DNA from: Phage NC-G
Length of the DNA: 64,000 nucleotides
Sequence record: MK310184
Reading direction: 5' to 3' (one strand)
Part shown: positions 1 to 64,000 of the stretch, piece after piece
Layout: each line of letters starts with the position of its first letter
How positions within the stretch are numbered: the first letter of the stretch is position 1
The notes under the pieces: model-generated
What the model saw: the letters and a program-made list of their open reading frames with translations, nothing else
Told to the model about the DNA's origin: nothing
Database searches by the model: none
Position numbers and translations under genes: made by a program

Positions 1-1560
1 GAAACCACTGCAGGAACTTCTAAAGTTTTGGCTGTAAGCCCTTCTGGTTTAAAATATGTAGTACAGACCGAAACCACTTGGGAAGCTACTGCGCTTCGTC
101 GTGGATTTGTTAAATTGACCGAAGGCGCTTTGACTTACTCAGGAAATAAAGTTACCGGTTCCGGTGTTAAATTTAACTCGGGTACAGGCCTTTATGAGAA
201 TGACGATACTGTTCTGAATGCAGCCAACTATCCTAAAACAGGTTATGCGGTTTCATCTTACGAGATGAATAAAACTTTACAGAACTTTTTACCTATAAAT
301 GCTACGGCGGTGAACTCCGAGAAATTGGATGGCCTGGATTCACTTCAGTTCATTCGTAGAGACGTCGACCAAACGGTTAATGGTTCTTTAACCCTGACCA
401 AACAATTGAACCTGGCGGCCCCTCTGGTGTCTTCTAGTACTGCTACATTTACGGATGTTACAGCTACTAATTCTACCTTTGGTACAGTGAACGTTGTTAA
501 CGGAACTAATAAATGGAAAATAACATCTCCATCTACCGGAACTACGTTAACTATCGGTGATACTACTAACGTATTAACCATGAACACTGCTACAGGTAAT
601 GTTGCTGCACTTAACAACCTTAGCGCGGGTAATGATGTTCAAGCCAAAAATAACTTTGTGTTAAATGGAAGAACTATCGCAACCACCACCGGTGAAGCTT
701 CTGGTGCTACATTGTCTTTAGGCGATAACTCACAGAATTTAGTGCTCAAAACTCTTGATGCTGGTAATATCATAGCAAATGGTGGCGGTGCATTTAAAGT
801 TCTTACTGAGAAAAACGCAGTAGAAATTGTAGACAGAAACTTTGTTAACCAAGCCGGTGATACAATGTCCGGTGTACTCCGTGTGAATGCTCCGGTTCGT
901 GTATTTGGTACTAAGCCTACTCTTGCTTCTCAGGTTCCTACTGCGGAAACAGTCGGCTTCTGGTCTGTTGATATCAATGACGAGGCCACTTATAGTAAGT
1001 TCCCTGGTTACTGGACTATGAAGACCAAACGTCAGGTTAATATCGATACGGTCCAAACTAAACCTGCTGGTGTTTCTGATGAGGTATGGAATGCTTCTGG
1101 TTGGTTAACGGAAACCGGTGCATTTAGTTCTCCAGCTATTCGTTATCGTAACGAAGACGGTAGTTTTGGTGATGAAGTTCTTGGTACGTCTGGCCAGAAA
1201 TTACGTGGCGCTTGGTTTGATTATTCTGTTCGTGATAAGGAAGTTAAATACCCGGGTACATTAACTCAGTTTGGTAATACGTTAGATTCATGTTATCAGG
1301 ATTGGGTGTGCTATCCTACAGGACTGAATGGCGGTACTATCCGTTACACCCGTACCTGGCAGAAGAATAAAAACGCATGGACTACGTTCTCAATGGTCTA
1401 TACGGCAGATAACCCTCCTTCTGCAGAAGATGTTGGTGCATTGCCTGCTGATAACGCTACAATGGGTAACATTACAATCCTTGATTGGTTGCGTATTGGT
1501 AACGTTCGCATTATTCCTGACCCGGTCACTAAATCCGTTAAGTTTGAGTGGATTGAATAA
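1..1560 (+). CDS. 34: Long tail fibre proximal subunit gp34, C-terminal 510 aa (5' end lies outside the window)
   Basis: Reading frame is open from base 1 (track ORF 28..1560 begins at a TTG); lies directly upstream of 35-36-37-38 in T4 order; Thr/Asn/Gly-rich fibre-like composition. Confidence 0.75.
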   Translation, partial: ETTAGTSKVLAVSPSGLKYVVQTETTWEATALRRGFVKLTEGALTYSGNKVTGSGVKFNSGTGLYENDDTVLNAANYPKTGYAVSSYEMNKTLQNFLPINATAVNSEKLDGLDSLQFIRRDVDQTVNGSLTLTKQLNLAAPLVSSSTATFTDVTATNSTFGTVNVVNGTNKWKITSPSTGTTLTIGDTTNVLTMNTATGNVAALNNLSAGNDVQAKNNFVLNGRTIATTTGEASGATLSLGDNSQNLVLKTLDAGNIIANGGGAFKVLTEKNAVEIVDRNFVNQAGDTMSGVLRVNAPVRVFGTKPTLASQVPTAETVGFWSVDINDEATYSKFPGYWTMKTKRQVNIDTVQTKPAGVSDEVWNASGWLTETGAFSSPAIRYRNEDGSFGDEVLGTSGQKLRGAWFDYSVRDKEVKYPGTLTQFGNTLDSCYQDWVCYPTGLNGGTIRYTRTWQKNKNAWTTFSMVYTADNPPSAEDVGALPADNATMGNITILDWLRIGNVRIIPDPVTKSVKFEWIE

Positions 1561-1568
1561 GAGGTATT

Positions 1569-2690
1569 ATGGAAAGATTTATGGCAGAATTTGGACAAGG
1601 ATATGTCCAGGTTCCTACATTATCTGAAAACAATGCTGTAAGGTATAAACTTAGTATAGCTGGTAGTTGTACTAAGTCTACTAAAAAGGCGTATGTTAAA
1701 TTTCAAGATGGGGACTTCGGTCCCCAGAATTTTCAAAATGGACTAAACCTTATAGAAATTGATGTTAGTGCCGAACCTAAAGTGGTGGCTAACAAAACTT
1801 ATAGCTTTACAAAAGATTTTGATGTTATCTCTGAAGCTTTTATTACTTACATAAGTTCAATACCAGCCAATAGAATAGTTTGTTTAGTATCTTCCGGTAG
1901 ATTAAATGCTTCACAGAAACTTATTGATTGGTTCCGTGCAGCTGGAAGTACCGCATTTCCATCTAAATGGCTAATAGACCGCTTCGAGCCGTCTTATTCG
2001 GCCTTTTATGTGTCTGGTAGAAATACTATAGTGATGGAACATGTCCTTTATAATGATGGGGTGTTTGTTGAAGATGTTTCTACACCGTTAGAAGTCGTTT
2101 TTGACGATATCAGTGATGTAGGCGGGACCGGGTATCCTATAAGAATAGTGGAAGATGAAAACACTTATCTAAGTAATGGTGGGGAGGAAATAAAACGTTT
2201 CCCTACTGAATCTCCTACTACTCCTTGCGCTGATTATAATATGAAGCCTGGAGAATTCTTTTACCTTAAATTCCAAATGATGTGTGACCAGGAATTAAAA
2301 GATTTAGGGACTTCTCAAATGTCTGTTAGATTTTTTGATTCTAATAATGCTTTAACCGGTACGGTAAATATGGAAGTCCCATCTAATGTCCCTGCCGGGT
2401 CTTGGATGACTTTTGAGCGGGTAATTGAAGTTCCTGCTAATACTGAAACATTTACATTGTATGCAAGAAAAACAGTGGCCGATGGAGTTGGCGGTGTACG
2501 TAATGTGATGTTTGGGGAAGTATCAGAGCCAGAATCACAGCCTAAATCGGCTGAATTTGGTGTAAATGGTATTCGTATGAATTTCGGTACCGAAACTAAG
2601 AATATGGGTACTACCATAGCCCAGTTATACGATAAAACAGGTACTAAACCGGGACAGGTTTGGGTGTCTGAATTTAGAGAAAAATATTAA
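1569..2690 (+). CDS. 35: Tail fibre hinge protein gp35
   Basis: 373 aa (T4 gp35 is 372 aa); synteny between 34 and 36. Confidence 0.75.
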   Translation: MERFMAEFGQGYVQVPTLSENNAVRYKLSIAGSCTKSTKKAYVKFQDGDFGPQNFQNGLNLIEIDVSAEPKVVANKTYSFTKDFDVISEAFITYISSIPANRIVCLVSSGRLNASQKLIDWFRAAGSTAFPSKWLIDRFEPSYSAFYVSGRNTIVMEHVLYNDGVFVEDVSTPLEVVFDDISDVGGTGYPIRIVEDENTYLSNGGEEIKRFPTESPTTPCADYNMKPGEFFYLKFQMMCDQELKDLGTSQMSVRFFDSNNALTGTVNMEVPSNVPAGSWMTFERVIEVPANTETFTLYARKTVADGVGGVRNVMFGEVSEPESQPKSAEFGVNGIRMNFGTETKNMGTTIAQLYDKTGTKPGQVWVSEFREKY

Positions 2691-2712
2691 GGAACCTTCG
2701 GGTTCCTTTTTC
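2691..2712 (+). terminator. Rho-independent terminator after gene 35
   Basis: GGAACC-TTCG-GGTTCC hairpin followed by TTTTT. Confidence 0.6.
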
Positions 2713-2765
2713 GTTTTCTACAGCCATAAATATATAAAAGGCTATAACTCCCAAAGGAAACTCAA

Positions 2766-3413
2766 ATGGCAGATTTAAAATTAGGTTCTACAGCAGGAGG
2801 TTCGGTATTATGGCACCAAGGTAATTTCCCCTTAACGCCCGTATCAAATGACCTTCTTTACAAAACATATAAAGTTTACACCGAGTATAATAAACCTCAA
2901 GCAGTTGATAACGATTTCGTTTCAAAAGCTAACGGTGGTAATTATCAGAACAACGTGTATTTTGAAAAAGGTTTGACCTTTAATGATACTAATGGATATG
3001 GTATTAAATTAGGAGCAAGAACAGGTGGAGCCCCGTTCACAGCTTCTTTCCGTATTAAAGGTGCTTTTGGATATGAAACGGAAGACGGTACTCCGTTTGT
3101 GATATTTGACCCAAGTACAGTAGTGGGTGCTAAACGTCTTACCGTAATGGGTGATTCATTATTCCGCCAAGTATATGATGAATCGGGCCGCGTATTCAGC
3201 CCTGGCAACACCCCTACTAAGGCCCAAGTTGGATTGTCATTAGTAGATAACGCAAAACAGGTCCAAATAAATAATACTAATATGCAAACCATGACTGGAG
3301 TACTTGCTGCTCCTAACTTCATTTCATTAAATCCGGCCTCTGACGCAGGACATGTTCCGCGTTTCGACCAGATTGTTATTAAAGATTCTATCCAAGATTT
3401 TGGTTATTATTAA
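2766..3413 (+). CDS. 36: Small distal tail fibre subunit gp36
   Basis: 215 aa (T4 gp36 is 221 aa); synteny. Confidence 0.75.
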   Translation: MADLKLGSTAGGSVLWHQGNFPLTPVSNDLLYKTYKVYTEYNKPQAVDNDFVSKANGGNYQNNVYFEKGLTFNDTNGYGIKLGARTGGAPFTASFRIKGAFGYETEDGTPFVIFDPSTVVGAKRLTVMGDSLFRQVYDESGRVFSPGNTPTKAQVGLSLVDNAKQVQINNTNMQTMTGVLAAPNFISLNPASDAGHVPRFDQIVIKDSIQDFGYY

Positions 3414-3421
3414 GAGGCATT

Positions 3422-6400
3422 ATGGCTACTTTAAAACAGATACAATTTAAAAGAAGTAAAGTAGCTGGTGTACGTCCTACGCCAGCGCAGTTGGCTGAAG
3501 GCGAGCTGGCTATTAACTTAAAAGACCGTTTGTTATTTACCAAAGATGACACTGGAGCGATTATCGACCTTGGCTTTGCTAAAGGTGGTAATATTGACGG
3601 TAACGTTATCCATAAAGGAAATTACACCCAGACAGGCGATTACGCCCTAAATGGTACCTTTACCCAAACCGGCGATTTTAATTTAACCGGTATTGCTCGT
3701 GTAACTCGTGATATTATTGCCGCAGGTCAGATATTGACCCACGGTGGCGAACTTATTTCTAAGAGTGCCTCAACTTCTCACCTTCGTTTCTTTGATGGCA
3801 ATGACCGTGAACGTGGTATTATCTTTTCTCCTAATAATGCAGGAGCAACCAACCAAGTAGTTAATATTCGAGTACAAGATTATTCTACTGCAAGCGAAAG
3901 CACTTATGCATTTTCAGGCAGTGGTTTGTTCACTTCACCTGAAGTATCAGCATGGAAATCTATTTCATCTCCACAAATTCTGACCGATAAAGTTATTACA
4001 AACGGGAAGAAGGCAGGCGATTATGATATCTATTCAATGGCTGATAATAGCCCATTGTCTGAAAGCGAAACAGCTATTAACCACCTTCGTGTTATGCGAA
4101 ATGCCGTAGGTGCTGGTGTATTCCATGAAGTTAAAGATAATGACGGGTTAACCTGGTATGCTGGAGATGGATTGGACGCTTATCTTTGGTCATTTACATG
4201 GTCAGGTGGATTGAAAGCGGGTCATTCCATGTCTGTTGGTCTTCCAGGTGGCCCTAAAGGATATTCTGAATTAGGAACAGCTTCAATTGCTCTTGGTGAT
4301 AATAATACCGGATTTAAATGGCATCAGGATGGATATTTCCATACAGTAAACAACGGCACAAGAACTTTCATCTACGGGCCGGAAGAAACACAAAGCCTTA
4401 GAAAAATGGTTATGGGCTATTCTCCGGATGGGGTTCTTATGACAACGCCGCCGGCAGAAAATTATGCCTTAGCTACTGTTGTCACTTATCATGATAATAA
4501 CGCGTATGGTGATGGTCAAACTCTTTTAGGTTATTATCAAGGTGGTAATTATCACCATTATTTCCGTGGTAAGGGTACTACAAACATTAACACCGCCGGT
4601 GGTTTGTTGGTTACTCCTGGTAATATTGATGTCGTTGGTGGTTCAGTTAATATTGATGGCCGTAATAACAACTCGGTTTTGCTTTTTAAAGGTTATACTG
4701 CTGGCCAGAGCTCTGTTGATAATATGTCTATTGCTGTATGGGGTAACACCTTTAACACGGTAGACGGCTTTCGTAAAAACGTGATGGAAATATCTGATGG
4801 TATTAGCTGGATGCATTATATTCAGCGTAATAAAGATAATACCATTGAGGCCGTATTAAATGGTCAACAAACTATTAACGAAAATCTTGTTGTCAAAAAA
4901 GATATTTTAGTTGATAAGGCGGTCCACACCGCCGGCGAAATTACTACAAGTGCCGTTAATGGGCTCCGCATCTGGAACGCAGATTATGGAGCCATTTTTA
5001 GACGTTCAGAAGAAAGTCTTCATATTATTCCAACTGCTTATGGCGAAGGCAAAAATGGCGATATCGGTCCACTTCGCCCGTTTAGTATGGCTTTAGATAC
5101 TGGTAAAGTTACTATTCCAGATTTACAATCAAAATACAATACGATCACTGCGAACGGCTATATTAAATTTGTTGGCCATGGTGCAGGCGCTGGTGGTTAT
5201 GATATTCAATATGCTCAAGCAGCTCCTGTTTTCCAGGAAATTGATGATGATGCTGTAAGCAAATATTATCCTATTGTTAAGCAAAAATTCTTACAAGGAA
5301 AAGCTGTTTGGTCTTTAGGTACTGAAATTAATTCTGGGACTTTTGTTTTGCACCATCTTAAAGAAGACGGGACCCAGGGTCATACCTCAAGATTTAATGC
5401 CGATGGTACAGTTAATTTCCCTGATAACGTGCAGGTTGGCGGTGGTGAAGCTACTATTGCTCGTAATGGTAACATCTTCTCTGATATTTGGAAAGTATTT
5501 ACCTCTGCCGGTGATATAACTAACATTCACGATGCTATTGCCTCTCGTGTTGCTAAAGAAGGCGATACAATGACAGGTAAGCTGACTATTGCCGCTGCGG
5601 ATGATGCTTTATTGATTAAAGCCCCGAATGCCAATAATAGTTCTCATATCCGTTCAGAAGTCGCCGGTTCTAATAGCTGGTTTGTTGGTAAAGGCGGTGA
5701 AAGTGATACGGTATCTTTTTATAACTACAAAACAACAACCGGTCTAGATTTGAGTGATAATGGAGTAATTTCATTTAGTCCTAAATCATTTAATTTAGCT
5801 CAAATGAGTGAAAACCGCCTGTGGATTAATGGAACAAGATGGGTTGCCACAAATCCAGGCGCTATTAGCGGACAATTCGCACTTGAGGCTCCTTTATTTG
5901 TAGAACACGGCTACCTGAATGGTAACGTTTATTACCCGATTGTTAAAGGCCGAAGTTCTTCTGCAGGGTTTGGATACACGTCCTCCGTAGAGCTAGGTAC
6001 TTTACGCAGTGGTAATGCGGACTGGGCCACTGGTTGTATAATTGTTCGTTCAGCTGAAAATACACCAGAACAAGGACATCCTGCAGCGGTTTATCAATTT
6101 AAGGCCAACGGCCAGTTTAGTTCCCCGGGAAGAATTGTTTCAGGATGGACAGGTATGGGTGTAGGTGTTGAACCCGCCTGGACTACGCCGTGTATTGCTA
6201 TTGGCGACAATGACACTGGATTGCTCTGGGAAAGCGATGGCGTCTACAACATGTATGCTAACGGGCAAGGTGTATTCAGTATTCGAGCCGGACTTGCTCA
6301 GACATTCGGTGGTGTTAACTTACACTGTAATGCAGGTATGTATGTTCGTGATAACATTGATGTTAACGACGTTTATATTCGTTCTGATATTCGTTGTAAG

Positions 6401-6700
6401 TCGGAAATTAAGCTTATCGAGAATGCCCAAGAGAAATCTAAACTCTTAGGCGGTTATACTTATCTGCTTAAAAACTCTGTCACAGATGAAGTTAAACCGT
6501 CTGCCGGTTTAATTGCCCAGGAAGTTCAAGAAGTATTGCCTGAACTTGTGACCGAAGATAAAGAGACTGGCTTACTTCGTTTAAACTATAACGGTATTAT
6601 CGGTTTAAATACTGCTACTATCAACGAGCATACTGACGAAATCAAGGAATTGAAATCTGAAATTGCTGAGTTGAAAGCATTAATTAAATCATTATTATAA
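3422..6700 (+). CDS. 37: Large distal tail fibre subunit gp37 with C-terminal intramolecular-chaperone-like domain
   Basis: 1092 aa; N-terminus [13 protein letters not shown]...[10 protein letters not shown] matches the T4 gp37 N-terminus from memory; the last ~110 aa resemble an S74-type self-cleaving chaperone domain. Confidence 0.9.
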
Positions 6701-6703
6701 GAA

Positions 6704-6719
6704 AGGGCCTTCGGGCCCT
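6704..6719 (+). promoter_or_regulatory. GC-rich hairpin with UUCG loop between genes 37 and 38
   Basis: AGGGCC-TTCG-GGCCCT immediately followed by the GGAGG ribosome-binding site of gene 38; no T-run. Confidence 0.4.
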
Positions 6720-6729
6720 GGAGGTTTTT

Positions 6730-7509
6730 ATGGCAGTAGTAGGAATTCCTGGTTGGATTGGAACTTCAGCGGTTGCTGAAACAGGCCAGCGTTGGATGTC
6801 AGCGGCCTCTAGAGAATTACGTCTAGGGAACCCATCTTGGATGTCCCAATTTGCTGGTCGCTCAAGAGAAATTATTCACACACTTGGCGCCGACCATAAC
6901 TTTAATGGGCAATGGTTTAGAGACCGTTGTTTTGAAGCCGGCGGTGCTCCTATAGTGTTTAATATCACAGGCAACTTAGTATCATATACTAAAGATGTTC
7001 CGTTGTTCTTTATGTACGGTGATACCCCTAACGAATATGTTACTTTGAATATTCATGGTGGTGTTCATATGTGGGGCCGAGGTGGCAACGGTACAGTAAA
7101 TGGAAGCCCAGGCACTAATGGTGGTGACGTAATCCAAAATGATATTGGTGGACGACTTCGCATTTGGAATTATGGCGTGATAGCCTCCGGTGGTGGTGGT
7201 GGCGGTGCCGCATCATTACAGAATAGTTGGCCTGCAAATGCTACAGCAGGTGGCGGCGGCGGCAGGCCATTTGGTCTCGGCGGTGGTGGTGTTAATTGGC
7301 CAGGCGGCAATGCTAGTTATGATGGTCCAGGTGGCGGTGGTAATGCAAGCCAATTTGGCGGCGGCAATGGCGGTGATGCTGGAGGCGCTGGCGGCGATGG
7401 ATGGGGTAATCACTTATCCAGGTCGGGTGGTGGTGCTCCTGGTAGAGCAGTATTCGGTTCCTCTCCATCATGGGGCGCTACAGGCACCATCTACGGCTCT
7501 TGGTTATAA
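6730..7509 (+). CDS. 38: T2-type tail fibre adhesin gp38 with glycine-rich motifs
   Basis: 259 aa; runs of GGGGG alternating with short variable segments in the C-terminal half; synteny after gene 37. Confidence 0.8.
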
Positions 7510-7525
7510 TACGAAAGTATTAAAT

Positions 7526-7533
7526 TATAAATA
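7526..7533 (+). promoter_or_regulatory. T4-type late promoter for holin gene t
   Basis: Exact TATAAATA about 19 nt upstream of the t start codon. Confidence 0.6.
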
Positions 7534-7551
7534 TCTTTAAAGGAGAAAAGT

Positions 7552-8205
7552 ATGGAACCAAAAGTAGGATTTTCATTATCAGACCTACTTTTTGGACTTC
7601 TTGATAGAATTTTTAAAGATACTTCTTCCGGGAAAGTTGTTTTTTCCCGGGTCCTAGTCGTAATATTATTGTTCTTTATGGCATTAGTTTGGTATAAAGG
7701 CGAGCATATTCTAAACTTTTATAAAGAGACAACTTATGCCTCTTATACTGAAATGATTAGACAAGACCAGGACAATAGATTTAAAATTGCGGCTATCGAG
7801 CAGCTCCGAATAGTGCATTCTTCTTCAGGCGCAGACTTCACAGCAATATATTCTTTTAGACCAACCAACATGAATTATTTTGTGGACATGGTTGCTTATG
7901 AGGGTAAATTACCGGAAACGGTAGACGCAAAAAATACGGGAGGATTTCCGATTGACAAAACGTCAGTAGAGTATATGGCGGGAGTTAACGGAAACTATTT
8001 TGAATCAAGTACAGAAACTGTGTTCCTTCCTACAAAGAAGAAAACCCAATTCACGTATATGTTTTCATGCCCGTTTTTTAATTTGGATAACATCTATGCC
8101 GGCTCGATATCATTATACTGGTATGACATCAAACCGGATTTAGGATTTCCTAGACTTTCGTCTATGTGTGGTCAGGCTGGGAGGACATTAGGTCGAACTC
8201 GTTAA
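7552..8205 (+). CDS. t: Holin T
   Basis: 217 aa; LLFGLLDR...VVILLFFMALVWY motif and length match T4 holin (218 aa) from memory. Confidence 0.9.
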   Translation: MEPKVGFSLSDLLFGLLDRIFKDTSSGKVVFSRVLVVILLFFMALVWYKGEHILNFYKETTYASYTEMIRQDQDNRFKIAAIEQLRIVHSSSGADFTAIYSFRPTNMNYFVDMVAYEGKLPETVDAKNTGGFPIDKTSVEYMAGVNGNYFESSTETVFLPTKKKTQFTYMFSCPFFNLDNIYAGSISLYWYDIKPDLGFPRLSSMCGQAGRTLGRTR

Positions 8206-8477
8206 AAATTGGAGGTATACATCATTAAGTAACGGTGTATATCTTCATACCCTTCATTAAATTGCTCAATAAGAGTATCACGTTCATCTTCAGTTAAAGA
8301 CTTAAAGAGTTTATTAAAAGATAGACCGTTAAGTTCCTTTCCATGTTCATTACGAATACCCAACTCATTCAAAAAGGCAATAAACTCATCACGACGTTGC
8401 ATGATGTCTTCACAATCCGTTTTAATCAAAATAGAAACAATGGTAGCAATTTCGGAAACGATTTCAATTTTAGTCAT
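8202..8477 (-). CDS. asiA: Anti-sigma-70 factor AsiA
   Basis: 91 aa; SILIK...FIAFLNE...EQFNEGYE...RYLMMYT resembles T4 AsiA (90 aa); its stop overlaps the stop of t. Confidence 0.85.
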   Translation of the reverse strand: MTKIEIVSEIATIVSILIKTDCEDIMQRRDEFIAFLNELGIRNEHGKELNGLSFNKLFKSLTEDERDTLIEQFNEGYEDIHRYLMMYTSNF

Positions 8478-8789
8478 TTTAATTTACTCAAGTATTCAAT
8501 AGGACATTCATTTATTCAGTAATAATATTGTAACACTATTCTTCTGGGTTGTACACCTGATTTTTCATCCGTACAACATATTCCTGATACATTTCTTCGA
8601 TAGGTTCCTGGAACTTAAAATCAGCTCCTAGGAATTCCTCAAAGCACGCCTGCTCACGCGTACGCATACCTGTTACGGTGTTCTCTAAGTTATGACTCAT
8701 ACCCTTTACCCTTATGTTTCTGCTTACGCTTAGACTCTTTAAAATTTTTCTTCTTATCTTTATGGACGGAAGCCTTATTGAAATCGTGC

Positions 8790-9074
8790 TTAGCTACCAG
8801 ATTGTTCATCACGTAATTTCCTTAATTGATATTCAAGAGAACTGATAATTTCTTTATTAGTTGCAATATACATATCACGTAGGAACGGCTTCAACCCTTC
8901 CATATTCCCATGGATTGTCTTGGAACTAATATTCTTTATATATTCATGGTCTAATGCATCCCAAGCAGGTTGGTTGACATAAGTTCCCCAATTATCTTCC
9001 ACCATAACATTCAGACGTTTAATATGGTTGATATGGGCTTCGATTGCATCAATCTGGAGTTGTTTAAGATTCAT
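8790..9074 (-). CDS. Hypothetical early protein (arn region)
   Basis: 94-aa ORF, tightly packed. Confidence 0.45.
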   Translation of the reverse strand: MNLKQLQIDAIEAHINHIKRLNVMVEDNWGTYVNQPAWDALDHEYIKNISSKTIHGNMEGLKPFLRDMYIATNKEIISSLEYQLRKLRDEQSGS

Positions 9075-9562
9075 TAGTAAAGGTCCTCAGAGTAAAGTTC
9101 TTTTTCACTACCACCACGTTCAATACGAACTTGGTTAGCATATGTTGCAATAATCATTGCTTCTTCGCGAGTCCAATAGTTTGAATATTGGTCAATAAAT
9201 CCTTGGTCATCGCCACAAACATGGTCTGACACAAGTTTATCACTTACCTGGTCAAGCACTTCTGCCATATCTTTAGAATAATGTCGAGCGCCAGGAATAA
9301 CCAAAGTCCCACCGTCTTTTAACTTAAAGCGGTTGGCTGCACATACAATCCTACGCTGATATTTTTCATTGTTGTTCCAATAAGCAATCTGCCAACAGAT
9401 TTCAGGAACCTCTTCCAAAACATCCTCTTCCGAATATTCAGCGTAATCGCCGTAGGCCTGTAATTTAGCTGCTAAGCTTTCAGGCGTCTCGCGAGAAAGG
9501 GCTTTATCCAACAGGGCCATACGGTCTTTAAAGGATAATTCTTTACCTTTTAATGGATTCAT
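9074..9562 (-). CDS. Hypothetical early protein
   Basis: 162-aa ORF; start overlaps the stop of the upstream gene. Confidence 0.5.
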
Positions 9563-9906
9563 TTGAAAATCACCTTACGGCCATTATCTTTAGCAAATTC
9601 TTGAATTTTGGTGGCGGTATCAATTAAATCACCTTTATAATAGGATGATAATTTAATATCAACTGTTTGGGCCACGCCATGCGAAGTTATGTTTACTTTT
9701 TCTATAAAAATAATCTCAAGAAACCGCAATAACTGCATACCGAATTCAAGATGAACATTGTCAATCTGGAGATTGAGTTGATAAATTTTCTTAATACCAT
9801 TTACCAAAGCTACACGTTCGTCCCAATCATTACGCTGTTCTTCAATCAATTTAAGGGAATGACCTTCGCCGTCCCAGTTAAGTTCCATCGGAATCATTTG
9901 AACCAC
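9559..9906 (-). CDS. Hypothetical early protein
   Basis: 115-aa ORF with 4-nt overlap. Confidence 0.5.
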
Positions 9907-10223
9907 CCTTTAACACGTTGCCATAAAGTTTTCTGTTGAGCTTTATTAACACCAATTGAACGAATAACTGGTTGTGATTCCTGGTATTCTTTGTAGTCGG
10001 CTTTATAGACTTCATAAGCAGCTGGAACAAAGGTGCTGATGGCAGCCATAAAGTTCTTACGAATTCCCATAGAAGCTTCAGAACCACCACGGATGATTAA
10101 GTATTTACCCGCTTTAATCTTAACAATAGTTCCAAGATAAGCGCCATGGTACCAAATATCCCAACCTTCTTGAGTAGGTTCTGCACAACGACGAAGTTCA
10201 TTAACAATATTCAGCTTGTTCAT
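9894..10223 (-). CDS. Hypothetical early protein (motA.1 position)
   Basis: 109-aa ORF directly upstream of motA. Confidence 0.5.
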   Translation of the reverse strand: MNKLNIVNELRRCAEPTQEGWDIWYHGAYLGTIVKIKAGKYLIIRGGSEASMGIRKNFMAAISTFVPAAYEVYKADYKEYQESQPVIRSIGVNKAQQKTLWQRVKGWFK

Positions 10224-10241
10224 AATAATTTCCTCAGTCAG

Positions 10242-10874
10242 TTAAATTGCATTAGTTACGGTTTTGATAACTTCAGATGATACGTTTTGGAAGTCAATAT
10301 AAGTATTCTTACCACCAGTCTTAATCTTAACATCAAGATTCAAGGAAGTAAACACTTGTTTTTCTTTATCAGTCATATTATAACCGAAGATACGCATCAT
10401 TCCGTCACGACGGACTTCGATTTGGCGAATACCGTTGGTACGTTTAGCGAATCGAACTTCAAGATTGCTACGGTTTTCAGCAATTTCACGAATCTCGATA
10501 CGGTCTTCTAACAAAGATTTAACTTCATCAGCCAATACCACCATTTCAGGAGTAACACCACGTGAACTGCGAGTTTTACGTTTTTCCAACATCTCTGGAG
10601 CATTTTCAGAAGCGAACAGGTCGGCAGCTTTTTGAACTAGGTCCATTGCTTCACCCGTAGCCACCAGTCCATCACCGGATTTTTCGATGAATCCTTTCTT
10701 AATCAATACACCGATGTTAGAATTAACTACCGCAGCACTAAATTGCTCACTCAGGGCTTCACGGACTTCGCCTGAAGTGATGAAGTTATGCTTGATGATA
10801 TGTACTAAGATAGAAGCCGTTTTTTCATTCAGGACGTCTTCAGAAGCTTTGATGATATAAGTAATTTTAGACAT
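10242..10874 (-). CDS. motA: Middle-promoter transcription activator MotA
   Basis: 210 aa; MSKITYIIKAS...NSNIGVLIKKG...TNGIR...MRIFGY matches T4 MotA (211 aa) from memory. Confidence 0.9.
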   Translation of the reverse strand: MSKITYIIKASEDVLNEKTASILVHIIKHNFITSGEVREALSEQFSAAVVNSNIGVLIKKGFIEKSGDGLVATGEAMDLVQKAADLFASENAPEMLEKRKTRSSRGVTPEMVVLADEVKSLLEDRIEIREIAENRSNLEVRFAKRTNGIRQIEVRRDGMMRIFGYNMTDKEKQVFTSLNLDVKIKTGGKNTYIDFQNVSSEVIKTVTNAI

Positions 10875-10908
10875 TTTAATCTCCGATAACCATTTATTTG
10901 ATAGGTCT

Positions 10909-10937
10909 ATAGTATCATGTTTAAAGCAGAAGTAAAC
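10909..10937 (-). promoter_or_regulatory. Early sigma-70 promoter cassette upstream of motA
   Basis: Minus-strand GTTTAC, 17-nt spacer, TACTAT; shares the core GTTGATAGGTCTATAGTATCATG with other cassettes. Confidence 0.6.
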
Positions 10938-10954
10938 ACCTTTTTTGCACTAAA

Positions 10955-10980
10955 CCAAAAAAGGAACCCGAAGGTTCCTT
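10955..10980 (-). terminator. Rho-independent terminator downstream of gene 52
   Basis: AAGGAACC-CGAA-GGTTCCTT hairpin with a T-run on the minus strand; A/T runs on both sides, possibly bidirectional. Confidence 0.6.
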
Positions 10981-11079
10981 ACTTTTTAAAGTGTGCCGCT
11001 ATTAAACCAATAGCTAAGCCTGTTGCCAGGCCTAGGATAACAGCAAAGATACAGAGTAACAAGAACTCGACTCCAAGGC

Positions 11080-12459
11080 TCATAGAGCCTCCAAATCTTT
11101 AACATACTCAGTTACAACATCAGTGGTTTTCCAGTATTGATGCTCTTCTTTCTTGGCCTTGGCTTCCAAAGCCAGTTTCTTAGCTTCATCGGACGTGATA
11201 TGGAAAATGTTCATTGCTACGAGTTTATCGGCATATTCACCATAGACTTTATTGCTGGCCAATTCTTCGGTTAAAACCTTACGGGTCTTACCTTGGATAA
11301 CCACTACACCATCAATAACATCTTTAATGAATGTAGCTTTGGCCAATGCCAGTTTGAAAGCTTCTTCGGTTTCGATGATTTTACCATCAATACGTTTTTG
11401 TACAAAGGTCTTACGGACCTCAACGAAATCACGAATCAGTTCAACTACATCTTCGTAAACCTTAAGTTTACCTTTTTCATTAATGACGGTCAGGTTTTGC
11501 GAACGACGTTCGATTAACCCAAAGTCCTTCATGATTTTTTCGTGCTTCTTATTTTCTTCAGTAGGCAATTCGTATTCTTTACGAATCTTAACCTTGAAGC
11601 CGAAACCATTCTCGTCACAGTCGTCATCATACGTGATATACCCTTTGTCTTCTAAAGGGTCCAGAACCTTAGCTACATACGTTTCACGGTCATATTTGTA
11701 CGGGATTTCTGTGATATGCATTTGGGTTCGAGATGTGAATTTATACGTTCCACGAATCTCATAACTACCCGGTTCAATCTCAACCACATCACCACGGAAT
11801 TCCGGATAAGCCACCTTAGGCTTGGTTACGCGTTTTTCTTGAAGAACCTGCAATACAGCTTTCTTAACAGAATCAAAACTATGAGGAAGAATATTAGTTG
11901 CATAACCAGTTGCAATACCGGAAATACCATTAAGAAGAACAGTAGGAATAATAGGCAGATAAAAAGCTGGTGGCTTATGTTCAACATCCGCATGAACCGG
12001 AGCATATTCTGTATCCTTATAAACCTTTGCGAAATTAGTTCCAATACGTGCAAAAATATAACGAGAGGCTGCAGCCTTTTGAACCAAACGAGAACCAAAG
12101 TTACCTTGCCCATCCAACAGTGGGAAGTTGTTGTTCCATGTGTTAGCCATCAAAGCACCTGCTTCCTGAGCAGAGCCTTCACCATGGTGATATCCAAGGT
12201 CGGCTACACCGCCTGCAATAGAAGCTAGTTTGTGGAATTTTTCTTTATTACCACGAGCCATATCAAGACAACGAGCAACTACAAAACGTTGTACAGGTTT
12301 AAAACCGTCAATCATATTTGGAATGGCGCGGTTTTCGACAGTATACATTGCGTAAGCCAGCGCTTCGTTGTCGATAATGCTTTTTAAGTCACGACGAGTA
12401 AAAGCGTCATCGTAAACATCTAAGGATTGTTTAAAAAGGGTATCAATTACATCAGCCAT
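11080..12459 (-). CDS. 52: DNA topoisomerase II medium subunit gp52
   Basis: 459 aa; GyrA-like N-terminus ...AMYTVENRAIPNMIDGFKPVQR...; synteny. Confidence 0.9.
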   Translation of the reverse strand: MADVIDTLFKQSLDVYDDAFTRRDLKSIIDNEALAYAMYTVENRAIPNMIDGFKPVQRFVVARCLDMARGNKEKFHKLASIAGGVADLGYHHGEGSAQEAGALMANTWNNNFPLLDGQGNFGSRLVQKAAASRYIFARIGTNFAKVYKDTEYAPVHADVEHKPPAFYLPIIPTVLLNGISGIATGYATNILPHSFDSVKKAVLQVLQEKRVTKPKVAYPEFRGDVVEIEPGSYEIRGTYKFTSRTQMHITEIPYKYDRETYVAKVLDPLEDKGYITYDDDCDENGFGFKVKIRKEYELPTEENKKHEKIMKDFGLIERRSQNLTVINEKGKLKVYEDVVELIRDFVEVRKTFVQKRIDGKIIETEEAFKLALAKATFIKDVIDGVVVIQGKTRKVLTEELASNKVYGEYADKLVAMNIFHITSDEAKKLALEAKAKKEEHQYWKTTDVVTEYVKDLEAL

Positions 12460-12463
12460 AATT

Positions 12464-12604
12464 TTACCATACTAGTGAATGAATAACCATAATAACATCG
12501 GAAATAAAAAGCACAACTTGGATAAGACCGAATATTACTCCATAATACAGTGCTACAAATAAAGCAGCAAGGGCTACAGAGTAGCCCAAGATTTTCTTAA
12601 TCAT
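12464..12604 (-). CDS. Small hydrophobic membrane peptide, 46 aa (ac-like position)
   Basis: MIKKILGYSVALAALFVALYYGVIFGLIQVV...; start overlaps the stop of the upstream ORF, stop lies 5 nt before the gene 52 start. Confidence 0.5.
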   Translation of the reverse strand: MIKKILGYSVALAALFVALYYGVIFGLIQVVLFISDVIMVIHSLVW

Positions 12605-12758
12605 TTTTAATCATCTTAAGTAAGCCGACAGAAGTAGAAAGCACCCAGCCAATAAACAGAAAACTTAAGAATACCGGACCAGGGGTCCACACACCTAAAA
12701 AGAAGCAAACTGAACAGACTATAGCCATAATAAGTTCAATAAAAACTAGGATAATCAT
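12597..12758 (-). CDS. Small hydrophobic membrane peptide, 53 aa
   Basis: MIILVFIELIMAIVCSVCFFLGVWT...; preceded by GAGGAAAATATG; the track ORF 12597..12830 is a 5' over-extension. Confidence 0.5.
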   Translation of the reverse strand: MIILVFIELIMAIVCSVCFFLGVWTPGPVFLSFLFIGWVLSTSVGLLKMIKND

Positions 12759-12768
12759 ATTTTCCTCA

Positions 12769-12876
12769 TTAGCGTCCGAAGACGCCTTTAGTTTTAAGAT
12801 TGATACGATAGAACTGCATCGCATGTTCATTATGGAAATTACTCCGTAATACAGTAGCCCAAGATTTCTTAATCAT
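12769..12876 (-). CDS. Stp-like peptide, second copy, with 11-aa N-terminal extension (35 aa)
   Basis: [35 protein letters not shown]; the Stp-homologous part lacks its own ATG and is in frame with an ATG resembling the start of the 46-aa peptide gene. Confidence 0.5.
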
Positions 12877-13022
12877 TTTTTGGTAAAGGCCTGTAGAATC
12901 AGAACAAATGCCAATATGAATTGTGGAATGGCCTGAGAAATGACCGAAGTTTCACCTGTTGTAATAGTCCAAATACCTAGATAAGTCCAAATACCCGCAG
13001 CAAAACCTTGTAAAATATTCAT
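12873..13022 (-). CDS. Small hydrophobic membrane peptide, 49 aa
   Basis: [23 protein letters not shown]...; GAGGAAAATATG ribosome-binding site; translationally coupled to flanking genes. Confidence 0.5.
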
Positions 13023-13029
13023 ATTTTCC

Positions 13030-13110
13030 TCAAGGGCGTCCGAAGACGCCAGTTAATTTCAGATTATGACGGTGCCATTGCATCACATGTTCATTATAGA
13101 AATTACTCAT
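13030..13110 (-). CDS. stp: Stp peptide (suppressor of three-prime phosphatase; anti-restriction peptide that triggers PrrC)
   Basis: 26 aa [26 protein letters not shown] versus T4 Stp [26 protein letters not shown] (from memory); anchored to the ndd stop. Confidence 0.75.
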
Positions 13111-13276
13111 AGATACCACACATTTTGCATAAACGTTCAAAACAAATATAACCACCACATAAACACATCATGACGGCAACTTTATCATTAAAGGGCATAC
13201 CGAAAGCCATAAAGGCTCCGGTAACTACTAATGAAGCTAAAACAAATAGATAACCCATTACAAAGAACGTTCTCAT
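13103..13276 (-). CDS. Small Cys-rich membrane peptide, 57 aa
   Basis: [25 protein letters not shown]...[20 protein letters not shown]; start follows the ndd stop, stop overlaps the stp ATG. Confidence 0.4.
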
Positions 13277-13277
13277 A

Positions 13278-13727
13278 TTAATAACTCTGTAGAACGAATT
13301 TAAAGTTATCAGCCAACATGCGGTTCATTTCTTCCAGGGTCTGAAGGTCGGAACTATGGTTGCGAGTGAAAGCCATTGCAATTTGACCCTTACCAAAACC
13401 TGTAGTCAGTGGTTTCATTTTAGAAGCAGGTACATAAAGAACTTCATACACTACACCGTTCACAGCCATAGTGCGAGCTGATTGAGAACGTTTCTTACGG
13501 ATGTTAGCCACAATACCATCAAGACCTTGAGCTGAACGTTGGTTGCCGACATAAAAGCGAGCGGCTACGACACGAGAATCTGCTTCACCTTTAACAAAGA
13601 AGTAGAAGCCTGGCTGGGCAGCGATTTCTTTAGAAGGCTTACCATTTTGGTATTCGCCATTCTTAACATAAGCAACAGTAGTAGCACCAGCAGACAGAAC
13701 GTCACGGCGAGTCATATAAGTATTCAT
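13278..13727 (-). CDS. ndd: Nucleoid disruption protein Ndd
   Basis: 149 aa; PGFYF...[10 protein letters not shown]...[13 protein letters not shown]...[18 protein letters not shown] matches T4 Ndd (151 aa) from memory. Confidence 0.85.
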
Positions 13728-13776
13728 ATCAATTTCCTCAGTAGATTAATGTTTTGTTATCCAGTCAACGAGAACC

Positions 13777-13805
13777 ATTATAACATGATTCTCGAGGTTG
13801 TAAAC
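13777..13805 (-). promoter_or_regulatory. Early sigma-70 promoter upstream of ndd
   Basis: GTTTAC, 17 nt, TATAAT on the minus strand. Confidence 0.6.
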
Positions 13806-14149
13806 TATTTTTGTAGCTGTTCTAAAATAAATCCGCTCGTATAAAAAGAAGCATTATAAACCTTGTTCAGCGGGTTCAAAGCACGTCCGTAAGTATCACG
13901 TAATTCTTTGATAACGTTTTCATAACTCACGTAGTAAGCACTATGATAACCTGGGTCCATACTCATACGAAATTTAATGAACCGATAAAAGCCTGTTTCC
14001 GGGTCTTGAACGAAAACGAAATCAGCACTCGTCATAATCTTTGAATGTACGCCGGGAATCATACTTTGATTGAATGCCACCGATGCATCCTGAAGGCTGA
14101 GTTGTTTAAAGAACATTACCTTAGCATTACCAAAAAATACTTTAGACAT
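13805..14149 (-). CDS. Hypothetical early protein
   Basis: 114-aa ORF. Confidence 0.5.
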   Translation of the reverse strand: MSKVFFGNAKVMFFKQLSLQDASVAFNQSMIPGVHSKIMTSADFVFVQDPETGFYRFIKFRMSMDPGYHSAYYVSYENVIKELRDTYGRALNPLNKVYNASFYTSGFILEQLQK

Positions 14150-14163
14150 AATAATTTCCTCAA

Positions 14164-14388
14164 TTATTCAGAGTCGACTTCTTCTGATAATTCCATCAGT
14201 TCATCAACCGTGAAACACTCGGTATTATTTTCAATAGCAAAACGCTTTTGATAAAAAGGATAATCCAAACAGTTTTCAGTACGAATGGGTCGCTCGCTAT
14301 TATCCATTAAAGGAGAAATACGAATCAATTGTTGACCATTACCTAAGACAAATTTTTCACCAACTGCGATATCTTTAAAAAGTTTCAT
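14164..14388 (-). CDS. Hypothetical early protein
   Basis: Start placed at internal ATG (MKLFKD...) preceded by GAGGAAAATATT. Confidence 0.45.
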   Translation of the reverse strand: MKLFKDIAVGEKFVLGNGQQLIRISPLMDNSERPIRTENCLDYPFYQKRFAIENNTECFTVDELMELSEEVDSE

Positions 14389-14535
14389 AATATTTTCCTC
14401 AGAAGTTAAAGAATACACGTACATGGTCAATCATAAAAACTATTGGGAAAATGCTCAATACAACCAATAGCACAAACATGTTCCAAATTGCTTTAAGTAA
14501 GTTTTTCATAATCATCTCCATTAGTTGATAGGTCT

Positions 14536-14564
14536 ATAGTATCATGTCTAATGGAGATGTAAAC
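14536..14564 (-). promoter_or_regulatory. Early promoter cassette
   Basis: GTTTAC, 17 nt, TACTAT; conserved 23-nt core; flanked by inverted repeat CTCCATTAG / CTAATGGAG. Confidence 0.6.
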
Positions 14565-14654
14565 TGATTTATGCCAATTTCCACAACAATAAACTAAAAC
14601 ATATACAAATAATTGGGATACAAGTCAACCAAATAAGGCACCAGGTTTTGCTAC

Positions 14655-14915
14655 TCATAATACTATCTCTTTTATTTCCATAAACCCATCATTCAGTGCA
14701 TGGCGGAGTTCATAATGGATATCTATACCATCGACATTATCTAATTTACCGTCGATAAGTTTTTGTAAATCTTTTTTTGACGCTATCAAAGGACGAAGAA
14801 ATCTACAATTAGAAAGGGATAATTCCGTAATAACATCTTCACCTGATGCATCGTACATTGCGGCAACAACTTTACCCGTAACTTTGTGTTTAGCGTAATA
14901 TAATTTGATATCCAT
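14655..14915 (-). CDS. Hypothetical early protein
   Basis: Start placed at MDIKLYY after AGAGGAAACAAA. Confidence 0.45.
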   Translation of the reverse strand: MDIKLYYAKHKVTGKVVAAMYDASGEDVITELSLSNCRFLRPLIASKKDLQKLIDGKLDNVDGIDIHYELRHALNDGFMEIKEIVL

Positions 14916-14945
14916 TTTGTTTCCTCTCATGTAGTTGATAGGAAG

Positions 14946-14975
14946 ATAGTAACACCATCCGTGGCGTATGTAAAC
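14946..14975 (-). promoter_or_regulatory. Early promoter cassette
   Basis: GTTTAC, 18 nt, TACTAT. Confidence 0.5.
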
Positions 14976-14989
14976 ACTTATTTTAAAAA

Positions 14990-15547
14990 TTATAAGGCGA
15001 GATACCAGCCGTTGTAATTACTCTTACGGACTAGCTTTTTGATGGATTCTCTGTCACCAGAGAACTTAGGAGTGAACAGGACGTCGCCTGCCTCATTTAC
15101 TGAAGTGTCGAATATAATTATACAGTCTGCAACTTTATGATTCAAGAGCGGTCCCAGGTTAATCCCTTTTCCATAAGGGAAGTCACCCGAGTATCCTGTA
15201 GTGCAGGAAATCCACTTAGAATCGGATTGGTGGGTCTTGACCTCTACACGTAGCCCACAGTACATAGGATGGGCTAAAACATCCCAGGCGTAGGTATAAG
15301 GGTCGTCATGGTCTTCCAGACCACTGTTGACATATCCTTTCAACCAATCAGCAACCATGTACTCTGCATACGTCGCAATAACACACCGAGTCAATACTTC
15401 TTTCTTATCTTGGGATGGGTCCTGGCTTAAGGAATACAATACGGTATCCTTAATCTTGACCTTCATTTCACCTGTTAAATCAGATGTCTTCAGGGTAAAT
15501 GTCGGCATCTTCGACAGTCGAACTAGTCCCGGATTTGACGGATTCAT
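14990..15547 (-). CDS. denB: Endonuclease IV DenB (start uncertain)
   Basis: Synteny between ndd and rIIB; 185 aa from the MNPSN start, matching the T4 DenB length as recalled; track ORF extends to 15610. Confidence 0.55.
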   Translation of the reverse strand: MNPSNPGLVRLSKMPTFTLKTSDLTGEMKVKIKDTVLYSLSQDPSQDKKEVLTRCVIATYAEYMVADWLKGYVNSGLEDHDDPYTYAWDVLAHPMYCGLRVEVKTHQSDSKWISCTTGYSGDFPYGKGINLGPLLNHKVADCIIIFDTSVNEAGDVLFTPKFSGDRESIKKLVRKSNYNGWYLAL

Positions 15548-15806
15548 AATCACCACCAATATACAATTCTTCGACGTGAACATTACCAAAATAGATACGA
15601 GAGTTTTCACTCAATTTACTGTGGTCTAATTTTTTAAGGTTTTCAACTGAATCGAAAATCACATCTGTTGCAAAAAGATGGCCTGTAGCTTTATCAGATT
15701 TGATTACATCTACACAATAAACCTTATCGGCCACATGATTACCCTGGAGATAACTATCTTTGATATCTTCGTCGCCGACGTTCATGAAATTAATCATTTT
15801 ACTCAC
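15480..15806 (-). CDS. Hypothetical early protein
   Basis: 108-aa ORF; 3' end overlaps the denB start region. Confidence 0.45.
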   Translation of the reverse strand: MSKMINFMNVGDEDIKDSYLQGNHVADKVYCVDVIKSDKATGHLFATDVIFDSVENLKKLDHSKLSENSRIYFGNVHVEELYIGGDYESVKSGTSSTVEDADIYPEDI

Positions 15807-15996
15807 CGAAATAAGAAATACGAACCTCTAAACAATGAGCATATGCACCCATCGCATCCAGTTGTGCAATAAGTAACCCTTGTTGACGGATATCAAGAGT
15901 TTCAAAAACACCACCTTTAATAAACTCTTCGAGAGCATTAATTTTCAGGACCAGTTGGTCATATTCTTCAATTACACATGCTTGGAAACCTAACAT
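15799..15996 (-). CDS. Hypothetical early protein
   Basis: 65-aa ORF downstream of rIIB, preceded by a GGAGGC-CGAA-GCCTCC hairpin. Confidence 0.4.
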   Translation of the reverse strand: MLGFQACVIEEYDQLVLKINALEEFIKGGVFETLDIRQQGLLIAQLDAMGAYAHCLEVRISYFGE

Positions 15997-16034
15997 AATT
16001 CCTCATTAGGAGGCCGAAGCCTCCGTTTATTGAT

Positions 16035-17069
16035 TTAGTATTTGTATTCGTTTGCGAACTGTTCAGTGACGTCTTCCAGAACTTCATAATAACATACACG
16101 CATTTTAGCATCACCGTAATCGACCGGGATACTAACAACATCACGTGGGTTAACTTTGCATGAAACTACTTTACAGTTAGAGTTACCAAAATGACCAATA
16201 TAGCTACGAGAGCAAACGTGCAGACCACTTGAACAAGTTACTTCGTCGTCATCATTTACACGCGAACGAGGCATTTTAACTGGCTTACCTGGCGAGTTAT
16301 CAAACGTACCGGTACGGCAGTCGGTGTAATCAGAGTTAACAACTTTCCATGCGATAAAGTGGCCGTCTTCAGTGATTTTGATATCGTTCGCGACCAGGAA
16401 GTCGAACAGACGCTGTACAGCTTTTTCGCTTGGGTTTTCTAACAGGTTTTCAAGGAACGGCAGGTAGAATTCAAAATCTTCGCCATTTTCCATTGAGGTG
16501 ATAATACGGTCAATCAACCCTGAACGCAATTCGATACCTTGATAAACCAGACGTCCACCTTCAATACGAACGTTACCTTTAACGAAAGCCTTAACAGCTT
16601 CTTTAATGGAAATCAGTTTAATCGCATCATCAAAACGGGATTCTTTAAGGGCCTGTACGATGGCATCAAAATGTTTGTTCTTATTAGTAGTGTTCCATAC
16701 TGTGCGACCTTCAGTGATGGATACGAATTTAGAACTCGCGTTCCAAATAATTTCCGGACGAGAACCACCAATAGTAATATCAACCGGAACAACTCGCGGC
16801 TCATTAGGAACTGTTACTTTAATATTTCCGGTAATAGTCACTTCTGTTGGGGCATTAAGAGGTACAGCAGGCGCTTTTTTAAGAGACTCTGCCATAGAAT
16901 TAGCCACTTGAGAACGTTTAGCTTCTTCAGAATTTTTCAGGACTTTACGGACAGTATCAACAGAAACACTATGCCAATCGGCTAGTTCCTGCTGAGTATA
17001 ATTACCTGTGGCATAAAGGTCAACGATGTCGGCTTGTTCGGATTTGGACAAACATTTAATATTGTACAT
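16035..17069 (-). CDS. rIIB: rIIB protein
   Basis: 344 aa; MYNIKCL...YTQQELADW...VSVDT...LKN..EAKR and IEGG..YQ.IELRSGL.DRI...ME.GE.FEFY.PFLENLLENPS.KAV.RLFDFLVANDI.ITEDG match T4 rIIB from memory. Confidence 0.9.
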   Translation of the reverse strand: MYNIKCLSKSEQADIVDLYATGNYTQQELADWHSVSVDTVRKVLKNSEEAKRSQVANSMAESLKKAPAVPLNAPTEVTITGNIKVTVPNEPRVVPVDITIGGSRPEIIWNASSKFVSITEGRTVWNTTNKNKHFDAIVQALKESRFDDAIKLISIKEAVKAFVKGNVRIEGGRLVYQGIELRSGLIDRIITSMENGEDFEFYLPFLENLLENPSEKAVQRLFDFLVANDIKITEDGHFIAWKVVNSDYTDCRTGTFDNSPGKPVKMPRSRVNDDDEVTCSSGLHVCSRSYIGHFGNSNCKVVSCKVNPRDVVSIPVDYGDAKMRVCYYEVLEDVTEQFANEYKY

Positions 17070-17083
17070 AATATTTCCTTAGA

Positions 17084-19294
17084 TTAAGCCGCTTCCACGG
17101 CTTTCATGAATTTAACAATTTGAGCTACAGAAGCCTCGGTAATGGATGTTCCACGACGATACATGTAGTCCGAAACTAAATGGTAATCAGATTCAAACTG
17201 TACAGTCATTTTATCATTGTTGCTTGAAGCATTATTGGTTAACGTATTAAACGTGGTATTACAGATTTTCTTGATAACGGAAAGCTTGTCATCAGTGATA
17301 TAACCATGGAAATTCATGTAACGGAATATATCATAGAAATTACTCAGACGAGTATATGCTTCAGTTACCGGCTTGTCACTGAAATACTTGGTCATGAAAT
17401 TAAGCTGAGGGAACTTAGCAATGATTTCAAGGTAATACCGAGCTCGAGTATTGCTACCAAGGTAGTCATCAATATCTACCGCATCCAGTGCTTCGGTATA
17501 AGCTTCTAATGTAGCTTCCATCAAGCATTCGCACTGGCCTAACTTTTTAATCTTTTTGGCAATCTGAGGACGGATGATATGGAATTCGGTAATACCTAAC
17601 AAATTAGCCATACGAGTCATTGTAGTGGTGTTGATGTCAAAGATACCATAAGCTTCGTCCATCCCCATGATATCAGAACGACTGCCAAACAGAACATAAC
17701 CTGTAATTTCTTCTGCTTCTGCGGCGGTCAAATACATTGTCTCTGTTTGCCAACGACCATCTTTAATGAACCAACGATAAGCACTTGGTGTTTTAGGACG
17801 AGGTTCTGATGAACGAACAGTGACCGGAATCCATGGCTTAACAATTTTATTCAGTTCAGAGACTTTATAAAAATGAATTGTATCACCTTTAAAAAGTTCT
17901 TTAACCTTTTCAAGCTGCTGCATTTGCAACATTGAATTCGGGTCGACAAAAATAAGGTCAGTTCCGTATTTAGGAATATTGTTCTCTTTAACAATTTTCT
18001 TAGCCGAAGCACTGTTGTCCATTGCCAGAGCCCAAAGTCCTCGAACCAGAGGTACGCGACCCTTTTCATCGTCATAAACAACATGGATTTCTTTCTTATT
18101 AATGCCTAATAAACCACTAAGTCCTGCTACCGAAGAAGTATTACTACTCGGCTTAATTCGTTTCAAACGTGGGTCCATACAAACTTCGTAAACCACACCT
18201 AAATTAATAAGGTCGTTTTGAAGGGTATAACGCTGGTATAATTTCTCGTATGACAATTTTTCTGTAGTAAACAGGCTAGTTCCACCTTTTTTGGTAAGAT
18301 AGTCACGAGCACTGTAACCAAGGTTAGAAAGGTCGCGATAAACATGGCGTGGATTATCGGATTCCACCCATTCTTGGGTATCGTTTTTAAAGACCACTGC
18401 ATCTAGTGCTTCAATACGAGTTGCAATATTTTCCATTGTGCGTTTATCAAGAGACAGCACTTCACGAGACGGAGCAATATCCAGCGAACCCATAGGGAAC
18501 TTAATATAAACTACATCATGGCGAGTACGCATCCATGTGCCTTTAATATAGGCAGAATCCAATGGATAGACAATACCACCATAAACTGCATAAAGTCCTG
18601 AACGTTCGAAGCTGCCATAATTTGTAGTGGTTACAGGATGGTAATCGTCAAATTCAGGGAAATAATCAACTTCAACACCGTCTACATCACCAAGACCAAT
18701 GAAAGGCCGCATGATATAACGAACTTCAGTTTCAAACTTACGGAAATCTTCTTCATCGACAGGAACCGTGATTTCGATACCTGTTTTGTCACCGGGTTGC
18801 ATCGGTTCAACGAATGTAGGTTTAATCTGCGGGCCATCGCCATCCATATAAGCTACATAACCACGAACTTCACCGTTATGCCATGAGGTGATATTAAACG
18901 TTTCGGTATAACTGAACGGAGATTTTGAACCAAGGCCAAAGCCACCGATGAAATCGTTAGAAGCGGTTTTGGATGATGCGAAATAAGAGTTATACAAACC
19001 TGTTTCGTTTTCATCACCACGAATTTGGAAATCGCTCATACCCGGCCCGAAGTCACGGCATACAAAACGAGGGTCCAGTTTACCAGGAACCTGTACTTTC
19101 CAACGTTCTTTATTACCATTCAGAATATGGGCATCAATCATATTGGTAATTAGTTCACGTACTACAGCACGTACTTTATTACTATAAAGGTCTGATGACA
19201 GAATTTTAAAGACCTTAGGCGAGGCCTGGATAGTAAAGCCTGTGGACTTGGCACCATTACCAATGATTTGTTCTTTTTCGGTTTCAATAATCAT
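17084..19294 (-). CDS. rIIA: rIIA protein
   Basis: 736 aa (T4 rIIA about 725 aa); synteny next to rIIB. Confidence 0.9.
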   Translation of the reverse strand: MIIETEKEQIIGNGAKSTGFTIQASPKVFKILSSDLYSNKVRAVVRELITNMIDAHILNGNKERWKVQVPGKLDPRFVCRDFGPGMSDFQIRGDENETGLYNSYFASSKTASNDFIGGFGLGSKSPFSYTETFNITSWHNGEVRGYVAYMDGDGPQIKPTFVEPMQPGDKTGIEITVPVDEEDFRKFETEVRYIMRPFIGLGDVDGVEVDYFPEFDDYHPVTTTNYGSFERSGLYAVYGGIVYPLDSAYIKGTWMRTRHDVVYIKFPMGSLDIAPSREVLSLDKRTMENIATRIEALDAVVFKNDTQEWVESDNPRHVYRDLSNLGYSARDYLTKKGGTSLFTTEKLSYEKLYQRYTLQNDLINLGVVYEVCMDPRLKRIKPSSNTSSVAGLSGLLGINKKEIHVVYDDEKGRVPLVRGLWALAMDNSASAKKIVKENNIPKYGTDLIFVDPNSMLQMQQLEKVKELFKGDTIHFYKVSELNKIVKPWIPVTVRSSEPRPKTPSAYRWFIKDGRWQTETMYLTAAEAEEITGYVLFGSRSDIMGMDEAYGIFDINTTTMTRMANLLGITEFHIIRPQIAKKIKKLGQCECLMEATLEAYTEALDAVDIDDYLGSNTRARYYLEIIAKFPQLNFMTKYFSDKPVTEAYTRLSNFYDIFRYMNFHGYITDDKLSVIKKICNTTFNTLTNNASSNNDKMTVQFESDYHLVSDYMYRRGTSITEASVAQIVKFMKAVEAA

Positions 19295-19301
19295 ATTTTT
19301 C

Positions 19302-19505
19302 TCAATTCAGGTTACGTTTAAAAATATCTGCTACTTCAAGGAGCTCGTCCTTAGTAGCGATGTCGTTGAGTATTTTATATCTGATTTCTTTAAAGCGTTC
19401 TTTAAAATCCTCAGCCGCATTGATATCAAAAAAACGTTGGATTAACCGGAATTCTTTATGAACAGCTTTATCAAACAAATCAATATTGACTTTAAAGTTT
19501 GTCAT
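19302..19505 (-). CDS. Hypothetical protein (rIIA.1 position)
   Basis: 67-aa ORF. Confidence 0.45.
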   Translation of the reverse strand: MTNFKVNIDLFDKAVHKEFRLIQRFFDINAAEDFKERFKEIRYKILNDIATKDELLEVADIFKRNLN

Positions 19506-19815
19506 TTTTAACTACCTCATGTTGAACATATTCTCTGGTAGAACCTAGTTCAGCCAGAATTCTTCTCATAGAACCCATTGTACTTTTGTGCTCTCTGTGG
19601 CGATACAATATCTCTAAAACCTTTTCCTGGACAACAGGAGAGAGCGCCTGGTTATCTTTAATCTTTAAGGCAATAGATTTTACAGCCTTTAAGTATTCTA
19701 ACCCCTTACCGCTTGTAATCACTACTCCTTCATCTTTACAGTTACGAATAGCCGTTTCCATAAAGGATAAAGCCAAGTTGTCAGTGTTCACTATACTATT
19801 ATCTTGCATAATCAT
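19492..19815 (-). CDS. Hypothetical early protein
   Basis: 107-aa ORF. Confidence 0.45.
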   Translation of the reverse strand: MIMQDNSIVNTDNLALSFMETAIRNCKDEGVVITSGKGLEYLKAVKSIALKIKDNQALSPVVQEKVLEILYRHREHKSTMGSMRRILAELGSTREYVQHEVVKNDKL

Positions 19816-19871
19816 ATTCTCACCTCTTAGAGAATCGTATCACACTTTTAACCTGTTGTAAACCCCCGAAA

Positions 19872-19889
19872 AGGGCCTTGCGGCCCTTG
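19872..19889 (-). terminator. Hairpin terminator
   Basis: AAGGGCC-TTGC-GGCCCTT followed on the minus strand by TTTTCGGGGGTTT. Confidence 0.5.
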
Positions 19890-19890
19890 A

Positions 19891-20052
19891 TTAGTTGCTT
19901 GAATCGACTCTATAAACTTGACCACGGGTTTGGTAAACTTCGCCGTCCCATGTTTCAACTGTGATAGTAACGTACTCTGCAAAAAGAGGACGTGTATCTG
20001 TCCAGAGATAACCATATTCACCTGTGACGAGCGTAACCCAGTACTTTCTCAT
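19891..20052 (-). CDS. Small ORF, 53 aa (below track cutoff)
   Basis: MRKYWVTLVTGEYGYLWTD...; fills the gap between gene 39 and the terminator. Confidence 0.35.
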   Translation of the reverse strand: MRKYWVTLVTGEYGYLWTDTRPLFAEYVTITVETWDGEVYQTRGQVYRVDSSN

Positions 20053-20094
20053 AAAGTCTCCTTTTATACGGTACTCATGTACCGTACGTATTTA

Positions 20095-21912
20095 TTACGA
20101 CATCCAAGCCTTACGGAGTTGAGGGTCGTTTCCAAGGAGCATTTCGAACTGTTCTTTCCAATCTTCAGGCAATTGAACCACATCAAATTTAGGGTCTTGA
20201 ATCATTCGACGGTATTCGGCCTTCTCAAGAGAACCGAGCCCTTTAATATAACGAATAGAATGTTTAGGTAGAGAGTCCTTAGCTTTGGTATAACTAGGAA
20301 CGTCATAAAACCATTCTTGTTCTTTACCAATCTGAGCAATAATTACAGGAGTCTTACAGAAACGAATTCGTCCTTGTTCGAATAATTCAGGCCATTGGCT
20401 AAAGAAGGCTAATAACGAAGGATAAATCGAACCAGTACCATCCACATCGGCGTCAGTCATGATAGCAATATTACGATAGTTGGTTTTATCTGCAGGTTCA
20501 CCAATAACCAGTCCAGTGATTGCACAGATATCAAACAATTCTTTGTTCTTCATGATATCGGCAGCAGTCATACCCCAGGTATTCATAACCTTTCCGCGTA
20601 ACGGATAACCGCCTTGGAGGTCTTTATTACGAACTTCAATGAAAGGACCCATTGCAGAATCACCTTCCGTAAGGAACAAAGTCGTATCAGCATCTTTGCC
20701 ATACATATTGGCTTTAATATGCTTATGGACCTTGGCTTTCAAAGCTTTCTTAGCAGCTTTTGTTTCGGCGGCTTTTTCAGCAGCGAGTTTACGTGCTAAA
20801 GCTGCTTCGACAATAGGCATAATCAACCCATCAACTTTAAGAATAGCCGTTGCAATTTTCTTAGCATCAATTTGGATATGGTTACGAATCTCACCAAACG
20901 GAGAGGTTAATCGCTCTTTAGTCTGTGAATCAAAACGCATATTGCTCATATCACGAATGAACATTACCATCGTAAGGCATTCTTTAACACGAGCCTTAGT
21001 TACTTCGATTCCTTTATATTTCTTTTTAATACCGGGTAGAAGGTGCTCACAGATATCATCGAACACACATTCAACGTGGTGGCCGCCATTCTTAGTATGG
21101 ATATTGTTTACATACGTCAGTTGACGGAACCCGTCAGGAGAAGGAGTAAATGCCATCGAAACATTATCAGTTTCCTGGATTACAAAGTCTTCACCAAATT
21201 GCTTAGCATACTTTTTAAAGTTGCCATCTACTTTTTTACCATTAAAAGTAAATTGGATATCTGGATAAATTACAGCCAGTGTTTGAAGACGGTCTAGTGT
21301 AATATCCAGATAAATTTGAGACAGACTATTTTCTTCGAAATGGTTAAAGTCTGGGGTGAATATAACCGAAGTACCCTTACCTTTAGATTTCTTAGTAGAC
21401 CAACCTTTGTTTTCCATTCCATTGGAACAGTTAACAGTAATCTCATTCTCGCCATCAGAGGTGATGCCTGTGAACAAAACAGAGAAGATATTAGTTAAAC
21501 TACTACCAACACCGTTCATACCACCTGTCTTACGCTCAGCGTCATCTCCAAAGTTACCACCGGCCTTTGGAATAGTCCATGCAGCTACAGGACCTGGAAT
21601 CTGTTCACCGTTTTGGTCAGTAACCATTGCTTGAGGAATACCACGCCCATTATCAGAAACCGAAACCTGGTTATTCTTAATTTGAACATCAATTTTATTT
21701 GCGAATTTAAAATTGGTACGAATAGCTTCATCGACAGAGTTATCAATGATTTCGTCAATTAATTTAACCAGTCCAGGAACATAGTTCACCTGGGTAAAAT
21801 TACCAAACAGGAATCGACCGTGAGCTTCATTAGCACTGGAGCCAATATACATCCCACTACGTTTTTTGATATGTTCAATGTCGGACAGTACTTTAATTTC
21901 ATTCTTAATCAT
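20095..21912 (-). CDS. 39: DNA topoisomerase II large subunit gp39, unsplit (no separate gene 60)
   Basis: 605 aa continuous ORF; GyrB-like N-terminus IKVLSDIEHIKKRSGMYIGS... Confidence 0.9.
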   Translation of the reverse strand: MIKNEIKVLSDIEHIKKRSGMYIGSSANEAHGRFLFGNFTQVNYVPGLVKLIDEIIDNSVDEAIRTNFKFANKIDVQIKNNQVSVSDNGRGIPQAMVTDQNGEQIPGPVAAWTIPKAGGNFGDDAERKTGGMNGVGSSLTNIFSVLFTGITSDGENEITVNCSNGMENKGWSTKKSKGKGTSVIFTPDFNHFEENSLSQIYLDITLDRLQTLAVIYPDIQFTFNGKKVDGNFKKYAKQFGEDFVIQETDNVSMAFTPSPDGFRQLTYVNNIHTKNGGHHVECVFDDICEHLLPGIKKKYKGIEVTKARVKECLTMVMFIRDMSNMRFDSQTKERLTSPFGEIRNHIQIDAKKIATAILKVDGLIMPIVEAALARKLAAEKAAETKAAKKALKAKVHKHIKANMYGKDADTTLFLTEGDSAMGPFIEVRNKDLQGGYPLRGKVMNTWGMTAADIMKNKELFDICAITGLVIGEPADKTNYRNIAIMTDADVDGTGSIYPSLLAFFSQWPELFEQGRIRFCKTPVIIAQIGKEQEWFYDVPSYTKAKDSLPKHSIRYIKGLGSLEKAEYRRMIQDPKFDVVQLPEDWKEQFEMLLGNDPQLRKAWMS

Positions 21913-21961
21913 GTTATTTCCTCATGTAGTAGGAGAATATTATCCCATTTCACTTAAAGCA

Positions 21962-21978
21962 TAAAAGGGCCGAAGCCC
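21962..21978 (-). terminator. Hairpin terminator upstream of gene 39
   Basis: GGGC-TTCG-GCCC followed by TTTTAT on the minus strand. Confidence 0.45.
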
Positions 21979-22239
21979 TTAATCAAATCGAATAGTAGAC
22001 TTTTTAAAGAATAATCCAGAACAAACCGTTCCTTCAACCCTTTTACCTGTCGGCCCTACAGCAATAAAGCCTGTACGTTGGAAATCATCTTCAGAACAAC
22101 CGAATAGGTTATATCCTGTGATTTGGATTTGTTCGTAGCCATTTGCATCTAATACACGGGTAGCATTATCGGCATCAGTACAACCAACCAACGAAACTGC
22201 TAGTACAAGAGCTGCAATAGAACGATTAACATATTTCAT
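21979..22239 (-). CDS. Putative lipoprotein
   Basis: 86 aa; signal peptide with lipobox LVGC. Confidence 0.5.
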   Translation of the reverse strand: MKYVNRSIAALVLAVSLVGCTDADNATRVLDANGYEQIQITGYNLFGCSEDDFQRTGFIAVGPTGKRVEGTVCSGLFFKKSTIRFD

Positions 22240-22245
22240 AATTTC

Positions 22246-22422
22246 TCACTTAGTTAGTAGGTCGTAAAACCCGCCGTTAACATGTTTAGGAGCCGAGACT
22301 AACCGAACAGCCAGCCGATGGCAATCAGGGCAAATATCATTATCTCTTTCAGAGATTTTCTTGATTTTTTCGTATTCTTTTGCACAGTCTTCAGATTGGC
22401 ATTTGTAATCATAAAGTGGCAT
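22246..22422 (-). CDS. Zinc-ribbon protein (FmdB-like), 58 aa
   Basis: MPLYDYKCQSEDC...DICPDCHRL; two CxxC pairs; below track cutoff; anchored to flanking track ORFs. Confidence 0.45.
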   Translation of the reverse strand: MPLYDYKCQSEDCAKEYEKIKKISERDNDICPDCHRLAVRLVSAPKHVNGGFYDLLTK

Positions 22423-22428
22423 CTTCTA

Positions 22429-22800
22429 TTATTCCTTAAAGTGAGCTTTCAGCATCTGGTAAACTGTCCAGGCTTCAGAATTATTAGAGATAGTGATTTT
22501 AGTCAAAGGGAAATCACTCGGTTCCGATGGGCCCACGTCTTCGCATTCATCTTCAGTATCGTCATCTTTTTCTTCTTCAAAGAAACGACGCTCATCTTTC
22601 TTTATGAATAGGCTCGTAAATTCACCAGTTGATAATTCCATTTTATACACATCACCATCTTCAATTCTGACTGGTCTAAATCCCTCGCCATTGATTATAG
22701 TATTGGCTATATTATCATTATCTGTACATAGCAAACGGAATTTGCTTTCAGCATCATTATCTTTAAAATAATACCACTTATCAGTTTCAAATTTGGTCAT
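22429..22800 (-). CDS. Hypothetical acidic protein
   Basis: Start placed at MTKFETDKWYY after a ribosome-binding site; track ORF extends upstream. Confidence 0.45.
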   Translation of the reverse strand: MTKFETDKWYYFKDNDAESKFRLLCTDNDNIANTIINGEGFRPVRIEDGDVYKMELSTGEFTSLFIKKDERRFFEEEKDDDTEDECEDVGPSEPSDFPLTKITISNNSEAWTVYQMLKAHFKE

Positions 22801-23011
22801 TATAAGTTTCCTTCCAGAAGTCGGTGCCTTCAGCAGTGATTTCACGGAACACTGCATAGATAGGATTTTTATCACCTTGATTTTTGTATACATAAACCGA
22901 CGATAAATGAGAAAATGTATCAGAATGTTCCTTTTGAACCACGATTAAATCAGGGTTGAACAGAACGTCTTCAAATTCTTCACGGGTCGAGTTCACGGTA
23001 ACTTTAGCCAT
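22787..23011 (-). CDS. Hypothetical early protein
   Basis: 74-aa ORF. Confidence 0.45.
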   Translation of the reverse strand: MAKVTVNSTREEFEDVLFNPDLIVVQKEHSDTFSHLSSVYVYKNQGDKNPIYAVFREITAEGTDFWKETYNDQI

Positions 23012-23084
23012 TTTATTTTCCTCTCATTTGTTGATAGGGTAATCTTATCACTACCCTATATTGTTGTACACTACTTTTTAAACT

Positions 23085-23588
23085 TTATGCACGATGAATA
23101 TTGGCATACTCGACGATAAAGCTTTCAGGAACCACCTTAAAGGTTCCAAGGAACACGATGTTATAGAGCTTAACGCCTTCTTCAACCCACTGGTCAGTGA
23201 TGTACCCAGACATGCTAGTGGTTTCGTAAGTACCAAACTCTCCATCAATATATTCAAACGGTTTATGTGAAACGAAAAAGACGCCTTGACCTAATTTCCA
23301 TTTGAAATCAACACCAACATGAGACTGATCGATGGTTTCAACTTCTTCAACTACAGGAGCGACACATCCAGTAAATTCAGTTGATTCCAGGAATTTAGAA
23401 CGCACGTAGCCGAATTGTGTTTCCGTCTGGCCATTTTTAGGAATAATACGTACTTTTACTTCAGCGTTTTCAGGTCTGACACCTTCTTTAAGTTGAATAC
23501 TAACAACTTCAACTAAACGGCCTGCAGCTTTTGAACGAGATTGTTTGGATACGCGAACGATACCACCGATATCGGAAATAGTAATCAT
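23085..23588 (-). CDS. Hypothetical protein, paralog A (motB region)
   Basis: 167 aa; C-terminal ITDQWVEEGVKLYNIVFLGTFKVVPESFIV is shared with the next gene. Confidence 0.5.
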   Translation of the reverse strand: MITISDIGGIVRVSKQSRSKAAGRLVEVVSIQLKEGVRPENAEVKVRIIPKNGQTETQFGYVRSKFLESTEFTGCVAPVVEEVETIDQSHVGVDFKWKLGQGVFFVSHKPFEYIDGEFGTYETTSMSGYITDQWVEEGVKLYNIVFLGTFKVVPESFIVEYANIHRA

Positions 23589-23630
23589 AATTTTTCTCTC
23601 TTGGTTAAAGGTTTATTCTCCATGAGAGCC

Positions 23631-23659
23631 ATTATAACATGGCTCTCGATAAAGTAAAC
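23631..23659 (-). promoter_or_regulatory. Early promoter cassette
   Basis: GTTTAC, 17 nt, TATAAT; inverted repeat GAGAGCCAT / ATGGCTCTC flanks the -10. Confidence 0.6.
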
Positions 23660-23661
23660 TA

Positions 23662-24408
23662 TTAGTTCAAAACATTCACAACTGCACTACGAGGTACTAC
23701 ACTAAAATCACCTGCATGGACTACGTTCAGGAGCTCGACACCATCTTCAATCCATTGGTCTGTTACCCACCCACAGATAGGATTATCAAAAGGACGACGG
23801 ACGCTTACTGGCTTACACAACAAATCGGACGGGTCTTGTTCTTCAACTTCTTGGAACAGGATTAACTCTGCTTCATAAACCAGGTTTTTCTCTACTTTGT
23901 TATTATCTAACCGGCGGCCGTGGATGACGTAAGATTTGGCAAACCAGTCACTTTTGGTAAATTCTTCAACAATAAATTCGCCTTCGCCAAAAACATCAGT
24001 CAGAGTTTTATGGCCGGAAATCAAGGCCTTAGTTTTAATTTCAGGTTCAACCAGTTTGTAGGTTTTGCCGATTTCAATAGTGGTAGTCATAGTAGGTTCC
24101 TTAATTTCCAGTGGTTTAACAGGGCATACATAAGTGCTTACAACATCAAAATCGATAAGCTGCTTTGGAGCTAAACGAATAAAGGCAGCCATTTCTCGTT
24201 GCGACAATCGAATAGTATGGATCCCGGGTCCGCCGCATTCTTGAACTGTTACAGATTTAATATTATCAAGCTCATCAGGTCCAATAGAAAGAATACGAAA
24301 TTCATTGCCTTTAGTCATCTTTTTAAGGATATCATAAGCTTGGTTGTAGAGCTTAAGTTCAGCGTACGGGGTAACGATGTATTTGGCATTCAGATCAAAA
24401 GTATTCAT
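23662..24408 (-). CDS. Hypothetical protein, paralog B
   Basis: 248 aa; C-terminal VTDQWIEDGVELLNVVHAGDFSVVPRSAVV. Confidence 0.5.
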   Translation of the reverse strand: MNTFDLNAKYIVTPYAELKLYNQAYDILKKMTKGNEFRILSIGPDELDNIKSVTVQECGGPGIHTIRLSQREMAAFIRLAPKQLIDFDVVSTYVCPVKPLEIKEPTMTTTIEIGKTYKLVEPEIKTKALISGHKTLTDVFGEGEFIVEEFTKSDWFAKSYVIHGRRLDNNKVEKNLVYEAELILFQEVEEQDPSDLLCKPVSVRRPFDNPICGWVTDQWIEDGVELLNVVHAGDFSVVPRSAVVNVLN

Positions 24409-24914
24409 AATTGTCTCATTTCAATAAAATCTACGAGTTCAGCATGGGATTTGCGGAACATTACTTGGTGGTCACCAATGACAACCTCATCTTCAGGTAT
24501 TTCGTAAACAGCAAGATAGAATCCTTTAGAAGATAATTCTTCTCGCTCTTCATGACTGAACCAGCGCATCATATCATACTCACTGGCAAAAGCAAAATGA
24601 TAGAGGTGAACAAACCAACTAGGTATATAGTTATCTACACCATTATAATCAGGGCGACCCCACTTAGTATTAATTGCTCTATTAGAATTCGCAACCAACA
24701 ATTTATCTTGGGATGGTACCGGGATATTTTTAGTATTGCTATGATGGTGTCTAAAATCAGGTTTATTATAACCCGCTTCTAATAACCATCCTTCACTCCA
24801 CTCGTCGAATAATCCGCTATATGGTGTTAACTGACGACTCGCCTGTCTGGTGATTGCGATAGCGTTTCTGTCATCTAAAACACTGAATGATGATTCAACT
24901 CTATAAATTTTCAT
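24405..24914 (-). CDS. Hypothetical early protein
   Basis: 169-aa ORF. Confidence 0.5.
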   Translation of the reverse strand: MKIYRVESSFSVLDDRNAIAITRQASRQLTPYSGLFDEWSEGWLLEAGYNKPDFRHHHSNTKNIPVPSQDKLLVANSNRAINTKWGRPDYNGVDNYIPSWFVHLYHFAFASEYDMMRWFSHEEREELSSKGFYLAVYEIPEDEVVIGDHQVMFRKSHAELVDFIEMRQL

Positions 24915-24940
24915 TTTGTTCTCCTCATGTTGATAGGGCT

Positions 24941-24969
24941 ATAGTATCATGTCATGAGGAGAAGTAAAC
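24941..24969 (-). promoter_or_regulatory. Early promoter cassette
   Basis: GTTTAC, 17 nt, TACTAT; flanked by inverted repeat CTCCTCATG / CATGAGGAG. Confidence 0.6.
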
Positions 24970-24973
24970 ACTT

Positions 24974-25648
24974 TTATCGATTTTTTACACTCAAAGGGTC
25001 TGGATTCTCAGGGACATCTTCCAGGCTTAAAGCGTATCGTTGGGCGTATTTAAGCATCAAGATATCCTTAGCACAGTCATGAATAGAGTCATGAGCTACA
25101 AAGCCACTCAATGTTCCATTAGGCAGCGGACACATGCTTAACCCACGAGTCAACGAGTACGCTTCAATAGCAGTACGGATATCGCGTTGGTTCCAGAATT
25201 TAACAGGTTCTAACTTAGAGGTATCGATTTCATTCTCAGGAACACCTTCAGAACGGTATGCATCACGGATTAGGTCGACCAAGATTGGAAAATCAAAGGA
25301 CATTCCACGACACCACATCTGGGATTTCCATTGGTCTACTTCGTTTTTGCGACAGTATTCTAAGAAGTTACCAAGCCCAATAGAAGTAGACACATCAATT
25401 TCAGACGGGGCCAGGTTTTTACGTGCTTCAGGCCCTTGTTCTTTCCACCATTGGAGAGTGCTTTTAGAGAACAGACGTTTATCACGTTGAGAAGCCAAAT
25501 CGAATTTAATACGAAGGCCTCGTTGAGTAAGCTCTTCAAACGATTCTACTACCTCTGGATTAGGGTCATAAGCAATTACGGCGAGGTCAATAACCGCCGC
25601 ATTTTGGGTAGCGGCAAAGGTTTCGAAGTCAATAATTATATCTTTCAT
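24974..25648 (-). CDS. dexA: Exonuclease A (DexA)
   Basis: 224 aa (T4 DexA 227 aa); DEDD-type N-terminus IIDFETFA; synteny next to dda. Confidence 0.8.
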   Translation of the reverse strand: MKDIIIDFETFAATQNAAVIDLAVIAYDPNPEVVESFEELTQRGLRIKFDLASQRDKRLFSKSTLQWWKEQGPEARKNLAPSEIDVSTSIGLGNFLEYCRKNEVDQWKSQMWCRGMSFDFPILVDLIRDAYRSEGVPENEIDTSKLEPVKFWNQRDIRTAIEAYSLTRGLSMCPLPNGTLSGFVAHDSIHDCAKDILMLKYAQRYALSLEDVPENPDPLSVKNR

Positions 25649-25884
25649 TTAACGTACCTCATAAGGTCTCGGATTTGGCCAATAGTGTAGTCTTCAATAT
25701 AAACTGAAGAGATATTGTCGTCCATCAGATTTTGCACTGCAATAAAATCACTTTCAATCTCTTTAAGTGAATGCAAGACCTTATGAGCCTTGCCACGAAT
25801 ATTTGTATCGTCTTGGTTGACCTTAATAATATATTCTGTTTCAAATTTCAACTTATAAAACTGGTCTTTAGTTACTTTAATCAT
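25645..25884 (-). CDS. Hypothetical protein
   Basis: Start placed at MIKVTKD after GAGGAAAATATG. Confidence 0.45.
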   Translation of the reverse strand: MIKVTKDQFYKLKFETEYIIKVNQDDTNIRGKAHKVLHSLKEIESDFIAVQNLMDDNISSVYIEDYTIGQIRDLMRYVK

Positions 25885-25891
25885 ATTTTCC

Positions 25892-27223
25892 TCAAACGTA
25901 GTAGGCGTCAGTACGAGCACGAGTAATACTAACATAAGCCAGCTGTGAAGCTAAATTCACATCAGCCATATGCATGCATGGAGTATAGATAAAACTGTTC
26001 TGGACTGTAAGTCCTTGGGATTTATGAACAGTGCTCACAGGAAGAGCTCGAACCTTAGTAAACATTCGCTTGGCTTTCCAGAAATCAGCCCACTTAGGTT
26101 TCTTACCGGTTCCACGCATAGCCTTATACTCAGTAGCAACCTTAGCCAAGAAATAATGGAACTTCTCAACTGAAGCCTCATCGATAACCTTTAAATGCTC
26201 TACATAGTACTCGTCGTCTTCATCAACAGATTCTACTTGTAGGTCCCAGTAGTTAATCATTTGTCGAGTGCCTACATCCTTAGCAGACAAGAACAATGAG
26301 GTGTGGTTCACATCTAGAATACGAACCATTTGACCGTTATTAAAAATGGTTTCAGAGAATTTCTTACCATCGTATTCAAGTTCCTTCATAAAAGGCTCTT
26401 GCATCACTAGGATTTCACCCTTAATATAAGGCGCATCGGTTTCATAAAGCTTTTTACGAATAATGCTATTCAGCTTTTCAACCGATTTATTTGTATAAGC
26501 AAACATCCTATTCTCAAACAAGTCATCCGCGTCTTTTACAATGGAAAAATAATTCATCATAAAATCTTTTAAAGCAGTTTGAGATTTAAAACCGTGGACA
26601 CCATGTCCTTCGAATACACAATCTCTAAACCAACCACCATTACGGATTTCAGTAGCAACCTCAATGATAGGAGCATTACTACGCATCACTTCAGTCAGAT
26701 GTAGCTGTTTAATTTTAGGATGAGTAAAGAACGGAGATAACTGCGGACTTCCATCACTTCCGGGTTCTACCGGTTGTAGCTGAGCTCTGTCGCCAATCCC
26801 TAATACAGTGCACCATGGTGGCACGGAGGATTCAATAATCTTAAACAGCTTACCGTCAATCATCGAGCCTTCATCAACAACTAACACATTGCATTTGCTC
26901 AAGTCAGGAGCTTCGCGTTGTTCGAAGATATCCTGGTCTTCATATGTAGTAGGGTTAATTTTTAGAATTCTATGGATTGTTGATGCTTCTTGACCTGCGA
27001 GTTTCGACAACACCTTTTTGGCCGCATGAGTAGGTGCAGTCAAAATAACTCCGAGTTCACCGTTCTTGACTAAGTGGTCAAGGATAAATTTAGTAAGGGT
27101 TGTTTTACCTGTACCGGCTGGGCCGTTCAATGTAATCCATTCACCCTTACGTCGTTTAATAGCTTCAATGATTTCTTTAAAGGCCGTCCTCTGGCCGATG
27201 TTCAAGTCTTCAAATGTAATCAT
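25892..27223 (-). CDS. dda: DNA helicase Dda
   Basis: 443 aa; INGPAGTGKTTLTKFI and much of the sequence match T4 Dda from memory. Confidence 0.9.
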   Translation of the reverse strand: MITFEDLNIGQRTAFKEIIEAIKRRKGEWITLNGPAGTGKTTLTKFILDHLVKNGELGVILTAPTHAAKKVLSKLAGQEASTIHRILKINPTTYEDQDIFEQREAPDLSKCNVLVVDEGSMIDGKLFKIIESSVPPWCTVLGIGDRAQLQPVEPGSDGSPQLSPFFTHPKIKQLHLTEVMRSNAPIIEVATEIRNGGWFRDCVFEGHGVHGFKSQTALKDFMMNYFSIVKDADDLFENRMFAYTNKSVEKLNSIIRKKLYETDAPYIKGEILVMQEPFMKELEYDGKKFSETIFNNGQMVRILDVNHTSLFLSAKDVGTRQMINYWDLQVESVDEDDEYYVEHLKVIDEASVEKFHYFLAKVATEYKAMRGTGKKPKWADFWKAKRMFTKVRALPVSTVHKSQGLTVQNSFIYTPCMHMADVNLASQLAYVSITRARTDAYYV

Positions 27224-27519
27224 GCCAATTTTACTCGCTTAACATATAAAGTGTCTAAAACTAATTTAAGTTCTCGGGCTCGTTCTTCGGTAGGATATAC
27301 TGTTTTAGTTTCCCACTTATCAAACCACCATTTTCTAGGTGTGCACACCGTTTCAAGGCGTCCAAGCCGAAGATATCTTTTTGTTGTCATTTCATAAACG
27401 GATAGAGCTGTGTCGGCTCCAATCTTTGTCGAATACAAAGTCACTTCACCGGCCTCTTCTAATGGAATTTCATACCCGTCTTTGTCCTTGTGAACTAATA
27501 CGTATGCATAGTACATCAC
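27220..27519 (-). CDS. Hypothetical protein (dda.1 position)
   Basis: 99-aa ORF. Confidence 0.45.
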   Translation of the reverse strand: MMYYAYVLVHKDKDGYEIPLEEAGEVTLYSTKIGADTALSVYEMTTKRYLRLGRLETVCTPRKWWFDKWETKTVYPTEERARELKLVLDTLYVKRVKLA

Positions 27520-27520
27520 G

Positions 27521-28285
27521 TTAACCTCTAATCAATGAAAAAATTGAAGCATTCAGCGGAAGACCTTTTTTCAACTTCATTTTGTCAATAAAAGAAAGGT
27601 GTTCTAAACGCTCCAGACCTTGAATAATTTTATCATACATATCGTAACGCGTTTCTGCTTCAGACAATTTAAACTTAACCCGCCAATCAGGCCCACCAAT
27701 TAAAGATTTAAGACCCTTTTCCATAGTACCGATTGAAGCATTAGAGCCATGGATACGGGCTTTAATCGCGATGACAGAAGGGGTCTTATCGGTAGCTCCT
27801 GATTTAATAAGGTCCTTAAGACGTTTTTCACGCTTTTTAAGGCCTCTTTGGGTATCTTTAATATTTTTAACTATTTTACGAATTTTATAATAATTATCGG
27901 GGGTTACTTTAAAACTATTAGGCATTTTAGAACTACCTGAAATACGAACTGCTAAACGAGTCTGGGCACGTTTCAGTTCATCAAGGGACAAATCGGCACG
28001 TAAGCTGTTATACTTAACTTTAACTGGGATTACATTACCCTCAATATAGCCGATATCGTTGTTAAAACGTTCAAATGAAATCTTGTCATTAACTGAATTT
28101 TCATCAAAGTACTCGCCTGAATAAGCACACACTTTTTGTTCGAGAAGTCTACGAACATACTTACTAGACAGATTGAAGTCCTTACCGCGTTTATAAGCAG
28201 AAGCTTTGGTGTGTTTGCGGCGGTTGTAAACCTTTAACTCAAATTCATCGTTAGTTTTAATAGTAGGCATGATATTTTTTCTCAT
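27521..28285 (-). CDS. Hypothetical protein at the srd position
   Basis: 254 aa (T4 Srd 249 aa); assignment by synteny only. Confidence 0.4.
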   Translation of the reverse strand: MRKNIMPTIKTNDEFELKVYNRRKHTKASAYKRGKDFNLSSKYVRRLLEQKVCAYSGEYFDENSVNDKISFERFNNDIGYIEGNVIPVKVKYNSLRADLSLDELKRAQTRLAVRISGSSKMPNSFKVTPDNYYKIRKIVKNIKDTQRGLKKREKRLKDLIKSGATDKTPSVIAIKARIHGSNASIGTMEKGLKSLIGGPDWRVKFKLSEAETRYDMYDKIIQGLERLEHLSFIDKMKLKKGLPLNASIFSLIRG

Positions 28286-28311
28286 CTTACGGACGATTAG
28301 TTGATAGGTCT

Positions 28312-28340
28312 ATAGTATCATGTTGCTTAATAAAGTAAAC
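28312..28340 (-). promoter_or_regulatory. Early promoter cassette
   Basis: GTTTAC, 17 nt, TACTAT; conserved 23-nt core. Confidence 0.6.
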
Positions 28341-28409
28341 ACTTTTTTGCTTTAAATTTTCGACGGTATAATGAATCAAGGACTTTGCCTTTCAATTAAA
28401 CCGGGTGGT

Positions 28410-29024
28410 TCAGTAAGAAAGAACGGAAAGATTCCAAATGGTGTAATTATTCCATTTAGGATTTCTCTCAATAGAGTCTACGCGCAGCGTAGTTCCCGCA
28501 GGGAACATCATCTCATCTTCATCATTGATTAATTGTAAGTTTGCTACACGGGTAGATTCAGGAAATGCGCCTGGGAACTCTTCAGGGGGCGCAGCACATA
28601 ACATTTTAAAGATTTCTTCCTGATAATTGTACACAAATGGCGCATCATTAATACAAAAGATATTAAATGTGCCGTAGAAGTTATAAGATGCGAAATTCCT
28701 TGCCACGTTGAAGTCTTTAGAGAAGCTCATCACACGGTCGAATTCAATTACTGCACCTACACACATTGTGGACTCTAGATACTTCATAGTCTTTTTAGAT
28801 ATGCCGCGATAGAGCTTATCAGGCACTACAGAAGTCATATTCTTACGAATGATTTTGTTCAAAGTTTCTTGGATAGAATCCGGTTTATTTTCCATACACT
28901 GCCAGAGCGTGCTCTGTTCTAAATCAGAATACACCTCATCAATTTCTATCTGAGTATTCTCACGGAAATCATCGCATTTGGCATTGTTGATAAATTCTGC
29001 TAATTTATGGCTTGGGTATAACAT
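28410..29024 (-). CDS. modA: Mono-ADP-ribosyltransferase (ModA/ModB family)
   Basis: R-S-ExE triad: LYRGIS, SFS, EDEMMF; synteny; modA versus modB assignment tentative. Confidence 0.65.
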   Translation of the reverse strand: MLYPSHKLAEFINNAKCDDFRENTQIEIDEVYSDLEQSTLWQCMENKPDSIQETLNKIIRKNMTSVVPDKLYRGISKKTMKYLESTMCVGAVIEFDRVMSFSKDFNVARNFASYNFYGTFNIFCINDAPFVYNYQEEIFKMLCAAPPEEFPGAFPESTRVANLQLINDEDEMMFPAGTTLRVDSIERNPKWNNYTIWNLSVLSY

Positions 29025-29049
29025 ATTATTCTCCTCAGTTGATAGAAAG

Positions 29050-29079
29050 ATAGTACCACACGCTTCCTTGCCTGTAAAC
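29050..29079 (-). promoter_or_regulatory. Early promoter cassette
   Basis: GTTTAC, 18 nt, TACTAT. Confidence 0.5.
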
Positions 29080-29648
29080 TAAAAATCCAACATTTTTAAA
29101 TGAATTGTTTTATACTCGATTTCGTACGGGTCCCTTTTGACGGTTTCGATTGCAACAATCTCAAATCGCGATAGACTAGAGACCATGAACTCACATTCGG
29201 TTTCAACCATATCATAGAGGTCAATACGGGTTTCATCTATTTCAAGCTCATCCACATTCCCTGCAAGAACAAGGTCGATAGCATGGTTGTAGTAGTCAAA
29301 AATGAAGGGTGCATTCCTGAGACTTAAAATGGTTTTTGTTCCATATTCCCAAGCCCCTGCGAACTGTCGAGCCTGGGAGTATTGAGTACTAAAAGAAGTA
29401 ACTCGACCAGGAGACCATTGACACCCTACTGAAAGGAGCTCTAATTGCTCAAGTTCTCTGGTGGTAATCCCACGATACAACTCTACCGGAACCGCTGAAG
29501 TAACATGCTTGCGAACCAGTTTGTCGAGGTCGTAATGGAAGTTAGGGTCTTTTTTGGCGTCCAGGCATTTTTCTAAAAGATTCTGTTCATGTTTTGAAAA
29601 TTTGGAATTGATTCGGTCTTGATAAAGACATTTTTGTTCGATGTTCAT
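29079..29648 (-). CDS. modB: Mono-ADP-ribosyltransferase (ModA/ModB family)
   Basis: R-S-ExE triad: LYRGIT, SFS, ECEFMV. Confidence 0.65.
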   Translation of the reverse strand: MNIEQKCLYQDRINSKFSKHEQNLLEKCLDAKKDPNFHYDLDKLVRKHVTSAVPVELYRGITTRELEQLELLSVGCQWSPGRVTSFSTQYSQARQFAGAWEYGTKTILSLRNAPFIFDYYNHAIDLVLAGNVDELEIDETRIDLYDMVETECEFMVSSLSRFEIVAIETVKRDPYEIEYKTIHLKMLDF

Positions 29649-29672
29649 ATGACCTCCAGTGATTTAGAGGTC

Positions 29673-29701
29673 ATTATAACATGAAGGGAGGAGGTGTAAA
29701 C
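29673..29701 (-). promoter_or_regulatory. Early promoter cassette
   Basis: GTTTAC, 17 nt, TATAAT. Confidence 0.6.
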
Positions 29702-29946
29702 TACTTAAACACACCAAGTGGGACGCCAAACACTGCAATGTCAGCAGCCATGCCTAATGAGGATTGGGTATATAAAGTATAGGAGCTTTTTGATTCATAA
29801 GAGCTTTTTGTTTCTGGCTTCTCGACTTCAATCTTAGGAGCTTTCGCCTGAATATTTTTTTGCTCGATTTCCCTACGAGCCTGTTTACGGTCGATATCCA
29901 ATGCCGATGTAGGTATATTAGTTAGCCAATTCATTATTTTACCCAA
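29701..29946 (-). CDS. Hypothetical protein
   Basis: 81-aa ORF. Confidence 0.4.
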   Translation of the reverse strand: MGKIMNWLTNIPTSALDIDRKQARREIEQKNIQAKAPKIEVEKPETKSSYESKSSYTLYTQSSLGMAADIAVFGVPLGVFK

Positions 29947-30128
29947 GGGGCCCAGGGTGGAGGGTCTTGATAGTAAGAAGCAAGGTCGCTCAGGACCTCT
30001 TTAGGCAACTTAAAGCCGTGCTTCTGTATAATCATATCAAGTTCATTAACAAGGTCAATAGGCGGCTCCCGAGTTGTTTCAGGCTCAGGGTCCGGGTCCG
30101 GGATGACAAACATATCAAATAAATCCAT
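29934..30128 (-). CDS. Hypothetical protein
   Basis: 64-aa ORF. Confidence 0.4.
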   Translation of the reverse strand: MDLFDMFVIPDPDPEPETTREPPIDLVNELDMIIQKHGFKLPKEVLSDLASYYQDPPPWAPWVK

Positions 30129-30619
30129 TAGTAACCACCGATAGGACCATAACCATACATACGAGCTCGTAGCTTAGCATCACGAATAGCTTCTTCAGTC
30201 GGGGTAAAGCGCAAACCTATATCAAAGTGTTTCCAAATCTGACATTCTACTTCCGTAAGGTCTTCGATGGTAGAAATCAGATATGTGCGACCTTTAAGTC
30301 GTTCAGTGGCCATTTTATCTCTATCTTTATAGAAAATATCCGCAGTACCTTCTGCATATGGGTCCGCCGGATAACGATAGCCTTTTATATGCAAGGCTTG
30401 AGCCACACTAAAAGGGCACCCATCAGCAACATCAACATTTTGATTATGACGTACTTTCATCATAACATTTTCAGGAAGCTTGATATCTTTTAAGCGCGTT
30501 TCTAACTGGGTGATAGAATTCATACCGTTGTCAACAAAGATAAGACACGCCGTAGCATCATAAGGCCGTGTTTGGCCTGATGAATCACGCACATGGAATT
30601 CGAGTTCATAGACTTTCAT
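30128..30619 (-). CDS. Hypothetical protein
   Basis: 163-aa ORF. Confidence 0.5.
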
Positions 30620-30769
30620 TATGTTTTCCTCTTTTTAGTTTACCTACTAAAGGACCATCCGGAATTTTATTTTCCTGGATGTATTTCTCGTTTTCTTCCA
30701 TCATTTTACTACCAATTTTAAGAAGCAAATCCAGTGCCTCTTTAGCATGTTTTTCAGCCTCTTCAGTAG

Positions 30770-30970
30770 TCATGATTTATCCCCATAGATGTCACACATA
30801 ATCCTAAGGGCTTCGCGTTCTAATTTCTTTTCGCGTTCTTCACGGATACCTTTAAGAATCCATTCTTCGGAGTCGCGTTTCATTTCTGCATTGGCTTGGT
30901 CTAACCAACCATCATCAAGATAATCGCCAGGGCGGTCTAGCCAATCTTTAAGCCATGATAATGGTTTCAT
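30770..30970 (-). CDS. Hypothetical protein
   Basis: 66-aa ORF. Confidence 0.4.
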
Positions 30971-31287
30971 TAATCACACGAGCTAGACGATGAGTCACAG
31001 CTTCCCGAGTCAGAATAAGACGAATCACCGGTCCATGAGCTAGCAACAACCGCTGTGGTCACAATGGTAGAAGCATCTAAATTACTTCTGCTACGTTGCT
31101 CATCTAAACGCGATTGTGCCAGGCGTTTATTTACCTGTTCTATGCGTTGTTGAGCTTCAGGCGTTACTATAACTTCTTCCATCATGCCATCGCCCATGTA
31201 GGTGTATTCCTTTTTAGGAGGTGCTTCAATAGGAACCATTCCTTGGCCTGGGGTAGAAGCAAACAACTCTTTAAGCCACTTAAACAT
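30970..31287 (-). CDS. Hypothetical protein
   Basis: 105-aa ORF. Confidence 0.45.
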   Translation of the reverse strand: MFKWLKELFASTPGQGMVPIEAPPKKEYTYMGDGMMEEVIVTPEAQQRIEQVNKRLAQSRLDEQRSRSNLDASTIVTTAVVASSWTGDSSYSDSGSCDSSSSSCD

Positions 31288-31502
31288 TATAAGAACCCTC
31301 GTACAAATGAGACTTTAGGAAGTGGTTCGTCTTCGAAATCACTACGGATTTCAGCATTAAACTCAACAGAACCGTCTGCGTGCATCATGAAAGAATGCAC
31401 AACAACTTCAGCATACCATAGTTGAAGATCGTATTTCTGTATAACCTGACGAGCAATAACTTCATCTAAGGTTTGATTAGGTTTAATCCAACGATTTAAC
31501 AT
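31287..31502 (-). CDS. Hypothetical protein
   Basis: 71-aa ORF. Confidence 0.45.
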   Translation of the reverse strand: MLNRWIKPNQTLDEVIARQVIQKYDLQLWYAEVVVHSFMMHADGSVEFNAEIRSDFEDEPLPKVSFVRGFL

Positions 31503-31530
31503 AGTGTTCTCCTCTTGTTTTGATAGGACT

Positions 31531-31560
31531 ACTATAACACTGTTTTACAAGGATGTAAAC
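31531..31560 (-). promoter_or_regulatory. Early promoter cassette
   Basis: GTTTAC, 18 nt, TATAGT. Confidence 0.5.
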
Positions 31561-31575
31561 TGTAGAAACGAAAAA

Positions 31576-31597
31576 AGGAATCCCGAAGGATTCCTTA
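31576..31597 (-). terminator. Rho-independent terminator after soc
   Basis: AAGGAATCC-CGAA-GGATTCCTT followed by TTTTTT on the minus strand. Confidence 0.6.
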
Positions 31598-31605
31598 TAA
31601 TTAAC

Positions 31606-31857
31606 TTATGCTTCGGGTCCTGGAGGAACCGGTGCAGGTTCTGGGGTAAACATAGCTTCATTTGCTGTTGCCCAATCATCTGCGGTGTCAACCACAGTAT
31701 CATAGGCTGGTTCTTCAGACGGGAAAGTCTGATAGTGCGCACCTGAGATTCGATGAGCATTAGAATAAACTTCAAATGCAACAGAAACCTCGGTACCTTC
31801 TACTGTACCACCTTCTACTTCATGGTCGAACGTTTTGATATTTACATATCCACCCAT
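31606..31857 (-). CDS. soc: Small outer capsid protein Soc
   Basis: 83 aa; GYVNIKTF...ISGAHYQTFPSE matches T4 Soc from memory. Confidence 0.8.
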   Translation of the reverse strand: MGGYVNIKTFDHEVEGGTVEGTEVSVAFEVYSNAHRISGAHYQTFPSEEPAYDTVVDTADDWATANEAMFTPEPAPVPPGPEA

Positions 31858-31885
31858 AATTTACTCCTTTAGTTAATTACAGGTG

Positions 31886-31893
31886 TATTTATA
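31886..31893 (-). promoter_or_regulatory. T4-type late promoter for soc
   Basis: TATAAATA on the minus strand about 28 nt upstream of the soc start. Confidence 0.55.
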
Positions 31894-31895
31894 TC

Positions 31896-32417
31896 TTAAT
31901 ATCCATTATCCTGGCGTTCAAAATTATGTTTGTTCTTCAGGTAGTACAATTTAAAGATTTCTTCAGCAGTAAGACCAAGACCTTGGAACATATTCAGAAC
32001 GAAATGGAGAATATCAATCATTTCAAATTTGATTTCAAGCTGGTCTTCAGGAGACAGTTCATCGATACGACGATTTCGATATTCAGCATGTTGCGCCTTC
32101 CACGGCTTCCATACACTGCTGGCGGCTTTTTCACCATTGCTCATACCACCAAGTGAAGTCAGCAGTTCACGGAATTCATCATCAATATAATCTTTCTGAT
32201 TACGTAGCCAATCAACAACATCACCAGCAGTGGCCAATTCATCAGGATGTTTGTTATGTTCAGGCTTGTCATTTGCCAGACGAACCTGTAAAGATTTCTG
32301 CATATCAAGCATTACCTGCAACGGGTCTTTATCTTCGTGAATAAGAGCATTAAAATAAGCTTCTTCAGCTTTATCAACACCAGCAATCAGTTGTGAACAT
32401 TCGTTAAAGTGCGCCAT
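31896..32417 (-). CDS. 56: dCTP pyrophosphatase gp56
   Basis: Start at MAHFNEC; ...DPLQVMLDMQ...ETAGDVV.W.R.QKD.IDDEFRELLTSLG...LYYLKNK.NF.RQD.GY matches T4 gp56 from memory. Confidence 0.9.
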   Translation of the reverse strand: MAHFNECSQLIAGVDKAEEAYFNALIHEDKDPLQVMLDMQKSLQVRLANDKPEHNKHPDELATAGDVVDWLRNQKDYIDDEFRELLTSLGGMSNGEKAASSVWKPWKAQHAEYRNRRIDELSPEDQLEIKFEMIDILHFVLNMFQGLGLTAEEIFKLYYLKNKHNFERQDNGY

Positions 32418-32452
32418 TTTATTTCCTTTCAATTCATGTTTAAGAGATGATA

Positions 32453-32480
32453 ATTATAACAAACCCGATAGAAAGCATAA
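32453..32480 (-). promoter_or_regulatory. Candidate MotA-dependent middle promoter upstream of gene 56
   Basis: Minus strand ATGCTTTCT (MotA-box-like), 12 nt, TATAAT. Confidence 0.4.
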
Positions 32481-32698
32481 ATAGTCCTAACGTAGGAGGA
32501 TTTATGGGAACTGTGTTCTATCAAATCTGGAAGTTAGTAGATAAAGAATCTCGTAAGTTGATATTCTTTTTCTCACTATAGACGTTTTAGTATGGAACCT
32601 GGTAATAGTTCCATTAGCGGCAACTCAAGCTATTATATTACTACAAGTAGAGTTGCAGCATATACTCTCAATAATCAACGCAATTGGAGTTAATTTGC

Positions 32699-32896
32699 AT
32701 GCTTAAGTTACCTGCACTACTTATGGCCATTAAAGGCAATAAAAAGAAGACTATCCTGGCCTCTATTATAGCAGGAGGTATTGTTTCTTGGAACTTTGTT
32801 TTTGCGCCGTTGTTAGTTGCCCATGGGCTCGCTGTTCCTGTAATCCCTTTAGATACAGTAGTAGATTTAGCCTTTGCATTTGTGGGGTTAGTATAA
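32699..32896 (+). CDS. Small membrane protein on the opposite strand, 65 aa
   Basis: MLKLPALLMAIKG...; GGAG ribosome-binding site; followed by its own terminator; embedded between minus-strand genes 56 and 61. Confidence 0.4.
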   Translation: MLKLPALLMAIKGNKKKTILASIIAGGIVSWNFVFAPLLVAHGLAVPVIPLDTVVDLAFAFVGLV

Positions 32897-32898
32897 GA

Positions 32899-32924
32899 AT
32901 AGGGAGGAAACTCCCTATATTTTA
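32899..32924 (+). terminator. Hairpin terminator after the plus-strand small gene
   Basis: ATAGGGAG-GAAA-CTCCCTAT followed by ATTTT; overlaps the gene 61 stop codon. Confidence 0.45.
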
Positions 32925-33943
32925 GAATATTTACTTAAACGCATTTTTGCCATTAAACCTTGTGCGATATTCTCTTTCATATAAGAAAGGATATCGTTTA
33001 TATTGGCTTTATCTTTCATAACCATATCATTTATATCTTTAGAAGGCCATGGGGCCTTGTCCCAGAACAGAACCCTTTCGCCTGCATCAACTAATCGTTG
33101 CATACGCTTAATTGTGTCAGGATGGCGGGGTTCATTGTCCATTACCCAGGCACGAGTTTCTTTACATGGAACTATAGCCAAGTCCAACGACCCACCAGTA
33201 ATTGCTATTGCATTCGGTACGAATAATGAATCGATAGGACCTTCCATTACCCACACCAATTGACGTTCATCCACAGTATCCATTCCATATATTTTTGTGG
33301 CTTGGTCATGAGCTTTTATTGTAATATATTTTTGTGGAGCATCTTTACGTAAGGCTCGACCCTGAAAACTTTCTATTTGTTTATCCTTATTGAAAATAGG
33401 AATAACCAAACGTGGTTCAGGCATTTCTTTGGAATAGGTCCCTGGATTAACCGAGTTCACCAATGCGGGCCATTCTTTAGTAAACCACAGCCGATTCCAT
33501 TTGTTTTCAGGAATGCAACGTAGTGTCACATATTTGATAATAGGATGGTCCTTCGGCATTCTATCTAATCGTTCACAGAAATTAAGCTTTTCGATGACAG
33601 GCATCTTAGCTTTAATTTTTTCAGATATCTCCACCTTAGGTGCAGCTTGTCTCCCGAACGATTGCTCTTTATGTTTCTCAAGAATATATTCGCGATATAA
33701 ATCAGGCTCGTATTCGTATAGATACTTCTTAATTCCTGCTGAATAGTCACAGTTAAAACAGTGTAGCATTACAGAGCCGTCGTTAGCAGGATAGGCCCAA
33801 AAACGAGCTTTGTTCTCATCTTTTAGGGAGTCGCCACATACACGACAACGACAGTTTAATTTAAAATCACTACCAGTTACTTGTCTGAATTTAGGTTGGT
33901 AATTCAAGGCACGTACAGCAAATTCTCTATCGACATATGACAT
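32915..33943 (-). CDS. 61: DNA primase gp61
   Basis: 342 aa, same length as T4 gp61; zinc-finger CRCRVCGDS and C-terminal ...WVLDNEPRHPDTIKRM..LVDAGERV.FWDK...AQGLMAKMRLSKY.KI. Confidence 0.9.
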   Translation of the reverse strand: MSYVDREFAVRALNYQPKFRQVTGSDFKLNCRCRVCGDSLKDENKARFWAYPANDGSVMLHCFNCDYSAGIKKYLYEYEPDLYREYILEKHKEQSFGRQAAPKVEISEKIKAKMPVIEKLNFCERLDRMPKDHPIIKYVTLRCIPENKWNRLWFTKEWPALVNSVNPGTYSKEMPEPRLVIPIFNKDKQIESFQGRALRKDAPQKYITIKAHDQATKIYGMDTVDERQLVWVMEGPIDSLFVPNAIAITGGSLDLAIVPCKETRAWVMDNEPRHPDTIKRMQRLVDAGERVLFWDKAPWPSKDINDMVMKDKANINDILSYMKENIAQGLMAKMRLSKYSKI

Positions 33944-34159
33944 TATTTTTCCTTGGGCTCTAAATTAATAGAGCCATTATATCATTCGTTTTCGGATTTT
34001 TCTTTACGCTTTTTAGATGGGATTTGTTCAGGCCCTTTGTTGACGACTGCACCTGAGGTAGTTCCGGAGGCAATATTAGATGGGTTTCCACCTGCATCGC
34101 CTGCGACCATATCTTCGTTCATAACTTCTTTAAAAGATTTCATAGGCTCCTGGCCTTAT

Positions 34160-34351
34160 TTATATTACGAAAATAGCTTTGTCACCGTTGGCGTCAGTGA
34201 CTTCGTACGTATCTTCGTGGTAAAGTGGGATAATCCAGGTCACACCATCATCAGCAATAACATGGATAGCTTCTTGGTCTTTTGATACGATTTCATATTC
34301 TTCGAATAATTCGAATACAGAAATCTTAGAGCCCGTACACATTGCAGTCAT
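34160..34351 (-). CDS. Hypothetical protein
   Basis: 63-aa ORF. Confidence 0.4.
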   Translation of the reverse strand: MTAMCTGSKISVFELFEEYEIVSKDQEAIHVIADDGVTWIIPLYHEDTYEVTDANGDKAIFVI

Positions 34352-34352
34352 A

Positions 34353-34793
34353 TTAACCTCGGTTCATAAAGGCATTAAAAATCTGGTCGTCAATTGAATA
34401 AACTGGAGCTTCCAGAATTTTCAACAGGCTATTTTTGATATACTTGCTAGGGATATCCATATTAACGCAGTCGTTCAATTCGTTGTCAGGGAGGATATCT
34501 TTAAATTCGAATCCTTCAAATTCAACCTTGTCGGGAAAACCATCAGCGAAAAAATAAACCAATTGGTGCATTGTATTGCGCGAAAATAATTTAGACTTAA
34601 CTGCAATAAGTTCTTGCCATTGGTTTAATTCTTTGTTAAGAAGTTTATGGGCAAATACAATCCTATCATCGCTATCAACAATAAAATAACCCAGGTATTT
34701 ATGGTCGTCGCTCCAAAACATCCTGTATGCTTGTGCATTTGGATTTTTACAACGAAGTTTTTTGATAACCAAATTTCTGTTAATCTTATTCAC
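34353..34793 (-). CDS. Hypothetical protein (61.1 region)
   Basis: 146-aa ORF. Confidence 0.5.
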   Translation of the reverse strand: MNKINRNLVIKKLRCKNPNAQAYRMFWSDDHKYLGYFIVDSDDRIVFAHKLLNKELNQWQELIAVKSKLFSRNTMHQLVYFFADGFPDKVEFEGFEFKDILPDNELNDCVNMDIPSKYIKNSLLKILEAPVYSIDDQIFNAFMNRG

Positions 34794-35079
34794 CTGTTAC
34801 CTCTTTAACGATATTTTTGTTATCGAAATTGGCATCACAGTACAGAACATAGTTATACTGCATAACACCGCTAGAAGCCAATTGGTCAGATACTTCTTTA
34901 ACCATATCAGGACGGTCGCGTTTAGTGATGTTCATGATATCAGCATAAATCTGATGTTCAACTGATTCTTGGTCTGCAGTCATTGACCATTCACAAAGGT
35001 CTTTATCCAGTCCGGCTGTAACTGGAGCTGTACCACATGATGCTACTATAAGGATTGCTGCGATTAATAACTTTTTCAT
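34786..35079 (-). CDS. sp: Spackle (Sp) periplasmic superinfection-exclusion protein
   Basis: Start at MKKLLIAAIL; AGLDKDLCEWSMTADQ...IMNI.KRDRP.M...GVMQYNYVLYCD.NF.NKNI..EV.GE matches T4 Sp (97 aa) from memory. Confidence 0.8.
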   Translation of the reverse strand: MKKLLIAAILIVASCGTAPVTAGLDKDLCEWSMTADQESVEHQIYADIMNITKRDRPDMVKEVSDQLASSGVMQYNYVLYCDANFDNKNIVKEVTGE

Positions 35080-35107
35080 TTTTAACTCCTCGTTAGTTGA
35101 TAGGTCT

Positions 35108-35138
35108 ATAGTATCATTTACCATAGACCGTTGTAAAC
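35108..35138 (-). promoter_or_regulatory. Early promoter cassette
   Basis: GTTTAC, about 19 nt, TACTAT; conserved 23-nt core. Confidence 0.5.
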
Positions 35139-35140
35139 AC

Positions 35141-35488
35141 TTATTTTACTTTAGCGTAATCTAAAGTTACTAACTGTGATTCCATTATCAGACGACGTTG
35201 ACGACGGAGAACCTCACCACCAACATAAGCACGAAAAGCTTTTTTGCACTGACGAATCTGGCGCTTAGTAGGACGAACAGTAAATTCGTAGAACTCTACA
35301 AAATCCATTTCGCCTTTAGTTTCCTGAGAAAGGACAAGTTCCCAGCGACTGTTAATACGATCTGCATAAATCTTATGCTTACCGAAAGACCTGTCCCAAA
35401 AGCCACTTTTAACAGGCTTCATAATTTGAATATTCATTTTATTCCTCGTCTTCATGTTTATGAGCAATTTCTTCGAATTCACTGTCAC
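35141..35488 (-). CDS. Hypothetical basic protein (start uncertain)
   Basis: 115-aa ORF. Confidence 0.4.
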   Translation of the reverse strand: MTVNSKKLLINMKTRNKMNIQIMKPVKSGFWDRSFGKHKIYADRINSRWELVLSQETKGEMDFVEFYEFTVRPTKRQIRQCKKAFRAYVGGEVLRRQRRLIMESQLVTLDYAKVK

Positions 35489-35579
35489 AGTCTAAACAAG
35501 TCGCATTATCATACGCGTCAAAAACGGCTTCGTCTTCATAGACACTACAGCCGCACACTACACATTCTACTTCTTCCAT

Positions 35580-35783
35580 TTAGATTTCCTCAATACGGGC
35601 ATCATATTCAAAAACTTTATTGTCATTAACAAAGGCTTTCACCAGCGCATTATTCACTTCTGCATACTGCACTGTAACCCATTCAATCATATTTTGGTCA
35701 CTAACATCCAGCGCAGTTTCTTTGGTAAACATATTACCGTTTTCAAACCAACCAATAAATACTACGATCTCTAATTTAAACAT
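35580..35783 (-). CDS. dmd: Dmd-like antitoxin (discriminator of mRNA degradation; inhibits host RnlA/LsoA)
   Basis: 67 aa; FIGWFENGNMFTKE...VQYAEVNNALVKAFVNDNKV resembles T4 Dmd (60 aa) from memory. Confidence 0.7.
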   Translation of the reverse strand: MFKLEIVVFIGWFENGNMFTKETALDVSDQNMIEWVTVQYAEVNNALVKAFVNDNKVFEYDARIEEI

Positions 35784-36101
35784 TTAGATTTCCTCGCAGA
35801 AGGCCCATTCAGCATGATAAACCGTAGCGCCTTTAGTATCATTTAAACAAACCACATCCACCGGAGCAATTACGCGATAAAGACGAGGTTCTCCTCCCAC
35901 TGAACGAGCAGCTCGTCCAGCATAAATCTTAGCCAAACCGATGTCCTCAGTAAAGAATACACGATTCAGGTTTTTCTTACGACCAGTTTCAGACAGAACT
36001 CCTGTTTCCTCAGGAGGACAAAGCATATTACCAATATTAGCAACACTACAACTTCCGTGATAATACACTTTATATTCTGCTTTACAGTCGATGGTTTTCA
36101 T
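35784..36101 (-). CDS. Hypothetical protein
   Basis: Track ORF begins at a TTG; ATG (MKTIDC) with GGAG ribosome-binding site is the likelier start. Confidence 0.45.
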   Translation of the reverse strand: MKTIDCKAEYKVYYHGSCSVANIGNMLCPPEETGVLSETGRKKNLNRVFFTEDIGLAKIYAGRAARSVGGEPRLYRVIAPVDVVCLNDTKGATVYHAEWAFCEEI

Positions 36102-36125
36102 TTTGTTCTCCAAGTTGATAGGTCT

Positions 36126-36154
36126 ATAGTATCATGCCTACAGGAGAAGTAAAC
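36126..36154 (-). promoter_or_regulatory. Early promoter cassette
   Basis: GTTTAC, 17 nt, TACTAT; conserved core; inverted repeat TTCTCC / GGAGAA. Confidence 0.6.
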
Positions 36155-36159
36155 CCTTA

Positions 36160-36185
36160 AAACAAAAAAAGGAGCCGAAGCTCCT
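36160..36185 (-). terminator. Rho-independent terminator after gene 41
   Basis: AGGAGC-CGAA-GCTCCT overlapping the gene 41 stop, followed by TTTTTTT. Confidence 0.6.
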
Positions 36186-37624
36186 TAAAATTTTATAGAT
36201 GCTGCCAAATCGTCCAAATCGCTTCTATTAACACGCGACTGGCGATTGACTTCGGCTTGGCGATTCATTTCACCTGTAGCCTCACGAACGGTGTTCACAG
36301 GGCCTTGGTTAGAATCGTCTTCAACTTCATACCAACGCTGGTTTCCTTTCTTAACACCAATCTTAAATTTGTTGTAGTAGCTCTTATCACCATAACGAGA
36401 TTTAAGCTGCTTAATCATCTGCATACCCATCTGGGCAAACTCTTCTGTCTCGACCACACCTAACATGAAGTCTGCAGTATGTGCAATACCAAAAGATTCA
36501 GCGATATCAGCCATATCGATTTCGGCAGCAACGTTTGCACCACGAGTAGTCTGGGCCGCCGTCCACAACAATAATTTCTTCTCTACTGCAAGGCCACGTA
36601 GTTCTTCGGCAACCATCTTAATCAATCCGTAACTGTTTTCAGAGAAAACTTTCGTACGGGATGAAGCACAGATAGCCAAGTAGTCGACGATAACGACCTG
36701 TGGAACAAAGTTTTGTTTGAGCTTGTATTCGTTTAATAATGCACGGAATGTATCGGCATTAGCACCACCGGTAGGATACTGTTTAATCTTTAAACGACCT
36801 AAAGTAGCAGTTGAACGCCACTTATCCATCTTAGCTTTATATTCAGGCCATGAGACGTGACCATCATCGATATCATCCAGCGATACATCCAGAAGGTTAG
36901 CATCGATACGCTTAGCACATACTTCTTCTGCCATCTCCATGGAGATATAAAGAACATCGTAACCGGATTGAAGGTAATCAGCAGCCAATGAACATAGTCC
37001 AAGAGACTTACCTACGTTTGTTCCTGCCAACAATACGTTTTCAGTACCAAACTCAGCGCCACCCTTAGTAATCTTATTCAGAATATTAAGACGGAATGGA
37101 ACCTTACGTGCTTTATCAGAATAACTTTTGAATCGTTCTTCATAGTCATCCATCCAGTCATGGCCTAATTCAGAATCGAAACAAATCGATAATGCATCAC
37201 GCATGATATCCGGAATAGCACCGATACCTGGGAGTTTTCTATTTTGTTGCTCAACCGGAAGGTCGGCATTAGTTTGAATTTCAATAATTTTTGAAGTGGC
37301 ATTATACATCGCTGCCTTCTGAACATATTTCTCTGTCTCTTTAACCAACCATTCTTGGTCTTCAGGGCCTGCATTCAGAGAATTTAAAAGCTCTTTAGCT
37401 CCTTGGTGTTCGACTTCTGAAAGGGTGCTGTTATCTAATGCAATACTCAAAGCATTTTTAGAAGGCACCGCATTATATTCATTGACATGTTTTTTGATTT
37501 CTTTGAAAAGGGTCTTTGCCGGGCCCTGGTCAAAATAAGAATCATTCATATAAGGCCAGACCTTAGTGAAATAATCACTATTGCCTAGCAGTTGAGCCAA
37601 AATAGTTTCTACCACTTCCACCAC
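36185..37624 (-). CDS. 41: Replicative DNA helicase gp41 (DnaB-like)
   Basis: 479 aa (T4 gp41 475 aa); Walker A LLAGTNVGKSLGL. Confidence 0.9.
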   Translation of the reverse strand: MVEVVETILAQLLGNSDYFTKVWPYMNDSYFDQGPAKTLFKEIKKHVNEYNAVPSKNALSIALDNSTLSEVEHQGAKELLNSLNAGPEDQEWLVKETEKYVQKAAMYNATSKIIEIQTNADLPVEQQNRKLPGIGAIPDIMRDALSICFDSELGHDWMDDYEERFKSYSDKARKVPFRLNILNKITKGGAEFGTENVLLAGTNVGKSLGLCSLAADYLQSGYDVLYISMEMAEEVCAKRIDANLLDVSLDDIDDGHVSWPEYKAKMDKWRSTATLGRLKIKQYPTGGANADTFRALLNEYKLKQNFVPQVVIVDYLAICASSRTKVFSENSYGLIKMVAEELRGLAVEKKLLLWTAAQTTRGANVAAEIDMADIAESFGIAHTADFMLGVVETEEFAQMGMQMIKQLKSRYGDKSYYNKFKIGVKKGNQRWYEVEDDSNQGPVNTVREATGEMNRQAEVNRQSRVNRSDLDDLAASIKF

Positions 37625-37938
37625 CTCTTAGATTTAATTTTATCCAGTTCTTCTTGTATTTGCATTGTAACACATTTTTCTACATGAAGCGCTAGCTCTT
37701 CTTTTCGGTCTTCGGAAGGCGTTCCGAAATCAACCGACACTTTTCCATCTTTCTCAATAACAATATTCATCACATAAACGATGTGAGCAGTGCCATCGGG
37801 TAATGTAAGCATAATTTCCTGCTTAACAGAACCCATTGACTTACGGATTATATCTAACGATTTCTCATAATAACGAGGGTCACTAGGACCCTCTTCAGTA
37901 TCTTTAACAAAATTATCTAAATCAGATAAATCAGTCAT
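37609..37938 (-). CDS. 40: Protein at the gene 40 position
   Basis: 109 aa; synteny between 41 and uvsX. Confidence 0.5.
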   Translation of the reverse strand: MTDLSDLDNFVKDTEEGPSDPRYYEKSLDIIRKSMGSVKQEIMLTLPDGTAHIVYVMNIVIEKDGKVSVDFGTPSEDRKEELALHVEKCVTMQIQEELDKIKSKRWWKW

Positions 37939-39103
37939 CTAAATCCATCTCTTCTAAATCGTTTTCGATATCAGCAGCGCTTTGAGTGTCACCACCCAAT
38001 TTAACTGCAACGTTTTTAGAGACACGAGAGTTAATAAGGTCGTTCACCGCATCATCGACTTCTTTAATAGAATTAATTGCACCGAGCTTATACTTATTCT
38101 CGATTGCTTCACGGAATGGAGCATGTTTAAACAGCGGTCCCCAGAACTCAACACAATCGGTAGCTTTAGCACGCCATGATTTTTCTTCTTGAACCATTTC
38201 ACCTGTGGTTTCGTCAAGGAATGCACGATTATACCAACCAGCTTTAGGTTTCACGACAAAGCCAATATCAGTAGCCATTTCGAGCAGACCACTAAATGGG
38301 TCAATACCACCTTCAAAGTTCACAGTAATTGGGAACGTTGATTTCTCTTTAACAGTACGAGATTTTTCGGCCTTCAGGGTGAAGTCATAACCAGTGAGCT
38401 CGGTTCCATCTTTAACCTGACGTTTGGAGATAAAGAACACGGTAGAAGCAGAGTACAGAATACCAGTACCACCACCCATAATCTCTTTAGGATACATTCC
38501 ACCAATTTCCATAGCCGTATGGTTAATTGCTACACAAGGAATATCCTTGATAGTCAGATAAGGTGTTACGATACGGAACAGAGATTTCAAAGACTTAGCA
38601 CGAGTCATATCACCTACAACTTTCTCGTTCAAAGCATCTTCGGTTTCTTTCTTAGAAGCAGTGTTACCGATGGAGTCGATAAAGATAATAACCTTTTCGC
38701 CACGAGTAATTTCTTCTAATTGGTTGGTCATGTCAACCTTCAGTTGTTCGACCGACTGGATTGGCGTATGAACCACACGTTCCAGGTCAACACCCATTGA
38801 ACGGAAATAAGATTCTGAAGCACCAAACTCAGAGTCATAGAACAAACAAATTGCGTCTGGATATTTCTTCATATATGCCGCAACCATAGTTAATCCAAAC
38901 AACGTTTTAAAGTGTTTAGACGGCGCAGCAAAGATTGTCAAACCTGATTGTAAGCCTGCATTCAATGCACCACCCAATGCAATATTAAGCATAGGAATAC
39001 GAGTAGGAACTTCGTCACGACCATTAAACAATTTAGATTTGGTCAGGTCGGCAGTCATTTTAGAAGTAGAAGCTTTAATCAAACGGGATTTTAAATCAGA
39101 CAT
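37931..39103 (-). CDS. uvsX: UvsX recombinase (RecA-like)
   Basis: 390 aa; MSDLKSRLIKASTSK...GPSK...FDSE...ETEDALNEKVV.DMTRAK..KSLFRIVTPY matches T4 UvsX (391 aa) from memory. Confidence 0.9.
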   Translation of the reverse strand: MSDLKSRLIKASTSKMTADLTKSKLFNGRDEVPTRIPMLNIALGGALNAGLQSGLTIFAAPSKHFKTLFGLTMVAAYMKKYPDAICLFYDSEFGASESYFRSMGVDLERVVHTPIQSVEQLKVDMTNQLEEITRGEKVIIFIDSIGNTASKKETEDALNEKVVGDMTRAKSLKSLFRIVTPYLTIKDIPCVAINHTAMEIGGMYPKEIMGGGTGILYSASTVFFISKRQVKDGTELTGYDFTLKAEKSRTVKEKSTFPITVNFEGGIDPFSGLLEMATDIGFVVKPKAGWYNRAFLDETTGEMVQEEKSWRAKATDCVEFWGPLFKHAPFREAIENKYKLGAINSIKEVDDAVNDLINSRVSKNVAVKLGGDTQSAADIENDLEEMDLDD

Positions 39104-39305
39104 TATATTTTTCCATAGGCATCATTATATTTTTCTCACGTTTTAAGATAGGGTAATTATATCACTTCACAGCTACAGCATTACTTAATTCCTCGGTTGA
39201 TAGCCTTATCGACTATCTTCCGAACTTCTCGTTTCTCGAGCCACACTAATAATAGCAAGGCTCCGAAAGAGAATAATAACAAACCTATAAAAAGCAATAG
39301 AGGAC

Positions 39306-40199
39306 CTAGCATACTACGTCCTCATAACGTGGCATTTCGTATTCAGAATGAATATTGGCACCGAAATAAATGAATTCAGCCAGACCAGGATGAAATACTA
39401 AACCTGGGTTCTCATGATAAATGATATGTGGTCTTGATTTCAGAATTTGATAATATTCAACCTTACTCGGTTTGAATTTAATAATCTCTACATCAGGACG
39501 ATAGTCTTCACGTTTAAATGAATCGTTAGGGTCGGTGATATAAAGACGAGCACCTTCAGCCGCAGCTTGGTCTACAACTCTTTCGAATTGATAACACTTA
39601 TCTGAAATACGGAACGGATGGAAAATACCATCAATTTTAATAGGCGCTAGACCTTCAGAGTAACGCTCAATTACTGCCGGATTAATTACCTTTTGGTCTA
39701 CAAAAATTTTATCAGAGGATGCACCTCGTGACACCAGGACGTCTTTCTGGCATTGATTCAGCACTGTAGTATAAAGTGAACGTTCAACTGAAGCCACATC
39801 AATATCAATGAACTCGTCGATATAATAACGAGGAACTTCAGGGTCCATTGTGATATTAAAGTTGAATTGTACAGTATGAGCGCCGTCATAACCGGTGATA
39901 TCGGTTACTAGTCCTGAGCAATCATAGTATTCGATTAGAGAATCGACTACAAACTCGTTTTCAGACCAGAAATGTTTACGGGTTTCATAAGCATTTTCTT
40001 TATACCAAAGTGGTACGAAATTCAGTTCTGGGAATAATTCAATGCATTCTTTGATATCGCTCGAATTTCTAGGATAAGCCAGATAATCACCTGGACGAGC
40101 ACGATTTAAATGGAGTTGAAAATTACCGTCCTTAAGGACGGCATATTCACCTGTTTCGTAACTACGCATACTGAAAATAGGAACGATAAACAGACTCAT
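39306..40199 (-). CDS. Hypothetical protein at the beta-glucosyltransferase position; candidate DNA-modifying transferase
   Basis: 297 aa; no recognisable similarity to T4 beta-gt (351 aa); last gene of the coupled operon with gene 42; contains a DxD-like FIDIDV. Confidence 0.35.
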   Translation of the reverse strand: MSLFIVPIFSMRSYETGEYAVLKDGNFQLHLNRARPGDYLAYPRNSSDIKECIELFPELNFVPLWYKENAYETRKHFWSENEFVVDSLIEYYDCSGLVTDITGYDGAHTVQFNFNITMDPEVPRYYIDEFIDIDVASVERSLYTTVLNQCQKDVLVSRGASSDKIFVDQKVINPAVIERYSEGLAPIKIDGIFHPFRISDKCYQFERVVDQAAAEGARLYITDPNDSFKREDYRPDVEIIKFKPSKVEYYQILKSRPHIIYHENPGLVFHPGLAEFIYFGANIHSEYEMPRYEDVVC

Positions 40200-40894
40200 T
40201 TCAGGAAACCTCGGACGTAGTCAAAATCACGTTCAAACACGTGTGCACTTACCATGGTGTGGGAATACGTACCTAAACCGACACCACACTGTTCAGCAAT
40301 AAATGCCATCAGTTTACCCTGCAGATAGAAATCCAGTTGCATAACAACAGCGCAGTTTTGTGAACGCATATGGGTATGTGCATACAAACGTCCGTCACGG
40401 ATATAATACGTCACCGAATCAGTGCATGGATATTCTAAGGATTCGTCAGAATCAAGGAGGGCTTGGTCTTGTTCTTGGAGAATCTGGAACACAACTCTTC
40501 GCGAGTTAGCCTTTTCTTTAAGCTCTTTAAGTAGGGCTGGGAGTTGGGCCACAATTCGAGGTCCATAGAAAGTGTTGAAGTTTGCAGGCAATACGTCACT
40601 TTTCGGCTTATCAATGAACTTAGCAACATTAGGATATTCCTTAAATGCTTCGGCAGCGTCAGTACCACCAGAAATCATAAATTTCCAAAAGGATTCGGCA
40701 TATTCGTAACTAATACGATTGATACGTGGGTCGGTGAATTTATAGGTGCTGGCATCCAGTACTTCTATCGAAGCAGAACCAATTTCATAACAACGTCCGA
40801 TACGAGAATCAACTGCAAACTGCGGAGCTTCCAGGATTTCTTCGTTCATTTGTTTAAATGCATTTTCAAAACTAACAGCGGTAATGTGTTTCAT
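40196..40894 (-). CDS. 42: dCMP hydroxymethylase gp42 (thymidylate synthase family)
   Basis: 232 aa; catalytic-site block PCTDSVTYYIRDGRLYAHTHMRSQNCAVVMQLDFY versus T4 MCTNTVQYLIRDKKINAVVNMRSNDVVFGF (from memory). Confidence 0.8.
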   Translation of the reverse strand: MKHITAVSFENAFKQMNEEILEAPQFAVDSRIGRCYEIGSASIEVLDASTYKFTDPRINRISYEYAESFWKFMISGGTDAAEAFKEYPNVAKFIDKPKSDVLPANFNTFYGPRIVAQLPALLKELKEKANSRRVVFQILQEQDQALLDSDESLEYPCTDSVTYYIRDGRLYAHTHMRSQNCAVVMQLDFYLQGKLMAFIAEQCGVGLGTYSHTMVSAHVFERDFDYVRGFLK

Positions 40895-41427
40895 TTATTC
40901 ACCTTATTTTCAATATATTCGTTCAGACGTTTTAATTCTACCATATCAACATTAAGCAAATTATTATGGCCGTCATGATTTAAGATTTTAAACACGTTTT
41001 CAAAACATGTTTCGTATTGCCGGATAGTTAGGTTGAACTCATCTTTGGTTAATTTAATAAGGTCGTCTTCAAAGTCTTCATCTAATGGATTACGAGTTAA
41101 AATAACCTCGATAACATTAAATTCGGATTTAAACCCTTTCCAATCTTCCAGTTCTACATAAGGGTCCATTTCACCACGAAGGAATCCTGAGTAAACAATA
41201 TTACTTGGATAACCGCGGTCAAGGATGTAGACGAAATTAGGGTCTAAAAACTTATACAGAGTTTCAACTAAGGCCTTATCGTTATCAGTTCCTAATGAAA
41301 TACATTTACCATTAATCTTTTTAGGAAAATCAATAAGACGATATTTCTTATCGGATAACAGATTTTTAATTAAAGTAGACTTCCCGGAATTATCCGGGCC
41401 GTCTATAACAATGATTTTTGGATTCAT
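40891..41427 (-). CDS. P-loop kinase, thymidylate/dNMP-kinase-like
   Basis: 178 aa; Walker A IIVIDGPDNSGKSTL; DRGYPSNIVYSG resembles the Tmk DR(Y/H)xxSxxAY motif. Confidence 0.55.
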   Translation of the reverse strand: MNPKIIVIDGPDNSGKSTLIKNLLSDKKYRLIDFPKKINGKCISLGTDNDKALVETLYKFLDPNFVYILDRGYPSNIVYSGFLRGEMDPYVELEDWKGFKSEFNVIEVILTRNPLDEDFEDDLIKLTKDEFNLTIRQYETCFENVFKILNHDGHNNLLNVDMVELKRLNEYIENKVNK

Positions 41428-41807
41428 GGATGATAGGCCTTATAACTATCAAGAGTTCCTTCACGAACCATTTCTTTAAAGTGGTCAGGACGGATTGCTC
41501 GGTCATCGATGATAAAAGTATAACTCGGCTTGTGTGTAAGCAAATTGTGGTATTTCAATCCAATTTTTTCAAGGTTCTTAACCAATGCAGGAACTACTTC
41601 AACCAAGATTCGACCTGGGCCACATGAAGTCATGCCACGGGCGGTGAACAATGTAATCTCGTACCCTTCATCATAAAGCTTATTAATCATGGACACCATT
41701 TCGGTGTCCGGTTTAAAGTTCTCATAATCACGGTCATGGTTCCAAATCGTGATTGTGTTATCGATATCAAAACATAAATGTGGCTTATTTTCTACTCGAT
41801 GCGACAT
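41424..41807 (-). CDS. HAD-superfamily phosphatase, small capless type
   Basis: Motif I FDIDNTIT, motif II ITLFTARG, motif IV FIIDDR; start at MSHRVENK overlapping the upstream stop by 1 nt. Confidence 0.55.
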   Translation of the reverse strand: MSHRVENKPHLCFDIDNTITIWNHDRDYENFKPDTEMVSMINKLYDEGYEITLFTARGMTSCGPGRILVEVVPALVKNLEKIGLKYHNLLTHKPSYTFIIDDRAIRPDHFKEMVREGTLDSYKAYHP

Positions 41808-43480
41808 TAAATTTTCTTCCATTGTTTGTGGAGTTCAGTAGAACCTGTAGGTTTATATTTTACACCAGTTTCCTGGTCAAGCAAAACCCACTTATCAGGA
41901 CAACGAGTAATAATTTGAGCCGTAATAGGGTCACGAACTTCATCGACAAATTCACCAGTAATAAGCTTACGCTTACGAGGATGCCGCTTCAGCAGCACAC
42001 TCAGTTGGTACAAACCGTTATAATAAGCACCTAGAGCTTTCAGAGGGTTATTCTTAAAGTAACCTGCCAGAGCCATCCAAATAACAGCAATCCAGAGCTT
42101 GTGCTTAAATGTGCACATAGGAATATCGTCTAAAGGCATAACCTTTTCAATATCAACGAACACACGAGTCCCATTACGAGTTAAGCCACCCCATAGAGGG
42201 TCTGAGTTAAATTTGTCATAGCCATCGATAGAATAAAGCACCTTAGCTTCATCATAAATCGCAGGGCCTTTAGAACTATTACCGAAATAACCACGTGGGT
42301 CGATGATTTTAATATCACCTTCATCTGACAGCATAATATTACTGTAGTGTGGGTCGCCATGAATAAGTTGGTACGGCTCTTTATGTTCAGACAGAATTTC
42401 TAATGCATGGCGGAGAAGTTTTTCAGGGTCGCCTACCTTGAAGTCATTAACGTGGGTAATGCCTTGTGGAGCAAAGCCTTCAATCAATCCGGCAATAGAA
42501 GCATTACGAATAAGGACCTTGTCCAATACTTCTTTCTTAACATCGGAATACCATTGCTCATCGGACGGGTTATCGATAGTTCCACCGAATGAACGTAATG
42601 CACTAATGACCTTATAAACCATGAGGACTTTAGTTTCTTTAGACATAAACCGGTAGGCATCTGCCATGGTACGACCAAAGATACGTTCCATTTTAATGAA
42701 TTCGCCTGGAGAAAAGTCTACAATGCTAGGAACGAATTCAGAATCAATAGAATTATACCAATTGATTTCTTTAGATTGAATTTCTTTACCTAATTCGTTA
42801 GTTGGTACTTTAATGGCCAGATTCTCGGTGAACTCTAATTTATTAAATTCACGGTTAATTTCAGATTCTTCATGGGCTTTAGCCAGTTTCAATTTGTCAC
42901 CGACATCAACTACAAAGTCCAGTTTACGTTCAGTCAAATAGACCATTGAATCCAGGTTATCAGCAAGGTCTTCGCCATAATTAGAACGGTCGAAACCTGT
43001 CCAATTGGCTACCTGATACAAACCAACTACGCCACCACCCGTACCAATTTCACGTAAGTACGGTTCTTCAAATGTAAAGCGACAGTCAGTTCCATAGGTA
43101 TAACAGTAGTCGTTACCCCATTCAACTTTATGACCAATAGGAATGATGTCACACCAGTTAAACAAGACATTATGGCCAATGATATCTTCGGCAATGCAAT
43201 CAATAGCATGAGCTGAACCATTAGCAACGTCAACGTTACGAATAGTGAATTTAGGCTTATCACCAGTAATCATGTTAATGGATTTAATATAGCCTTTAAC
43301 GAGGTCGTTAAATTTGCTGTGAATAACCAGAATAATTTCATCTGATTGGTTACTATACAAATCATACAAATGCTTTAATACCGTATGTTGTTTGTAGTTA
43401 ACCAATACCTTCGGGATTTCGTTAGTAATTGGATACAACCGTGAGCCAAGACCCGCGCCTAAAATAACAACCTTTTTCAT
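41807..43480 (-). CDS. Bifunctional sugar-1-phosphate nucleotidyltransferase / protein-kinase-like phosphotransferase
   Basis: N-terminal VVILGAGLGSRLYPITNEIPKVLV (RmlA/GlmU/LicC-type); C-terminal LIHGDPHYSNIML...IKIIDPRG (APH/choline-kinase-type); start at MKKVV after GAGGA. Confidence 0.6.
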   Translation of the reverse strand: MKKVVILGAGLGSRLYPITNEIPKVLVNYKQHTVLKHLYDLYSNQSDEIILVIHSKFNDLVKGYIKSINMITGDKPKFTIRNVDVANGSAHAIDCIAEDIIGHNVLFNWCDIIPIGHKVEWGNDYCYTYGTDCRFTFEEPYLREIGTGGGVVGLYQVANWTGFDRSNYGEDLADNLDSMVYLTERKLDFVVDVGDKLKLAKAHEESEINREFNKLEFTENLAIKVPTNELGKEIQSKEINWYNSIDSEFVPSIVDFSPGEFIKMERIFGRTMADAYRFMSKETKVLMVYKVISALRSFGGTIDNPSDEQWYSDVKKEVLDKVLIRNASIAGLIEGFAPQGITHVNDFKVGDPEKLLRHALEILSEHKEPYQLIHGDPHYSNIMLSDEGDIKIIDPRGYFGNSSKGPAIYDEAKVLYSIDGYDKFNSDPLWGGLTRNGTRVFVDIEKVMPLDDIPMCTFKHKLWIAVIWMALAGYFKNNPLKALGAYYNGLYQLSVLLKRHPRKRKLITGEFVDEVRDPITAQIITRCPDKWVLLDQETGVKYKPTGSTELHKQWKKI

Positions 43481-43539
43481 TATCTGTTCCTCAAGTGAAT
43501 GTAGGTACATTATACACTATTTTTAATAAATTCTATTGC

Positions 43540-44040
43540 TTAAATCTTATCTTTACCGTATTCCATACACTGTTCTACTGCAGCAGGCACTTTGGTCTTA
43601 AGCTTGTTGATTTGTTTCTTATAATCACGCGCCTTATCGAAGCTCTCGGTTTCGAGCATTTCGTAATAACGAGCCTCATGAATAGAAACCTGTAAATTGA
43701 TATGGTTTACACACATCGCATACAGTTTCTGCTTTTTGTACAAATCATCTTGGCGCTTCATTTCTGCCTGGTGTTTGGCTAGTACCGCTTCACGCTTAGA
43801 CTCTTGTTCACGTTGGAATTCGATTTCCCTTTGAGCATATTTTGCGCAGTTATTACCGCATTGATTATTAGCTCGGGTATACACAAGTCCAGAACCGGCA
43901 CGGAATTTCATTTCGCCATCGAATTGTTTCTGTTCGGCTGCAATACGAGCTTTACCAACTTCATCAGCTGAAACTGCATCACCGTATTGGACCGCGCAAC
44001 CTGATAGGAGCATACTCATTGCGATAATTAACTTTTTCAT
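43540..44040 (-). CDS. Putative lipoprotein
   Basis: 166 aa; signal peptide with lipobox LLSGC; Lys/Glu-rich coiled-coil C-terminal half. Confidence 0.5.
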   Translation of the reverse strand: MKKLIIAMSMLLSGCAVQYGDAVSADEVGKARIAAEQKQFDGEMKFRAGSGLVYTRANNQCGNNCAKYAQREIEFQREQESKREAVLAKHQAEMKRQDDLYKKQKLYAMCVNHINLQVSIHEARYYEMLETESFDKARDYKKQINKLKTKVPAAVEQCMEYGKDKI

Positions 44041-44181
44041 AATATCCTCAATTAAAACAGTTATACTTAATTTGTGCTATAAGAATAATCCATCCCATGA
44101 TTAATGTTGGAATCATTGGAGGAATTGCCACTGCCCAATAAATGGTAAAGGCAGCCATTATAAGAAATAAAATAATTATCT

Positions 44182-44418
44182 TCATTGTTTAACGATAATG
44201 ATTTGTGCGTTTGATTTACGTTCAGCGACGATAGCCCAGATTAAAGCCACTACCCAACCAATCATCGTCCATCCTAACAGGAGATTAAGGAAGAAGATTC
44301 CGACATTGCTACGAGTGCCTCGCAGAAGAGCCAGAATCCATGGTAAAAAGTAACCAATGAACATAATAACCAGAGAACCGAATCCTAAAACACCAGCACT
44401 AACGATTAAAGCTTCCAT
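44182..44418 (-). CDS. Two-helix membrane protein at the imm position
   Basis: 78 aa with two hydrophobic helices; synteny directly upstream of gene 43. Confidence 0.45.
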   Translation of the reverse strand: MEALIVSAGVLGFGSLVIMFIGYFLPWILALLRGTRSNVGIFFLNLLLGWTMIGWVVALIWAIVAERKSNAQIIIVKQ

Positions 44419-44448
44419 TATAATTTCCTCATGTAGTTGATAGGAAGG

Positions 44449-44478
44449 ATAATACCACGTTCCCTGTGGTATGTAAAC
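44449..44478 (-). promoter_or_regulatory. Early promoter cassette
   Basis: GTTTAC, 18 nt, TATTAT. Confidence 0.5.
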
Positions 44479-44480
44479 AC

Positions 44481-47192
44481 TTAAAAGTCGAACATGTCAA
44501 ATAATGTTGCTTTTTTCTCGTAGTCGATTTTAGCAGACTCGGTAAAACCGGTCAGAGGTTTGATAAAGGTCTTTTGGAACAGTACGTTGTAGTCCATCCA
44601 ACGGAGGACTTGGTCACGAATCTGAATCGGGAGTTCAATACCTGACGGCCATGCCATACAAGCTTCACCGAACGGGTTGCCTTCTTTAAGTGGCAGTACA
44701 TATACCTTCTCACCATCAACGATACGAGGCATAGTCAAATCACCAGCAGAAGCACGCATGTAAGCTAAGCAACCTTTGATGTGGTACGGACATTTAGAAC
44801 CAGGGAAACCACCTTCATTATATTTCTCAATGTTGTTAGCACTGGATACTGCAGCAATGCTTACATAGTCTAATTCGTTAAATTCCTTATTAAACTGTTT
44901 GAAATATTCTTGCAAAGAGGCCTCGCCTTCTTGAAGCATACGACGGATGCATTCTTTCAGTGCTTTCTGAACCGCTTTAGGTGTACTTGATTTCTGAGTT
45001 TCGAGACCCATGATTTTCAAGTGTGGTTCGGCATAACGAGTACCTTCCATGTCCCAAACGTTCAGTGCATAACGTTTCTTGCCTGTCCAGAATCCACCAA
45101 GACCTTTAGAACCAAGTGGAGGACCAGCGATAGCTTCTCGGTCCATGAACATCAAGTGCTGTTTATTGTTCATGTATTCACACATCTCACGGAAGCCTGC
45201 ATCAATAGCAGGTTCCATACGTTCACGTGCAAATTTATCTAAGAAGTCAACCCAGTGGTTAGTATCACGGAATTTGTCTTCGCCTACTTTATTGATGATT
45301 GCGTCAGCCTTAACATAAATGGAGTCGGTATCACCATAGAGCACGAACTTCTGGTTTTCGGTCTTACATACGCTATTCAGATATTCGTTAACCTTACGTT
45401 CAATCCATTGGAGGGCCATTTGACCAAACAATGTGATTGCAGTTGCGTTCCTGAGGTCATAGTAACGGAACCATACGTTACCAAGTGCACCATAAAGGGA
45501 GTTGATAAGCAACTTACGGTTAATCTGAGCAGTCATACCTGCGACTTCAGTACGTTCGGCTTTGAACAACATTTCTTTTAAAGAAGCTTCTGACAATTTT
45601 TTAATCTGGGCTTTGACTTCGTCAGAGAAGTCGAAACGATAATCAACATCCAGTGGACTATCATCAGACGGATTAGGATTTTCTAATGCTTCTTTAATTA
45701 ACTCGCCATTACGTTGAGCTGCAAGCATATAACCTTTATGTTCTTTACGTTGTAAGAACACCTTCGTGATTTCTGTAGGAATAACACCATCACGGTCTTT
45801 ATAGTACATCATGCCGTTAGGAGAGCAACTGTAGGTGTCGCTAGGACGCGGAGCAGTTCCGGCAATATATTCATGTATAGGTGCGTTGGCGAATGTGCCT
45901 GCGATGGTCTCTGGGCTTATATTCACTTGTCGAATGATACTCGGGTACAGAGATGTAAGGTCGAAACTCATTACATATTTGTACGCGTTAGGAATCGGTT
46001 CCTTAACGAAAGCACCTGGATAAGGTTGAACCGCGTGCGATTTGGCCTGAGGAATAACTTTACCCTGTTCTTTAAGGCTATTAAAGATAATAGCGTCCCA
46101 AGTCTTAATTGGGCTGAACACCGACTGAATCTGCATCTTGGCATAGTAACCCATGTCCAGACTAAGAAGAATGAACTGGCGCTTCATATCAATCTGCACA
46201 ACACGATATACGTCGATAATGTTATAGGAAATATATCGTTGGTGGTTCGTCTCACGTAACTTGGAGATAGGACCATCATATTTCAACTTACCTACTTTCA
46301 ATTCATATTCAGAAACATAATCCAGAGAATAAGAAGGCTGGTTGGTAAAGCTGAATTTTTTATAAAGGTCGATATAGTCCAGAACAGAAATACCGAACAG
46401 TGTAATAATTTCACGAGCACCGTACATGTTCTCGATAACTTTAACACGAGTCTTACGATGCGGGCTTAATCGCTTAGCAGTGTTCTCACCAAACAGATTT
46501 TTCAGACGGTTATAAACGTATGGCACGTCAAATGATTCAACGTTCCAGCCGGTCAAAATCACAGGAGTTTTCTGTTGCCAGAAATTCAGATACTCGAGCA
46601 TCATTTCTTCTTCGGAATTAAACGGAAGATAAACGATTTTGTCAATGATTTCCTGTGGAACTTCGTCACCACCTTCGTCTTGGAGTTTCTCAGCGATTTT
46701 AATCGACCACTCTTCGACCGTACCATAAGGTGAAACTAAAAGGTCAAATACATAGAATTTATCATCAATCGAGTCGTAGTGAGTAATGGCATCGATAGGA
46801 TGTTTAGCCTGGGCAGGTTCAGGGAATCCATCAGGAGATGTTACCTCGATGTCGAAGTTAGCAATACGAATCTTGGAAGAATCATACTTGATTTCTTTAC
46901 GATAGGTATCAGACAAATAGGCTAATTTATAGTCGTCCATACCAAGGGCTTCAAGTCCCATATCGTCCATGCGCTTCATCCATTGAGAAGCATCACGCAT
47001 TGAATCGAATTCTTTCTTAACACAACCCTTACCATAGATGTCAATGTATTTTACGGCTTGCTCTGGGTTAGCATGCATAAACATTGTAGGCTTGTAAGGA
47101 ACTTCACGACTACGTTCGTTACCATTTTTATCGATGTAACGTTCGAGAATATTATCACCGATTTGTTCGACTGTCAAATAGAATTCTTGCAT
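44481..47192 (-). CDS. 43: DNA polymerase gp43 (family B)
   Basis: 903 aa from MQEFYLTVEQIG; very similar along its length to RB69/T4 gp43 as recalled; track ORF is over-extended by 43 codons. Confidence 0.95.
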   Translation of the reverse strand: MQEFYLTVEQIGDNILERYIDKNGNERSREVPYKPTMFMHANPEQAVKYIDIYGKGCVKKEFDSMRDASQWMKRMDDMGLEALGMDDYKLAYLSDTYRKEIKYDSSKIRIANFDIEVTSPDGFPEPAQAKHPIDAITHYDSIDDKFYVFDLLVSPYGTVEEWSIKIAEKLQDEGGDEVPQEIIDKIVYLPFNSEEEMMLEYLNFWQQKTPVILTGWNVESFDVPYVYNRLKNLFGENTAKRLSPHRKTRVKVIENMYGAREIITLFGISVLDYIDLYKKFSFTNQPSYSLDYVSEYELKVGKLKYDGPISKLRETNHQRYISYNIIDVYRVVQIDMKRQFILLSLDMGYYAKMQIQSVFSPIKTWDAIIFNSLKEQGKVIPQAKSHAVQPYPGAFVKEPIPNAYKYVMSFDLTSLYPSIIRQVNISPETIAGTFANAPIHEYIAGTAPRPSDTYSCSPNGMMYYKDRDGVIPTEITKVFLQRKEHKGYMLAAQRNGELIKEALENPNPSDDSPLDVDYRFDFSDEVKAQIKKLSEASLKEMLFKAERTEVAGMTAQINRKLLINSLYGALGNVWFRYYDLRNATAITLFGQMALQWIERKVNEYLNSVCKTENQKFVLYGDTDSIYVKADAIINKVGEDKFRDTNHWVDFLDKFARERMEPAIDAGFREMCEYMNNKQHLMFMDREAIAGPPLGSKGLGGFWTGKKRYALNVWDMEGTRYAEPHLKIMGLETQKSSTPKAVQKALKECIRRMLQEGEASLQEYFKQFNKEFNELDYVSIAAVSSANNIEKYNEGGFPGSKCPYHIKGCLAYMRASAGDLTMPRIVDGEKVYVLPLKEGNPFGEACMAWPSGIELPIQIRDQVLRWMDYNVLFQKTFIKPLTGFTESAKIDYEKKATLFDMFDF

Positions 47193-47249
47193 TTCATTTC
47201 CTTTATAGACGAGTGATTGTCTTTTGTTTGTTGATGAATCATTATACTC

Positions 47250-47270
47250 CAAAAAGGGACCGAAGTCCCT
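47250..47270 (-). terminator. Rho-independent terminator after regA
   Basis: GGGAC-TTCG-GTCCC followed by TTTTT on the minus strand, then GGAGTATAATG. Confidence 0.6.
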
Positions 47271-47280
47271 CTGCTTAAAC

Positions 47281-47643
47281 TTAATTACCAATCGTATACT
47301 TAGACAGCAGTTCCCAGTCATTTTTCTGTTTAAAGGAAATGACGCGGAAGTTGTTGGTGATTTCGAACAATTCGGAATCGTCTACAATATCAATAAGTCC
47401 CCAATCCTTAAGAAGCTGGGCGATAGAATCGCGACGTTGGTAGTCTTCACCATCGATATCTACCTGGCGTCCGTCCATACGCAACATTTCTTTAAAGTGG
47501 ACAATATAATATCGTCCTTGCTTTTGCAAAATGTGACAGGACTGATATAGTTTCTTTTCTTTATTATTAGCGATACCCATACGAGTCAGGGTCTCTTTCA
47601 CTTTTAGGAAGTCTTCGGGTTGCTTCAGAGTAATTTCAATCAT
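47281..47643 (-). CDS. regA: Translational repressor RegA
   Basis: 120 aa; MIEITLK.PEDFLKVKETLTRMGIANNK...HFKEMLRMDGRQV and C-terminal NNFRVISFKQK closely match T4 RegA from memory. Confidence 0.9.
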   Translation of the reverse strand: MIEITLKQPEDFLKVKETLTRMGIANNKEKKLYQSCHILQKQGRYYIVHFKEMLRMDGRQVDIDGEDYQRRDSIAQLLKDWGLIDIVDDSELFEITNNFRVISFKQKNDWELLSKYTIGN

Positions 47644-47649
47644 TTTAAT

Positions 47650-48222
47650 TTACCATTCCAATGCTTTCTTTTTCAAGTCTTTTTGTTCTTTCACATTTTT
47701 GGTTACGGATTTCAGGAACTCATCCGTAACCAACCCTTTCATCTTCTTAAGCATTGCCGGAAGATGGCCTTTAATTTTATAAGTCTCGAGATAACGATAA
47801 GCGTCATCATTATTAATTGAATGGTATTTCATCAATAAACGAGTAATAAAAACTACACTAACTTCATCATCATGGGCCTTAGCCCATTTACCAAATCTCT
47901 TACCCTTAGGAACAGCATGTAAAAGATAGTTGAAGTGACTTTGGTCGTCAAGTTTAAGACAGTTAACCATTGCAGCTTGCATAATGCAATCTACGTGTTG
48001 GCTCAAACTATTATCGAGCCAGAATTGATTATAGTTTTCCGATTGAGCCAAGTTACGTTGTTTCTTACCGTATGTGATATCGTTCATAATGGCAAACAAT
48101 TCGTTTTCAGCCTTTTCTTTAAATGAATCGGCCAAGGCTTGAATAGCAGCGTCGTTACGTTGTTTCCAAGCAACTTCATGTTCATTCAGTTCAACGTCAT
48201 CATCAAAAAGACTTATAGCCAT
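47650..48222 (-). CDS. 62: Clamp loader small subunit gp62
   Basis: 190 aa (T4 gp62 187 aa); synteny between regA and 44. Confidence 0.8.
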   Translation of the reverse strand: MAISLFDDDVELNEHEVAWKQRNDAAIQALADSFKEKAENELFAIMNDITYGKKQRNLAQSENYNQFWLDNSLSQHVDCIMQAAMVNCLKLDDQSHFNYLLHAVPKGKRFGKWAKAHDDEVSVVFITRLLMKYHSINNDDAYRYLETYKIKGHLPAMLKKMKGLVTDEFLKSVTKNVKEQKDLKKKALEW

Positions 48223-49172
48223 TGGAGCTCCAGAGCAAGTTGGATAAACAGATAGGTCAGGTGAATTTCTGGGTTAGCAGCAATACCATGGTATTGGTTA
48301 TTTTCACCGACGATTTCATACATTCTAACAATGCTTGGCCCAGGCAATTTACCATAGAGTTCGTTAGCCAATGTCATAATAAAGTTGGCATAATCATTGA
48401 CATGGCGTGGAGCTAATGCACGGAGTTCTTTAAAGTTTTTATCTTTCAGTGCAGCCACTACTTCATCAATAGGCGAATTGGTATTCATTACAATACTCAA
48501 AATGCCTGTATCGATTTTACCGCTTGAGGAATAACGGTCTAGTTGGTTAACTGTTTTACGGAAGTCAGGGAAGTTTTGTTTAACTAAAGCAGCAATAACT
48601 TTAAGGTCTTCGACTTCAACATTTTCATTTTTACAAATTGCTACTGCACGATGAATCATTTCTTTCATCATGGCTGTTTGGTCAGCTGGAGTGGCTTCAC
48701 CAAATTTAATTACACGACAACGGGATTGAAGTGGACCAATGATACCATCAATATTGTTTGCTGTAATAATTACAGAACAGTTTGAGGAATAGGCCTCTAA
48801 GAATGAACGAAGGTGGCGTTGGGCTTCAGCAACACCAGCACGGTCGAATTCGTCAATAACAATTACCTTACGTTTACCTTCGATAGATTTAGAAGATGCA
48901 AAACGAGTAAGTTCGTTACGAACGAAATCAATACGGCAGTCAGAACCGTTAACAAACAACATGTCTGAATTTGTATCAGCACACAATGCTTTAGCTACAG
49001 TAGTTTTACCTGTGCCTGGTGAAGCAGAGACTAGGATAATGTTAGGGATTAGGCCCTTATTAACAATGGCTTGGAGAGTTTCTTTATCATGAGCAGGCAG
49101 AATACATTCGGATAAAGTACCTGGACGATATTTCTGTTCCCACATGAATTCATTATTATTTACTGTAAGCAT
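48213..49172 (-). CDS. 44: Clamp loader large subunit gp44 (AAA+)
   Basis: 319 aa, same length as T4 gp44; SPGTGKTT and DEFDR motifs; C-terminal ...MYEIVGENNQYHGIAANPE.HL.YLFIQLA.E.QW. Confidence 0.9.
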   Translation of the reverse strand: MLTVNNNEFMWEQKYRPGTLSECILPAHDKETLQAIVNKGLIPNIILVSASPGTGKTTVAKALCADTNSDMLFVNGSDCRIDFVRNELTRFASSKSIEGKRKVIVIDEFDRAGVAEAQRHLRSFLEAYSSNCSVIITANNIDGIIGPLQSRCRVIKFGEATPADQTAMMKEMIHRAVAICKNENVEVEDLKVIAALVKQNFPDFRKTVNQLDRYSSSGKIDTGILSIVMNTNSPIDEVVAALKDKNFKELRALAPRHVNDYANFIMTLANELYGKLPGPSIVRMYEIVGENNQYHGIAANPEIHLTYLFIQLALELQWL

Positions 49173-49210
49173 ATTAATTTCCTCAGGTTTGTTTTTACAT
49201 TATACTCCAA

Positions 49211-49227
49211 GGGAGGAATTTCCTCCC
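49211..49227 (-). promoter_or_regulatory. Perfect palindromic hairpin between genes 45 and 44
   Basis: GGGAGGA-ATT-TCCTCCC, followed on the minus strand by TGGAGTATAATG and the gene 44 ribosome-binding site. Confidence 0.45.
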
Positions 49228-49233
49228 TATGCT

Positions 49234-49932
49234 TTAGAACGAGTGGCTTGAGCCTGCTTCCATAGCTAATACGTAAGAAGCTTGTGTACCTTCAAACTTA
49301 GCTGCAAATCGAGCATCTTGACCTTCACCACGAGCCCATAACAATACATGATAATCGGCCGGCATCATTTTCATATTAGTTTTGTTAATGATGAACTTAA
49401 AGTCAGGACCGTCATGGTCGGCCACGACCAGAGAATACAATGGACGAGTTAATTCTTTATCGTCGACTTGTTTATAACCGTTGATAACAATTTTACCATC
49501 GTCTACAGTGATTGCAAATGTATCAATACTCAGACCAGAGGACACACGCATCAACTGTTGATAATCTTCGGCTTTCAGGTCGAAAATAACTTCAGCCACA
49601 GGGAACGGAATAGCTTTACTTGGGAATGCGATTGTGCTTGGGTCGGCAATAGGCCACTTAATTGTTGAACGTTGGTCTTTAATAATTAATGTGGTTTGGT
49701 CTTCACTTACCGAAACTTCAGCACTTTCTGATACCAAAGACAGAATACTTAAGAAGCCATTCAAATCATAGATTGCTGCTTCGATATCGAAGGTATCACT
49801 TACAGTAGCTTCACCATAACTTGCGCCGGTAACAGATCGGGTCAGAATGGTGTTACCTGGTTTAAGCATAATGCCCGGGTTAATACCGGAGAAGTTTTTA
49901 AGAATGTTCAGGGTTTCTTTAGAGAATTTCAT
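49234..49932 (-). CDS. 45: Sliding clamp gp45
   Basis: 232 aa (T4 228 aa); MKFSKETLNILKNF...AIYDLNGFL.ILSLV closely matches T4 gp45 from memory. Confidence 0.9.
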   Translation of the reverse strand: MKFSKETLNILKNFSGINPGIMLKPGNTILTRSVTGASYGEATVSDTFDIEAAIYDLNGFLSILSLVSESAEVSVSEDQTTLIIKDQRSTIKWPIADPSTIAFPSKAIPFPVAEVIFDLKAEDYQQLMRVSSGLSIDTFAITVDDGKIVINGYKQVDDKELTRPLYSLVVADHDGPDFKFIINKTNMKMMPADYHVLLWARGEGQDARFAAKFEGTQASYVLAMEAGSSHSF

Positions 49933-49957
49933 AATGTTTCCTTATCAAGTCAAATTA

Positions 49958-50392
49958 TTAAGCAATTACGATCATTTGTTTACGGATTGATTCAGGCAGA
50001 GATTCAATATACTCTGGAATCTTGGAAGCAACAATGGCACCGGCTTCAAGCAACTGCTCATCAGGGTCGACGCAATAATCATCTTCTAAACGTTCAGAAC
50101 CGTCGCGGTCGATAACAAGTTTAGCACCTGCAGCCAAAGAATCTTTAAAGTGTTTACGCATGATTTCAATCCACTTATCAGATACATCATTATCGATGAT
50201 ACTGTACAGCATAAACTTGGTTTCTTGTGGAAGAGACTGCAGACGACGTGCAGAGTCGGTATCAATATTCAGTACCCATGATTTACGGATACGGTTCTGA
50301 TTATGTGGGTTGGAATCAGTACGGATGGTTTTAACTTGGATATCTTTAACGGTAACGCCATTAGAAGTAGCAAACATAATATTTTCTCTCAT
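49958..50392 (-). CDS. rpbA: Protein at the rpbA position (RNA polymerase-binding protein A)
   Basis: 144-aa ORF; synteny between 45 and 46. Confidence 0.45.
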   Translation of the reverse strand: MRENIMFATSNGVTVKDIQVKTIRTDSNPHNQNRIRKSWVLNIDTDSARRLQSLPQETKFMLYSIIDNDVSDKWIEIMRKHFKDSLAAGAKLVIDRDGSERLEDDYCVDPDEQLLEAGAIVASKIPEYIESLPESIRKQMIVIA

Positions 50393-50433
50393 TTAGTTGG
50401 TAAATGTATTATAAATCAATATTTTAAAGCAAT

Positions 50434-50625
50434 TTAATCAAAATACTCATAGACAAACCATGCTGGATTTCTATTTGACATGATTGTAACATATTCTGAC
50501 TTAAAAGCATTTTGGAGATATTCCTCAGTAACAAGATGTTCATCTCCAGAGAAGTTGTTAACTAAAACATATCTCTTTATTTCTGGAACGGCCAACAAAT
50601 GCTGGCCTGTTATAAAATCACTCAT
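50434..50625 (-). CDS. Hypothetical protein
   Basis: 63-aa ORF. Confidence 0.4.
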   Translation of the reverse strand: MSDFITGQHLLAVPEIKRYVLVNNFSGDEHLVTEEYLQNAFKSEYVTIMSNRNPAWFVYEYFD

Positions 50626-52304
50626 TCCATCACCGTGAATCGTCCAACTTTCTTCATTTGAAGATGTTGGCCATAAGCTTGTGGGTCATGGTCTCGGTGA
50701 GAGATAATGAACACGTTCGTATCCTCAAGGCTATTCAAGATGGTTGCAATGCTCTTAACGCCTTCAGCGTCGGTTGCACTGTCAAATACCTCATCAAGAA
50801 TCAGTGTGGATATATTAACACCTGATACCCTAGAAGCAATATCACGCCATGTAAAAAGTAGTGCGATATCAATACGTGCTTTCTCACCCTGTGAAAATGA
50901 AGCATAACTAAAGTCTTCACGTCCACGTGATTTAATCGTCTCATTGAATTCTTCGTCTAGAGTAAAGACGTAGTCCGCCTCCATAATCTTCAAATAAGAA
51001 TTAATCTGCTTATTAAAGATAGGAATGTATTTCTTAATAATAGAACCTTTAATACCAGTATCCTTCAACATTTCTGTCAGAATTCCACGATGATATTTTT
51101 CCATTACCAAGGACGATTTGGTAGAGACGATTTTATCAAGCTCTGCTTGAAGCGTAGCAATCTCTTCGGCATTACTTACGAACTCAGCTGCCGCTTGGTC
51201 AATTAATATCTTAACCTTTTTGGCTTTCTCTACAGCAGTAATAGCTTGCTGCTTATGAGTAGCTATCTGAGATTTAATAGCCAACGCTTTATTGCGTTGT
51301 TCGGTTACTTGGTCTTTAATGAGCTTGAGTTCTTGGTATTGCTCATTAATCTTATCCAAAGATTTTTGAAGCTCAAAGTTTTTATCCTTAATTTTGGTAA
51401 GGATGTTTCCATGCTCTTCTAATCCTTGCATACATGTAGGGCAGTGACCACCTGTTTCGTATAATTTAACCACCTTTGTAAAGGTCGCCATATCATTTTT
51501 GATTGCAAATCCTTTATTACTCAGGTCACTCATGGAGTCGCTAGGGTCATCATCTACGATAACATTGAGTAATTCATCAGTCAGAGATTCTATGCTCGCC
51601 TTCGCAGTCCTGGCTTCTTTAACGAGCTCATCATACATTAATTGTAGACGGGCAGCGTTTTCGCCAGATAATTTACGTTGACGTTCTTCGTTGTCATTAT
51701 AAATTTTAATTTGTTGGGTAATAGAATCTTGCTTAACATCTATTACTTGGATTTGGCTATTAGTCTCACGAATCAAAGATTTGTTTAACTTATCCATATC
51801 CGCTAATACAGAAACCTCTAAGAGGTCTTCGACGAGTTTTCTTCTTGCAGGAGTGGATAGGCCCATAAAAGGGGTATATCCAGCTGTGCCGAGTACGACA
51901 ATTTGTTTGAAGCTTGCATAGGACATTCCGATAAGCTGTTCAAATTCCGCTTGGAAGTCTTTACTGCTGGCAGATTCATCAAGACGTTCACCGTCACAAG
52001 AGATTTCAAAAACGTTGGGTTTTTGCCCGCGTTTGATATAGTATTCTTTGCCATCATATTCCATCCACAGTTCGACCAAAAGGTCTTTCTTGTTACTTGA
52101 GTTAATCAACTGCCCTTTCTTAACATCACGAAAAGGCTTACCAAACAGAGCAAATGTTACAGCTTCAAGGAATGTTGATTTCCCTGCACCATTTTTACCA
52201 GTGACTAAGGTCTTTTGGACCTTATCAAGTTGGATTGTAATGGGCTGCTGCCCTACCGACATAATATTTTTATACGTTACTTTTTTTAACTTAAAAGTCT
52301 TCAT
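50622..52304 (-). CDS. 46: Recombination endonuclease subunit gp46 (Rad50/SbcC-like)
   Basis: Start at MKTFKL; Walker A GKNGAGKST; long stretches match T4 gp46 from memory. Confidence 0.9.
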   Translation of the reverse strand: MKTFKLKKVTYKNIMSVGQQPITIQLDKVQKTLVTGKNGAGKSTFLEAVTFALFGKPFRDVKKGQLINSSNKKDLLVELWMEYDGKEYYIKRGQKPNVFEISCDGERLDESASSKDFQAEFEQLIGMSYASFKQIVVLGTAGYTPFMGLSTPARRKLVEDLLEVSVLADMDKLNKSLIRETNSQIQVIDVKQDSITQQIKIYNDNEERQRKLSGENAARLQLMYDELVKEARTAKASIESLTDELLNVIVDDDPSDSMSDLSNKGFAIKNDMATFTKVVKLYETGGHCPTCMQGLEEHGNILTKIKDKNFELQKSLDKINEQYQELKLIKDQVTEQRNKALAIKSQIATHKQQAITAVEKAKKVKILIDQAAAEFVSNAEEIATLQAELDKIVSTKSSLVMEKYHRGILTEMLKDTGIKGSIIKKYIPIFNKQINSYLKIMEADYVFTLDEEFNETIKSRGREDFSYASFSQGEKARIDIALLFTWRDIASRVSGVNISTLILDEVFDSATDAEGVKSIATILNSLEDTNVFIISHRDHDPQAYGQHLQMKKVGRFTVME

Positions 52305-52554
52305 CGTTATAAGCATCCTTGATGCATGATTCAGCCATATGAATTAATGTTTCTGGAGTATCATCTACCATTACATTAAAGCTAAATTCCACAGCCCAAT
52401 CGGTAGCAACATAAACTTTAATAAGCTCGCCGGTATCACGAGTGCTCACAGCTTCAAACCAGAACTTAATTGTACTAGGTTGGCCATCATCGTCAATAAC
52501 TATACAGTCGTGTTCCAGTTCAAGTCCCGATTTTTTGAATTCATCTAAAGTCAT
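52291..52554 (-). CDS. Hypothetical protein
   Basis: 87-aa ORF between 47 and 46. Confidence 0.45.
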   Translation of the reverse strand: MTLDEFKKSGLELEHDCIVIDDDGQPSTIKFWFEAVSTRDTGELIKVYVATDWAVEFSFNVMVDDTPETLIHMAESCIKDAYNDEDF

Positions 52555-53573
52555 CGTGTAACCTCATTATAAAGTTGTGCGGCCATAGTCTTAAGGGCTT
52601 TAACATCGTCTTCAGTGTGGCCATCAGGAAGGGCATCGATATAATCATACATCATATCCAAGAGGGACTTAACTTCATCTTCCTCTTCAGAATCATCGAT
52701 ATCAACGCTGTTATCTACCTTAGACACAATACGTAAAGAGTGAACAACCTTTTCAAGCTCTGATTCGAACTTAGTAAGCCCGTCATCGATTTTATCGACT
52801 ATAACACGAACTGCGATATTTGTAAAATCTTTGTAATCGATGGTTGCATTAGGATAATGAATCTTACGGTGCCAACAGGTTTCATTAATTACGAAATCCA
52901 TTTTATGCGTTTCGGTATCGAAAATCCAGAAGCCACGAGGGTCGTTCTCATCACCAGCAGTTAGAGTCCATGGGGTGCCAATGTACTTGACGTTTGCTGC
53001 ATCAGAAATAGTGTGGAAGTGACCAGACCAAACTTGCTTATACTTTTTAAGGAAATCAGGTTCTAAACCGTGAGATTTCATTCCTTTATAGAAATAGAAA
53101 CCATTTAATTCCCAGTGACCAATACAGAAATCTGCTGTAGTATTTTTGATATGTTCCATGATATCAGTCGTGTTTTCTTCACACATCCATGGAATCAAAT
53201 CAATTTCTGTGCCATCAAAGTTAACCGTAGTAGGTTTTTCAATAACCTTGATATGGTCATATTTACCCAGAACTTCAGAAGCCGCGTTCGGCGTCAGGGT
53301 ATTTTTGTAGTGGGCATCATGGTTACCAACGACCGTATACATGGTAATGCCACTTTCTTTAAGCAAATCCGAAATATGTCTAGCAAATTCCATGCACTTA
53401 TGGGTAATTGCTTTACGGACGTCAAAGATATCACCATACTGAATCCAAACCGTGATACCGTTTGCTTTAGAATAATTGATGGCGTCTTTAATGCCGGCTA
53501 ATTGAATATTCTGCACCCAAGGGTCATCGTTCTTCACTCCAAGGTGCCAGTCACCTGTATTAAGAATTTTCAT
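52551..53573 (-). CDS. 47: Recombination endonuclease subunit gp47 (Mre11/SbcD-like)
   Basis: Start at MKILNTGDWHLGV; calcineurin-like phosphoesterase motifs; about 340 aa as in T4. Confidence 0.9.
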   Translation of the reverse strand: MKILNTGDWHLGVKNDDPWVQNIQLAGIKDAINYSKANGITVWIQYGDIFDVRKAITHKCMEFARHISDLLKESGITMYTVVGNHDAHYKNTLTPNAASEVLGKYDHIKVIEKPTTVNFDGTEIDLIPWMCEENTTDIMEHIKNTTADFCIGHWELNGFYFYKGMKSHGLEPDFLKKYKQVWSGHFHTISDAANVKYIGTPWTLTAGDENDPRGFWIFDTETHKMDFVINETCWHRKIHYPNATIDYKDFTNIAVRVIVDKIDDGLTKFESELEKVVHSLRIVSKVDNSVDIDDSEEEDEVKSLLDMMYDYIDALPDGHTEDDVKALKTMAAQLYNEVTR

Positions 53574-54177
53574 TGCGTATTCGTTCCCACATTTTGGAGG
53601 CTGCTTTAGAAGCAGAGCCAGGAAGTTTACCTTTGACCCACCCATCAGGAATATTAGATGGATTAATCAGTTTATGTTCTATTCCGTTATTATACCACTT
53701 CCTGCCCTTATTATGACTAGATGCTTTATAATTAGGCGAACGGCCCTCTACATATCCTTCAGGAACCGTGGGTGCAAAGGTTTGTTCTAATGTAGCAGGA
53801 TTATAGGAATGGATATATCCCTTGGCATTATGAGAACCATAAAGAGGATGCTGTTCTTTAGGTAGCGAAAGCCCAAAGAACCCTTTAGGGGCTGCAATAG
53901 ACCTATTAAAGAACAGAGGGTTTTGAGCTGCATCCATTCTTAATTGGTACGTTCTTTCAGCTTCTAAAGCCTCTTCTCTTGTAGGGTGTTCACTTACAAT
54001 ACACGAGTCAAATAATTCAGGATGCTCTAAAAGCTCCTTGTTATAGATTTCTTTATATGCTTTAGAAAGAACACTCCCATGGTATCCTTTTAAATGCTTC
54101 TCTAAAGTAGTGGACCCTATATAAAACGGTGGAAGCTTAGTCCCGGAATATATTGTCAGGTATGTGATGTATTTCAT
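53560..54177 (-). mobile_element. Putative GIY-YIG homing endonuclease (Seg-like) at the alpha-glucosyltransferase position
   Basis: N-terminal YITYLTIYSGTKLPPFYIGST...H...E...YQ pattern; C-terminal NUMOD3-like GRKWYNNGIEHKLINPSNIPDGWVKG. Confidence 0.45.
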
Positions 54178-54204
54178 AGATTTATTTTATCATCCGAATA
54201 TAAA

Positions 54205-54228
54205 GCAAAAAAGGAGCCTAAGCTCCTT
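54205..54228 (-). terminator. Rho-independent terminator
   Basis: AAGGAGC-CTAA-GCTCCTT followed by TTTT on the minus strand. Confidence 0.5.
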
Positions 54229-54480
54229 TACCAACTAATACACCATACAGAGGTTCGCGATTAGACGTGAACTTGATTTTCTTATACGTAATAGTACCTT
54301 CATTTTCTGCTTTAATACGAGTGGCTTCAAATTGAAGTATCATCTCATTTTTGTCAGATTTAATCTTATCAAAATCCATCGAATTCGTCATTCATAAAAC
54401 CTCTTAAACTTTTTCGTATTCGTCATTCATAAGCTTAAAAATCCGGGTGTTCGTCTTTCATTAGCCACCTGTCCACGTTA

Positions 54481-54681
54481 TCATCGTTGCCACCATTTTT
54501 TAAGTTGATGTGAATCCACCCAAACCTTGGCTACAGGCTCAATCTGAAAAATTCCATCAGAATATTGGCCCATCATTTTATATTCGGTTTCGGACTGCTT
54601 AATACAGATATTACCGTATGAGCGAAGTCTAAAGGCGGCTCCAATAAGAAGCCGTTTAAAGGGTTTATTTACTAGAGCCAT
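54481..54681 (-). CDS. Hypothetical protein
   Basis: 66-aa ORF. Confidence 0.35.
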   Translation of the reverse strand: MALVNKPFKRLLIGAAFRLRSYGNICIKQSETEYKMMGQYSDGIFQIEPVAKVWVDSHQLKKWWQR

Positions 54682-54976
54682 TGACGATTTCCCAAATTTG
54701 TTTGCGGGTAGATTCCCACATCAATTGAACAAGTTCATCAGTAACAGGTTGACGGTAAATACCGCGTAATTTAATTAAAGCGTACTTATATGCTTCAAAG
54801 TTGTTTTCAAGTACAGCGCCTTGGGCATGGAGATTTAAACGACGGATTTCACGAGCATTCTTCTTAAGAATCTTAGCCGCTTGCGAATTAGCTTCTTTAA
54901 TATTGTGCTCTTCTAAACGTTGCTGGGCTTCTTCAATTTGCTCATCAGTCAATTGAGAAATGTCATGGCTTTGCAT
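54665..54976 (-). CDS. Hypothetical protein
   Basis: 103-aa ORF. Confidence 0.45.
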   Translation of the reverse strand: MQSHDISQLTDEQIEEAQQRLEEHNIKEANSQAAKILKKNAREIRRLNLHAQGAVLENNFEAYKYALIKLRGIYRQPVTDELVQLMWESTRKQIWEIVNGSSK

Positions 54977-54977
54977 A

Positions 54978-55229
54978 TTAATCCTTTGGAGTCAATTCAA
55001 TAGTGAAGTAGAAATTAGCGTTCTCAACATGATAACGATAATCTACGTTATTGTCAGGAGAAGTGAATTCAATATTCCTGACGTTAAGTGGGTCAATATC
55101 AATAGGAAGGCCTTTAACATCTCGTAATATCAATTTAATAAAATAAGGGAGTGCTTCGAAGTCTTCCATTCCATCTAAAAGTGGAGTGATATTAATCTGA
55201 TGTTCCATATAAAAAATCCAGTTCACCAA
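54978..55229 (-). CDS. Hypothetical protein
   Basis: 83-aa ORF. Confidence 0.4.
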
Positions 55230-55749
55230 CTTTAGGTTCAGCGCTCTTATCAGACCCTGGTGCTTTAGTTAAAGAGGTTTCATACTGTGTCATTTTATCG
55301 TAGATATCTTGGATAAAGGTTTCATCTGCAATACCTACCATGTCGTCGTCATTAGCGTCATAAACGTTATGGACGAAGTAGCTGTATTTCTTTGCCATTT
55401 CTTTACGTTCTTTTTTGATACGCTGAACGAAGGCATTAAAACAAGCCATAGTGATATATGCATGTGGGTTGTCGTATTTTGTTTCGTCGAAGTTGTGAAG
55501 ACCTTTAATCGAAGCTTCGATTCCATCAGCAATCATTTCTTGCTTCCAGGATTGGGTATATCCTGAGAAGTTGAAACGCTTAGAAAGGCCTTCAGCAATG
55601 AGCATAATAGCCAAGCCGATAACGTCGTTCTGACGAACTATTTTATTAGGGTCGGTATTTTCTCGGAGCTCCGTTTTCCACTGGGTAATGGCTTTAAGAA
55701 GCTCCTTATTATTTACATAGTTATTTTTAGTCAGTTTAATTTCGGTCAT
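55192..55749 (-). CDS. 55: Late-transcription sigma factor gp55
   Basis: 185 aa, same length as T4 gp55; [15 protein letters not shown]...[58 protein letters not shown]. Confidence 0.9.
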
Positions 55750-55815
55750 TGTTACCTCAGATAACTCAAATCATAGGTCTATTATATCATAGTATTTGGA
55801 GACCTGTTTAAAGCA

Positions 55816-56079
55816 TCAACGGAGTAAGCAATAAGCCTGAAATACCGTTTCAAGGATTTGTGTGAATTCAGGATAAGAAATTGTATCGGTACATCCATGT
55901 TCAGACATATATCCGCAAAATTCTTTAAAAAGTTCTGGATAATCTCGTTGGTTGTATTTAGAGATATGAGACTTCCATACTAAAGAAGTCTCGCCACAAA
56001 CAAACTCCACATCCATACAGTTATCTATTAAGAAAAATCCTAGACCTTCATAAGCGAGGGTGGTGGATATAGGTTTCAT
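55816..56079 (-). CDS. Hypothetical protein
   Basis: 87-aa ORF. Confidence 0.4.
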   Translation of the reverse strand: MKPISTTLAYEGLGFFLIDNCMDVEFVCGETSLVWKSHISKYNQRDYPELFKEFCGYMSEHGCTDTISYPEFTQILETVFQAYCLLR

Positions 56080-56342
56080 TGTAGGAATCTGGCTCCTTCT
56101 AGTGCATCGTCAAGATTATCAAACTCATCAACGTAATCAATACCACCAACCTCGTCTTTAGCGTATAGCCAGTACTGTTTAAATTCATATTCGATAATAA
56201 AGTGATCGCCTTCGATTTGAAGTACATTGGCGTCATTAATTTGGACCGTATATCCAACTAGGCGGACATCATTAAGGATTTCTTCTTTCATGGTAATCAT
56301 TTCCAGGTTTTTATCGTAATTAGAGAGTTTTATTTTAATCAT
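56076..56342 (-). CDS. Hypothetical protein
   Basis: 88-aa ORF. Confidence 0.4.
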   Translation of the reverse strand: MIKIKLSNYDKNLEMITMKEEILNDVRLVGYTVQINDANVLQIEGDHFIIEYEFKQYWLYAKDEVGGIDYVDEFDNLDDALEGARFLQ

Positions 56343-56668
56343 TTCGCAGCCTTAACAATTTTCAGGTCAACGAATTTTTTCTTACGTTGGTTTTTCATAC
56401 GACGAATAGTTTTATCTGTGATTTCACCCGGGTGCCAAGCTTTAGATTCAACACCAAAGGCAGCAACGTCAAACTCATCAAGGATATATTGAACCAGGAT
56501 TTCACGAATACCATTCTTACCAATTTTCTGGTCTTTAGAACGCATGATTGGTAACAGTTCGGCAACCCATTGGTCGAGAATTTCAGGAGTCACAAAACCT
56601 GTATTCATCAGTTCGTTTACTTTATCGAAAGCGAAAGAGTTCAGCACGTTTTTGATTGCTTGTGACAT
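56339..56668 (-). CDS. Hypothetical protein (MSQAI N-terminus)
   Basis: 109 aa; shares a 28-nt leader-plus-start sequence with the gene at 63111..63959. Confidence 0.45.
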   Translation of the reverse strand: MSQAIKNVLNSFAFDKVNELMNTGFVTPEILDQWVAELLPIMRSKDQKIGKNGIREILVQYILDEFDVAAFGVESKAWHPGEITDKTIRRMKNQRKKKFVDLKIVKAAK

Positions 56669-56706
56669 AATAATTTCCTCAGTTTAAATTTATAATCCGT
56701 AGGACC

Positions 56707-56736
56707 ATTATACTCTGATCCCAAGAGTTTGTAAAC
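56707..56736 (-). promoter_or_regulatory. Early promoter
   Basis: GTTTAC, 18 nt, TATAAT. Confidence 0.55.
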
Positions 56737-56936
56737 TATTTTTGTTTTAGTGCGCCTTTCCAGCCTTCGTACATCATTGCAGCTGAAATTAATATTGCTC
56801 CTGAGCATTTTGAATATTTGTTATTCCAAAACCAGTTAAGAAATACTTCGTCATCAATACCTTGGGCTATCATATTTTCAAAGAATTGACGACGGGCTTC
56901 AGCAATACGTTGTGATAATTTAGATTCAGGATTCAT
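56736..56936 (-). CDS. Hypothetical protein
   Basis: 66-aa ORF. Confidence 0.4.
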   Translation of the reverse strand: MNPESKLSQRIAEARRQFFENMIAQGIDDEVFLNWFWNNKYSKCSGAILISAAMMYEGWKGALKQK

Positions 56937-57068
56937 TTAAATTTTCCAGTTACCGTTTTCATCAATAAATTTAATCCAGTCATTTACTGACCACTTAGTC
57001 GTATCGCCTTTTGGAGCAGAATTTAAAGTATACAACCCTTGCTTAAAAAGCATTCGTTTGATATTCAT
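56937..57068 (-). CDS. Small hypothetical protein
   Basis: Start placed at MNIKRM after GAGGAAAATATG; track ORF over-extended. Confidence 0.3.
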   Translation of the reverse strand: MNIKRMLFKQGLYTLNSAPKGDTTKWSVNDWIKFIDENGNWKI

Positions 57069-57075
57069 ATTTTCC

Positions 57076-57393
57076 TCAGCTATAACGATAACATTCGTTT
57101 GATTTACGTTTTGCAACTCGATGAGAAGTATTGTAATCAGGTTCATCGTCACTGTAAACATCTTTTTTCAGCTTTCTCACTTCTTTACGAAGTTGGCGGT
57201 TCATTTCATTCTTAACTTCAGAATCAACACCACGCATACGTTTCCATTTGTCTGAACGGAAGATATTTTCTTCAACTCGTTCCTGACTTACACCGTCGGG
57301 TGCTTTACGACGTCCTGAATAACAAAAATCTTTTACAGACAATTCTTTACGACGGATAGTTTTACCCATAGTTACCTCAGCAGTTAGCATCAA
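57076..57393 (-). CDS. Hypothetical basic protein
   Basis: 105-aa Lys/Arg-rich ORF. Confidence 0.4.
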   Translation of the reverse strand: MMLTAEVTMGKTIRRKELSVKDFCYSGRRKAPDGVSQERVEENIFRSDKWKRMRGVDSEVKNEMNRQLRKEVRKLKKDVYSDDEPDYNTSHRVAKRKSNECYRYS

Positions 57394-57625
57394 TAAGATT
57401 TTTAATGTATTGGATATCGCGAATTCCTAAATCCAATTTAATATCTTCAAGGCGGTCGCCTAAAGTAAGAAATGTTACGTGTTTCCAATTCTTAACAGGA
57501 CAACAATAAGTTTTAGGGCCGTTAGCGATTTCAATATTTTTATCTGTGATAGTAATAAAAATCAAACGTTCGTCATCAAGATTCAGGGTAATAACATTTC
57601 TCTTTGCGTGTATTTTCAGGCTCAT
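57377..57625 (-). CDS. Hypothetical protein
   Basis: 82-aa ORF. Confidence 0.4.
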   Translation of the reverse strand: MSLKIHAKRNVITLNLDDERLIFITITDKNIEIANGPKTYCCPVKNWKHVTFLTLGDRLEDIKLDLGIRDIQYIKNLIDANC

Positions 57626-57804
57626 GATTTAATTTCCTTTGCTACTGAACAAAACACAGAACGGTCACACACCATAAGTGGAGCTTCAGGCCGGCTCAAA
57701 GGTTGATACCATACATCAAGAACGGTCACCTTAGTTACCTGGACAGGGTAGCCATTTACTGAATAATACTGGTCAACTTTAATTTCTTTATCTTGGATAG
57801 TCAT
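57622..57804 (-). CDS. Hypothetical protein
   Basis: 60-aa ORF. Confidence 0.35.
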   Translation of the reverse strand: MTIQDKEIKVDQYYSVNGYPVQVTKVTVLDVWYQPLSRPEAPLMVCDRSVFCSVAKEIKS

Positions 57805-57833
57805 AATGTTCTCCTCATGTGTTGATAGGATAG

Positions 57834-57862
57834 ACTATACCACGTGAGGAGAGGAAGTAAAC
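57834..57862 (-). promoter_or_regulatory. Early promoter cassette
   Basis: GTTTAC, 17 nt, TATAGT; flanked by inverted repeat CTCCTCATGTG / CACGTGAGGAG. Confidence 0.6.
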
Positions 57863-57863
57863 A

Positions 57864-58181
57864 CTAATCTTCAATTAAATCTCGGTCATAACCAAGTTCA
57901 ATCAAAAGGGATTTGAAGGCAGGAATATTTTCTATTTTCTTATTATCGACAAATATGACAGGATAGCGTATCGCTAAGCTCTTGAAGCCGCCGCGTTTGG
58001 CCAATGATACTATAAGAGGCTTGTCATATACTGCACCTGACGGCGCCTGGTTAATCACAGGATAGAAAGTATATTGAATGGAAAGGGAATTTAGGAGCGA
58101 TAGAACTGCAATGCACCCTGGACAGCGCATGACTGTCTCAGGGATACCGTAGATTTCGATTTTAGTTGACTTTTGGTCCAC
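57864..58181 (-). CDS. Glutaredoxin/thioredoxin-fold protein with CPGC (NrdH-like position)
   Basis: KIEIYGIPETVMRCPGC; probable GTG start after AAGGAG; track ORF is 5'-extended. Confidence 0.45.
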   Translation of the reverse strand: MDQKSTKIEIYGIPETVMRCPGCIAVLSLLNSLSIQYTFYPVINQAPSGAVYDKPLIVSLAKRGGFKSLAIRYPVIFVDNKKIENIPAFKSLLIELGYDRDLIED

Positions 58182-58458
58182 AGGAAATAACTCCTTGGTA
58201 GTCCCAAGTTTTGATAACTTCGTCGTCATTAGTTCCGTACGGAACGTAAATCTGGATAAGGAACCCGGTATCATCAAAAGAGAAGTAGACCGTAGGTTTA
58301 ATACCATGAATCTCTGATAAAGCGTAGATGTCCTTGAGGTCGTCTTCCTTACCTTTAAAGAATTCAGGGTTCAGGTCGCAGTCATGGAAGTACCAATCAT
58401 CACCGAACTTGTCCCATGCGGTCCAATTCAAAGCTACATATTCTTCAAAACGTTTCAT
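58162..58458 (-). CDS. Hypothetical protein
   Basis: 98-aa ORF. Confidence 0.45.
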   Translation of the reverse strand: MKRFEEYVALNWTAWDKFGDDWYFHDCDLNPEFFKGKEDDLKDIYALSEIHGIKPTVYFSFDDTGFLIQIYVPYGTNDDEVIKTWDYQGVISCGPKVN

Positions 58459-58682
58459 TCTTTCACCTTCACCATTTTTGCTATAACACTATGAACAGCC
58501 TGGATTCGTTTGTTGAACTCAGACCCTTCAAGACCCTTTTCAGTACTCAGCGCACCAATCATCACAAACAGCAATCCAAATGGGATAACCAGGATTAAAA
58601 GGCACACAATAAACAGGACAAATGTAATATTGGCCAAGATATCAGAGACAGCATTACGAAATTTATTCATACGATAGTCCAT
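58455..58682 (-). CDS. Small membrane protein
   Basis: 75 aa with one long hydrophobic segment. Confidence 0.4.
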   Translation of the reverse strand: MDYRMNKFRNAVSDILANITFVLFIVCLLILVIPFGLLFVMIGALSTEKGLEGSEFNKRIQAVHSVIAKMVKVKE

Positions 58683-58776
58683 GTATTAGTTACAACAAAT
58701 AACCATTGAGCAGGATACTCAACACCCATGCGCCGGATAATATCATTCATAGATTCGGTTAAGGCATAAAAATTAA

Positions 58777-59250
58777 TCATTTAAGCGATTTCCTCAGTTG
58801 TTTTTTAAATGAATCAACCATTTGTTTCTTTGTGTCAGATTCATTATAAGTCATTCCGTGTGAAAGCATTTCAGCAATCATTTCTTCCTTACCTAATCTA
58901 CTGAACTCTTTGGTTTTATCAGGAACGAAATTAGGATGGATATTGTTTTCGGTATAATCAGCTTTTAGATAGACCAGCAAATTCTCTAACCATTCGAGGT
59001 AGTCAACGTTTTGACCTTTAAGACCAGAACGGTTGAACTTATGCTTCATTTGTCCTTCTGCAGCATTGCACAGGTTACATAGTAAACCACGAACCTTACC
59101 GGCTTTTGGCCCGTTCAATTCATGGTCGTGGTCAAGGTGGTTACTTTGAACATCAGGGTTTAATTCACGTTTACAAATCAAACACTTACCATGTTGTGCA
59201 TCATAAAGTTTTTGTTTTTCTTCTTTGTATAGTTTGCCAGTCAACAACAT
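58777..59250 (-). CDS. 49: Endonuclease VII gp49 (Holliday junction resolvase)
   Basis: 157 aa, same length as T4 gp49; MLLTGKLYKEEKQK.YDAQ.GKCLIC.RELNPDVQ.NHLDHDHELNGPKAGKVRGLLCNLCNAAEGQMKHKF nearly identical as recalled. Confidence 0.9.
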   Translation of the reverse strand: MLLTGKLYKEEKQKLYDAQHGKCLICKRELNPDVQSNHLDHDHELNGPKAGKVRGLLCNLCNAAEGQMKHKFNRSGLKGQNVDYLEWLENLLVYLKADYTENNIHPNFVPDKTKEFSRLGKEEMIAEMLSHGMTYNESDTKKQMVDSFKKQLRKSLK

Positions 59251-59461
59251 AATAAACCCTTACCATTATTAGATAAGGGTATTTATTAAACATTATAAAA
59301 TGAGCGATGCAACCGTTTAAATTGACGAATCATCTTTTTGGTAGGACGGGTGTATAATCCTACACAGGTGGCCATAAACCGGTCGGTAGGACTTCCTTTG
59401 ATAAGAAGTTTCCAGACCTTGTCACCATTTAACTTTTCAGTATAGACTAATTTAGTTTTCA

Positions 59462-59677
59462 TCAGAACGCCTTATCAGCAAAGCGAAGTTGAGCTTCAAG
59501 CCAATGAATATAATCGGCTGCAGCTTTAATCAAATCGGATTCTAGGTCAGGTAACTTACGGGAATCCGATAACTCGTAAAGCGAATGTTCAATCAGACGG
59601 CCTTTATGTCGACCAATTTCAATTTTGGTACTCATATCCAAACTCCATATCGATGAAATCATTGTTTGAAGGTTCAT
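59462..59677 (-). CDS. Hypothetical protein
   Basis: 71-aa ORF. Confidence 0.35.
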   Translation of the reverse strand: MNLQTMISSIWSLDMSTKIEIGRHKGRLIEHSLYELSDSRKLPDLESDLIKAAADYIHWLEAQLRFADKAF

Positions 59678-59751
59678 TATACTCTATTTCGGAATCGTTG
59701 TAAACCGGTTCCTCTGGCTCGGTAGTTTCCCACCGAGCGACATACCATGGC

Positions 59752-60060
59752 TTAACGGTCACACCACCAACTTGATACTTCAAAATCAGGCTCGCCATTT
59801 TCCCAATACCAAGGGCCAACCGGATGCCAATCGCCATGCTCATCTTCTTCAAATTCTTCAGATTCTAGCCCAACGTATTGCCATTGGACTTCATAAGCAG
59901 TGCCACCGATTACAACAGTATTCTCGCCATATGGGTTAGCCACAACAAAATCAATACCTTCTGCTTTAGCCAACCAAACCATATATTCGTATAGTTTATA
60001 TTCTAGGTCATCTTCGGTACCATCACCTAGAAAAATGGTTTGTTCGTTTAACCCAATCAT
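59752..60060 (-). CDS. Hypothetical acidic protein
   Basis: 102-aa ORF. Confidence 0.4.
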   Translation of the reverse strand: MIGLNEQTIFLGDGTEDDLEYKLYEYMVWLAKAEGIDFVVANPYGENTVVIGGTAYEVQWQYVGLESEEFEEDEHGDWHPVGPWYWENGEPDFEVSSWWCDR

Positions 60061-60229
60061 AATTCCACCATAAATTCAAATAACTGGTCGCGTACACAAG
60101 TATCAGTCCAACCCCATTCGTTGGCTTCTTCTTTTAACCAATCCGGGAGATTTGCTAATACGGTTTCTTTACTAGGGACAGGAGTATCAAACTCTCCTGC
60201 ACAGGTTTCATAAGCCGTATCAAATTCGG

Positions 60230-60493
60230 TCATTTGAAATATGCTCGCAGTTGGTCAAAGCCACCAATAGAAGTTCCATCAGGGGCAAATACCTGAGGCA
60301 TAGTCAAACCTACTTGAGATTCACGTCCAAGAGCAGCCAGGAGTTCATCAATCTTCTCATCATCAAATACACCTTTTTCCGGCATCACGTTAATGAATTC
60401 ATAAGGTTGTTTCTTAACATCAAGCAGACGTTTGGCATTATCACAGAAAACACAACGGTGAATATTTGAATCATAACCATAAACTTTAAACAT
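60230..60493 (-). CDS. nrdC: Thioredoxin NrdC
   Basis: 87 aa; MFKVYGYDSNIH.CV.CDNAKRLL.VKKQP.EFIN.MPEKGVFDDEKI.ELL..LGR..Q.GLTMPQVFAPDG..IGGFDQLR.YFK matches T4 NrdC. Confidence 0.85.
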   Translation of the reverse strand: MFKVYGYDSNIHRCVFCDNAKRLLDVKKQPYEFINVMPEKGVFDDEKIDELLAALGRESQVGLTMPQVFAPDGTSIGGFDQLRAYFK

Positions 60494-60494
60494 T

Positions 60495-60746
60495 TTAAAT
60501 TCCTAATACTTGTTTGAATGCTTCAGAACGGTCAAGTTCTGTTCCATATTTTTCGAGGTGTTCGTATTTTAAATCATACACATCAGATAGTATATTATTA
60601 TACGAACGAGTTAAAGCAGATTTCAATACTGAATAACTGTCTGGGAATTTACCATGCTCTTTATAATAAGCCAAAGTAAGTTCGCGAACCGCCTTATCGG
60701 CGGCCTCTACATATTCTTTACGCTTTGCCATTTTCGTCTCGCTCAA
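60495..60746 (-). CDS. Hypothetical protein
   Basis: 83-aa ORF. Confidence 0.45.
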
Positions 60747-60939
60747 ATTTGTGCTTACAATGTCGGCATTTATACTGAAGCGGATTATGACGCCATTGAA
60801 TCAACTGAACCTGTTCAGTTCCACATTCAGGACAGTTAGGAACATTCTTAGAAGCTCGTTCGCGACGTTCGACAATTTTAATAATTTGATTCCAATCAGG
60901 AATAGTTTGGTCGATATCATCGGCTAATTGATATTTCAT
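60718..60939 (-). CDS. Zinc-ribbon protein
   Basis: 73 aa; CPECG...CRHCKHKF. Confidence 0.45.
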
Positions 60940-61946
60940 TTCAACAGCTCCAGAGCTTGTTCAAGACGGTCTAAACGATTGGTAGACTCTTCCCAAAGTT
61001 TCTTGGCAGCGGTATATTGGGCAGTCAGTTTTTTGTTAATAGCAAGGGCGTCTTTATACGCTTTTTCCAGAGCAACTACTTCTGGCGGCTTGGATTTAGT
61101 AATTGGCGTAGGGACCAGTAGCCTTGGGCTATTCAGCTCATCAATCAAGTCTTCTAATGTAGCAGGCTCTTTATCGGTGTTCACAATTTCCTCACATTTT
61201 TCTTGGTAAATTTCAGCATCGGTTTTTGGAACAGGGCATTTGATTTCGCGAACTGTTACTAAAGCTTCATATCCTTTCCAACCTAACGGGTGTTTGATTT
61301 CTTGAATCTCATATTTCTCTACCGTATGCATCAAAGCTAAAGCCTGTTCTACAGTATTCAAGGTATTGTAGGAAATATCTTGGTATTTAGAAACTTCGGC
61401 TTCATCTTTAGGTTTCCAACTAGGTGACCAGATAATAGAAATATGTACTTTACCATTTTTAGCACAGGCTTTAATCATCTGGGGTGCTATTGGGTGGTTA
61501 GTACGGCAAACGCCCTTTACAAAAGTTTTGGCTGCAGCTTTAAGGATTAAAGCACTATTTGTATGAAATTCACCGGCCCAACGTAAAGGAAATAGTCCCT
61601 TAGGGTCGGCACCTTTAATTTTGATATAGCTTTTTAAAACATCACCAAACCACTGGTAGTTAACATGACTAGTGCCGCAATACTTACCTTTACCAAATCC
61701 GGAAAGGAGGTCCTTATTGACCAAGCGTGAAAGCAGTCGAGACCCTTTAAAAGTTTCAATGATATCAGAAATAAACAAGCGGCCTGCAATCTTTTCGATT
61801 TCAGATTTAAAACACCGTGACAAATCTTCATCAATTTGGTCAACCCATTTACTGATATTAGAAACTATTACCTCATACGGTGTTAATGGTGGTGTATTGG
61901 TAGTGATATACGCAGTAAAGGCTTTGATATATTCGTTACGTGTCAT
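60936..61946 (-). CDS. Hypothetical protein with C-terminal coiled coil
   Basis: Start placed at MTRNEY after GAGGAGAATATC. Confidence 0.45.
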   Translation of the reverse strand: MTRNEYIKAFTAYITTNTPPLTPYEVIVSNISKWVDQIDEDLSRCFKSEIEKIAGRLFISDIIETFKGSRLLSRLVNKDLLSGFGKGKYCGTSHVNYQWFGDVLKSYIKIKGADPKGLFPLRWAGEFHTNSALILKAAAKTFVKGVCRTNHPIAPQMIKACAKNGKVHISIIWSPSWKPKDEAEVSKYQDISYNTLNTVEQALALMHTVEKYEIQEIKHPLGWKGYEALVTVREIKCPVPKTDAEIYQEKCEEIVNTDKEPATLEDLIDELNSPRLLVPTPITKSKPPEVVALEKAYKDALAINKKLTAQYTAAKKLWEESTNRLDRLEQALELLK

Positions 61947-62004
61947 GATATTCTCCTCAGTAGATTTAGAAAGATTATACTCCACCCGTCCTTGGATGTA
62001 AACA

Positions 62005-62919
62005 TTATTTTAGAGCTAATACTGCCGCGCGGAGTTTGTCACGCTGGATTTCCATATTCTTGATGCGAATCAATACGTCTTGAATACTCTTTTTCTCATC
62101 TTCGATCTGACCGTTTAAACGGTGGATTGATTCCTGGATGTAGTCTTCATGATACTTCTCAATAGGTTTCATCGTAGGGTTAGTAACCACCATAGAATTA
62201 TCAGGTGTAATTTTCCACTGATATGGATTAGAATTGAATGGAGAAGGCACAGCGGTAGTTTTGAATTTGTCATAGGCTGCATACTGGCCTACACTGTCAC
62301 ATGATACTGCAGAGATACGACGTTCCATTTGTGGTTCCTTTTGTTGGGATTGATAAGGGGCATAAGACAAAAGATATTCTTTAGTCAATTTAATATCAAT
62401 TGCTATAGTTTTAAGGAATTTTTCTGTTTGATGGATATAATTTGTATCTTCATCAAACGTGTATGCTTCAACGGCATGACGCATATAAAACAGCGCAATA
62501 CCCATAACCTCTTTAAAGGCATCACAAAGGGCAACATCGCCTTTAGTAGTTGGCTTGAACTTAATCTGCACCCCATCATTCTTGATATTGATAATCAAGT
62601 TATTGGAGTTGAAATTATAGTTTTTGATGTTAACCGAAGCTTTACGAATACGAAGTCCGCCAGCCAGGATTTCCTTGATGCTCTTGCGAACTGTGGCACC
62701 AAACAAAAACGCCGGGCGGCGGCAGTAATCATTCAGAGAATTAATTCTTACAATACGTTGTCCATACCCCTGGGTGGCAGAACCTGATTTAATTTTGCCA
62801 AAGTTAACCAGAGAATTCATCGCGATAAGACGAGTCACACGAACATCATGTGGTTCATAACTACTAGTATATTCAGCACGAGTTTTAATTTTCATATCAT
62901 AGTCCAAATAATTTTTCAT
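62005..62919 (-). CDS. Hypothetical protein with C-terminal coiled coil
   Basis: 304-aa ORF. Confidence 0.5.
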   Translation of the reverse strand: MKNYLDYDMKIKTRAEYTSSYEPHDVRVTRLIAMNSLVNFGKIKSGSATQGYGQRIVRINSLNDYCRRPAFLFGATVRKSIKEILAGGLRIRKASVNIKNYNFNSNNLIINIKNDGVQIKFKPTTKGDVALCDAFKEVMGIALFYMRHAVEAYTFDEDTNYIHQTEKFLKTIAIDIKLTKEYLLSYAPYQSQQKEPQMERRISAVSCDSVGQYAAYDKFKTTAVPSPFNSNPYQWKITPDNSMVVTNPTMKPIEKYHEDYIQESIHRLNGQIEDEKKSIQDVLIRIKNMEIQRDKLRAAVLALK

Positions 62920-63109
62920 AGAGTTTAGCGAAAGGCCAGGTCACACACATTATAACAGCGATTATCCAAAACACAGGCCATACGAATGTTGTGAACACTG
63001 CATCATACTCGTCCCCACTTTCGTAGGGACTATCAAACTTGTGGAGCAACAGGGTAGTAATAAATCCCGTCAAAAGATAGCCAAAAATAATACTGATAAT
63101 CAAAATCAT
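62897..63109 (-). CDS. Small membrane protein
   Basis: 70 aa with two hydrophobic segments. Confidence 0.4.
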   Translation of the reverse strand: MILIISIIFGYLLTGFITTLLLHKFDSPYESGDEYDAVFTTFVWPVFWIIAVIMCVTWPFAKLYEKLFGL

Positions 63110-63110
63110 A

Positions 63111-63959
63111 TTAATCCTTAAGCAATTTAATAACGTTCATCAGTTTATGACGTTCAGCTTTCGCTGCATTGTTCAGTCCTGACAGGCGGAAAATTTCATC
63201 ATCTTGTTGCTGGATGGTGATGTTAAGTTCTTCAATCTGTTTAGTGAAAAGCTCAATTTGCTCTGAATATTTTTCATTGCTTCGCACTGGAACAGGTTCC
63301 ATTTTAGGAGCTTGTTCTGAAGGACTATCAGCTACAACTCGGTCTTTAATTTGGCATAATTTAATACGCTGGACGCCTCCAGTTTTAACATCATAAAAGG
63401 TAAGAACCCCATGATGTCCGAGTTCAGACAATGCCAAACGAAGATGGAATTTCCAGTTTTCGTATTGACATCCACTAAAAGAAGAAATACTGTATTCGCC
63501 TTCATTTTGACCTTTAATAACATTAAATAGTTTATAATCTAAAGAATTATTGGTTTTAAAGGTCATTTGTTTATCTTGACCGCTTGCTAAACGAGCACCT
63601 AATGCCAATAAACGGCGCTGGTTAGTATGAAGGTCTTTGACCACTTCATCAAATGTCATGGTGCTAATCGCACGACCATAAAGGTCATAACCTTTATTAT
63701 AATTTTTAAGTAAAATTTTGGCGTTAGCACGAGACAACATACCAGCCCTGTGAAGAGATTTCATGACTCGGTCTTCTAACGTAAATAAACCTTTAGTCTT
63801 GTCAAAGATTTTAGTGAATTCATCTACAGCAATACAAACTTCGAACTTTTCCCACATCATGGCCAAAACCTTTTCAACCACTTCTTTATTCAGTGGAATA
63901 CGACCAAATTTAATAACTTTTTTAACTTCAGAACGAATTTGATTAATTGCTTGTGACAT
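63111..63959 (-). CDS. Hypothetical protein (MSQAI N-terminus) with C-terminal coiled coil
   Basis: 282-aa ORF; shares its leader and first codons with 56339..56668. Confidence 0.5.
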   Translation of the reverse strand: MSQAINQIRSEVKKVIKFGRIPLNKEVVEKVLAMMWEKFEVCIAVDEFTKIFDKTKGLFTLEDRVMKSLHRAGMLSRANAKILLKNYNKGYDLYGRAISTMTFDEVVKDLHTNQRRLLALGARLASGQDKQMTFKTNNSLDYKLFNVIKGQNEGEYSISSFSGCQYENWKFHLRLALSELGHHGVLTFYDVKTGGVQRIKLCQIKDRVVADSPSEQAPKMEPVPVRSNEKYSEQIELFTKQIEELNITIQQQDDEIFRLSGLNNAAKAERHKLMNVIKLLKD

Positions 63960-64000
63960 AATAATTTCCTCAGTAAGTAATTAAGAACCTAGAACCATTA

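Follow-up and report, generated by a model that had tools for sequence, protein, structure and literature searches.

Organization of the tail-fiber locus

Phage NC-G is a JS98-like Dhakavirus. The DNA analyzed here, which we call the window, is a 64,000-nucleotide stretch of its sequence (record MK310184). ORFs together with Pfam and PHROG matches gave the gene order 34-35-36-37-38-t, with gene 38 lying directly between gene 37 and the holin gene t. This 37-38-t layout was the same in the 12 related loci that we compared. The segment of interest begins at position 6365, which is codon 982 of the gp37 ORF, and ends at position 7509, where the stop codon of the gp38 ORF is complete. The features of the locus are as follows.

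3422..6700, plus strand: gene 37, long tail fiber distal subunit precursor, 1092 aa (phrog_1699, Pfam)
3422..6382, plus strand: predicted mature gp37, aa 1–987, ending in the NDVYIR tip strand (from motif position)
6383..6385, plus strand: codon (TCT) of Ser988, the predicted autocleavage nucleophile; the codon of its partner Lys993 is at 6398–6400
6383..6697, plus strand: Peptidase_S74 intramolecular chaperone domain, aa 988–1092 (105 aa), with release predicted after trimerization
6704..6719, plus strand: intercistronic hairpin AGGGCC-UUCG-GGCCCU, between the gene 37 stop codon and the gene 38 ribosome-binding site
6720–6724, plus strand: gene 38 ribosome-binding site, GGAGG
6730..7509, plus strand: gene 38, tail-fiber tip adhesin, 259 aa (Pfam GP38 and Gp38_N, phrog_2056, PDB 9v85/6f45_D)
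6730..6864, plus strand: gp38 N-terminal attachment domain, aa 1–45, with W9, W22 and W37 (Gp38_N, alignment)
7075..7449, plus strand: gp38 receptor-specificity region, aa 116–240, glycine-rich motifs alternating with hypervariable loops
7526..7533, plus strand: T4-type late-promoter box TATAAATA, an exact match, upstream of holin gene t
7552–8205: holin gene t (Pfam Phage_holin_T, E 5.9e-67)

Both proteins are identical to deposited entries at NCBI, gp37 to QBP35590.1 and gp38 to QBP35591.1, each named "tail fibers protein [Phage NC-G]". To these names the present analysis adds a predicted cleavage site, the limits of the adhesin's domains and a testable receptor call. The PHROG labels matched at the locus were 'long tail fiber protein distal subunit' and 'tail fiber protein; host specificity', and no NCBIfam model matched gp37 or gp38. 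By megablast, one further record carried a piece at least 99% identical, beyond the matches listed.

The late-promoter box at 7526..7533 marks the downstream boundary of the fiber transcription unit. We looked for a separate late promoter for gene 38 between genes 37 and 38 and found none in the gap; a box with one mismatch, TTTAAATA, lies at 6604–6611, inside gene 37. The folding z-score of the intercistronic hairpin was only −1.6, so it is the C(UUCG)G motif that carries the assignment. Local GC content rises to 0.54 because gp38 is rich in glycine.

The gp37 C-terminus and its predicted self-cleavage

The PHROG family phrog_1699 aligned with gp37 from end to end (E 0). Pfam identified Gp34_trimer and gp37_trimer domains upstream and, at the extreme C-terminus (aa 988–1092 of 1092), a Peptidase_S74 domain (PF13884), which scored 46.9 bits (cut-off 22; E 3.3e-12). 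The match covered model positions 1–58 on aa 988–1044, placing model position 1 exactly at Ser988. The junction reads NDVYIR^S988-D-I-R-C-K993. Its SD.R.K motif occurs a single time in the protein, as it did in all 13 gp37 proteins examined, and DVYIR or a close variant precedes the motif in every one of the 12 non-S16 proteins compared; in S16 the preceding residues are DLNVS.

The region from aa 922 to 1091 aligned with the S16 gp37 chain of 6F45 (E 1.7e-30), and SDIRCK fell on SDRRIK. S16 gp37 is cleaved between DLNVS and SDRRIK (S^S), with the removal of 113 residues (PMC7917993), and C-terminal processing of T2 and T6 gp37 is stated in the part of PMC3157838 that cites Drexler 1986. When the chaperone domain alone was searched against the PDB, with E values up to 10, the matches were S16 gp37, a weak one to MYRF and a spurious one to dystrophin, with no endosialidase chain among them. 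The MYRF chain 7dc3 aligned at the same motif (ADLRAK) with a weak E value of 0.028 in the PDB sequence search. Endosialidase-type Peptidase_S74 domains and MYRF likewise have a C-terminal, trimer-dependent chaperone with a Ser-Lys dyad in an S-D-x-x-x-K motif, but outside the T-even fibers similarity to the NC-G chaperone is only remote.

The original prediction had likened this C-terminus to a self-cleaving chaperone. The protein strings it quoted are present, within aa 987–1050, and the likeness is borne out by the Peptidase_S74 match starting at Ser988, the SD.R.K motif and the alignment with the S16 site. By analogy with these relatives, gp37 very probably frees itself of its folding chaperone by self-cleavage, with the predicted site between Arg987 and Ser988, and the NDVYIR tip strand should then form the docking face for gp38, since in the S16 structure 6F45 the gp37 tip is that face (PMC6851490; PMC7917993).

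We considered whether the S74-like domain of gp37 might instead be a degenerate relic that is never cleaved and stays on the fiber. This is very improbable. Ser988 and Lys993 are intact and canonically spaced, and an uncleaved domain would occupy the gp38 docking face seen in the S16 structure. The domain is also 99–100% conserved among Dhakavirus relatives (100% identical to JS98 and pEC-M719; 48% to S16), whereas identity in the adjacent gp37 shaft ranges from 51 to 95%; that the domain is kept while the shaft varies suggests purifying selection.

The gp38 adhesin and related fiber tips

Pfam matched gp38 with two models: GP38 (PF05268) over aa 47–259 (275.5 bits, model positions 1–218 of 218, E 4.8e-82) and Gp38_N (PF21721) over aa 1–42 (74.2 bits, E 8.2e-21). 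The protein also matched phrog_2056 and two solved adhesin structures, PP01 gp38 (9v85, E 4.2e-73 over aa 40–257) and S16 gp38 (6f45_D, E 2.6e-50 over aa 8–259). Glycine makes up 26% of gp38 and 37% of aa 110–259. Where at least four poly-glycine runs had been predicted we counted six: G6 at 154–159, G5 at 174–178, G4 at 184–187, G4 at 201–204, G3 at 210–212 and G3 at 233–235. With the full-length family match and the two structures, the predicted T2/T6-type adhesin architecture held up.

An alignment of 12 adhesins, S16, T2 and T6 included, showed W9, W22 and W37 to be invariant, and in the S16 structure the three tryptophans of gp38 have a docking role (PMC6851490). G154–158 and G174–178-R-P were likewise invariant across the 12, with the segments between them varying. 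The first 45 residues share 98–100% identity with Dhakavirus and Mosigvirus relatives and 56–80% with Tequatrovirus adhesins. We transferred recognition loops A–E from the PP01 structure paper (PMC12892980) through the alignment of gp38 with 9v85, which placed loop A at 122–127, B at 163–172, C at 186–190, D at 205–209 and E at 225–231. The alignments with the two crystal structures support a gp38 fold predicted to consist of a beta-helix and a polyglycine-II sandwich. A single-sequence AlphaFold2 model of gp38 gave a pLDDT of 32.5 and a pTM of 0.18 and was discarded.

The arrangement itself is textbook knowledge, described since the 1980s and solved structurally in 2018. In S16 (PDB 6F45; Dunne et al. 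2018), which the NC-G tip is predicted to resemble, a trimeric gp37 carries a C-terminal self-cleaving chaperone with an SDxRxK motif and is capped by a single gp38 held on three tryptophans, with a polyglycine-II sandwich and hypervariable distal loops; the gene order 37-38-t is the same. S16 differs in its pre-cut residues (DLNVS versus DVYIR in NC-G), in the length of its chaperone (112 aa by record count or 113 as published, versus 105 aa) and in its specificity region, which is only 47% identical and recognizes Salmonella OmpC. T2 and T6 (Riede, Drexler and Henning 1985-87; Trojet et al. 2011) have the classical arrangement, in which a processed gp37 is capped by an adhesin of roughly 260 aa; this adhesin contains five glycine-rich motifs along with four hypervariable segments. 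They share the (D/N)VYIR^SD.R.K junction with NC-G but belong to different subtypes, their chaperones being 32–36% and their gp38 aa 1–45 64–78% identical; their specificity regions are 53–58% identical, and their receptors are FadL (T2) and Tsx (T6). PP01 gp38 (PDB 9V85; mBio 2026), with its beta-helix and polyglycine-II sandwich, is the best match among solved structures, but its loop sequences differ from those of NC-G throughout, and it binds O157 OmpC through loop E (PMC12892980).

Subtypes can also be told apart among closer relatives. The Mosigvirus Bas47 AlbertHofmann shares the NC-G subtype of both the attachment domain (98%) and the gp37 chaperone (94%), while the Tequatroviruses RB51, fPS-2 and FL33 differ from NC-G in the subtype of the gp37 C-terminus and the gp38 N-terminus. 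The locus illustrates a known modularity: the chaperone of gp37 and the attachment domain of gp38 move as a pair, forming a Dhakavirus/Mosigvirus subtype, and the NC-G specificity region is shared with Tequatroviruses of a different attachment subtype.

A different organization is found in T4, and in several database records of close relatives the gene still goes by 'distal long tail fiber assembly catalyst' or 'chaperone'. On that reading gp38 would be an assembly chaperone absent from the virion, and the gp37 C-terminus would bind the receptor. We regard this as extremely improbable and dropped it. The original prediction had set this tip apart from the T4 arrangement, and neither component resembled its T4 counterpart: the best BLASTP E value was 1.0 between gp38 and the T4 gp38 chaperone and 0.83 between the two gp37 tips. 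The Pfam domains PF07484 (Collar) and PF03335 (Phage_fiber), present in T4 gp37, are absent from NC-G gp37, and no T4 gp37 chain appeared among the PDB matches of NC-G gp37. Moreover, gp38 aligns with two tip adhesins that have been crystallized, those of PP01 and S16. The chaperone labels are legacy annotation; a RefSeq note on T4 gp38 states that the gp38 of the T2 subfamily is unrelated and is an adhesin.

The locus very likely encodes the tip module at the distal end of a long tail fiber of the T2/S16 type, and nothing we found contradicts this tip architecture. We infer the cleavage of gp37, the 3:1 stoichiometry, the presence of gp38 in the virion and the receptor from relatives. In the mechanism we propose, gp37 would be made as a 1092-aa precursor whose last 105 residues act as an intramolecular chaperone, nucleating trimerization of the beta-helical shaft. 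The chaperone would then remove itself by autoproteolysis between Arg987 and Ser988, mediated by Ser988 and Lys993, and this cleavage would expose a flat trimeric tip of NDVYIR strands. A single gp38 would dock there, using W9, W22 and W37 in its N-terminal domain. Its C-terminal half would fold into the polyglycine-II sandwich: the glycine runs would be the scaffold, and the hypervariable loops that separate these runs would contact an outer-membrane protein. It would therefore be gp38, and not gp37, that sets the primary receptor, most probably the porin OmpF.

Receptor prediction for gp38

Alignment of the gp38 variable region with adhesins of known specificity, proposed in the original prediction as a check, placed OmpF binders nearest, at 90–93% identity. 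Across aa 116–240, identity was 92.8% to Bas47, 92.0% to fPS-2, 92.0% to RB51 and 90.4% to FL33, adhesins whose dependence on OmpF has been shown by experiment. Over the same region it was 70% to JS98 and 47–58% to the adhesins of T2, T6, LHE83 and S16, for which the reported receptors are FadL, Tsx, OmpA and OmpC, respectively.

Within aa 110–259, gp38 differs from the verified OmpF binders at 10–13 positions. In loops C and E it has exactly their sequence. Five substitutions fall inside recognition loops: loop A carries S126, loop B carries P168 and A169, and loop D carries N205 and A206. The protein also differs from these binders by A161, G199, G203, A220 and L259. In RB51-type gp38 a single loop-D change, Q206L, switches the receptor from OmpF to OmpW. 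This switch residue is kept as Gln in NC-G, RB51 Q206 corresponding to Q208 in loop D. From these comparisons we predict that the primary receptor of gp38 is probably the E. coli porin OmpF.

The five loop substitutions weaken this OmpF call and bear on another reading, which keeps the architecture and has the loop A/B/D allele redirect gp38 to a different outer-membrane protein such as OmpW, to a non-K-12 variant of OmpF, or to LPS as well. Small changes can have such effects: Q206L by itself moves RB51-type gp38 from OmpF to OmpW, and in the pairs T2/SV76 and T6/PST specificity is altered or broadened by one or two changes in the loops. Some relatives, too, depend on more than OmpF, since fPS-2, Bas47 and FL31/33/34 show dependence on the LPS core or TolC alongside it. 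Against this, four independent OmpF binders, drawn from two genera, are 90–93% identical to NC-G in the specificity region; the switch Gln is retained and loops C and E are unchanged; and in published trees and k-mer models gp38 proteins that are close relatives have a common receptor. On balance we consider such a redirection rather unlikely, and OmpF remains our preferred receptor.

By homology with close relatives in which experiments showed as much (PMC3157838, PMC12032242, PMC7917993, bioRxiv 10.64898/2026.04.02.716166), host range is probably set by gp38 and not gp37. For LHE83, anti-gp38 serum is reported to block adsorption. Should the phage be used in therapy or engineering, the receptor call would make loss or repression of ompF a likely resistance route, and the segment to swap would be gp38 from about aa 116 onward.

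The NC-G allele has TVNGSP in loop A and NASQF in loop D, and pEC-M719-6WT.2 and VR5 share it with small loop differences. A search of the receptor literature for the nearest relatives in gp38, namely pEC-M719-6WT.2, UGJNEcP3, VR5, ECML-359 and ESh24, and for Phage NC-G returned nothing usable. It is conceivable, if unlikely, that this Dhakavirus allele differs in receptor from its OmpF-dependent relatives and recognizes, say, a different small porin or a variant of OmpF specific to certain strains. If so, it would be a second natural case of receptor switching by a few residues in this type of adhesin. The OmpF/OmpW switch position lies two residues beyond the loop-D pair N205/A206.

The fibre locus and the gp38 tip adhesin

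Open reading frames, Pfam and PHROG place a long-tail-fibre cluster of the T-even type at positions 1–8205, on the + strand.

Genes of the fibre locus (ORF, Pfam and PHROG)
28–1560, + strand: gp34, C-terminal part
1569–2690, + strand: gp35
2766–3413, + strand: gp36
3422–6700, + strand: gp37, 1092 aa
6730–7509, + strand: gp38, 259 aa
7552–8205, + strand: holin T

The interval originally flagged runs from 6365 (gp37 codon 982) to 7509 (end of the gp38 stop codon). The original prediction of a T2-type tip is confirmed as an observation and supported in its interpretation. The arrangement itself is already known: it has been described since the 1980s, structures were published in 2018 and 2026, and identical gp37 (QBP35590.1) and gp38 (QBP35591.1) proteins are deposited as "tail fibers protein [Phage NC-G]". 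What is new here is a residue-level cleavage prediction, domain and loop limits, and a testable OmpF assignment with a stated caveat.

Where at least four poly-glycine runs had been noted in gp38, we found six: G6 at 154–159, G5 at 174–178, G4 at 184–187 and 201–204, and G3 at 210–212 and 233–235. Residues 110–259 are 37% glycine, which accounts for a local GC peak of 0.54. The proposed T2/T6-type adhesin architecture was borne out by full adhesin profiles, with Pfam GP38 (E 4.8e-82) and Gp38_N (E 8.2e-21) both above curated cut-offs and PHROG in agreement, and by alignment to two crystal structures: the PP01 gp38 receptor-binding domain (9v85; aa 40–257, E 4.2e-73) and S16 gp38 (6f45_D; aa 8–259, E 2.6e-50). 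Both structures consist of a beta-helix bearing a polyglycine-II sandwich, from which the recognition loops protrude (PMC12892980 for PP01, PMC6851490 for S16). In S16, three tryptophans plug gp38 into the gp37 tip; their NC-G counterparts, W9, W22 and W37, are unchanged in 12 of 12 adhesins aligned. Judged from sequence, the glycine runs and the features of the gp37 end are family signatures, not chance.

Loop limits were carried over from the PP01 paper's definitions via structure-sequence alignment, in the numbering of the NC-G protein.

Recognition loops of gp38
Loop A, 122–127: TVNGSP
Loop B, 163–172
Loop C, 186–190: GGVNW
Loop D, 205–209: NASQF
Loop E, 225–231: WGNHLSR

The alternative is a T4-type tip, in which gp38 is an assembly chaperone and gp37 binds the receptor. 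Some relatives do carry the names "assembly catalyst" or "chaperone", but these are legacy annotation. Sequence comparison detected no resemblance between NC-G gp38 and the T4 gp38 chaperone (E 1.0), or between the last 292 residues of NC-G gp37 and the T4 gp37 tip (E 0.83), and the gp37 domain sets are opposite: T4 gp37 has Collar and Phage_fiber domains and lacks S74, whereas NC-G gp37 has S74 and lacks the other two. We therefore rejected the T4-type tip.

Predicted self-cleavage of gp37

The C-terminal gp37 strings originally quoted lie within aa 987–1050, and their suggested likeness to a self-cleaving chaperone is upheld by a Pfam Peptidase_S74 match (E 3.3e-12, above the curated cut-off), with which PHROG agrees. 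We predict that gp37 is cut after Arg987, just before Ser988 (codon nt 6383–6385), at NDVYIR^S988-D-I-R-C-K993, on the following grounds. Ser988 is position 1 of the Peptidase_S74 model, and the SD.R.K motif occurs once per protein in 13 of 13 gp37 proteins compared. Residues 922–1091 align with the S16 gp37 chain (PDB 6F45, E 1.7e-30), SDIRCK falling on SDRRIK, and the MYRF auto-processing domain (7dc3) gives a weak match (E 0.028) at the same motif. In S16 gp37 the cut separates the two serines of DLNVS^SDRRIKK and releases the last 113 residues, and an equivalent cut after DVYIR was predicted in fPS phages (PMC7917993). T2/T6 gp37 has long been known to be processed at its C-terminus (PMC3157838, citing Drexler et al. 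1986). Such a cut would yield a mature gp37 of 987 aa and a released 105-aa chaperone. Among Dhakavirus relatives the chaperone domain is 99–100% identical, against 51–95% for the final 100 residues of the mature shaft.

Receptor specificity

The proposed comparison of the gp38 variable part with adhesins of known specificity returned OmpF binders as the closest (90.4–92.8%).

Identity of the NC-G gp38 specificity region (aa 116–240) to each adhesin
Bas47 AlbertHofmann, Mosigvirus: OmpF, complemented knockout (PMC8594841); 92.8%
fPS-2, Tequatrovirus: OmpF and LPS core (PMC7917993); 92.0%
RB51, Tequatrovirus: OmpF (bioRxiv 10.64898/2026.04.02.716166); 92.0%
FL33, Tequatrovirus: OmpF, with TolC effect (PMC12032242); 90.4%
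JS98, Dhakavirus: no reported receptor found; 69.6%
T2, Tequatrovirus: FadL (PMC8594841); 57.6%
LHE83, Dhakavirus: OmpA (PMC10987938); 56.0%
T6, Tequatrovirus: Tsx (PMC8594841); 52.8%
S16, Gelderlandvirus: OmpC (from the reference list of PMC7917993); 47.2%

Closely related gp38 proteins shared a receptor in two independent studies, one of them bioRxiv 10.64898/2026.04.02.716166. These identities make OmpF the probable receptor of NC-G gp38, at somewhat better than even confidence. The main caveat is that one loop-D change can switch receptor in this adhesin type: Q206L alone moved RB51 from OmpF to OmpW (bioRxiv 10.64898/2026.04.02.716166). That glutamine, Q208 in NC-G, is kept. One or two loop changes likewise altered specificity in T2/SV76 and T6/PST. 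NC-G gp38 differs from the verified OmpF binders within loops A (S126), B (P168, A169) and D (N205, A206), and further at A161, G199, G203, A220 and L259. Its nearest relatives are 97–98.5% identical overall; we found no receptor data for them in the literature. The Bp7 RefSeq gp38 (3591–4382 in the numbering of the Bp7 locus compared) is OmpF-type to about aa 222, then wholly divergent to its end and without the conserved C-terminal motif, apparently owing to a frameshift, either in the deposited sequence or in the phage itself.

Mosaicism, expression signals and genome setting

The backbone is that of a JS98/JS10-like Dhakavirus (~95–96% nucleotide identity across 24 kb of replication genes). 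Sliding comparison with relatives showed a mosaic fibre locus: gp36 and the first part of gp37 resemble JS98, and most of the remaining gp37 and gp38 is closest to the Dhakavirus pEC-M719-6WT.2. A ~150-bp block of g37 (5016–5165) is 91–95% identical to AlbertHofmann, fPS-2 and FL33 but only 69–74% to JS98 and pEC-M719-6WT.2, suggesting a small recombined patch within the shaft. A first megablast of 3422–7509 counted, beyond the matches listed, one phage record containing a segment of at least 99% identity; Phage NC-G itself was not among the matches listed from the phage collection. The gp38 attachment domain (aa 1–45) and gp37 chaperone domain co-vary, both being 94–100% identical to Dhakavirus relatives and Bas47; against Tequatrovirus the values are 56–80% and 30–61%, respectively. 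The gp38 specificity region crosses these subtypes, in agreement with the "lock-and-key" subtypes and exchangeable specificity domain of Trojet et al. (PMC3157838).

An exact T4-type late-promoter box, TATAAATA (7526–7533), lies 19 nt before the holin t start codon, and CATAAATA (2725–2732), with one mismatch, precedes g36. The g37–g38 gap contains no late-promoter box, and inside g37 there is only the one-mismatch box TTTAAATA (6604–6611). Since boxes precede g36 and t and none lies in the g37–g38 gap, genes 36-37-38 are probably co-transcribed; the exact box suggests that holin t has its own late promoter. A UUCG-loop hairpin (6704–6719; −14.7 kcal/mol, z-score just −1.6) separates the g37 stop codon from the g38 ribosome-binding site GGAGG (6720–6724) and lies directly 5′ of the latter. 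A second UUCG-loop hairpin, after g35 (2689–2708) and followed by a T-run, looks like a terminator.

ARAGORN detected no tRNA genes in the whole 64-kb window, and no Rfam family reached its gathering score there. Early genes on the minus strand lie downstream of holin t, the last being a 459-aa ORF (11080–12459), by position the counterpart of the topoisomerase gene annotated in related loci; the rest of 1–64,000 has the usual T-even content of early and replication genes on the minus strand. Residues 57–130 of gp35 (1569–2690) marginally match Pfam ILEI, interleukin-like EMT inducer (E 3.4e-6; 27.9 bits, cut-off 27). Holin t (7552–8205) is ~71–79% identical to JS98 and pEC-M719-6WT.2 and 98% to the Dhakaviruses UGJNEcP3, IME281, EcWhh-1 and MN04, so that the genus has two divergent holin alleles in circulation.

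Follow-up and report, generated by a model that had tools for sequence, protein, structure and literature searches.

The ndd–52 region of Phage NC-G contains two Stp-family sequences

The run of small genes between ndd and gene 52 of Phage NC-G contains two sequences that resemble the T4 gene stp, which raises the questions of where the second one came from and whether it encodes a working Stp. T4 Stp is a classic phage anti-restriction factor that is sensed by the host guard PrrC; it inhibits the type Ic restriction enzymes EcoprrI and EcoR124I and triggers PrrC. A preliminary description of the 64,000-nucleotide stretch analyzed here (sequence record MK310184; hereafter the window) interpreted the locus as a tandem duplication of stp, in which each copy is paired with a small hydrophobic peptide gene, and suggested that the two divergent copies could widen the range of restriction systems targeted or help evade PrrC activation. 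The source phage belongs to the T4-type phages and, among these, to the JS98 group of the genus Dhakavirus; its closest record is JS98 (97.6% identity over 96% of a 1.4-kb query). When the open reading frames (ORFs) were re-read on the minus strand, the gene order and all sequence statements of the preliminary description held. The minus-strand order is ndd, a 57-aa gene, stp, a 49-aa gene, a 35-aa Stp-like frame, a 53-aa gene, 52.1, and 52; there are indeed two Stp-family sequences, and a small membrane-peptide gene follows each. The left conserved flank of the variable small-gene run is ndd (13278..13727, minus strand), which encodes the 149-aa nucleoid disruption protein (PF06591). The right conserved flank of the variable slot is the resident 52.1 (12464..12604, minus strand; 46 aa, DUF7396; PF24129, 77 bits), followed by gene 52 (11080..12459, minus strand), which encodes the 459-aa medium subunit of topoisomerase II.

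Between ndd and the first stp copy lies a gene for a 57-aa hydrophobic peptide with four conserved Cys residues (13103..13276, minus strand; phrog_5941). It overlaps the start of stp copy 1 by 8 nt, with its stop codon lying over the stp ATG (ATGAGTAA). This gene, previously noted as an unannotated neighbor of stp, is real, and several relatives annotate the same gene as hypothetical. It is present in JS98, C6, IME341, dhaeg, UPEC07, and TH40 and absent from JS10, IME281, T4, and DCP80; it is an optional insertion/deletion cassette between ndd and stp and is not peculiar to Phage NC-G.

The first stp copy (13030..13110, minus strand; 26 aa) matches the PF08133 profile ('Anticodon nuclease activator') at 51.3 bits (E 9e-14), where the cut-off is 25 bits, and both Stp peptides also match phrog_6763. 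Copy 1 stands alone as a gene of ~26 codons; it has an ATG of its own, which is coupled to the preceding gene's stop, and, as in T4, an Ac-family gene follows it immediately and the hairpin and Shine–Dalgarno (SD) sequence are the same. It differs from T4 Stp by F12W, Y13H, N15H, T19L, K20T, and Q26P, which belong to the Gaprivervirus allele, and by H5Y, which is unique: it occurs in 0/548 phage records with an stp match (best identity 96.2%), the exact H5Y copy 1 is absent from a collection of 15 billion proteins, and position 5 is the normal H in copy 1 of JS98, IME281, and the Logan contigs. Residue N15 is naturally variable, being H in copy 1 and in siphovirus Stp. Copy 1, which had been called canonical, is thus a complete 26-aa gene in the right position but, with its unique H5Y, not a fully canonical one.

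The second copy (12769..12843, minus strand; codons 2–25 plus the stop) matches PF08133 at 61.0 bits (E 7e-17; profile positions 2–25) and shares 22 of 24 residues with residues 2–25 of T4 Stp. The T4 Stp sequence used in the preliminary description proved correct. Copy 2 is not a free-standing gene. CGG stands in the place of its ATG, and the copy can be read only from an ATG 33 nt upstream that derives from 52.1; the loss of the ATG and the entry of the frame from a 52.1-like start had both been described correctly. The resulting 35-aa ORF (12769..12876, minus strand) consists of an 11-residue leader, encoded by a remnant of the start region of a second 52.1 gene (52.1'; 12844..12876, minus strand; AAAAATGATTAAGAAA...), and 24 Stp residues that carry V9A and N15I. 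The absent ATG, the leader, and these two replacements distinguish copy 2 from T4 Stp, which, as had been stated, is encoded by a single gene copy. The ATG of the 52.1' remnant overlaps the stop of the 49-aa gene as ATGA and keeps the AAAAATGATTAAGAAA context of the real 52.1, which likewise starts inside the stop region of its upstream neighbor; translation of the 35-aa ORF by coupling is therefore plausible. The exact 35-aa product is absent from the collection of 15 billion proteins.

The second stp sequence is out of frame in the closest phages

Our search found 808 stp places in 798 records. The 52.1'/stp joint of the JS98 type is present in seven records, which represent five phages (JS98, IME281, EcWhh-1, UP19, and Esco_phi_B-01), and copy 2 is out of frame in all of them. 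The second stp copy is unannotated in the records of these five phages, and a literature search found no paper that names JS98 together with stp. The five phages have the same stacked cassettes and the same 52.1'/stp joint as Phage NC-G, with 96–98% nucleotide identity over ndd–52, but they differ from it in having 31 nt more of 52.1', an out-of-frame copy 2 with F4S, and H5 in copy 1. In these phages and in the Logan contig ERR11523140, the distance from the ATG of the remnant to stp codon 2 is 64 nt, and the ORF stops after nine codons (MIKKSWVTR). Phage NC-G lacks 31 nt between two ACT triplets; this shortens the distance to 33 nt, with copy 2 in frame and an ORF of 35 codons. The same deletion was found only in the Logan contigs ERR3179013 and ERR3179108, which are ~97.1% identical to Phage NC-G over 1.7 kb and lack the 57-aa gene, indicating that the in-frame allele is not private to one isolate. 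Searches for the deletion in phage records, IMG/VR contigs, and JGI metagenome contigs found no further case. Exact-pattern scans for the deletion joint and for the generic 52.1'/stp joint yielded only JS98 and IME281 in IMG/VR and no match in the JGI metagenomes.

The chimeric peptide probably lacks Stp function

The N-proximal 18 residues of Stp are almost invariant, loss-of-function mutations in stp cluster at residues 4–14, and removal of the eight C-terminal codons lowers activity only moderately (PMC3014915). In ~25 other stp sequences that we read, from Straboviridae and Kagunavirus-like siphoviruses, the N-terminal motif MSNFHNEHVMQ is invariant, with a search pattern that left codons 5 and 9 free. 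Both copies of Phage NC-G depart from this motif, copy 1 by H5Y and copy 2 by the absence of M1 and by V9A. Relative to the JS10 allele, the second copy has F4S in the out-of-frame JS98 type; V9A, N15I, and one synonymous change in Phage NC-G; and T19I, a GGA>TGA stop at codon 24 (which changes the hairpin loop from UUCG to UUCU), and one synonymous change in the Logan contigs. This amounts to five replacement or nonsense changes against two synonymous ones in 24 codons among genomes that are 3–4% apart, which is too few for a statistical test. None of the five altered positions varies among the other stp sequences that we read. The pattern of substitutions, small as the counts are, looks neutral. 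Taken together, these results suggest that the 35-aa ORF encodes a chimeric variant of the Stp peptide family that probably does not act as an Stp.

The strongest alternative is that the 35-aa chimera is expressed as a paralogue of Stp with an N-terminal extension, and that this paralogue and the H5Y copy 1 between them inhibit a wider range of type I enzymes or change how PrrC is triggered. We consider this possible but rather unlikely. Its ORF is in frame, has a coupled ATGA start in the same context as that of a real gene, 52.1, and encodes a peptide with a PF08133 score of 61 bits; however, it derives from a copy that cannot be translated in any of the five closest phages, and a chance deletion restores the frame one third of the time. 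The in-frame allele persists in lineages ~3% diverged from Phage NC-G, and of the two lineages only the out-of-frame one has a mutated F4; yet V9A in Phage NC-G hits an invariant residue inside the 4–14 loss-of-function segment (PMC3014915). In the two other in-frame assemblies, the N-terminal 18 residues are wild type apart from M1, and the stop drops only the last two residues of a C-terminus that is partly dispensable (PMC3014915), but this sister allele combines that premature stop with an altered hairpin loop. Finally, the critical N-terminal segment is immediately preceded by the 11-residue extension, although a siphovirus contig (L028), in which the stp ATG is replaced and the start may be an upstream GTG, hints that N-terminal extensions can occur. 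What survives of the proposal of a working, diversified second Stp is thus the shared in-frame allele and its ATGA context; the untranslatable state in the five closest phages, the replacements, and the premature stop speak against it.

A stronger version of this alternative holds that both stp copies are expressed and that hosts which sense Stp have selected for their altered forms, with H5Y and V9A/N15I as escape or specificity variants. We regard it as improbable. If it were true, one copy might still inhibit a type I enzyme yet leave PrrC untriggered, or the chimera might compete to blunt PrrC activation, and the 31-nt deletion would be an adaptive 'resurrection' of a relic gene via the start signal of the neighboring gene. 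The locus and its relatives provide a natural panel for structure–function work on Stp, which includes H5Y, V9A/N15I, F4S, the leader fusion, and the two-residue truncation. The mechanism of Stp is still unknown according to a 2025 review (PMC12707154), and such variants would therefore be useful test material.

The two stp sequences are different alleles in stacked cassettes

The two stp regions are connected by a 94-nt direct repeat that is 79% identical (12751–12844 and 13015–13108), and their similarity is far beyond chance. To trace the alleles, the homologous unit was compared across 13 phages. Copy 1 is a Gaprivervirus-type allele with 93–94% nucleotide identity to the single stp of UPEC07 and DCP80. 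Copy 2 is a T4/JS10-type allele; the single stp genes of Dhakavirus JS10 and T4 match it at 97% and 91% identity, respectively. The two copies are only 77% identical to each other.

The genes that follow the two copies are unrelated as well. The 49-aa membrane peptide (12873..13022, minus strand) matches phrog_2501 (E 3.9e-20), the same profile that T4 Ac matches (E 2.2e-25), and has 44–49% identity to annotated Ac proteins; its gene is located directly after stp behind a hairpin and an SD sequence, as is T4 ac. It is a divergent member of the family of T4 Ac (acridine sensitivity). Only phages with two stp copies have the identical protein or any protein with >50% identity to it. The 53-aa membrane peptide (12597..12758, minus strand) belongs to a different PHROG family (phrog_9347), and the two peptides are 13% identical when aligned. 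In T4-type phages, the ndd–52 run is transcribed early, and its slot between stp and 52.1 normally holds one membrane-peptide gene, of either the Ac family or phrog_9347. Ac fills it in T4, and a phrog_9347 gene fills it in JS10, C6, IME341, dhaeg, UPEC07, DCP80, and Tequatrovirus AugustSocin; in Dhakavirus phages, the slot behind stp usually holds a phrog_9347 gene. Since the two families alternate in this slot elsewhere, Phage NC-G holds two alternative cassettes, stacked.

These comparisons bear directly on the proposed tandem duplication, i.e., that a unit of stp plus a peptide gene was duplicated in place within one genome and then diverged. The head-to-tail layout, with a period of ~264–273 nt and a repeated hairpin and SD sequence, is what such an event would leave, but the two units are not most closely related to one another along their full length: either stp copy resembles orthologues in other phages far more than it resembles its neighbor, and the partner peptides belong to different families. 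Moreover, the flanking DNA is 92–97% identical among these phages, which leaves no time for such divergence. We therefore consider an in-place duplication very improbable, and 'tandem duplication of stp' is better named 'stacked heterologous cassettes with a truncated stp relic'. The chance that the arrangement is an artefact of sequencing or assembly is negligible. In such an artefact, two phages would have been collapsed or mixed into one assembly, which is what the DCP80 record looks like with its two ndd–52 versions at two places; but the same stacking and joint occur in five phages that were sequenced independently and in three Logan assemblies, where they are contiguous with ndd and gene 52.

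The second stp copy very probably arose by recombination

The junction between the two cassettes shows how they are joined. The 5' end of 52.1 is exactly repeated before copy 2 (12865–12880 equals 12593–12608, and 12853–12867 equals 12580–12594), and this exact repeat takes in the initial ~28 nt of the 52.1 start region. An alignment that included JS98, IME281, and JS10 showed that the 52.1' remnant runs to TATTA(T/C)GG and is followed by AGTAAT..., which is stp codon 2. At the joint, the first ~24 codons of 52.1 are thus fused to stp codon 2 at ATGGAGTAAT/ATGAGTAAT. In Phage NC-G, the remnant ends at the recombination joint TATTACGG/AGTAAT and is shortened by 1 nt in an A-run and by the 31 nt between two ACT triplets. 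At the crossover point, 52.1 reads TATTATGGAGTAAT and stp starts ATGAGTAAT; the likeness of the two suggests that the crossover used an imperfect microhomology of ~9 nt, which removed the stp ATG. Over 74 nt, six substitutions and a 1-nt deletion separate the JS98 remnant from the resident 52.1, which fits an origin in another phage. We searched for a donor with the Gaprivervirus-type stp, the 49-aa Ac-family gene, and 52.1 as a single cassette and found none, so that a scenario with two parents is one that we infer from the alleles rather than one that was observed. Nevertheless, the second stp copy very probably has a recombinational origin.

We propose that an illegitimate crossover between two co-infecting phages joined codon ~23 of the donor 52.1 (TATTATGGAGTAAT) to the start of the recipient stp (ATGAGTAAT). 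The donor side would have contributed the Gaprivervirus-type stp, its hairpin and SD sequence, the Ac-type 49-aa gene, and the 5' end of 52.1; the recipient side would have contributed the T4-type stp without its ATG, its hairpin and SD sequence, the 53-aa gene, 52.1, and 52. With the crossover at the stp start, the 'second stp' would be a 5'-truncated relic. A later deletion of 31 nt between the ACT triplets would then have put the 52.1' ATG in frame and created the 35-codon chimeric ORF, which is probably translated at a low, coupled level but would not be maintained as an Stp. Selection may instead preserve two elements that work for the 53-aa gene downstream, namely the hairpin stem and the ribosome-binding site GAGGAAAATATG; the advantage selected for would be the second membrane-peptide gene and not a second stp. 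This combined explanation, stacking by recombination together with a relic that lacks Stp function, is on balance the one we favor.

A similar scar in Gaprivervirus phages and known cassette exchange

A comparable arrangement is present in the Gaprivervirus phages TH40 and EAWsc9 and in one of the two DCP80 versions, in which stp is followed by a phrog_9347 gene, a scar, an Ac-family gene, and 52.1. The scar is a 52.1' fragment fused to stp from approximately codon 9–12 onward, followed by the hairpin and SD sequence; what remains is a 22-codon ORF in the 52.1' frame that is out of frame with stp. Its 5' part has three substitutions among the three phages, and the hairpin stem and GAGGAAAATATG are kept. 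As in Phage NC-G, a phrog_9347 gene and an Ac-family gene are stacked and separated by a 52.1'/stp fragment with a hairpin and SD sequence. However, the gene order is opposite, and the break in stp lies near codons 9–12 rather than at codon 2, which points to a separate event of the same kind. This scar supports the view that what is left of a second stp would serve as an expression signal for the downstream gene and that the second membrane peptide would be the selected gain.

The closest described process is the modular shuffling mediated by PeSLs (promoter-early stem-loops) in the hyperplastic regions of T4-type phages, in which short conserved sequences with a stem-loop and an SD/start sequence bracket small accessory genes that are swapped, added, and lost (Arbiol et al., 2010, PMC2839356; Comeau et al., 2014, PMC4122927). 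Swaps of ndd.4/.5 have been described in the same genome neighborhood (PMC4122927). The repeats of Phage NC-G have the stem-loop and SD/start components but no early promoter, in contrast to a PeSL, which combines the stem-loop with a strong sigma70-type promoter. Furthermore, the exchange points lie in coding sequence (the start or interior of stp and codon ~23 of 52.1), involve microhomologies of 4–9 nt, and leave a chimeric coding scar, and the arrangement is therefore not a PeSL. Cassette exchange in T4-type phages can thus use short coding microhomologies, here between 52.1 and stp, and leave chimeric scars, and it has recurred in two genera; where such a scar borrows the coupled start of a neighbor, a change of frame can turn it into a new small ORF. 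The second stp sequence of the JS98-group phages is very probably a by-product of stacking alternative membrane-peptide cassettes, and its annotation as stp needs evidence. The general interest of this result is modest, and its value is mostly explanatory.

Hairpins and ribosome-binding sites are kept in both stp copies

The hairpin and the ribosome-binding site reported for both stp copies are indeed kept in each. Hairpin 1 (13035..13050, minus strand; GGCGUC-UUCG-GACGCC) has 6 bp and a UUCG tetraloop and lies within the last codons of copy 1 (GVFGR). Hairpin 2 (12771..12786, minus strand; GGCGUC-UUCG-GACGCU) has the same loop and a six-pair fold, with five pairs of the G-C/A-U type (12785..12772) and an outer G.U pair. 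The GAGGAAAATATG sequence comprises the SD sequence and start codon of the 49-aa gene at 13020..13031 and those of the 53-aa gene at 12756..12767 (both minus strand). A 77-aa ORF (12830..12597) was considered as a gene and rejected: it is the 53-aa frame, open further upstream, and the SD sequence in GAGGAAAATATG marks the 53-aa start, which all relatives conserve. A search against Rfam gave no meaningful match in 12300..13900. The hairpins were also considered as intrinsic terminators, but they were flagged as such only on the opposite (plus) strand. No T-run follows them on the coding strand, and we therefore treat them as elements of RNA stability or spacing. Tuerk and colleagues are said to have described C(UUCG)G hairpins in 1988 as unusually stable elements in T4 mRNAs. 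No promoter-like site was found on the minus strand between 13770 and 12400. The only one upstream of the small-gene run on that strand, a sigma70-type site resembling an early promoter (13777..13804; TTTACA-16-TATAAT with TG, 11/12 matches), lies upstream of ndd.

The ndd-to-52 run of Phage NC-G

Directly upstream of ndd, on the minus strand at window 13777..13804, lies a near-consensus sigma-70-type promoter (TTTACA-16-TATAAT with TG), which is likely the early promoter of the entire ndd-to-52 run. Between ndd and stp, the 57-aa peptide gene (phrog_5941, window 13103..13276) is an optional cassette, and residues Cys38, 45, 50, and 53 of its product are kept in homologues from Dhakavirus and Gaprivervirus. 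With or without this gene, the stop codon of the preceding gene overlaps the stp ATG (ATGAGTAA or TAATG). The complete stp gene, copy 1, carries an H5Y substitution (CAT>TAT) at codon 5 (window 13096..13098), within an N-terminal motif that is elsewhere invariant; of the 548 phage records that matched stp, none has H5Y.

At the other end of the variable region, the start of gene 52 (window 12440..12459) was compared with that of JS98 (L001:1973-2000). The gene encodes 459 aa (MADVIDTLF…) in the window, IME281, and JS10, whereas that of JS98 starts differently and encodes 442 aa; the differing start marks a further recombination boundary, exactly where the variable region ends. We also observed that the 53-aa frame stays open upstream, across hairpin 2 (the UUCG stem-loop at the 3' end of the stp relic, copy 2), to an ATG within copy 2; the resulting 77-aa ORF (window 12597..12830, minus strand), present in Phage NC-G, is probably meaningless.

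Stp-family peptides in siphoviruses

Stp-family peptides are also encoded by siphoviruses of about 42-50 kb, namely Escherichia phage vB_EcoS-Ro145clw (Kagunavirus) and the IMG/VR loci L022, L023, and L025-L028. The siphovirus peptide, MSNFHNEHVMQFYR(N/H) followed by ten further residues, is 92% identical to T4 Stp. In Ro145clw, the endolysin gene is followed by a gap in the annotation, and the Stp-family gene (L012:1501-1575) lies there. These copies are without the UUCG hairpin, but GVFG is retained at the protein level. By tblastn, many siphoviruses of Salmonella, Citrobacter, and Enterobacter matched the N-terminal 18-19 residues. In one siphovirus contig (L028:7640-7760), the stp ATG is replaced (…KEYPSSNFHNEH…), and the frame has no start other than a GTG, which lies six codons upstream and is preceded by AAGGG; this gene encodes either a naturally N-terminally extended Stp or is another dead copy.

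The stp region in other T4-type records

The 141-kb record of Escherichia phage DCP80 (PQ671644) contains the ndd-stp-…-52 region in two unlike versions (L008 and L038, at about 33.3-34.1 kb and 136.7-137.8 kb), one with a single cassette and one stacked, which suggests that the assembly is mixed or chimeric, derived from two Gaprivervirus phages. The Stp of phage T2 (L013, MH751506) differs at its C-terminus (…NLKNFGILGFKK) and is without the UUCG hairpin; because the T2 'ac' annotation is a fragment of 13 codons, the stp/ac junction is also rearranged. Two annotation problems were observed: in UPEC07 (L007:878-1036), stp is given as a 52-aa ORF from an upstream ATG within the 57-aa gene, and in AugustSocin (L039:901-1062), a phrog_9347 peptide is named 'acridine resistance protein', a label apparently based on position alone. 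The AugustSocin ndd is split into two parts.

What the first reader, a model, noticed from the sequence alone, without database searches (positions are those of the whole stretch)
23085..24408. Adjacent paralogs sharing a conserved ~35-aa C-terminal domain
The 167-aa and 248-aa proteins have unrelated N-terminal regions but end with near-colinear ITDQWVEEGVKLYNIVFLGTFKVVPESFIV and VTDQWIEDGVELLNVVHAGDFSVVPRSAVV. This suggests a shared binding module fused to different effector domains in the host-takeover (motB) region.
Basis: seen in the sequence. Interest (0 to 1): 0.4.

Follow-up and report, generated by a model that had tools for sequence, protein, structure and literature searches.

The report
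Phage MotB and MotB.1 shared domain
The two neighbouring genes are the early genes motB and motB.1 of a T4-like phage, and their shared C-terminal domain is real and old but was already published in 2021, so this is a correct but ordinary finding.

Summary
The minus-strand ORFs 23085-23588 (167 aa) and 23662-24408 (248 aa) share a colinear C-terminal stretch: 19/40 identical, BLASTP E=1e-11, z=16 against shuffles. They are motB (Pfam PF17613, 214 bits) and motB.1 (PHROG 2333) of a Dhakavirus; MotB is 100% identical to that of phage NC-G.

With diverse profiles the homology extends to the whole C-terminal domain: MotB 98-161 against MotB.1 196-246, hhalign 99.5%, E=1e-22. AlphaFold2 predicts five strands with a short turn between strands 4 and 5, an SH3/Tudor-like pattern. 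Third-codon identity is only 32%, and the same pair occurs in T4 and about 780 phage records, so the duplication is ancient and maintained.

The N-terminal domains differ: a basic KOW-like barrel in MotB, an LSm-like barrel in MotB.1. This phage's MotB.1 also carries an extra module of about 80 aa at its N-terminus.

Son et al. 2021 (PMC7827196) already described the shared C-terminal domain, and Kim et al. 2025 (PMC12152347) the LSm-like domain. What the shared domain does is still untested. I infer a common partner-binding or oligomerisation role rather than the DNA-binding surface, because the domain is acidic. Novelty: already known. Interest is low.

The parts
23085..23588 (-). motB CDS (167 aa, stop codon included)
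   Evidence: Pfam PF17613 'motB', 213.8 bits, covering aa 4-164. PHROG 1671, E=1.7e-69. 100% identical to 'transcriptional regulator [Phage NC-G]'. Annotated as motB in Dhakavirus VR5 and IME08 at the syntenic position.
23379..23588 (-). MotB N-terminal domain, aa 1-70: basic small beta-barrel, KOW-like according to the literature
23316..23378 (-). MotB inter-domain linker, aa 71-91, predicted disordered and variable in length
   Evidence: pLDDT below 50 for residues 71-91. Relatives carry a 21-aa insertion here; these are the 183-191 aa variants.
23106..23297 (-). MotB copy of the shared C-terminal domain, aa 98-161
   Evidence: hhalign of diverse MotB-type against MotB.1-type C-terminal domains: 99.5%, E=1.4e-22, 51 columns. 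AF2 strands 102-115, 119-136, 139-146, 149-154 and 158-161, with pLDDT 81-91.
23100..23219 (-). MotB highly conserved core, aa 124-163 (TSMSGYITDQWVEEGVKLYNIVFLGTFKVVPESFIVEYAN)
   Evidence: BLASTP E=1e-11. hhalign 99.3%, E=4.9e-20. Family-wide near-invariant D132 Q133 W134 E136 G138 K140 L141 Y142 N143 F146 G148 V152 E155.
23631..23658 (-). Promoter-like site in the 73-nt gap between motB.1 and motB (TTTACT, 16 nt, TATAAT, with TG)
   Evidence: Consensus scan, 10 of 12 matches with an extended -10. This is a pattern match only, and the number of sites in the region is no higher than in shuffles.
23662..24408 (-). motB.1 CDS (248 aa, stop codon included)
   Evidence: PHROG 2333, E=2.2e-79. Pfam PF17613, 34.1 bits (cut-off 25) over aa 208-243 only. 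Annotated MotB.1 in VR5, IME08 and T4 at the syntenic position. 67% identical to T4 MotB.1 over aa 171-248.
23671..23823 (-). MotB.1 copy of the shared C-terminal domain, aa 196-246
   Evidence: hhalign 99.5%, E=1.4e-22. AF2 strands, in true numbering, 200-203, 211-221, 224-231, 234-239 and 243-245, with pLDDT 58-72.
23665..23784 (-). MotB.1 highly conserved core, aa 209-248 (NPICGWVTDQWIEDGVELLNVVHAGDFSVVPRSAVVNVLN)
   Evidence: BLASTP. C212-S241 is almost entirely invariant in 25 homologues that are 66-91% identical overall (the numbering in those outputs is one lower because Met1 was left out).
23836..24090 (-). MotB.1 LSm-like (SH3-topology) domain, about aa 107-191, orthologous to the N-terminal domain of T4 MotB.1
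   Evidence: PHROG 622, the GoF-N-terminal family, E=4.3e-6 for aa 110-192. The same family is hit by T4 MotB.1 aa 1-88 and by the window's GoF. The AF2 pattern is strand-helix-three strands-helix-strand, pLDDT 81-89. LSm-like assignment in PMC12152347.
24166..24408 (-). Extra N-terminal module of this phage's MotB.1, aa 1-81, absent from T4 MotB.1
   Evidence: Found only in the 241-250 aa class of homologues. No PHROG or Pfam hit of its own. AF2 gives helix, three strands, helix at pLDDT 58-73. Not significantly similar to the LSm-like module (hhalign E=0.26).
24405..24914 (-). motB.2 (169 aa), upstream neighbour; its stop codon overlaps the motB.1 start (ATGA)
   Evidence: PHROG 1106, E=5.5e-50. 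Annotated MotB.2 in VR5 and IME08. The overlap is visible in the sequence. It is genomic context and does not carry the shared domain.

Best explanation
These are motB and motB.1, two adjacent early genes conserved in T4-like phages (Tevenvirinae). They descend from an ancient duplication or domain shuffle. What survives in common is one small all-beta C-terminal domain, about 51 aa in MotB.1 and about 64 aa in MotB, with a nearly invariant 40-aa core: G-[YWF]-[IV]-[TS]-D-Q-W-[VI]-E-[DE]-G-x-[KE]-L-[YL]-N-[IV]-V-x-x-G-x-[FY]-x-V-[VI]-P-[ER]-S.

This domain always sits at the C-terminus, behind interchangeable N-terminal small barrels:
- a basic KOW-like barrel in MotB;
- one or two LSm-like barrels in MotB.1. 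In this phage MotB.1 has an orphan 80-aa module followed by one LSm-like barrel.

Shown by others for T4 (not tested here):
- MotB binds DNA non-specifically.
- MotB changes how H-NS sits on DNA.
- MotB de-represses H-NS-silenced host genes when overexpressed.
- MotB doubles burst size.
- Loss of motB.1 has no laboratory phenotype.

Inferred here, at about 0.35-0.4 on its own: the N-terminal barrels supply the nucleic-acid contact (DNA for MotB, possibly RNA for MotB.1). The shared acidic C-terminal barrel is a common protein-contact or self-association module that brings both paralogues to the same partner or to each other. It is probably not the DNA-binding surface.

The stated confidence applies to the identity, architecture and age of the pair, not to this mechanistic inference.
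For: Identity and synteny.

Homology of the C-terminal domains:
- BLASTP E=1e-11.
- hhalign 99.3% and 99.5%.
- Pfam motB model above its cut-off in MotB.1.
- Foldseek of the MotB model finds BFVD MotB.1 models at E 3e-5 to 2e-4.

Ancient and maintained:
- Nucleotide identity of the core is 54%, but only 32.5% at third codon positions. Only 8 of the 19 identical residues use the same codon.
- T4's own pair shows the same 50% identity.
- 781 phage records hold 1686 copies, usually 2-3 per genome.
- Mosigvirus has three tandem copies.

Restricted family, always C-terminal, with shuffled N-termini:
- Only 37 representatives among 1.84 billion proteins.
- These include hybrids with a MotB-type N-terminus and a MotB.1-type C-terminal domain.

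Fold:
- Both models give five strands with a short helical turn between strands 4 and 5.

Charge argument:
- The MotB N-terminal domain has pI about 10 across the family.
- The MotB.1 C-terminal domain has pI 4.3 (net -7) and the shared core has net -2 to -4.
- Whole MotB.1 has pI 4.6-5.1.
- T4 MotB's basic character lies in its N-terminal domain.

Other:
- T4 MotB.1 runs as monomer plus dimer (PMC12152347).
- There is a reciprocal fixed charge swap: MotB K140/E155 against MotB.1 E225/R240.
Against: - No experiment assigns any activity to the shared domain.
- Son et al. 2021 interpret the MotB C-terminal domain as a cold-shock-like OB fold that could itself bind DNA.
- Small SH3/Tudor-like barrels often bind nucleic acids, and the conserved aromatic residues could stack on bases.
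- I could not superpose the isolated domains. The fold searches report no aligned ranges, and every domain in these proteins is a small barrel, so the Tudor-like assignment of the C-terminal domain is not secure.
- pLDDT of the MotB.1 C-terminal domain is only 58-72.
- The MotB.1 pull-down in T4 recovered no obvious partner. That protein carried a C-terminal tag and was mostly insoluble.
- The charge swap amounts to about two evolutionary events and proves nothing statistically.
Confidence: 0.85

Rival explanations
1. The shared C-terminal domain is the nucleic-acid-binding part, an OB-fold or cold-shock-like domain as proposed by Son et al. 2021. MotB and MotB.1 would then both bind DNA or RNA through it, with the N-terminal domains modulating specificity or partners.
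For: - HHpred assignment of T4 MotB residues 69-149 to the OB / eIF5A C-terminal fold (PMC7827196).
- The core has conserved aromatic residues: W134, Y/F/W129 and F150.
- MotB copurifies with DNA (PMC6070864).
Against: - The domain is acidic to neutral. The MotB.1 C-terminal domain has pI 4.3, the core has net -2 to -4, and the T4 MotB C-terminal part has net +1. The MotB N-terminal domain has pI about 10.
- Neither AF2 model has a helix between strands 3 and 4. Both have a turn between strands 4 and 5, which is the SH3-like pattern, not the canonical OB pattern.
- Pfam scans of isolated C-terminal domains hit only PF17613, even at E up to 10.
Confidence: 0.3
2. The shared domain is a hetero-dimerisation interface. 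MotB and MotB.1 would pair through their C-terminal domains, coupling a DNA-binding barrel to an RNA-binding-type barrel.
For: - The genes are adjacent and both are early genes.
- Two positions are fixed with reciprocal charges: MotB K140/E155 in 13 of 18 MotB-type sequences, against MotB.1 E225/R240 in 19 of 19 MotB.1-type sequences.
- T4 MotB.1 shows a dimer band.
Against: - The swap could equally be an internal salt bridge that changed polarity.
- Klebsiella T4-like phages and phage T2 show only one copy in the phage search (rows H61, H62, H65).
- A motB knock-down halves burst size, but a motB.1 deletion has no phenotype.
- No co-purification has been reported.
Confidence: 0.12
3. The similarity is a recent partial duplication or gene conversion between neighbours, without functional meaning.
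For: The two genes are adjacent and only the 3' ends are similar.
Against: - Third-codon identity is 32.5% and the longest exact nucleotide run is 7.
- The same level of divergence is seen in T4.
- Both copies are conserved across genera.
- The core is the most conserved part of each protein.
Confidence: 0.01

Closest known systems
T4 MotB (Pfam PF17613, 'Modifier of transcription'; Patterson-West et al. 2018, PMC6070864; Son et al. 2021, PMC7827196)
   Same: The 167-aa protein is a full-length orthologue: 214 bits over the whole model, the same position between cef and motB.1, and the same two-domain layout of basic N-terminal barrel, linker and C-terminal barrel.
   Different: - The sequences of the two clusters that, judging by their size and names (Shigella sonnei, Tevenvirinae), hold the T4-type MotB are about 60% identical to the window's (P0180-P0182).
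- The window protein is acidic overall (pI 5.5), whereas T4 MotB has pI 9.2. The N-terminal domain stays basic.
- The linker lacks the 21-aa insert seen in VR5 and JS98.
T4 MotB.1 (PHROG 2333; 'Category 2' of Son et al. 2021; LSm-like family of Kim et al. 2025, PMC12152347)
   Same: - Same C-terminal domain: 67% identity over aa 171-248.
- Same LSm-like domain family: PHROG 622 hits both.
- Same position upstream of motB.
   Different: The window protein is 248 aa against 143 aa in T4. It has an extra N-terminal module of about 80 aa and a conserved 25-aa linker before the LSm-like domain. Relatives also occur as forms of about 180 aa, and as 251-aa forms with two sequence-similar tandem modules of this type, judged from the sequences only.
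SH3-topology small beta-barrels (Tudor / chromo / PWWP 'Royal family', KOW)
   Different: - No sequence-level relationship is detectable.
- It is not known which domain of the models produces the hits.
- An aromatic cage or a methyl-lysine-type ligand has not been examined.
OB-fold / cold-shock domain (published assignment for the MotB C-terminal domain)
   Different: The predicted element order fits the SH3-like pattern rather than the canonical OB pattern, and the domain is acidic.

Membership tests
Pfam PF17613 (motB) | Whole-protein score above the curated gathering cut-off of 25 bits | tested here: met
   MotB scores 213.8 bits and MotB.1 scores 34.1 bits. The isolated C-terminal domains score 77 and 37.8 bits.
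Pfam PF17613 (motB) | Match over the full 162-position model, including the N-terminal basic barrel | tested here: met
   For the 167-aa protein the match covers aa 4-164 on model positions 2-159. For MotB.1 this feature is not met: only aa 208-243 match, on model positions 118-153. MotB.1 is therefore a partial member, through its C-terminal domain only.
MotB.1 family (PHROG 2333) | Sequence match to the family profile, and a position immediately upstream of motB and downstream of dexA/motB.2 | tested here: met
   E=2.2e-79 for aa 78-248. Synteny with VR5, IME08 and T4.
Tevenvirinae LSm-like fold family (GoF / MotB.1 / Frd.2; Kim et al. 2025) | Bent five-stranded antiparallel sheet of SH3/LSm topology in the domain that precedes the C-terminal domain | tested here: inconclusive
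   - MotB.1 aa 110-192 matches PHROG 622, the family of the GoF N-terminal domain, at E=4.3e-6.
- The AF2 model gives strand-helix-three strands-helix-strand at pLDDT 81-89.
- No domain-level superposition was possible.
OB-fold (cold-shock-like) for the shared C-terminal domain | Five-stranded barrel with a helix or long connection between strands 3 and 4 | tested here: inconclusive
   - Both AF2 models connect strands 3 and 4 by a 2-residue turn and place a short helical turn between strands 4 and 5.
SH3-like / Tudor small barrel for the shared C-terminal domain | Five strands with a 3-10 turn between strands 4 and 5, and structural match to known members | tested here: inconclusive
   - The secondary-structure pattern is met.
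- The other domains are also small barrels and no aligned ranges are reported.
KOW motif (MotB N-terminal domain) | Sequence match to the Pfam KOW model | tested here: not met

The most novel reading that the evidence does not exclude
The shared C-terminal barrel could be a phage-specific Tudor/Royal-family-like reader domain. Its invariant aromatic and acidic residues (G-[YWF]-x-x-D-Q-W-x-E) would dock both MotB and MotB.1, and the hybrid forms found in other T4-like phages, onto one common target. That target could be a host nucleoid protein such as H-NS/StpA, or the other paralogue. The interchangeable N-terminal barrels would then bring DNA (KOW-like) or RNA (LSm-like) to that target. MotB.1 would be an RNA-side counterpart of the H-NS-modulating MotB.
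Probability: 0.1. Interest if true: 0.55.

Novelty: already known. Interest (0 to 1): 0.15.

Why it matters
MotB is one of the few T4 'non-essential' early proteins with a measured effect: it binds DNA, remodels H-NS on DNA, and doubles burst size. Knowing which of its two domains does what would explain how T4-like phages deal with the host nucleoid. It would also show why a second protein, and sometimes a third, carries the same C-terminal domain.

The finding itself adds nothing to what Son et al. 2021 and Kim et al. 2025 published. This analysis adds four small points:
- the boundaries of the shared domain;
- evidence that the domain is acidic and SH3-like rather than an obvious DNA-binding OB fold;
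- the very small size of the family (37 representatives at 50% identity among 1.84 billion proteins);
- the extra N-terminal module in this phage's MotB.1.

Tried and rejected
- **PDB sequence searches** with both proteins gave nothing meaningful; the best E-values were 1.6 and 0.036, on unrelated proteins.
- **Pfam scans of six isolated C-terminal domains** at E up to 10 hit only PF17613. One sequence also gave a sub-threshold DUF2797 hit.
- **Is the extra N-terminal module of MotB.1 (aa 1-81) a duplicate of the LSm-like module?** By eye the patterns look similar, and the AF2 element order is similar. However, hhalign gives E=0.26 and probability 0.2%, so I do not claim it.
- **N-terminal domains of MotB against those of MotB.1:** no similarity, E 0.6-0.8.
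- **Long multi-repeat hits of the exhaustive HMM search** (450-4400 aa). These are phage tail-fibre proteins with repeats of the type 'LSGYATEQWVEDK', and Ig-repeat proteins with 'GYQWQKNGV'. They match only 16-25 profile positions, several times each. I judged them to be short-motif resemblance amplified by repetition, not homologous domains.
- **Fold searches** could not be restricted to one domain and give no aligned ranges. I could therefore not decide which domain produces the Tudor/KOW hits.
- **Numbering.** Alignment A1 and the MotB.1 model omit Met1, so residue numbers are one lower than the true MotB.1 numbering used in this report.

Full report
**1. What is there**

The window is part of a T4-like phage of the genus Dhakavirus.
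- The stretch 22900-24950 is 94% identical to Escherichia phage VR5 and 87-91% identical to other Dhakavirus genomes.
- The 167-aa protein is 100% identical to a protein of 'Phage NC-G'.
- The gene order on the minus strand is gene 39, 39.1, 39.2, goF, cef, motB, motB.1, motB.2, dexA, dexA.1, dda. This is the T4 early, 'dispensable' region.
- ORF 23085-23588 (167 aa) is MotB: Pfam PF17613, 213.8 bits, full length; PHROG 1671, E=1.7e-69.
- ORF 23662-24408 (248 aa) is MotB.1: PHROG 2333, E=2.2e-79.

**2.

- BLASTP aligns MotB 124-163 with MotB.1 209-248 without gaps: 19/40 identical, 27/40 similar, E=1e-11.
- The best 40-aa ungapped score is 111, against 18.7 +/- 5.6 in 2000 shuffles.
- In a six-frame search of the whole window, each C-terminus finds only the other, so there are exactly two copies here.
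- The Pfam motB model itself scores 34.1 bits on the MotB.1 C-terminus, above its 25-bit cut-off.

**3. Extent and fold of the shared unit**

- With profiles built from close homologues, hhalign gives 99.3% probability and E=4.9e-20 over 39 columns.
- With more diverse members, taken from an exhaustive HMM search, the confident alignment grows to 51 columns. It pairs MotB K98-Y161 with MotB.1 L196-V246, with a 13-residue loop insertion in MotB (99.5%, E=1.4e-22).
- Some MotB.1-type proteins in other phages carry the long loop too, so the insertion does not define either paralogue.
- AlphaFold2 models (MotB mean pLDDT 75.7, C-terminal domain 81-91; MotB.1 mean 67.9, C-terminal domain 58-72) give the same element order in both C-terminal domains. 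There are five strands, a tight turn between strands 3 and 4, and a short helical turn between strands 4 and 5. That is the SH3-like small-barrel pattern rather than the canonical OB pattern.
- The C-terminal domain is the only domain the two proteins share, which hints that it produces those hits. The other domains are also small barrels and no aligned ranges are given, so I treat the fold assignment as probable, not shown.
- Foldseek of the MotB model against predicted viral structures recovers MotB.1 models at E 3e-5 to 2e-4.
- Isolated C-terminal domains hit no Pfam family other than PF17613, and no PDB sequence.

**4. Age and distribution**

- The two copies of the core are 54% identical in DNA but only 32.5% identical at third codon positions.
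- Only 8 of the 19 identical residues use the same codon, and the longest identical run is 7 nt.
- This rules out a recent duplication or gene conversion. It also rules out constraint at the nucleotide level.
- T4's own MotB and MotB.1 show the same relationship: 19/38 identical, E=9e-12.
- A tblastn search with the MotB.1 C-terminal domain finds 781 phage records with 1686 copies, usually two or three per genome. Hosts include Escherichia, Shigella, Yersinia, Salmonella, Klebsiella, Enterobacter and Citrobacter.
- A Mosigvirus has motB.1 followed by two motB genes in tandem.
- The core is the most conserved part of each protein. In MotB.1 it is almost invariant from C212 to S241 across homologues that are otherwise 66-91% identical.

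**5. Architecture of the family**

An HMM of the two window C-terminal domains, scored against 1.84 billion representative proteins, finds only 37 with E <= 0.001. In all of the small ones (about 100-250 aa; one is a 43-aa fragment) the module lies at or within about 15 residues of the C-terminus. The N-terminal parts vary:
- The MotB-type basic barrel.
- One LSm-like barrel (T4 MotB.1, 143 aa).
- An LSm-like barrel behind a 40-aa leader (about 180 aa).
- Two sequence-similar tandem modules of this type (251 aa, VR25 type), judged from the sequences only.
- The window type (241-250 aa), with an orphan module of about 80 aa, a conserved linker and one LSm-like barrel.
- Hybrids with a MotB-type N-terminus and a MotB.1-type C-terminal domain.

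The window's LSm-like module (aa 110-192) matches PHROG 622 at E=4.3e-6. The window's GoF and the N-terminal domain of T4 MotB.1 match the same family. This agrees with the GoF/MotB.1/Frd.2 LSm-like family of Kim et al. 2025.

The longer hits in that search are tail-fibre and Ig-repeat proteins that match a 16-25-residue motif repeatedly. I regard them as spurious.

**6. What is known**

Son et al. 2021 (PMC7827196) state the following:
- One gene may have arisen by duplication of the other.
- The homologues fall into four categories, including a 29-aa remnant.
- The MotB N-terminal domain is predicted to be KOW-like and the C-terminal domain to be an OB fold.

Experimentally, T4 MotB:
- binds modified and unmodified DNA without sequence specificity;
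- copurifies with H-NS and StpA in the presence of DNA;
- alters H-NS footprints;
- up-regulates 75 host genes when overexpressed, about a third of them H-NS-controlled;
- is toxic to E. coli;
- doubles burst size.

T4 motB.1 can be deleted without a phenotype. Its product runs as monomer and dimer, and it had no effect in an RNA-stability reporter assay. A full-text search for 'MotB.1' finds only these two papers. No domain-level experiment exists.

**7. How it probably works**

Shown: the architecture and conservation described above.

Inferred: the basic character that would explain non-specific DNA binding sits in the MotB N-terminal domain. Its pI is 10.1 here, 9.75 in T4, and the family mean net charge is +5.6. 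The shared domain is acidic or neutral:
- MotB.1 C-terminal domain: pI 4.3, net -7.
- Shared core: net -2 to -4.
- T4 MotB C-terminal part: net +1.

Whole MotB.1 has pI 4.6-5.1. I therefore think the shared barrel is more likely a common protein-contact or self-association module than the DNA-binding surface, with the N-terminal barrels contacting nucleic acid. I put this at about 0.35-0.4.

The published alternative, a nucleic-acid-binding OB fold, stays at about 0.3.

A curiosity that could bear on this is a reciprocal charge swap. MotB has K140 and E155 (13 of 18 MotB-type sequences) where MotB.1 has E225 and R240 (19 of 19). This could be an internal salt bridge of reversed polarity, or a complementary heterodimer contact. 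It amounts to about two evolutionary events and cannot be tested statistically.

**8. Verdict**

The labels 'binding module' and 'effector domains' are unproven. The feature is already described in the literature. Interest is low. The only local peculiarity is the longer, three-module MotB.1 of this phage.

Noticed in passing
window 24166-24408 (-), MotB.1 aa 1-81; linker 24091-24165: This phage's MotB.1 is 248 aa, against 143 aa in T4. It has an extra N-terminal module with no PHROG or Pfam match. AF2 gives helix, three strands, helix at pLDDT 58-73. Only about a dozen 241-250 aa homologues in the 5.8-billion-protein search carry it. Similarity to the LSm-like module is not significant (hhalign E=0.26).
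   Followed up: partly
window 24091-24110 (-), just before MotB.1 codon M106: An in-frame ATG (M106) is preceded by AAGGA at a 7-nt spacing. It corresponds to the annotated start of the 141-aa MotB.1 of phage PP01 and of T4-type MotB.1. A shorter product consisting of the LSm-like domain plus the C-terminal domain might therefore also be made from an internal start. M106, K97, P98 and L99 are invariant in 25 homologues.
   Followed up: no
window 24405-24408 (-): The motB.2 stop codon and the motB.1 start codon overlap (ATGA), which suggests translational coupling of the 169-aa MotB.2 and the long form of MotB.1.
   Followed up: no
protein P0249 (43 aa, from the representative search); compare window 24405-24914 and 23665-23751: A 43-aa protein in public data joins the first ~14 residues of MotB.2 (MKIYRVESSFS.LD) directly to the last 29 residues of MotB.1. 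It looks like a deletion remnant, and resembles the 29-aa 'Category 3' peptide that Son et al. report in RB69.
   Followed up: partly
proteins P0236-P0238, P0241, P0242, P0245, P0246, P0250 (other T4-like phages): These are hybrid proteins with a MotB-type basic N-terminal barrel, the MotB.1-type linker motif (D.D..S.Y..P) and a MotB.1-type C-terminal domain (ELLN...PRS). This suggests domain shuffling between the two paralogues. Some also carry the long loop insertion otherwise typical of MotB.
   Followed up: partly
proteins P0248, P0251, P0256, P0257 (phage tail-fibre proteins, Pfam Phage_tail_C): Tail-fibre repeats of the type 'LSGYATEQWVEDKHYITG' resemble the MotB core 'MSGYITDQWVEEGVKLYN' closely enough to pass Pfam's motB cut-off in one case (29.3 bits). 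I judged this to be short-motif resemblance, but did not examine it structurally.
   Followed up: partly
window 23085-23588 (-), whole MotB: The window's MotB is acidic overall (pI 5.46, net -4), whereas T4 MotB is basic (pI 9.23). Only the N-terminal domain keeps the basic character. Across the family, whole-protein pI ranges from 4.6 to 9.5. Strong non-specific DNA binding shown for T4 MotB may therefore not carry over unchanged to all orthologues.
   Followed up: partly
window 22429-22893 (-) and 22787-23011 (-): The longest goF ORF (154 aa from the first ATG) overlaps cef by about 107 nt. VR5 annotates a 131-aa GoF. The real start is probably the internal Met before 'TKFETDKWYYF', where the PHROG 622 match begins (aa 32).
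   Followed up: no
locus L003 5680-7119 (Mosigvirus, E. coli O157 typing phage 6): There are three tandem genes carrying the shared domain: motB.1 (164 aa), motB (151 aa) and a second, shorter motB (139 aa). Copy number of the module therefore varies between genera.
   Followed up: partly
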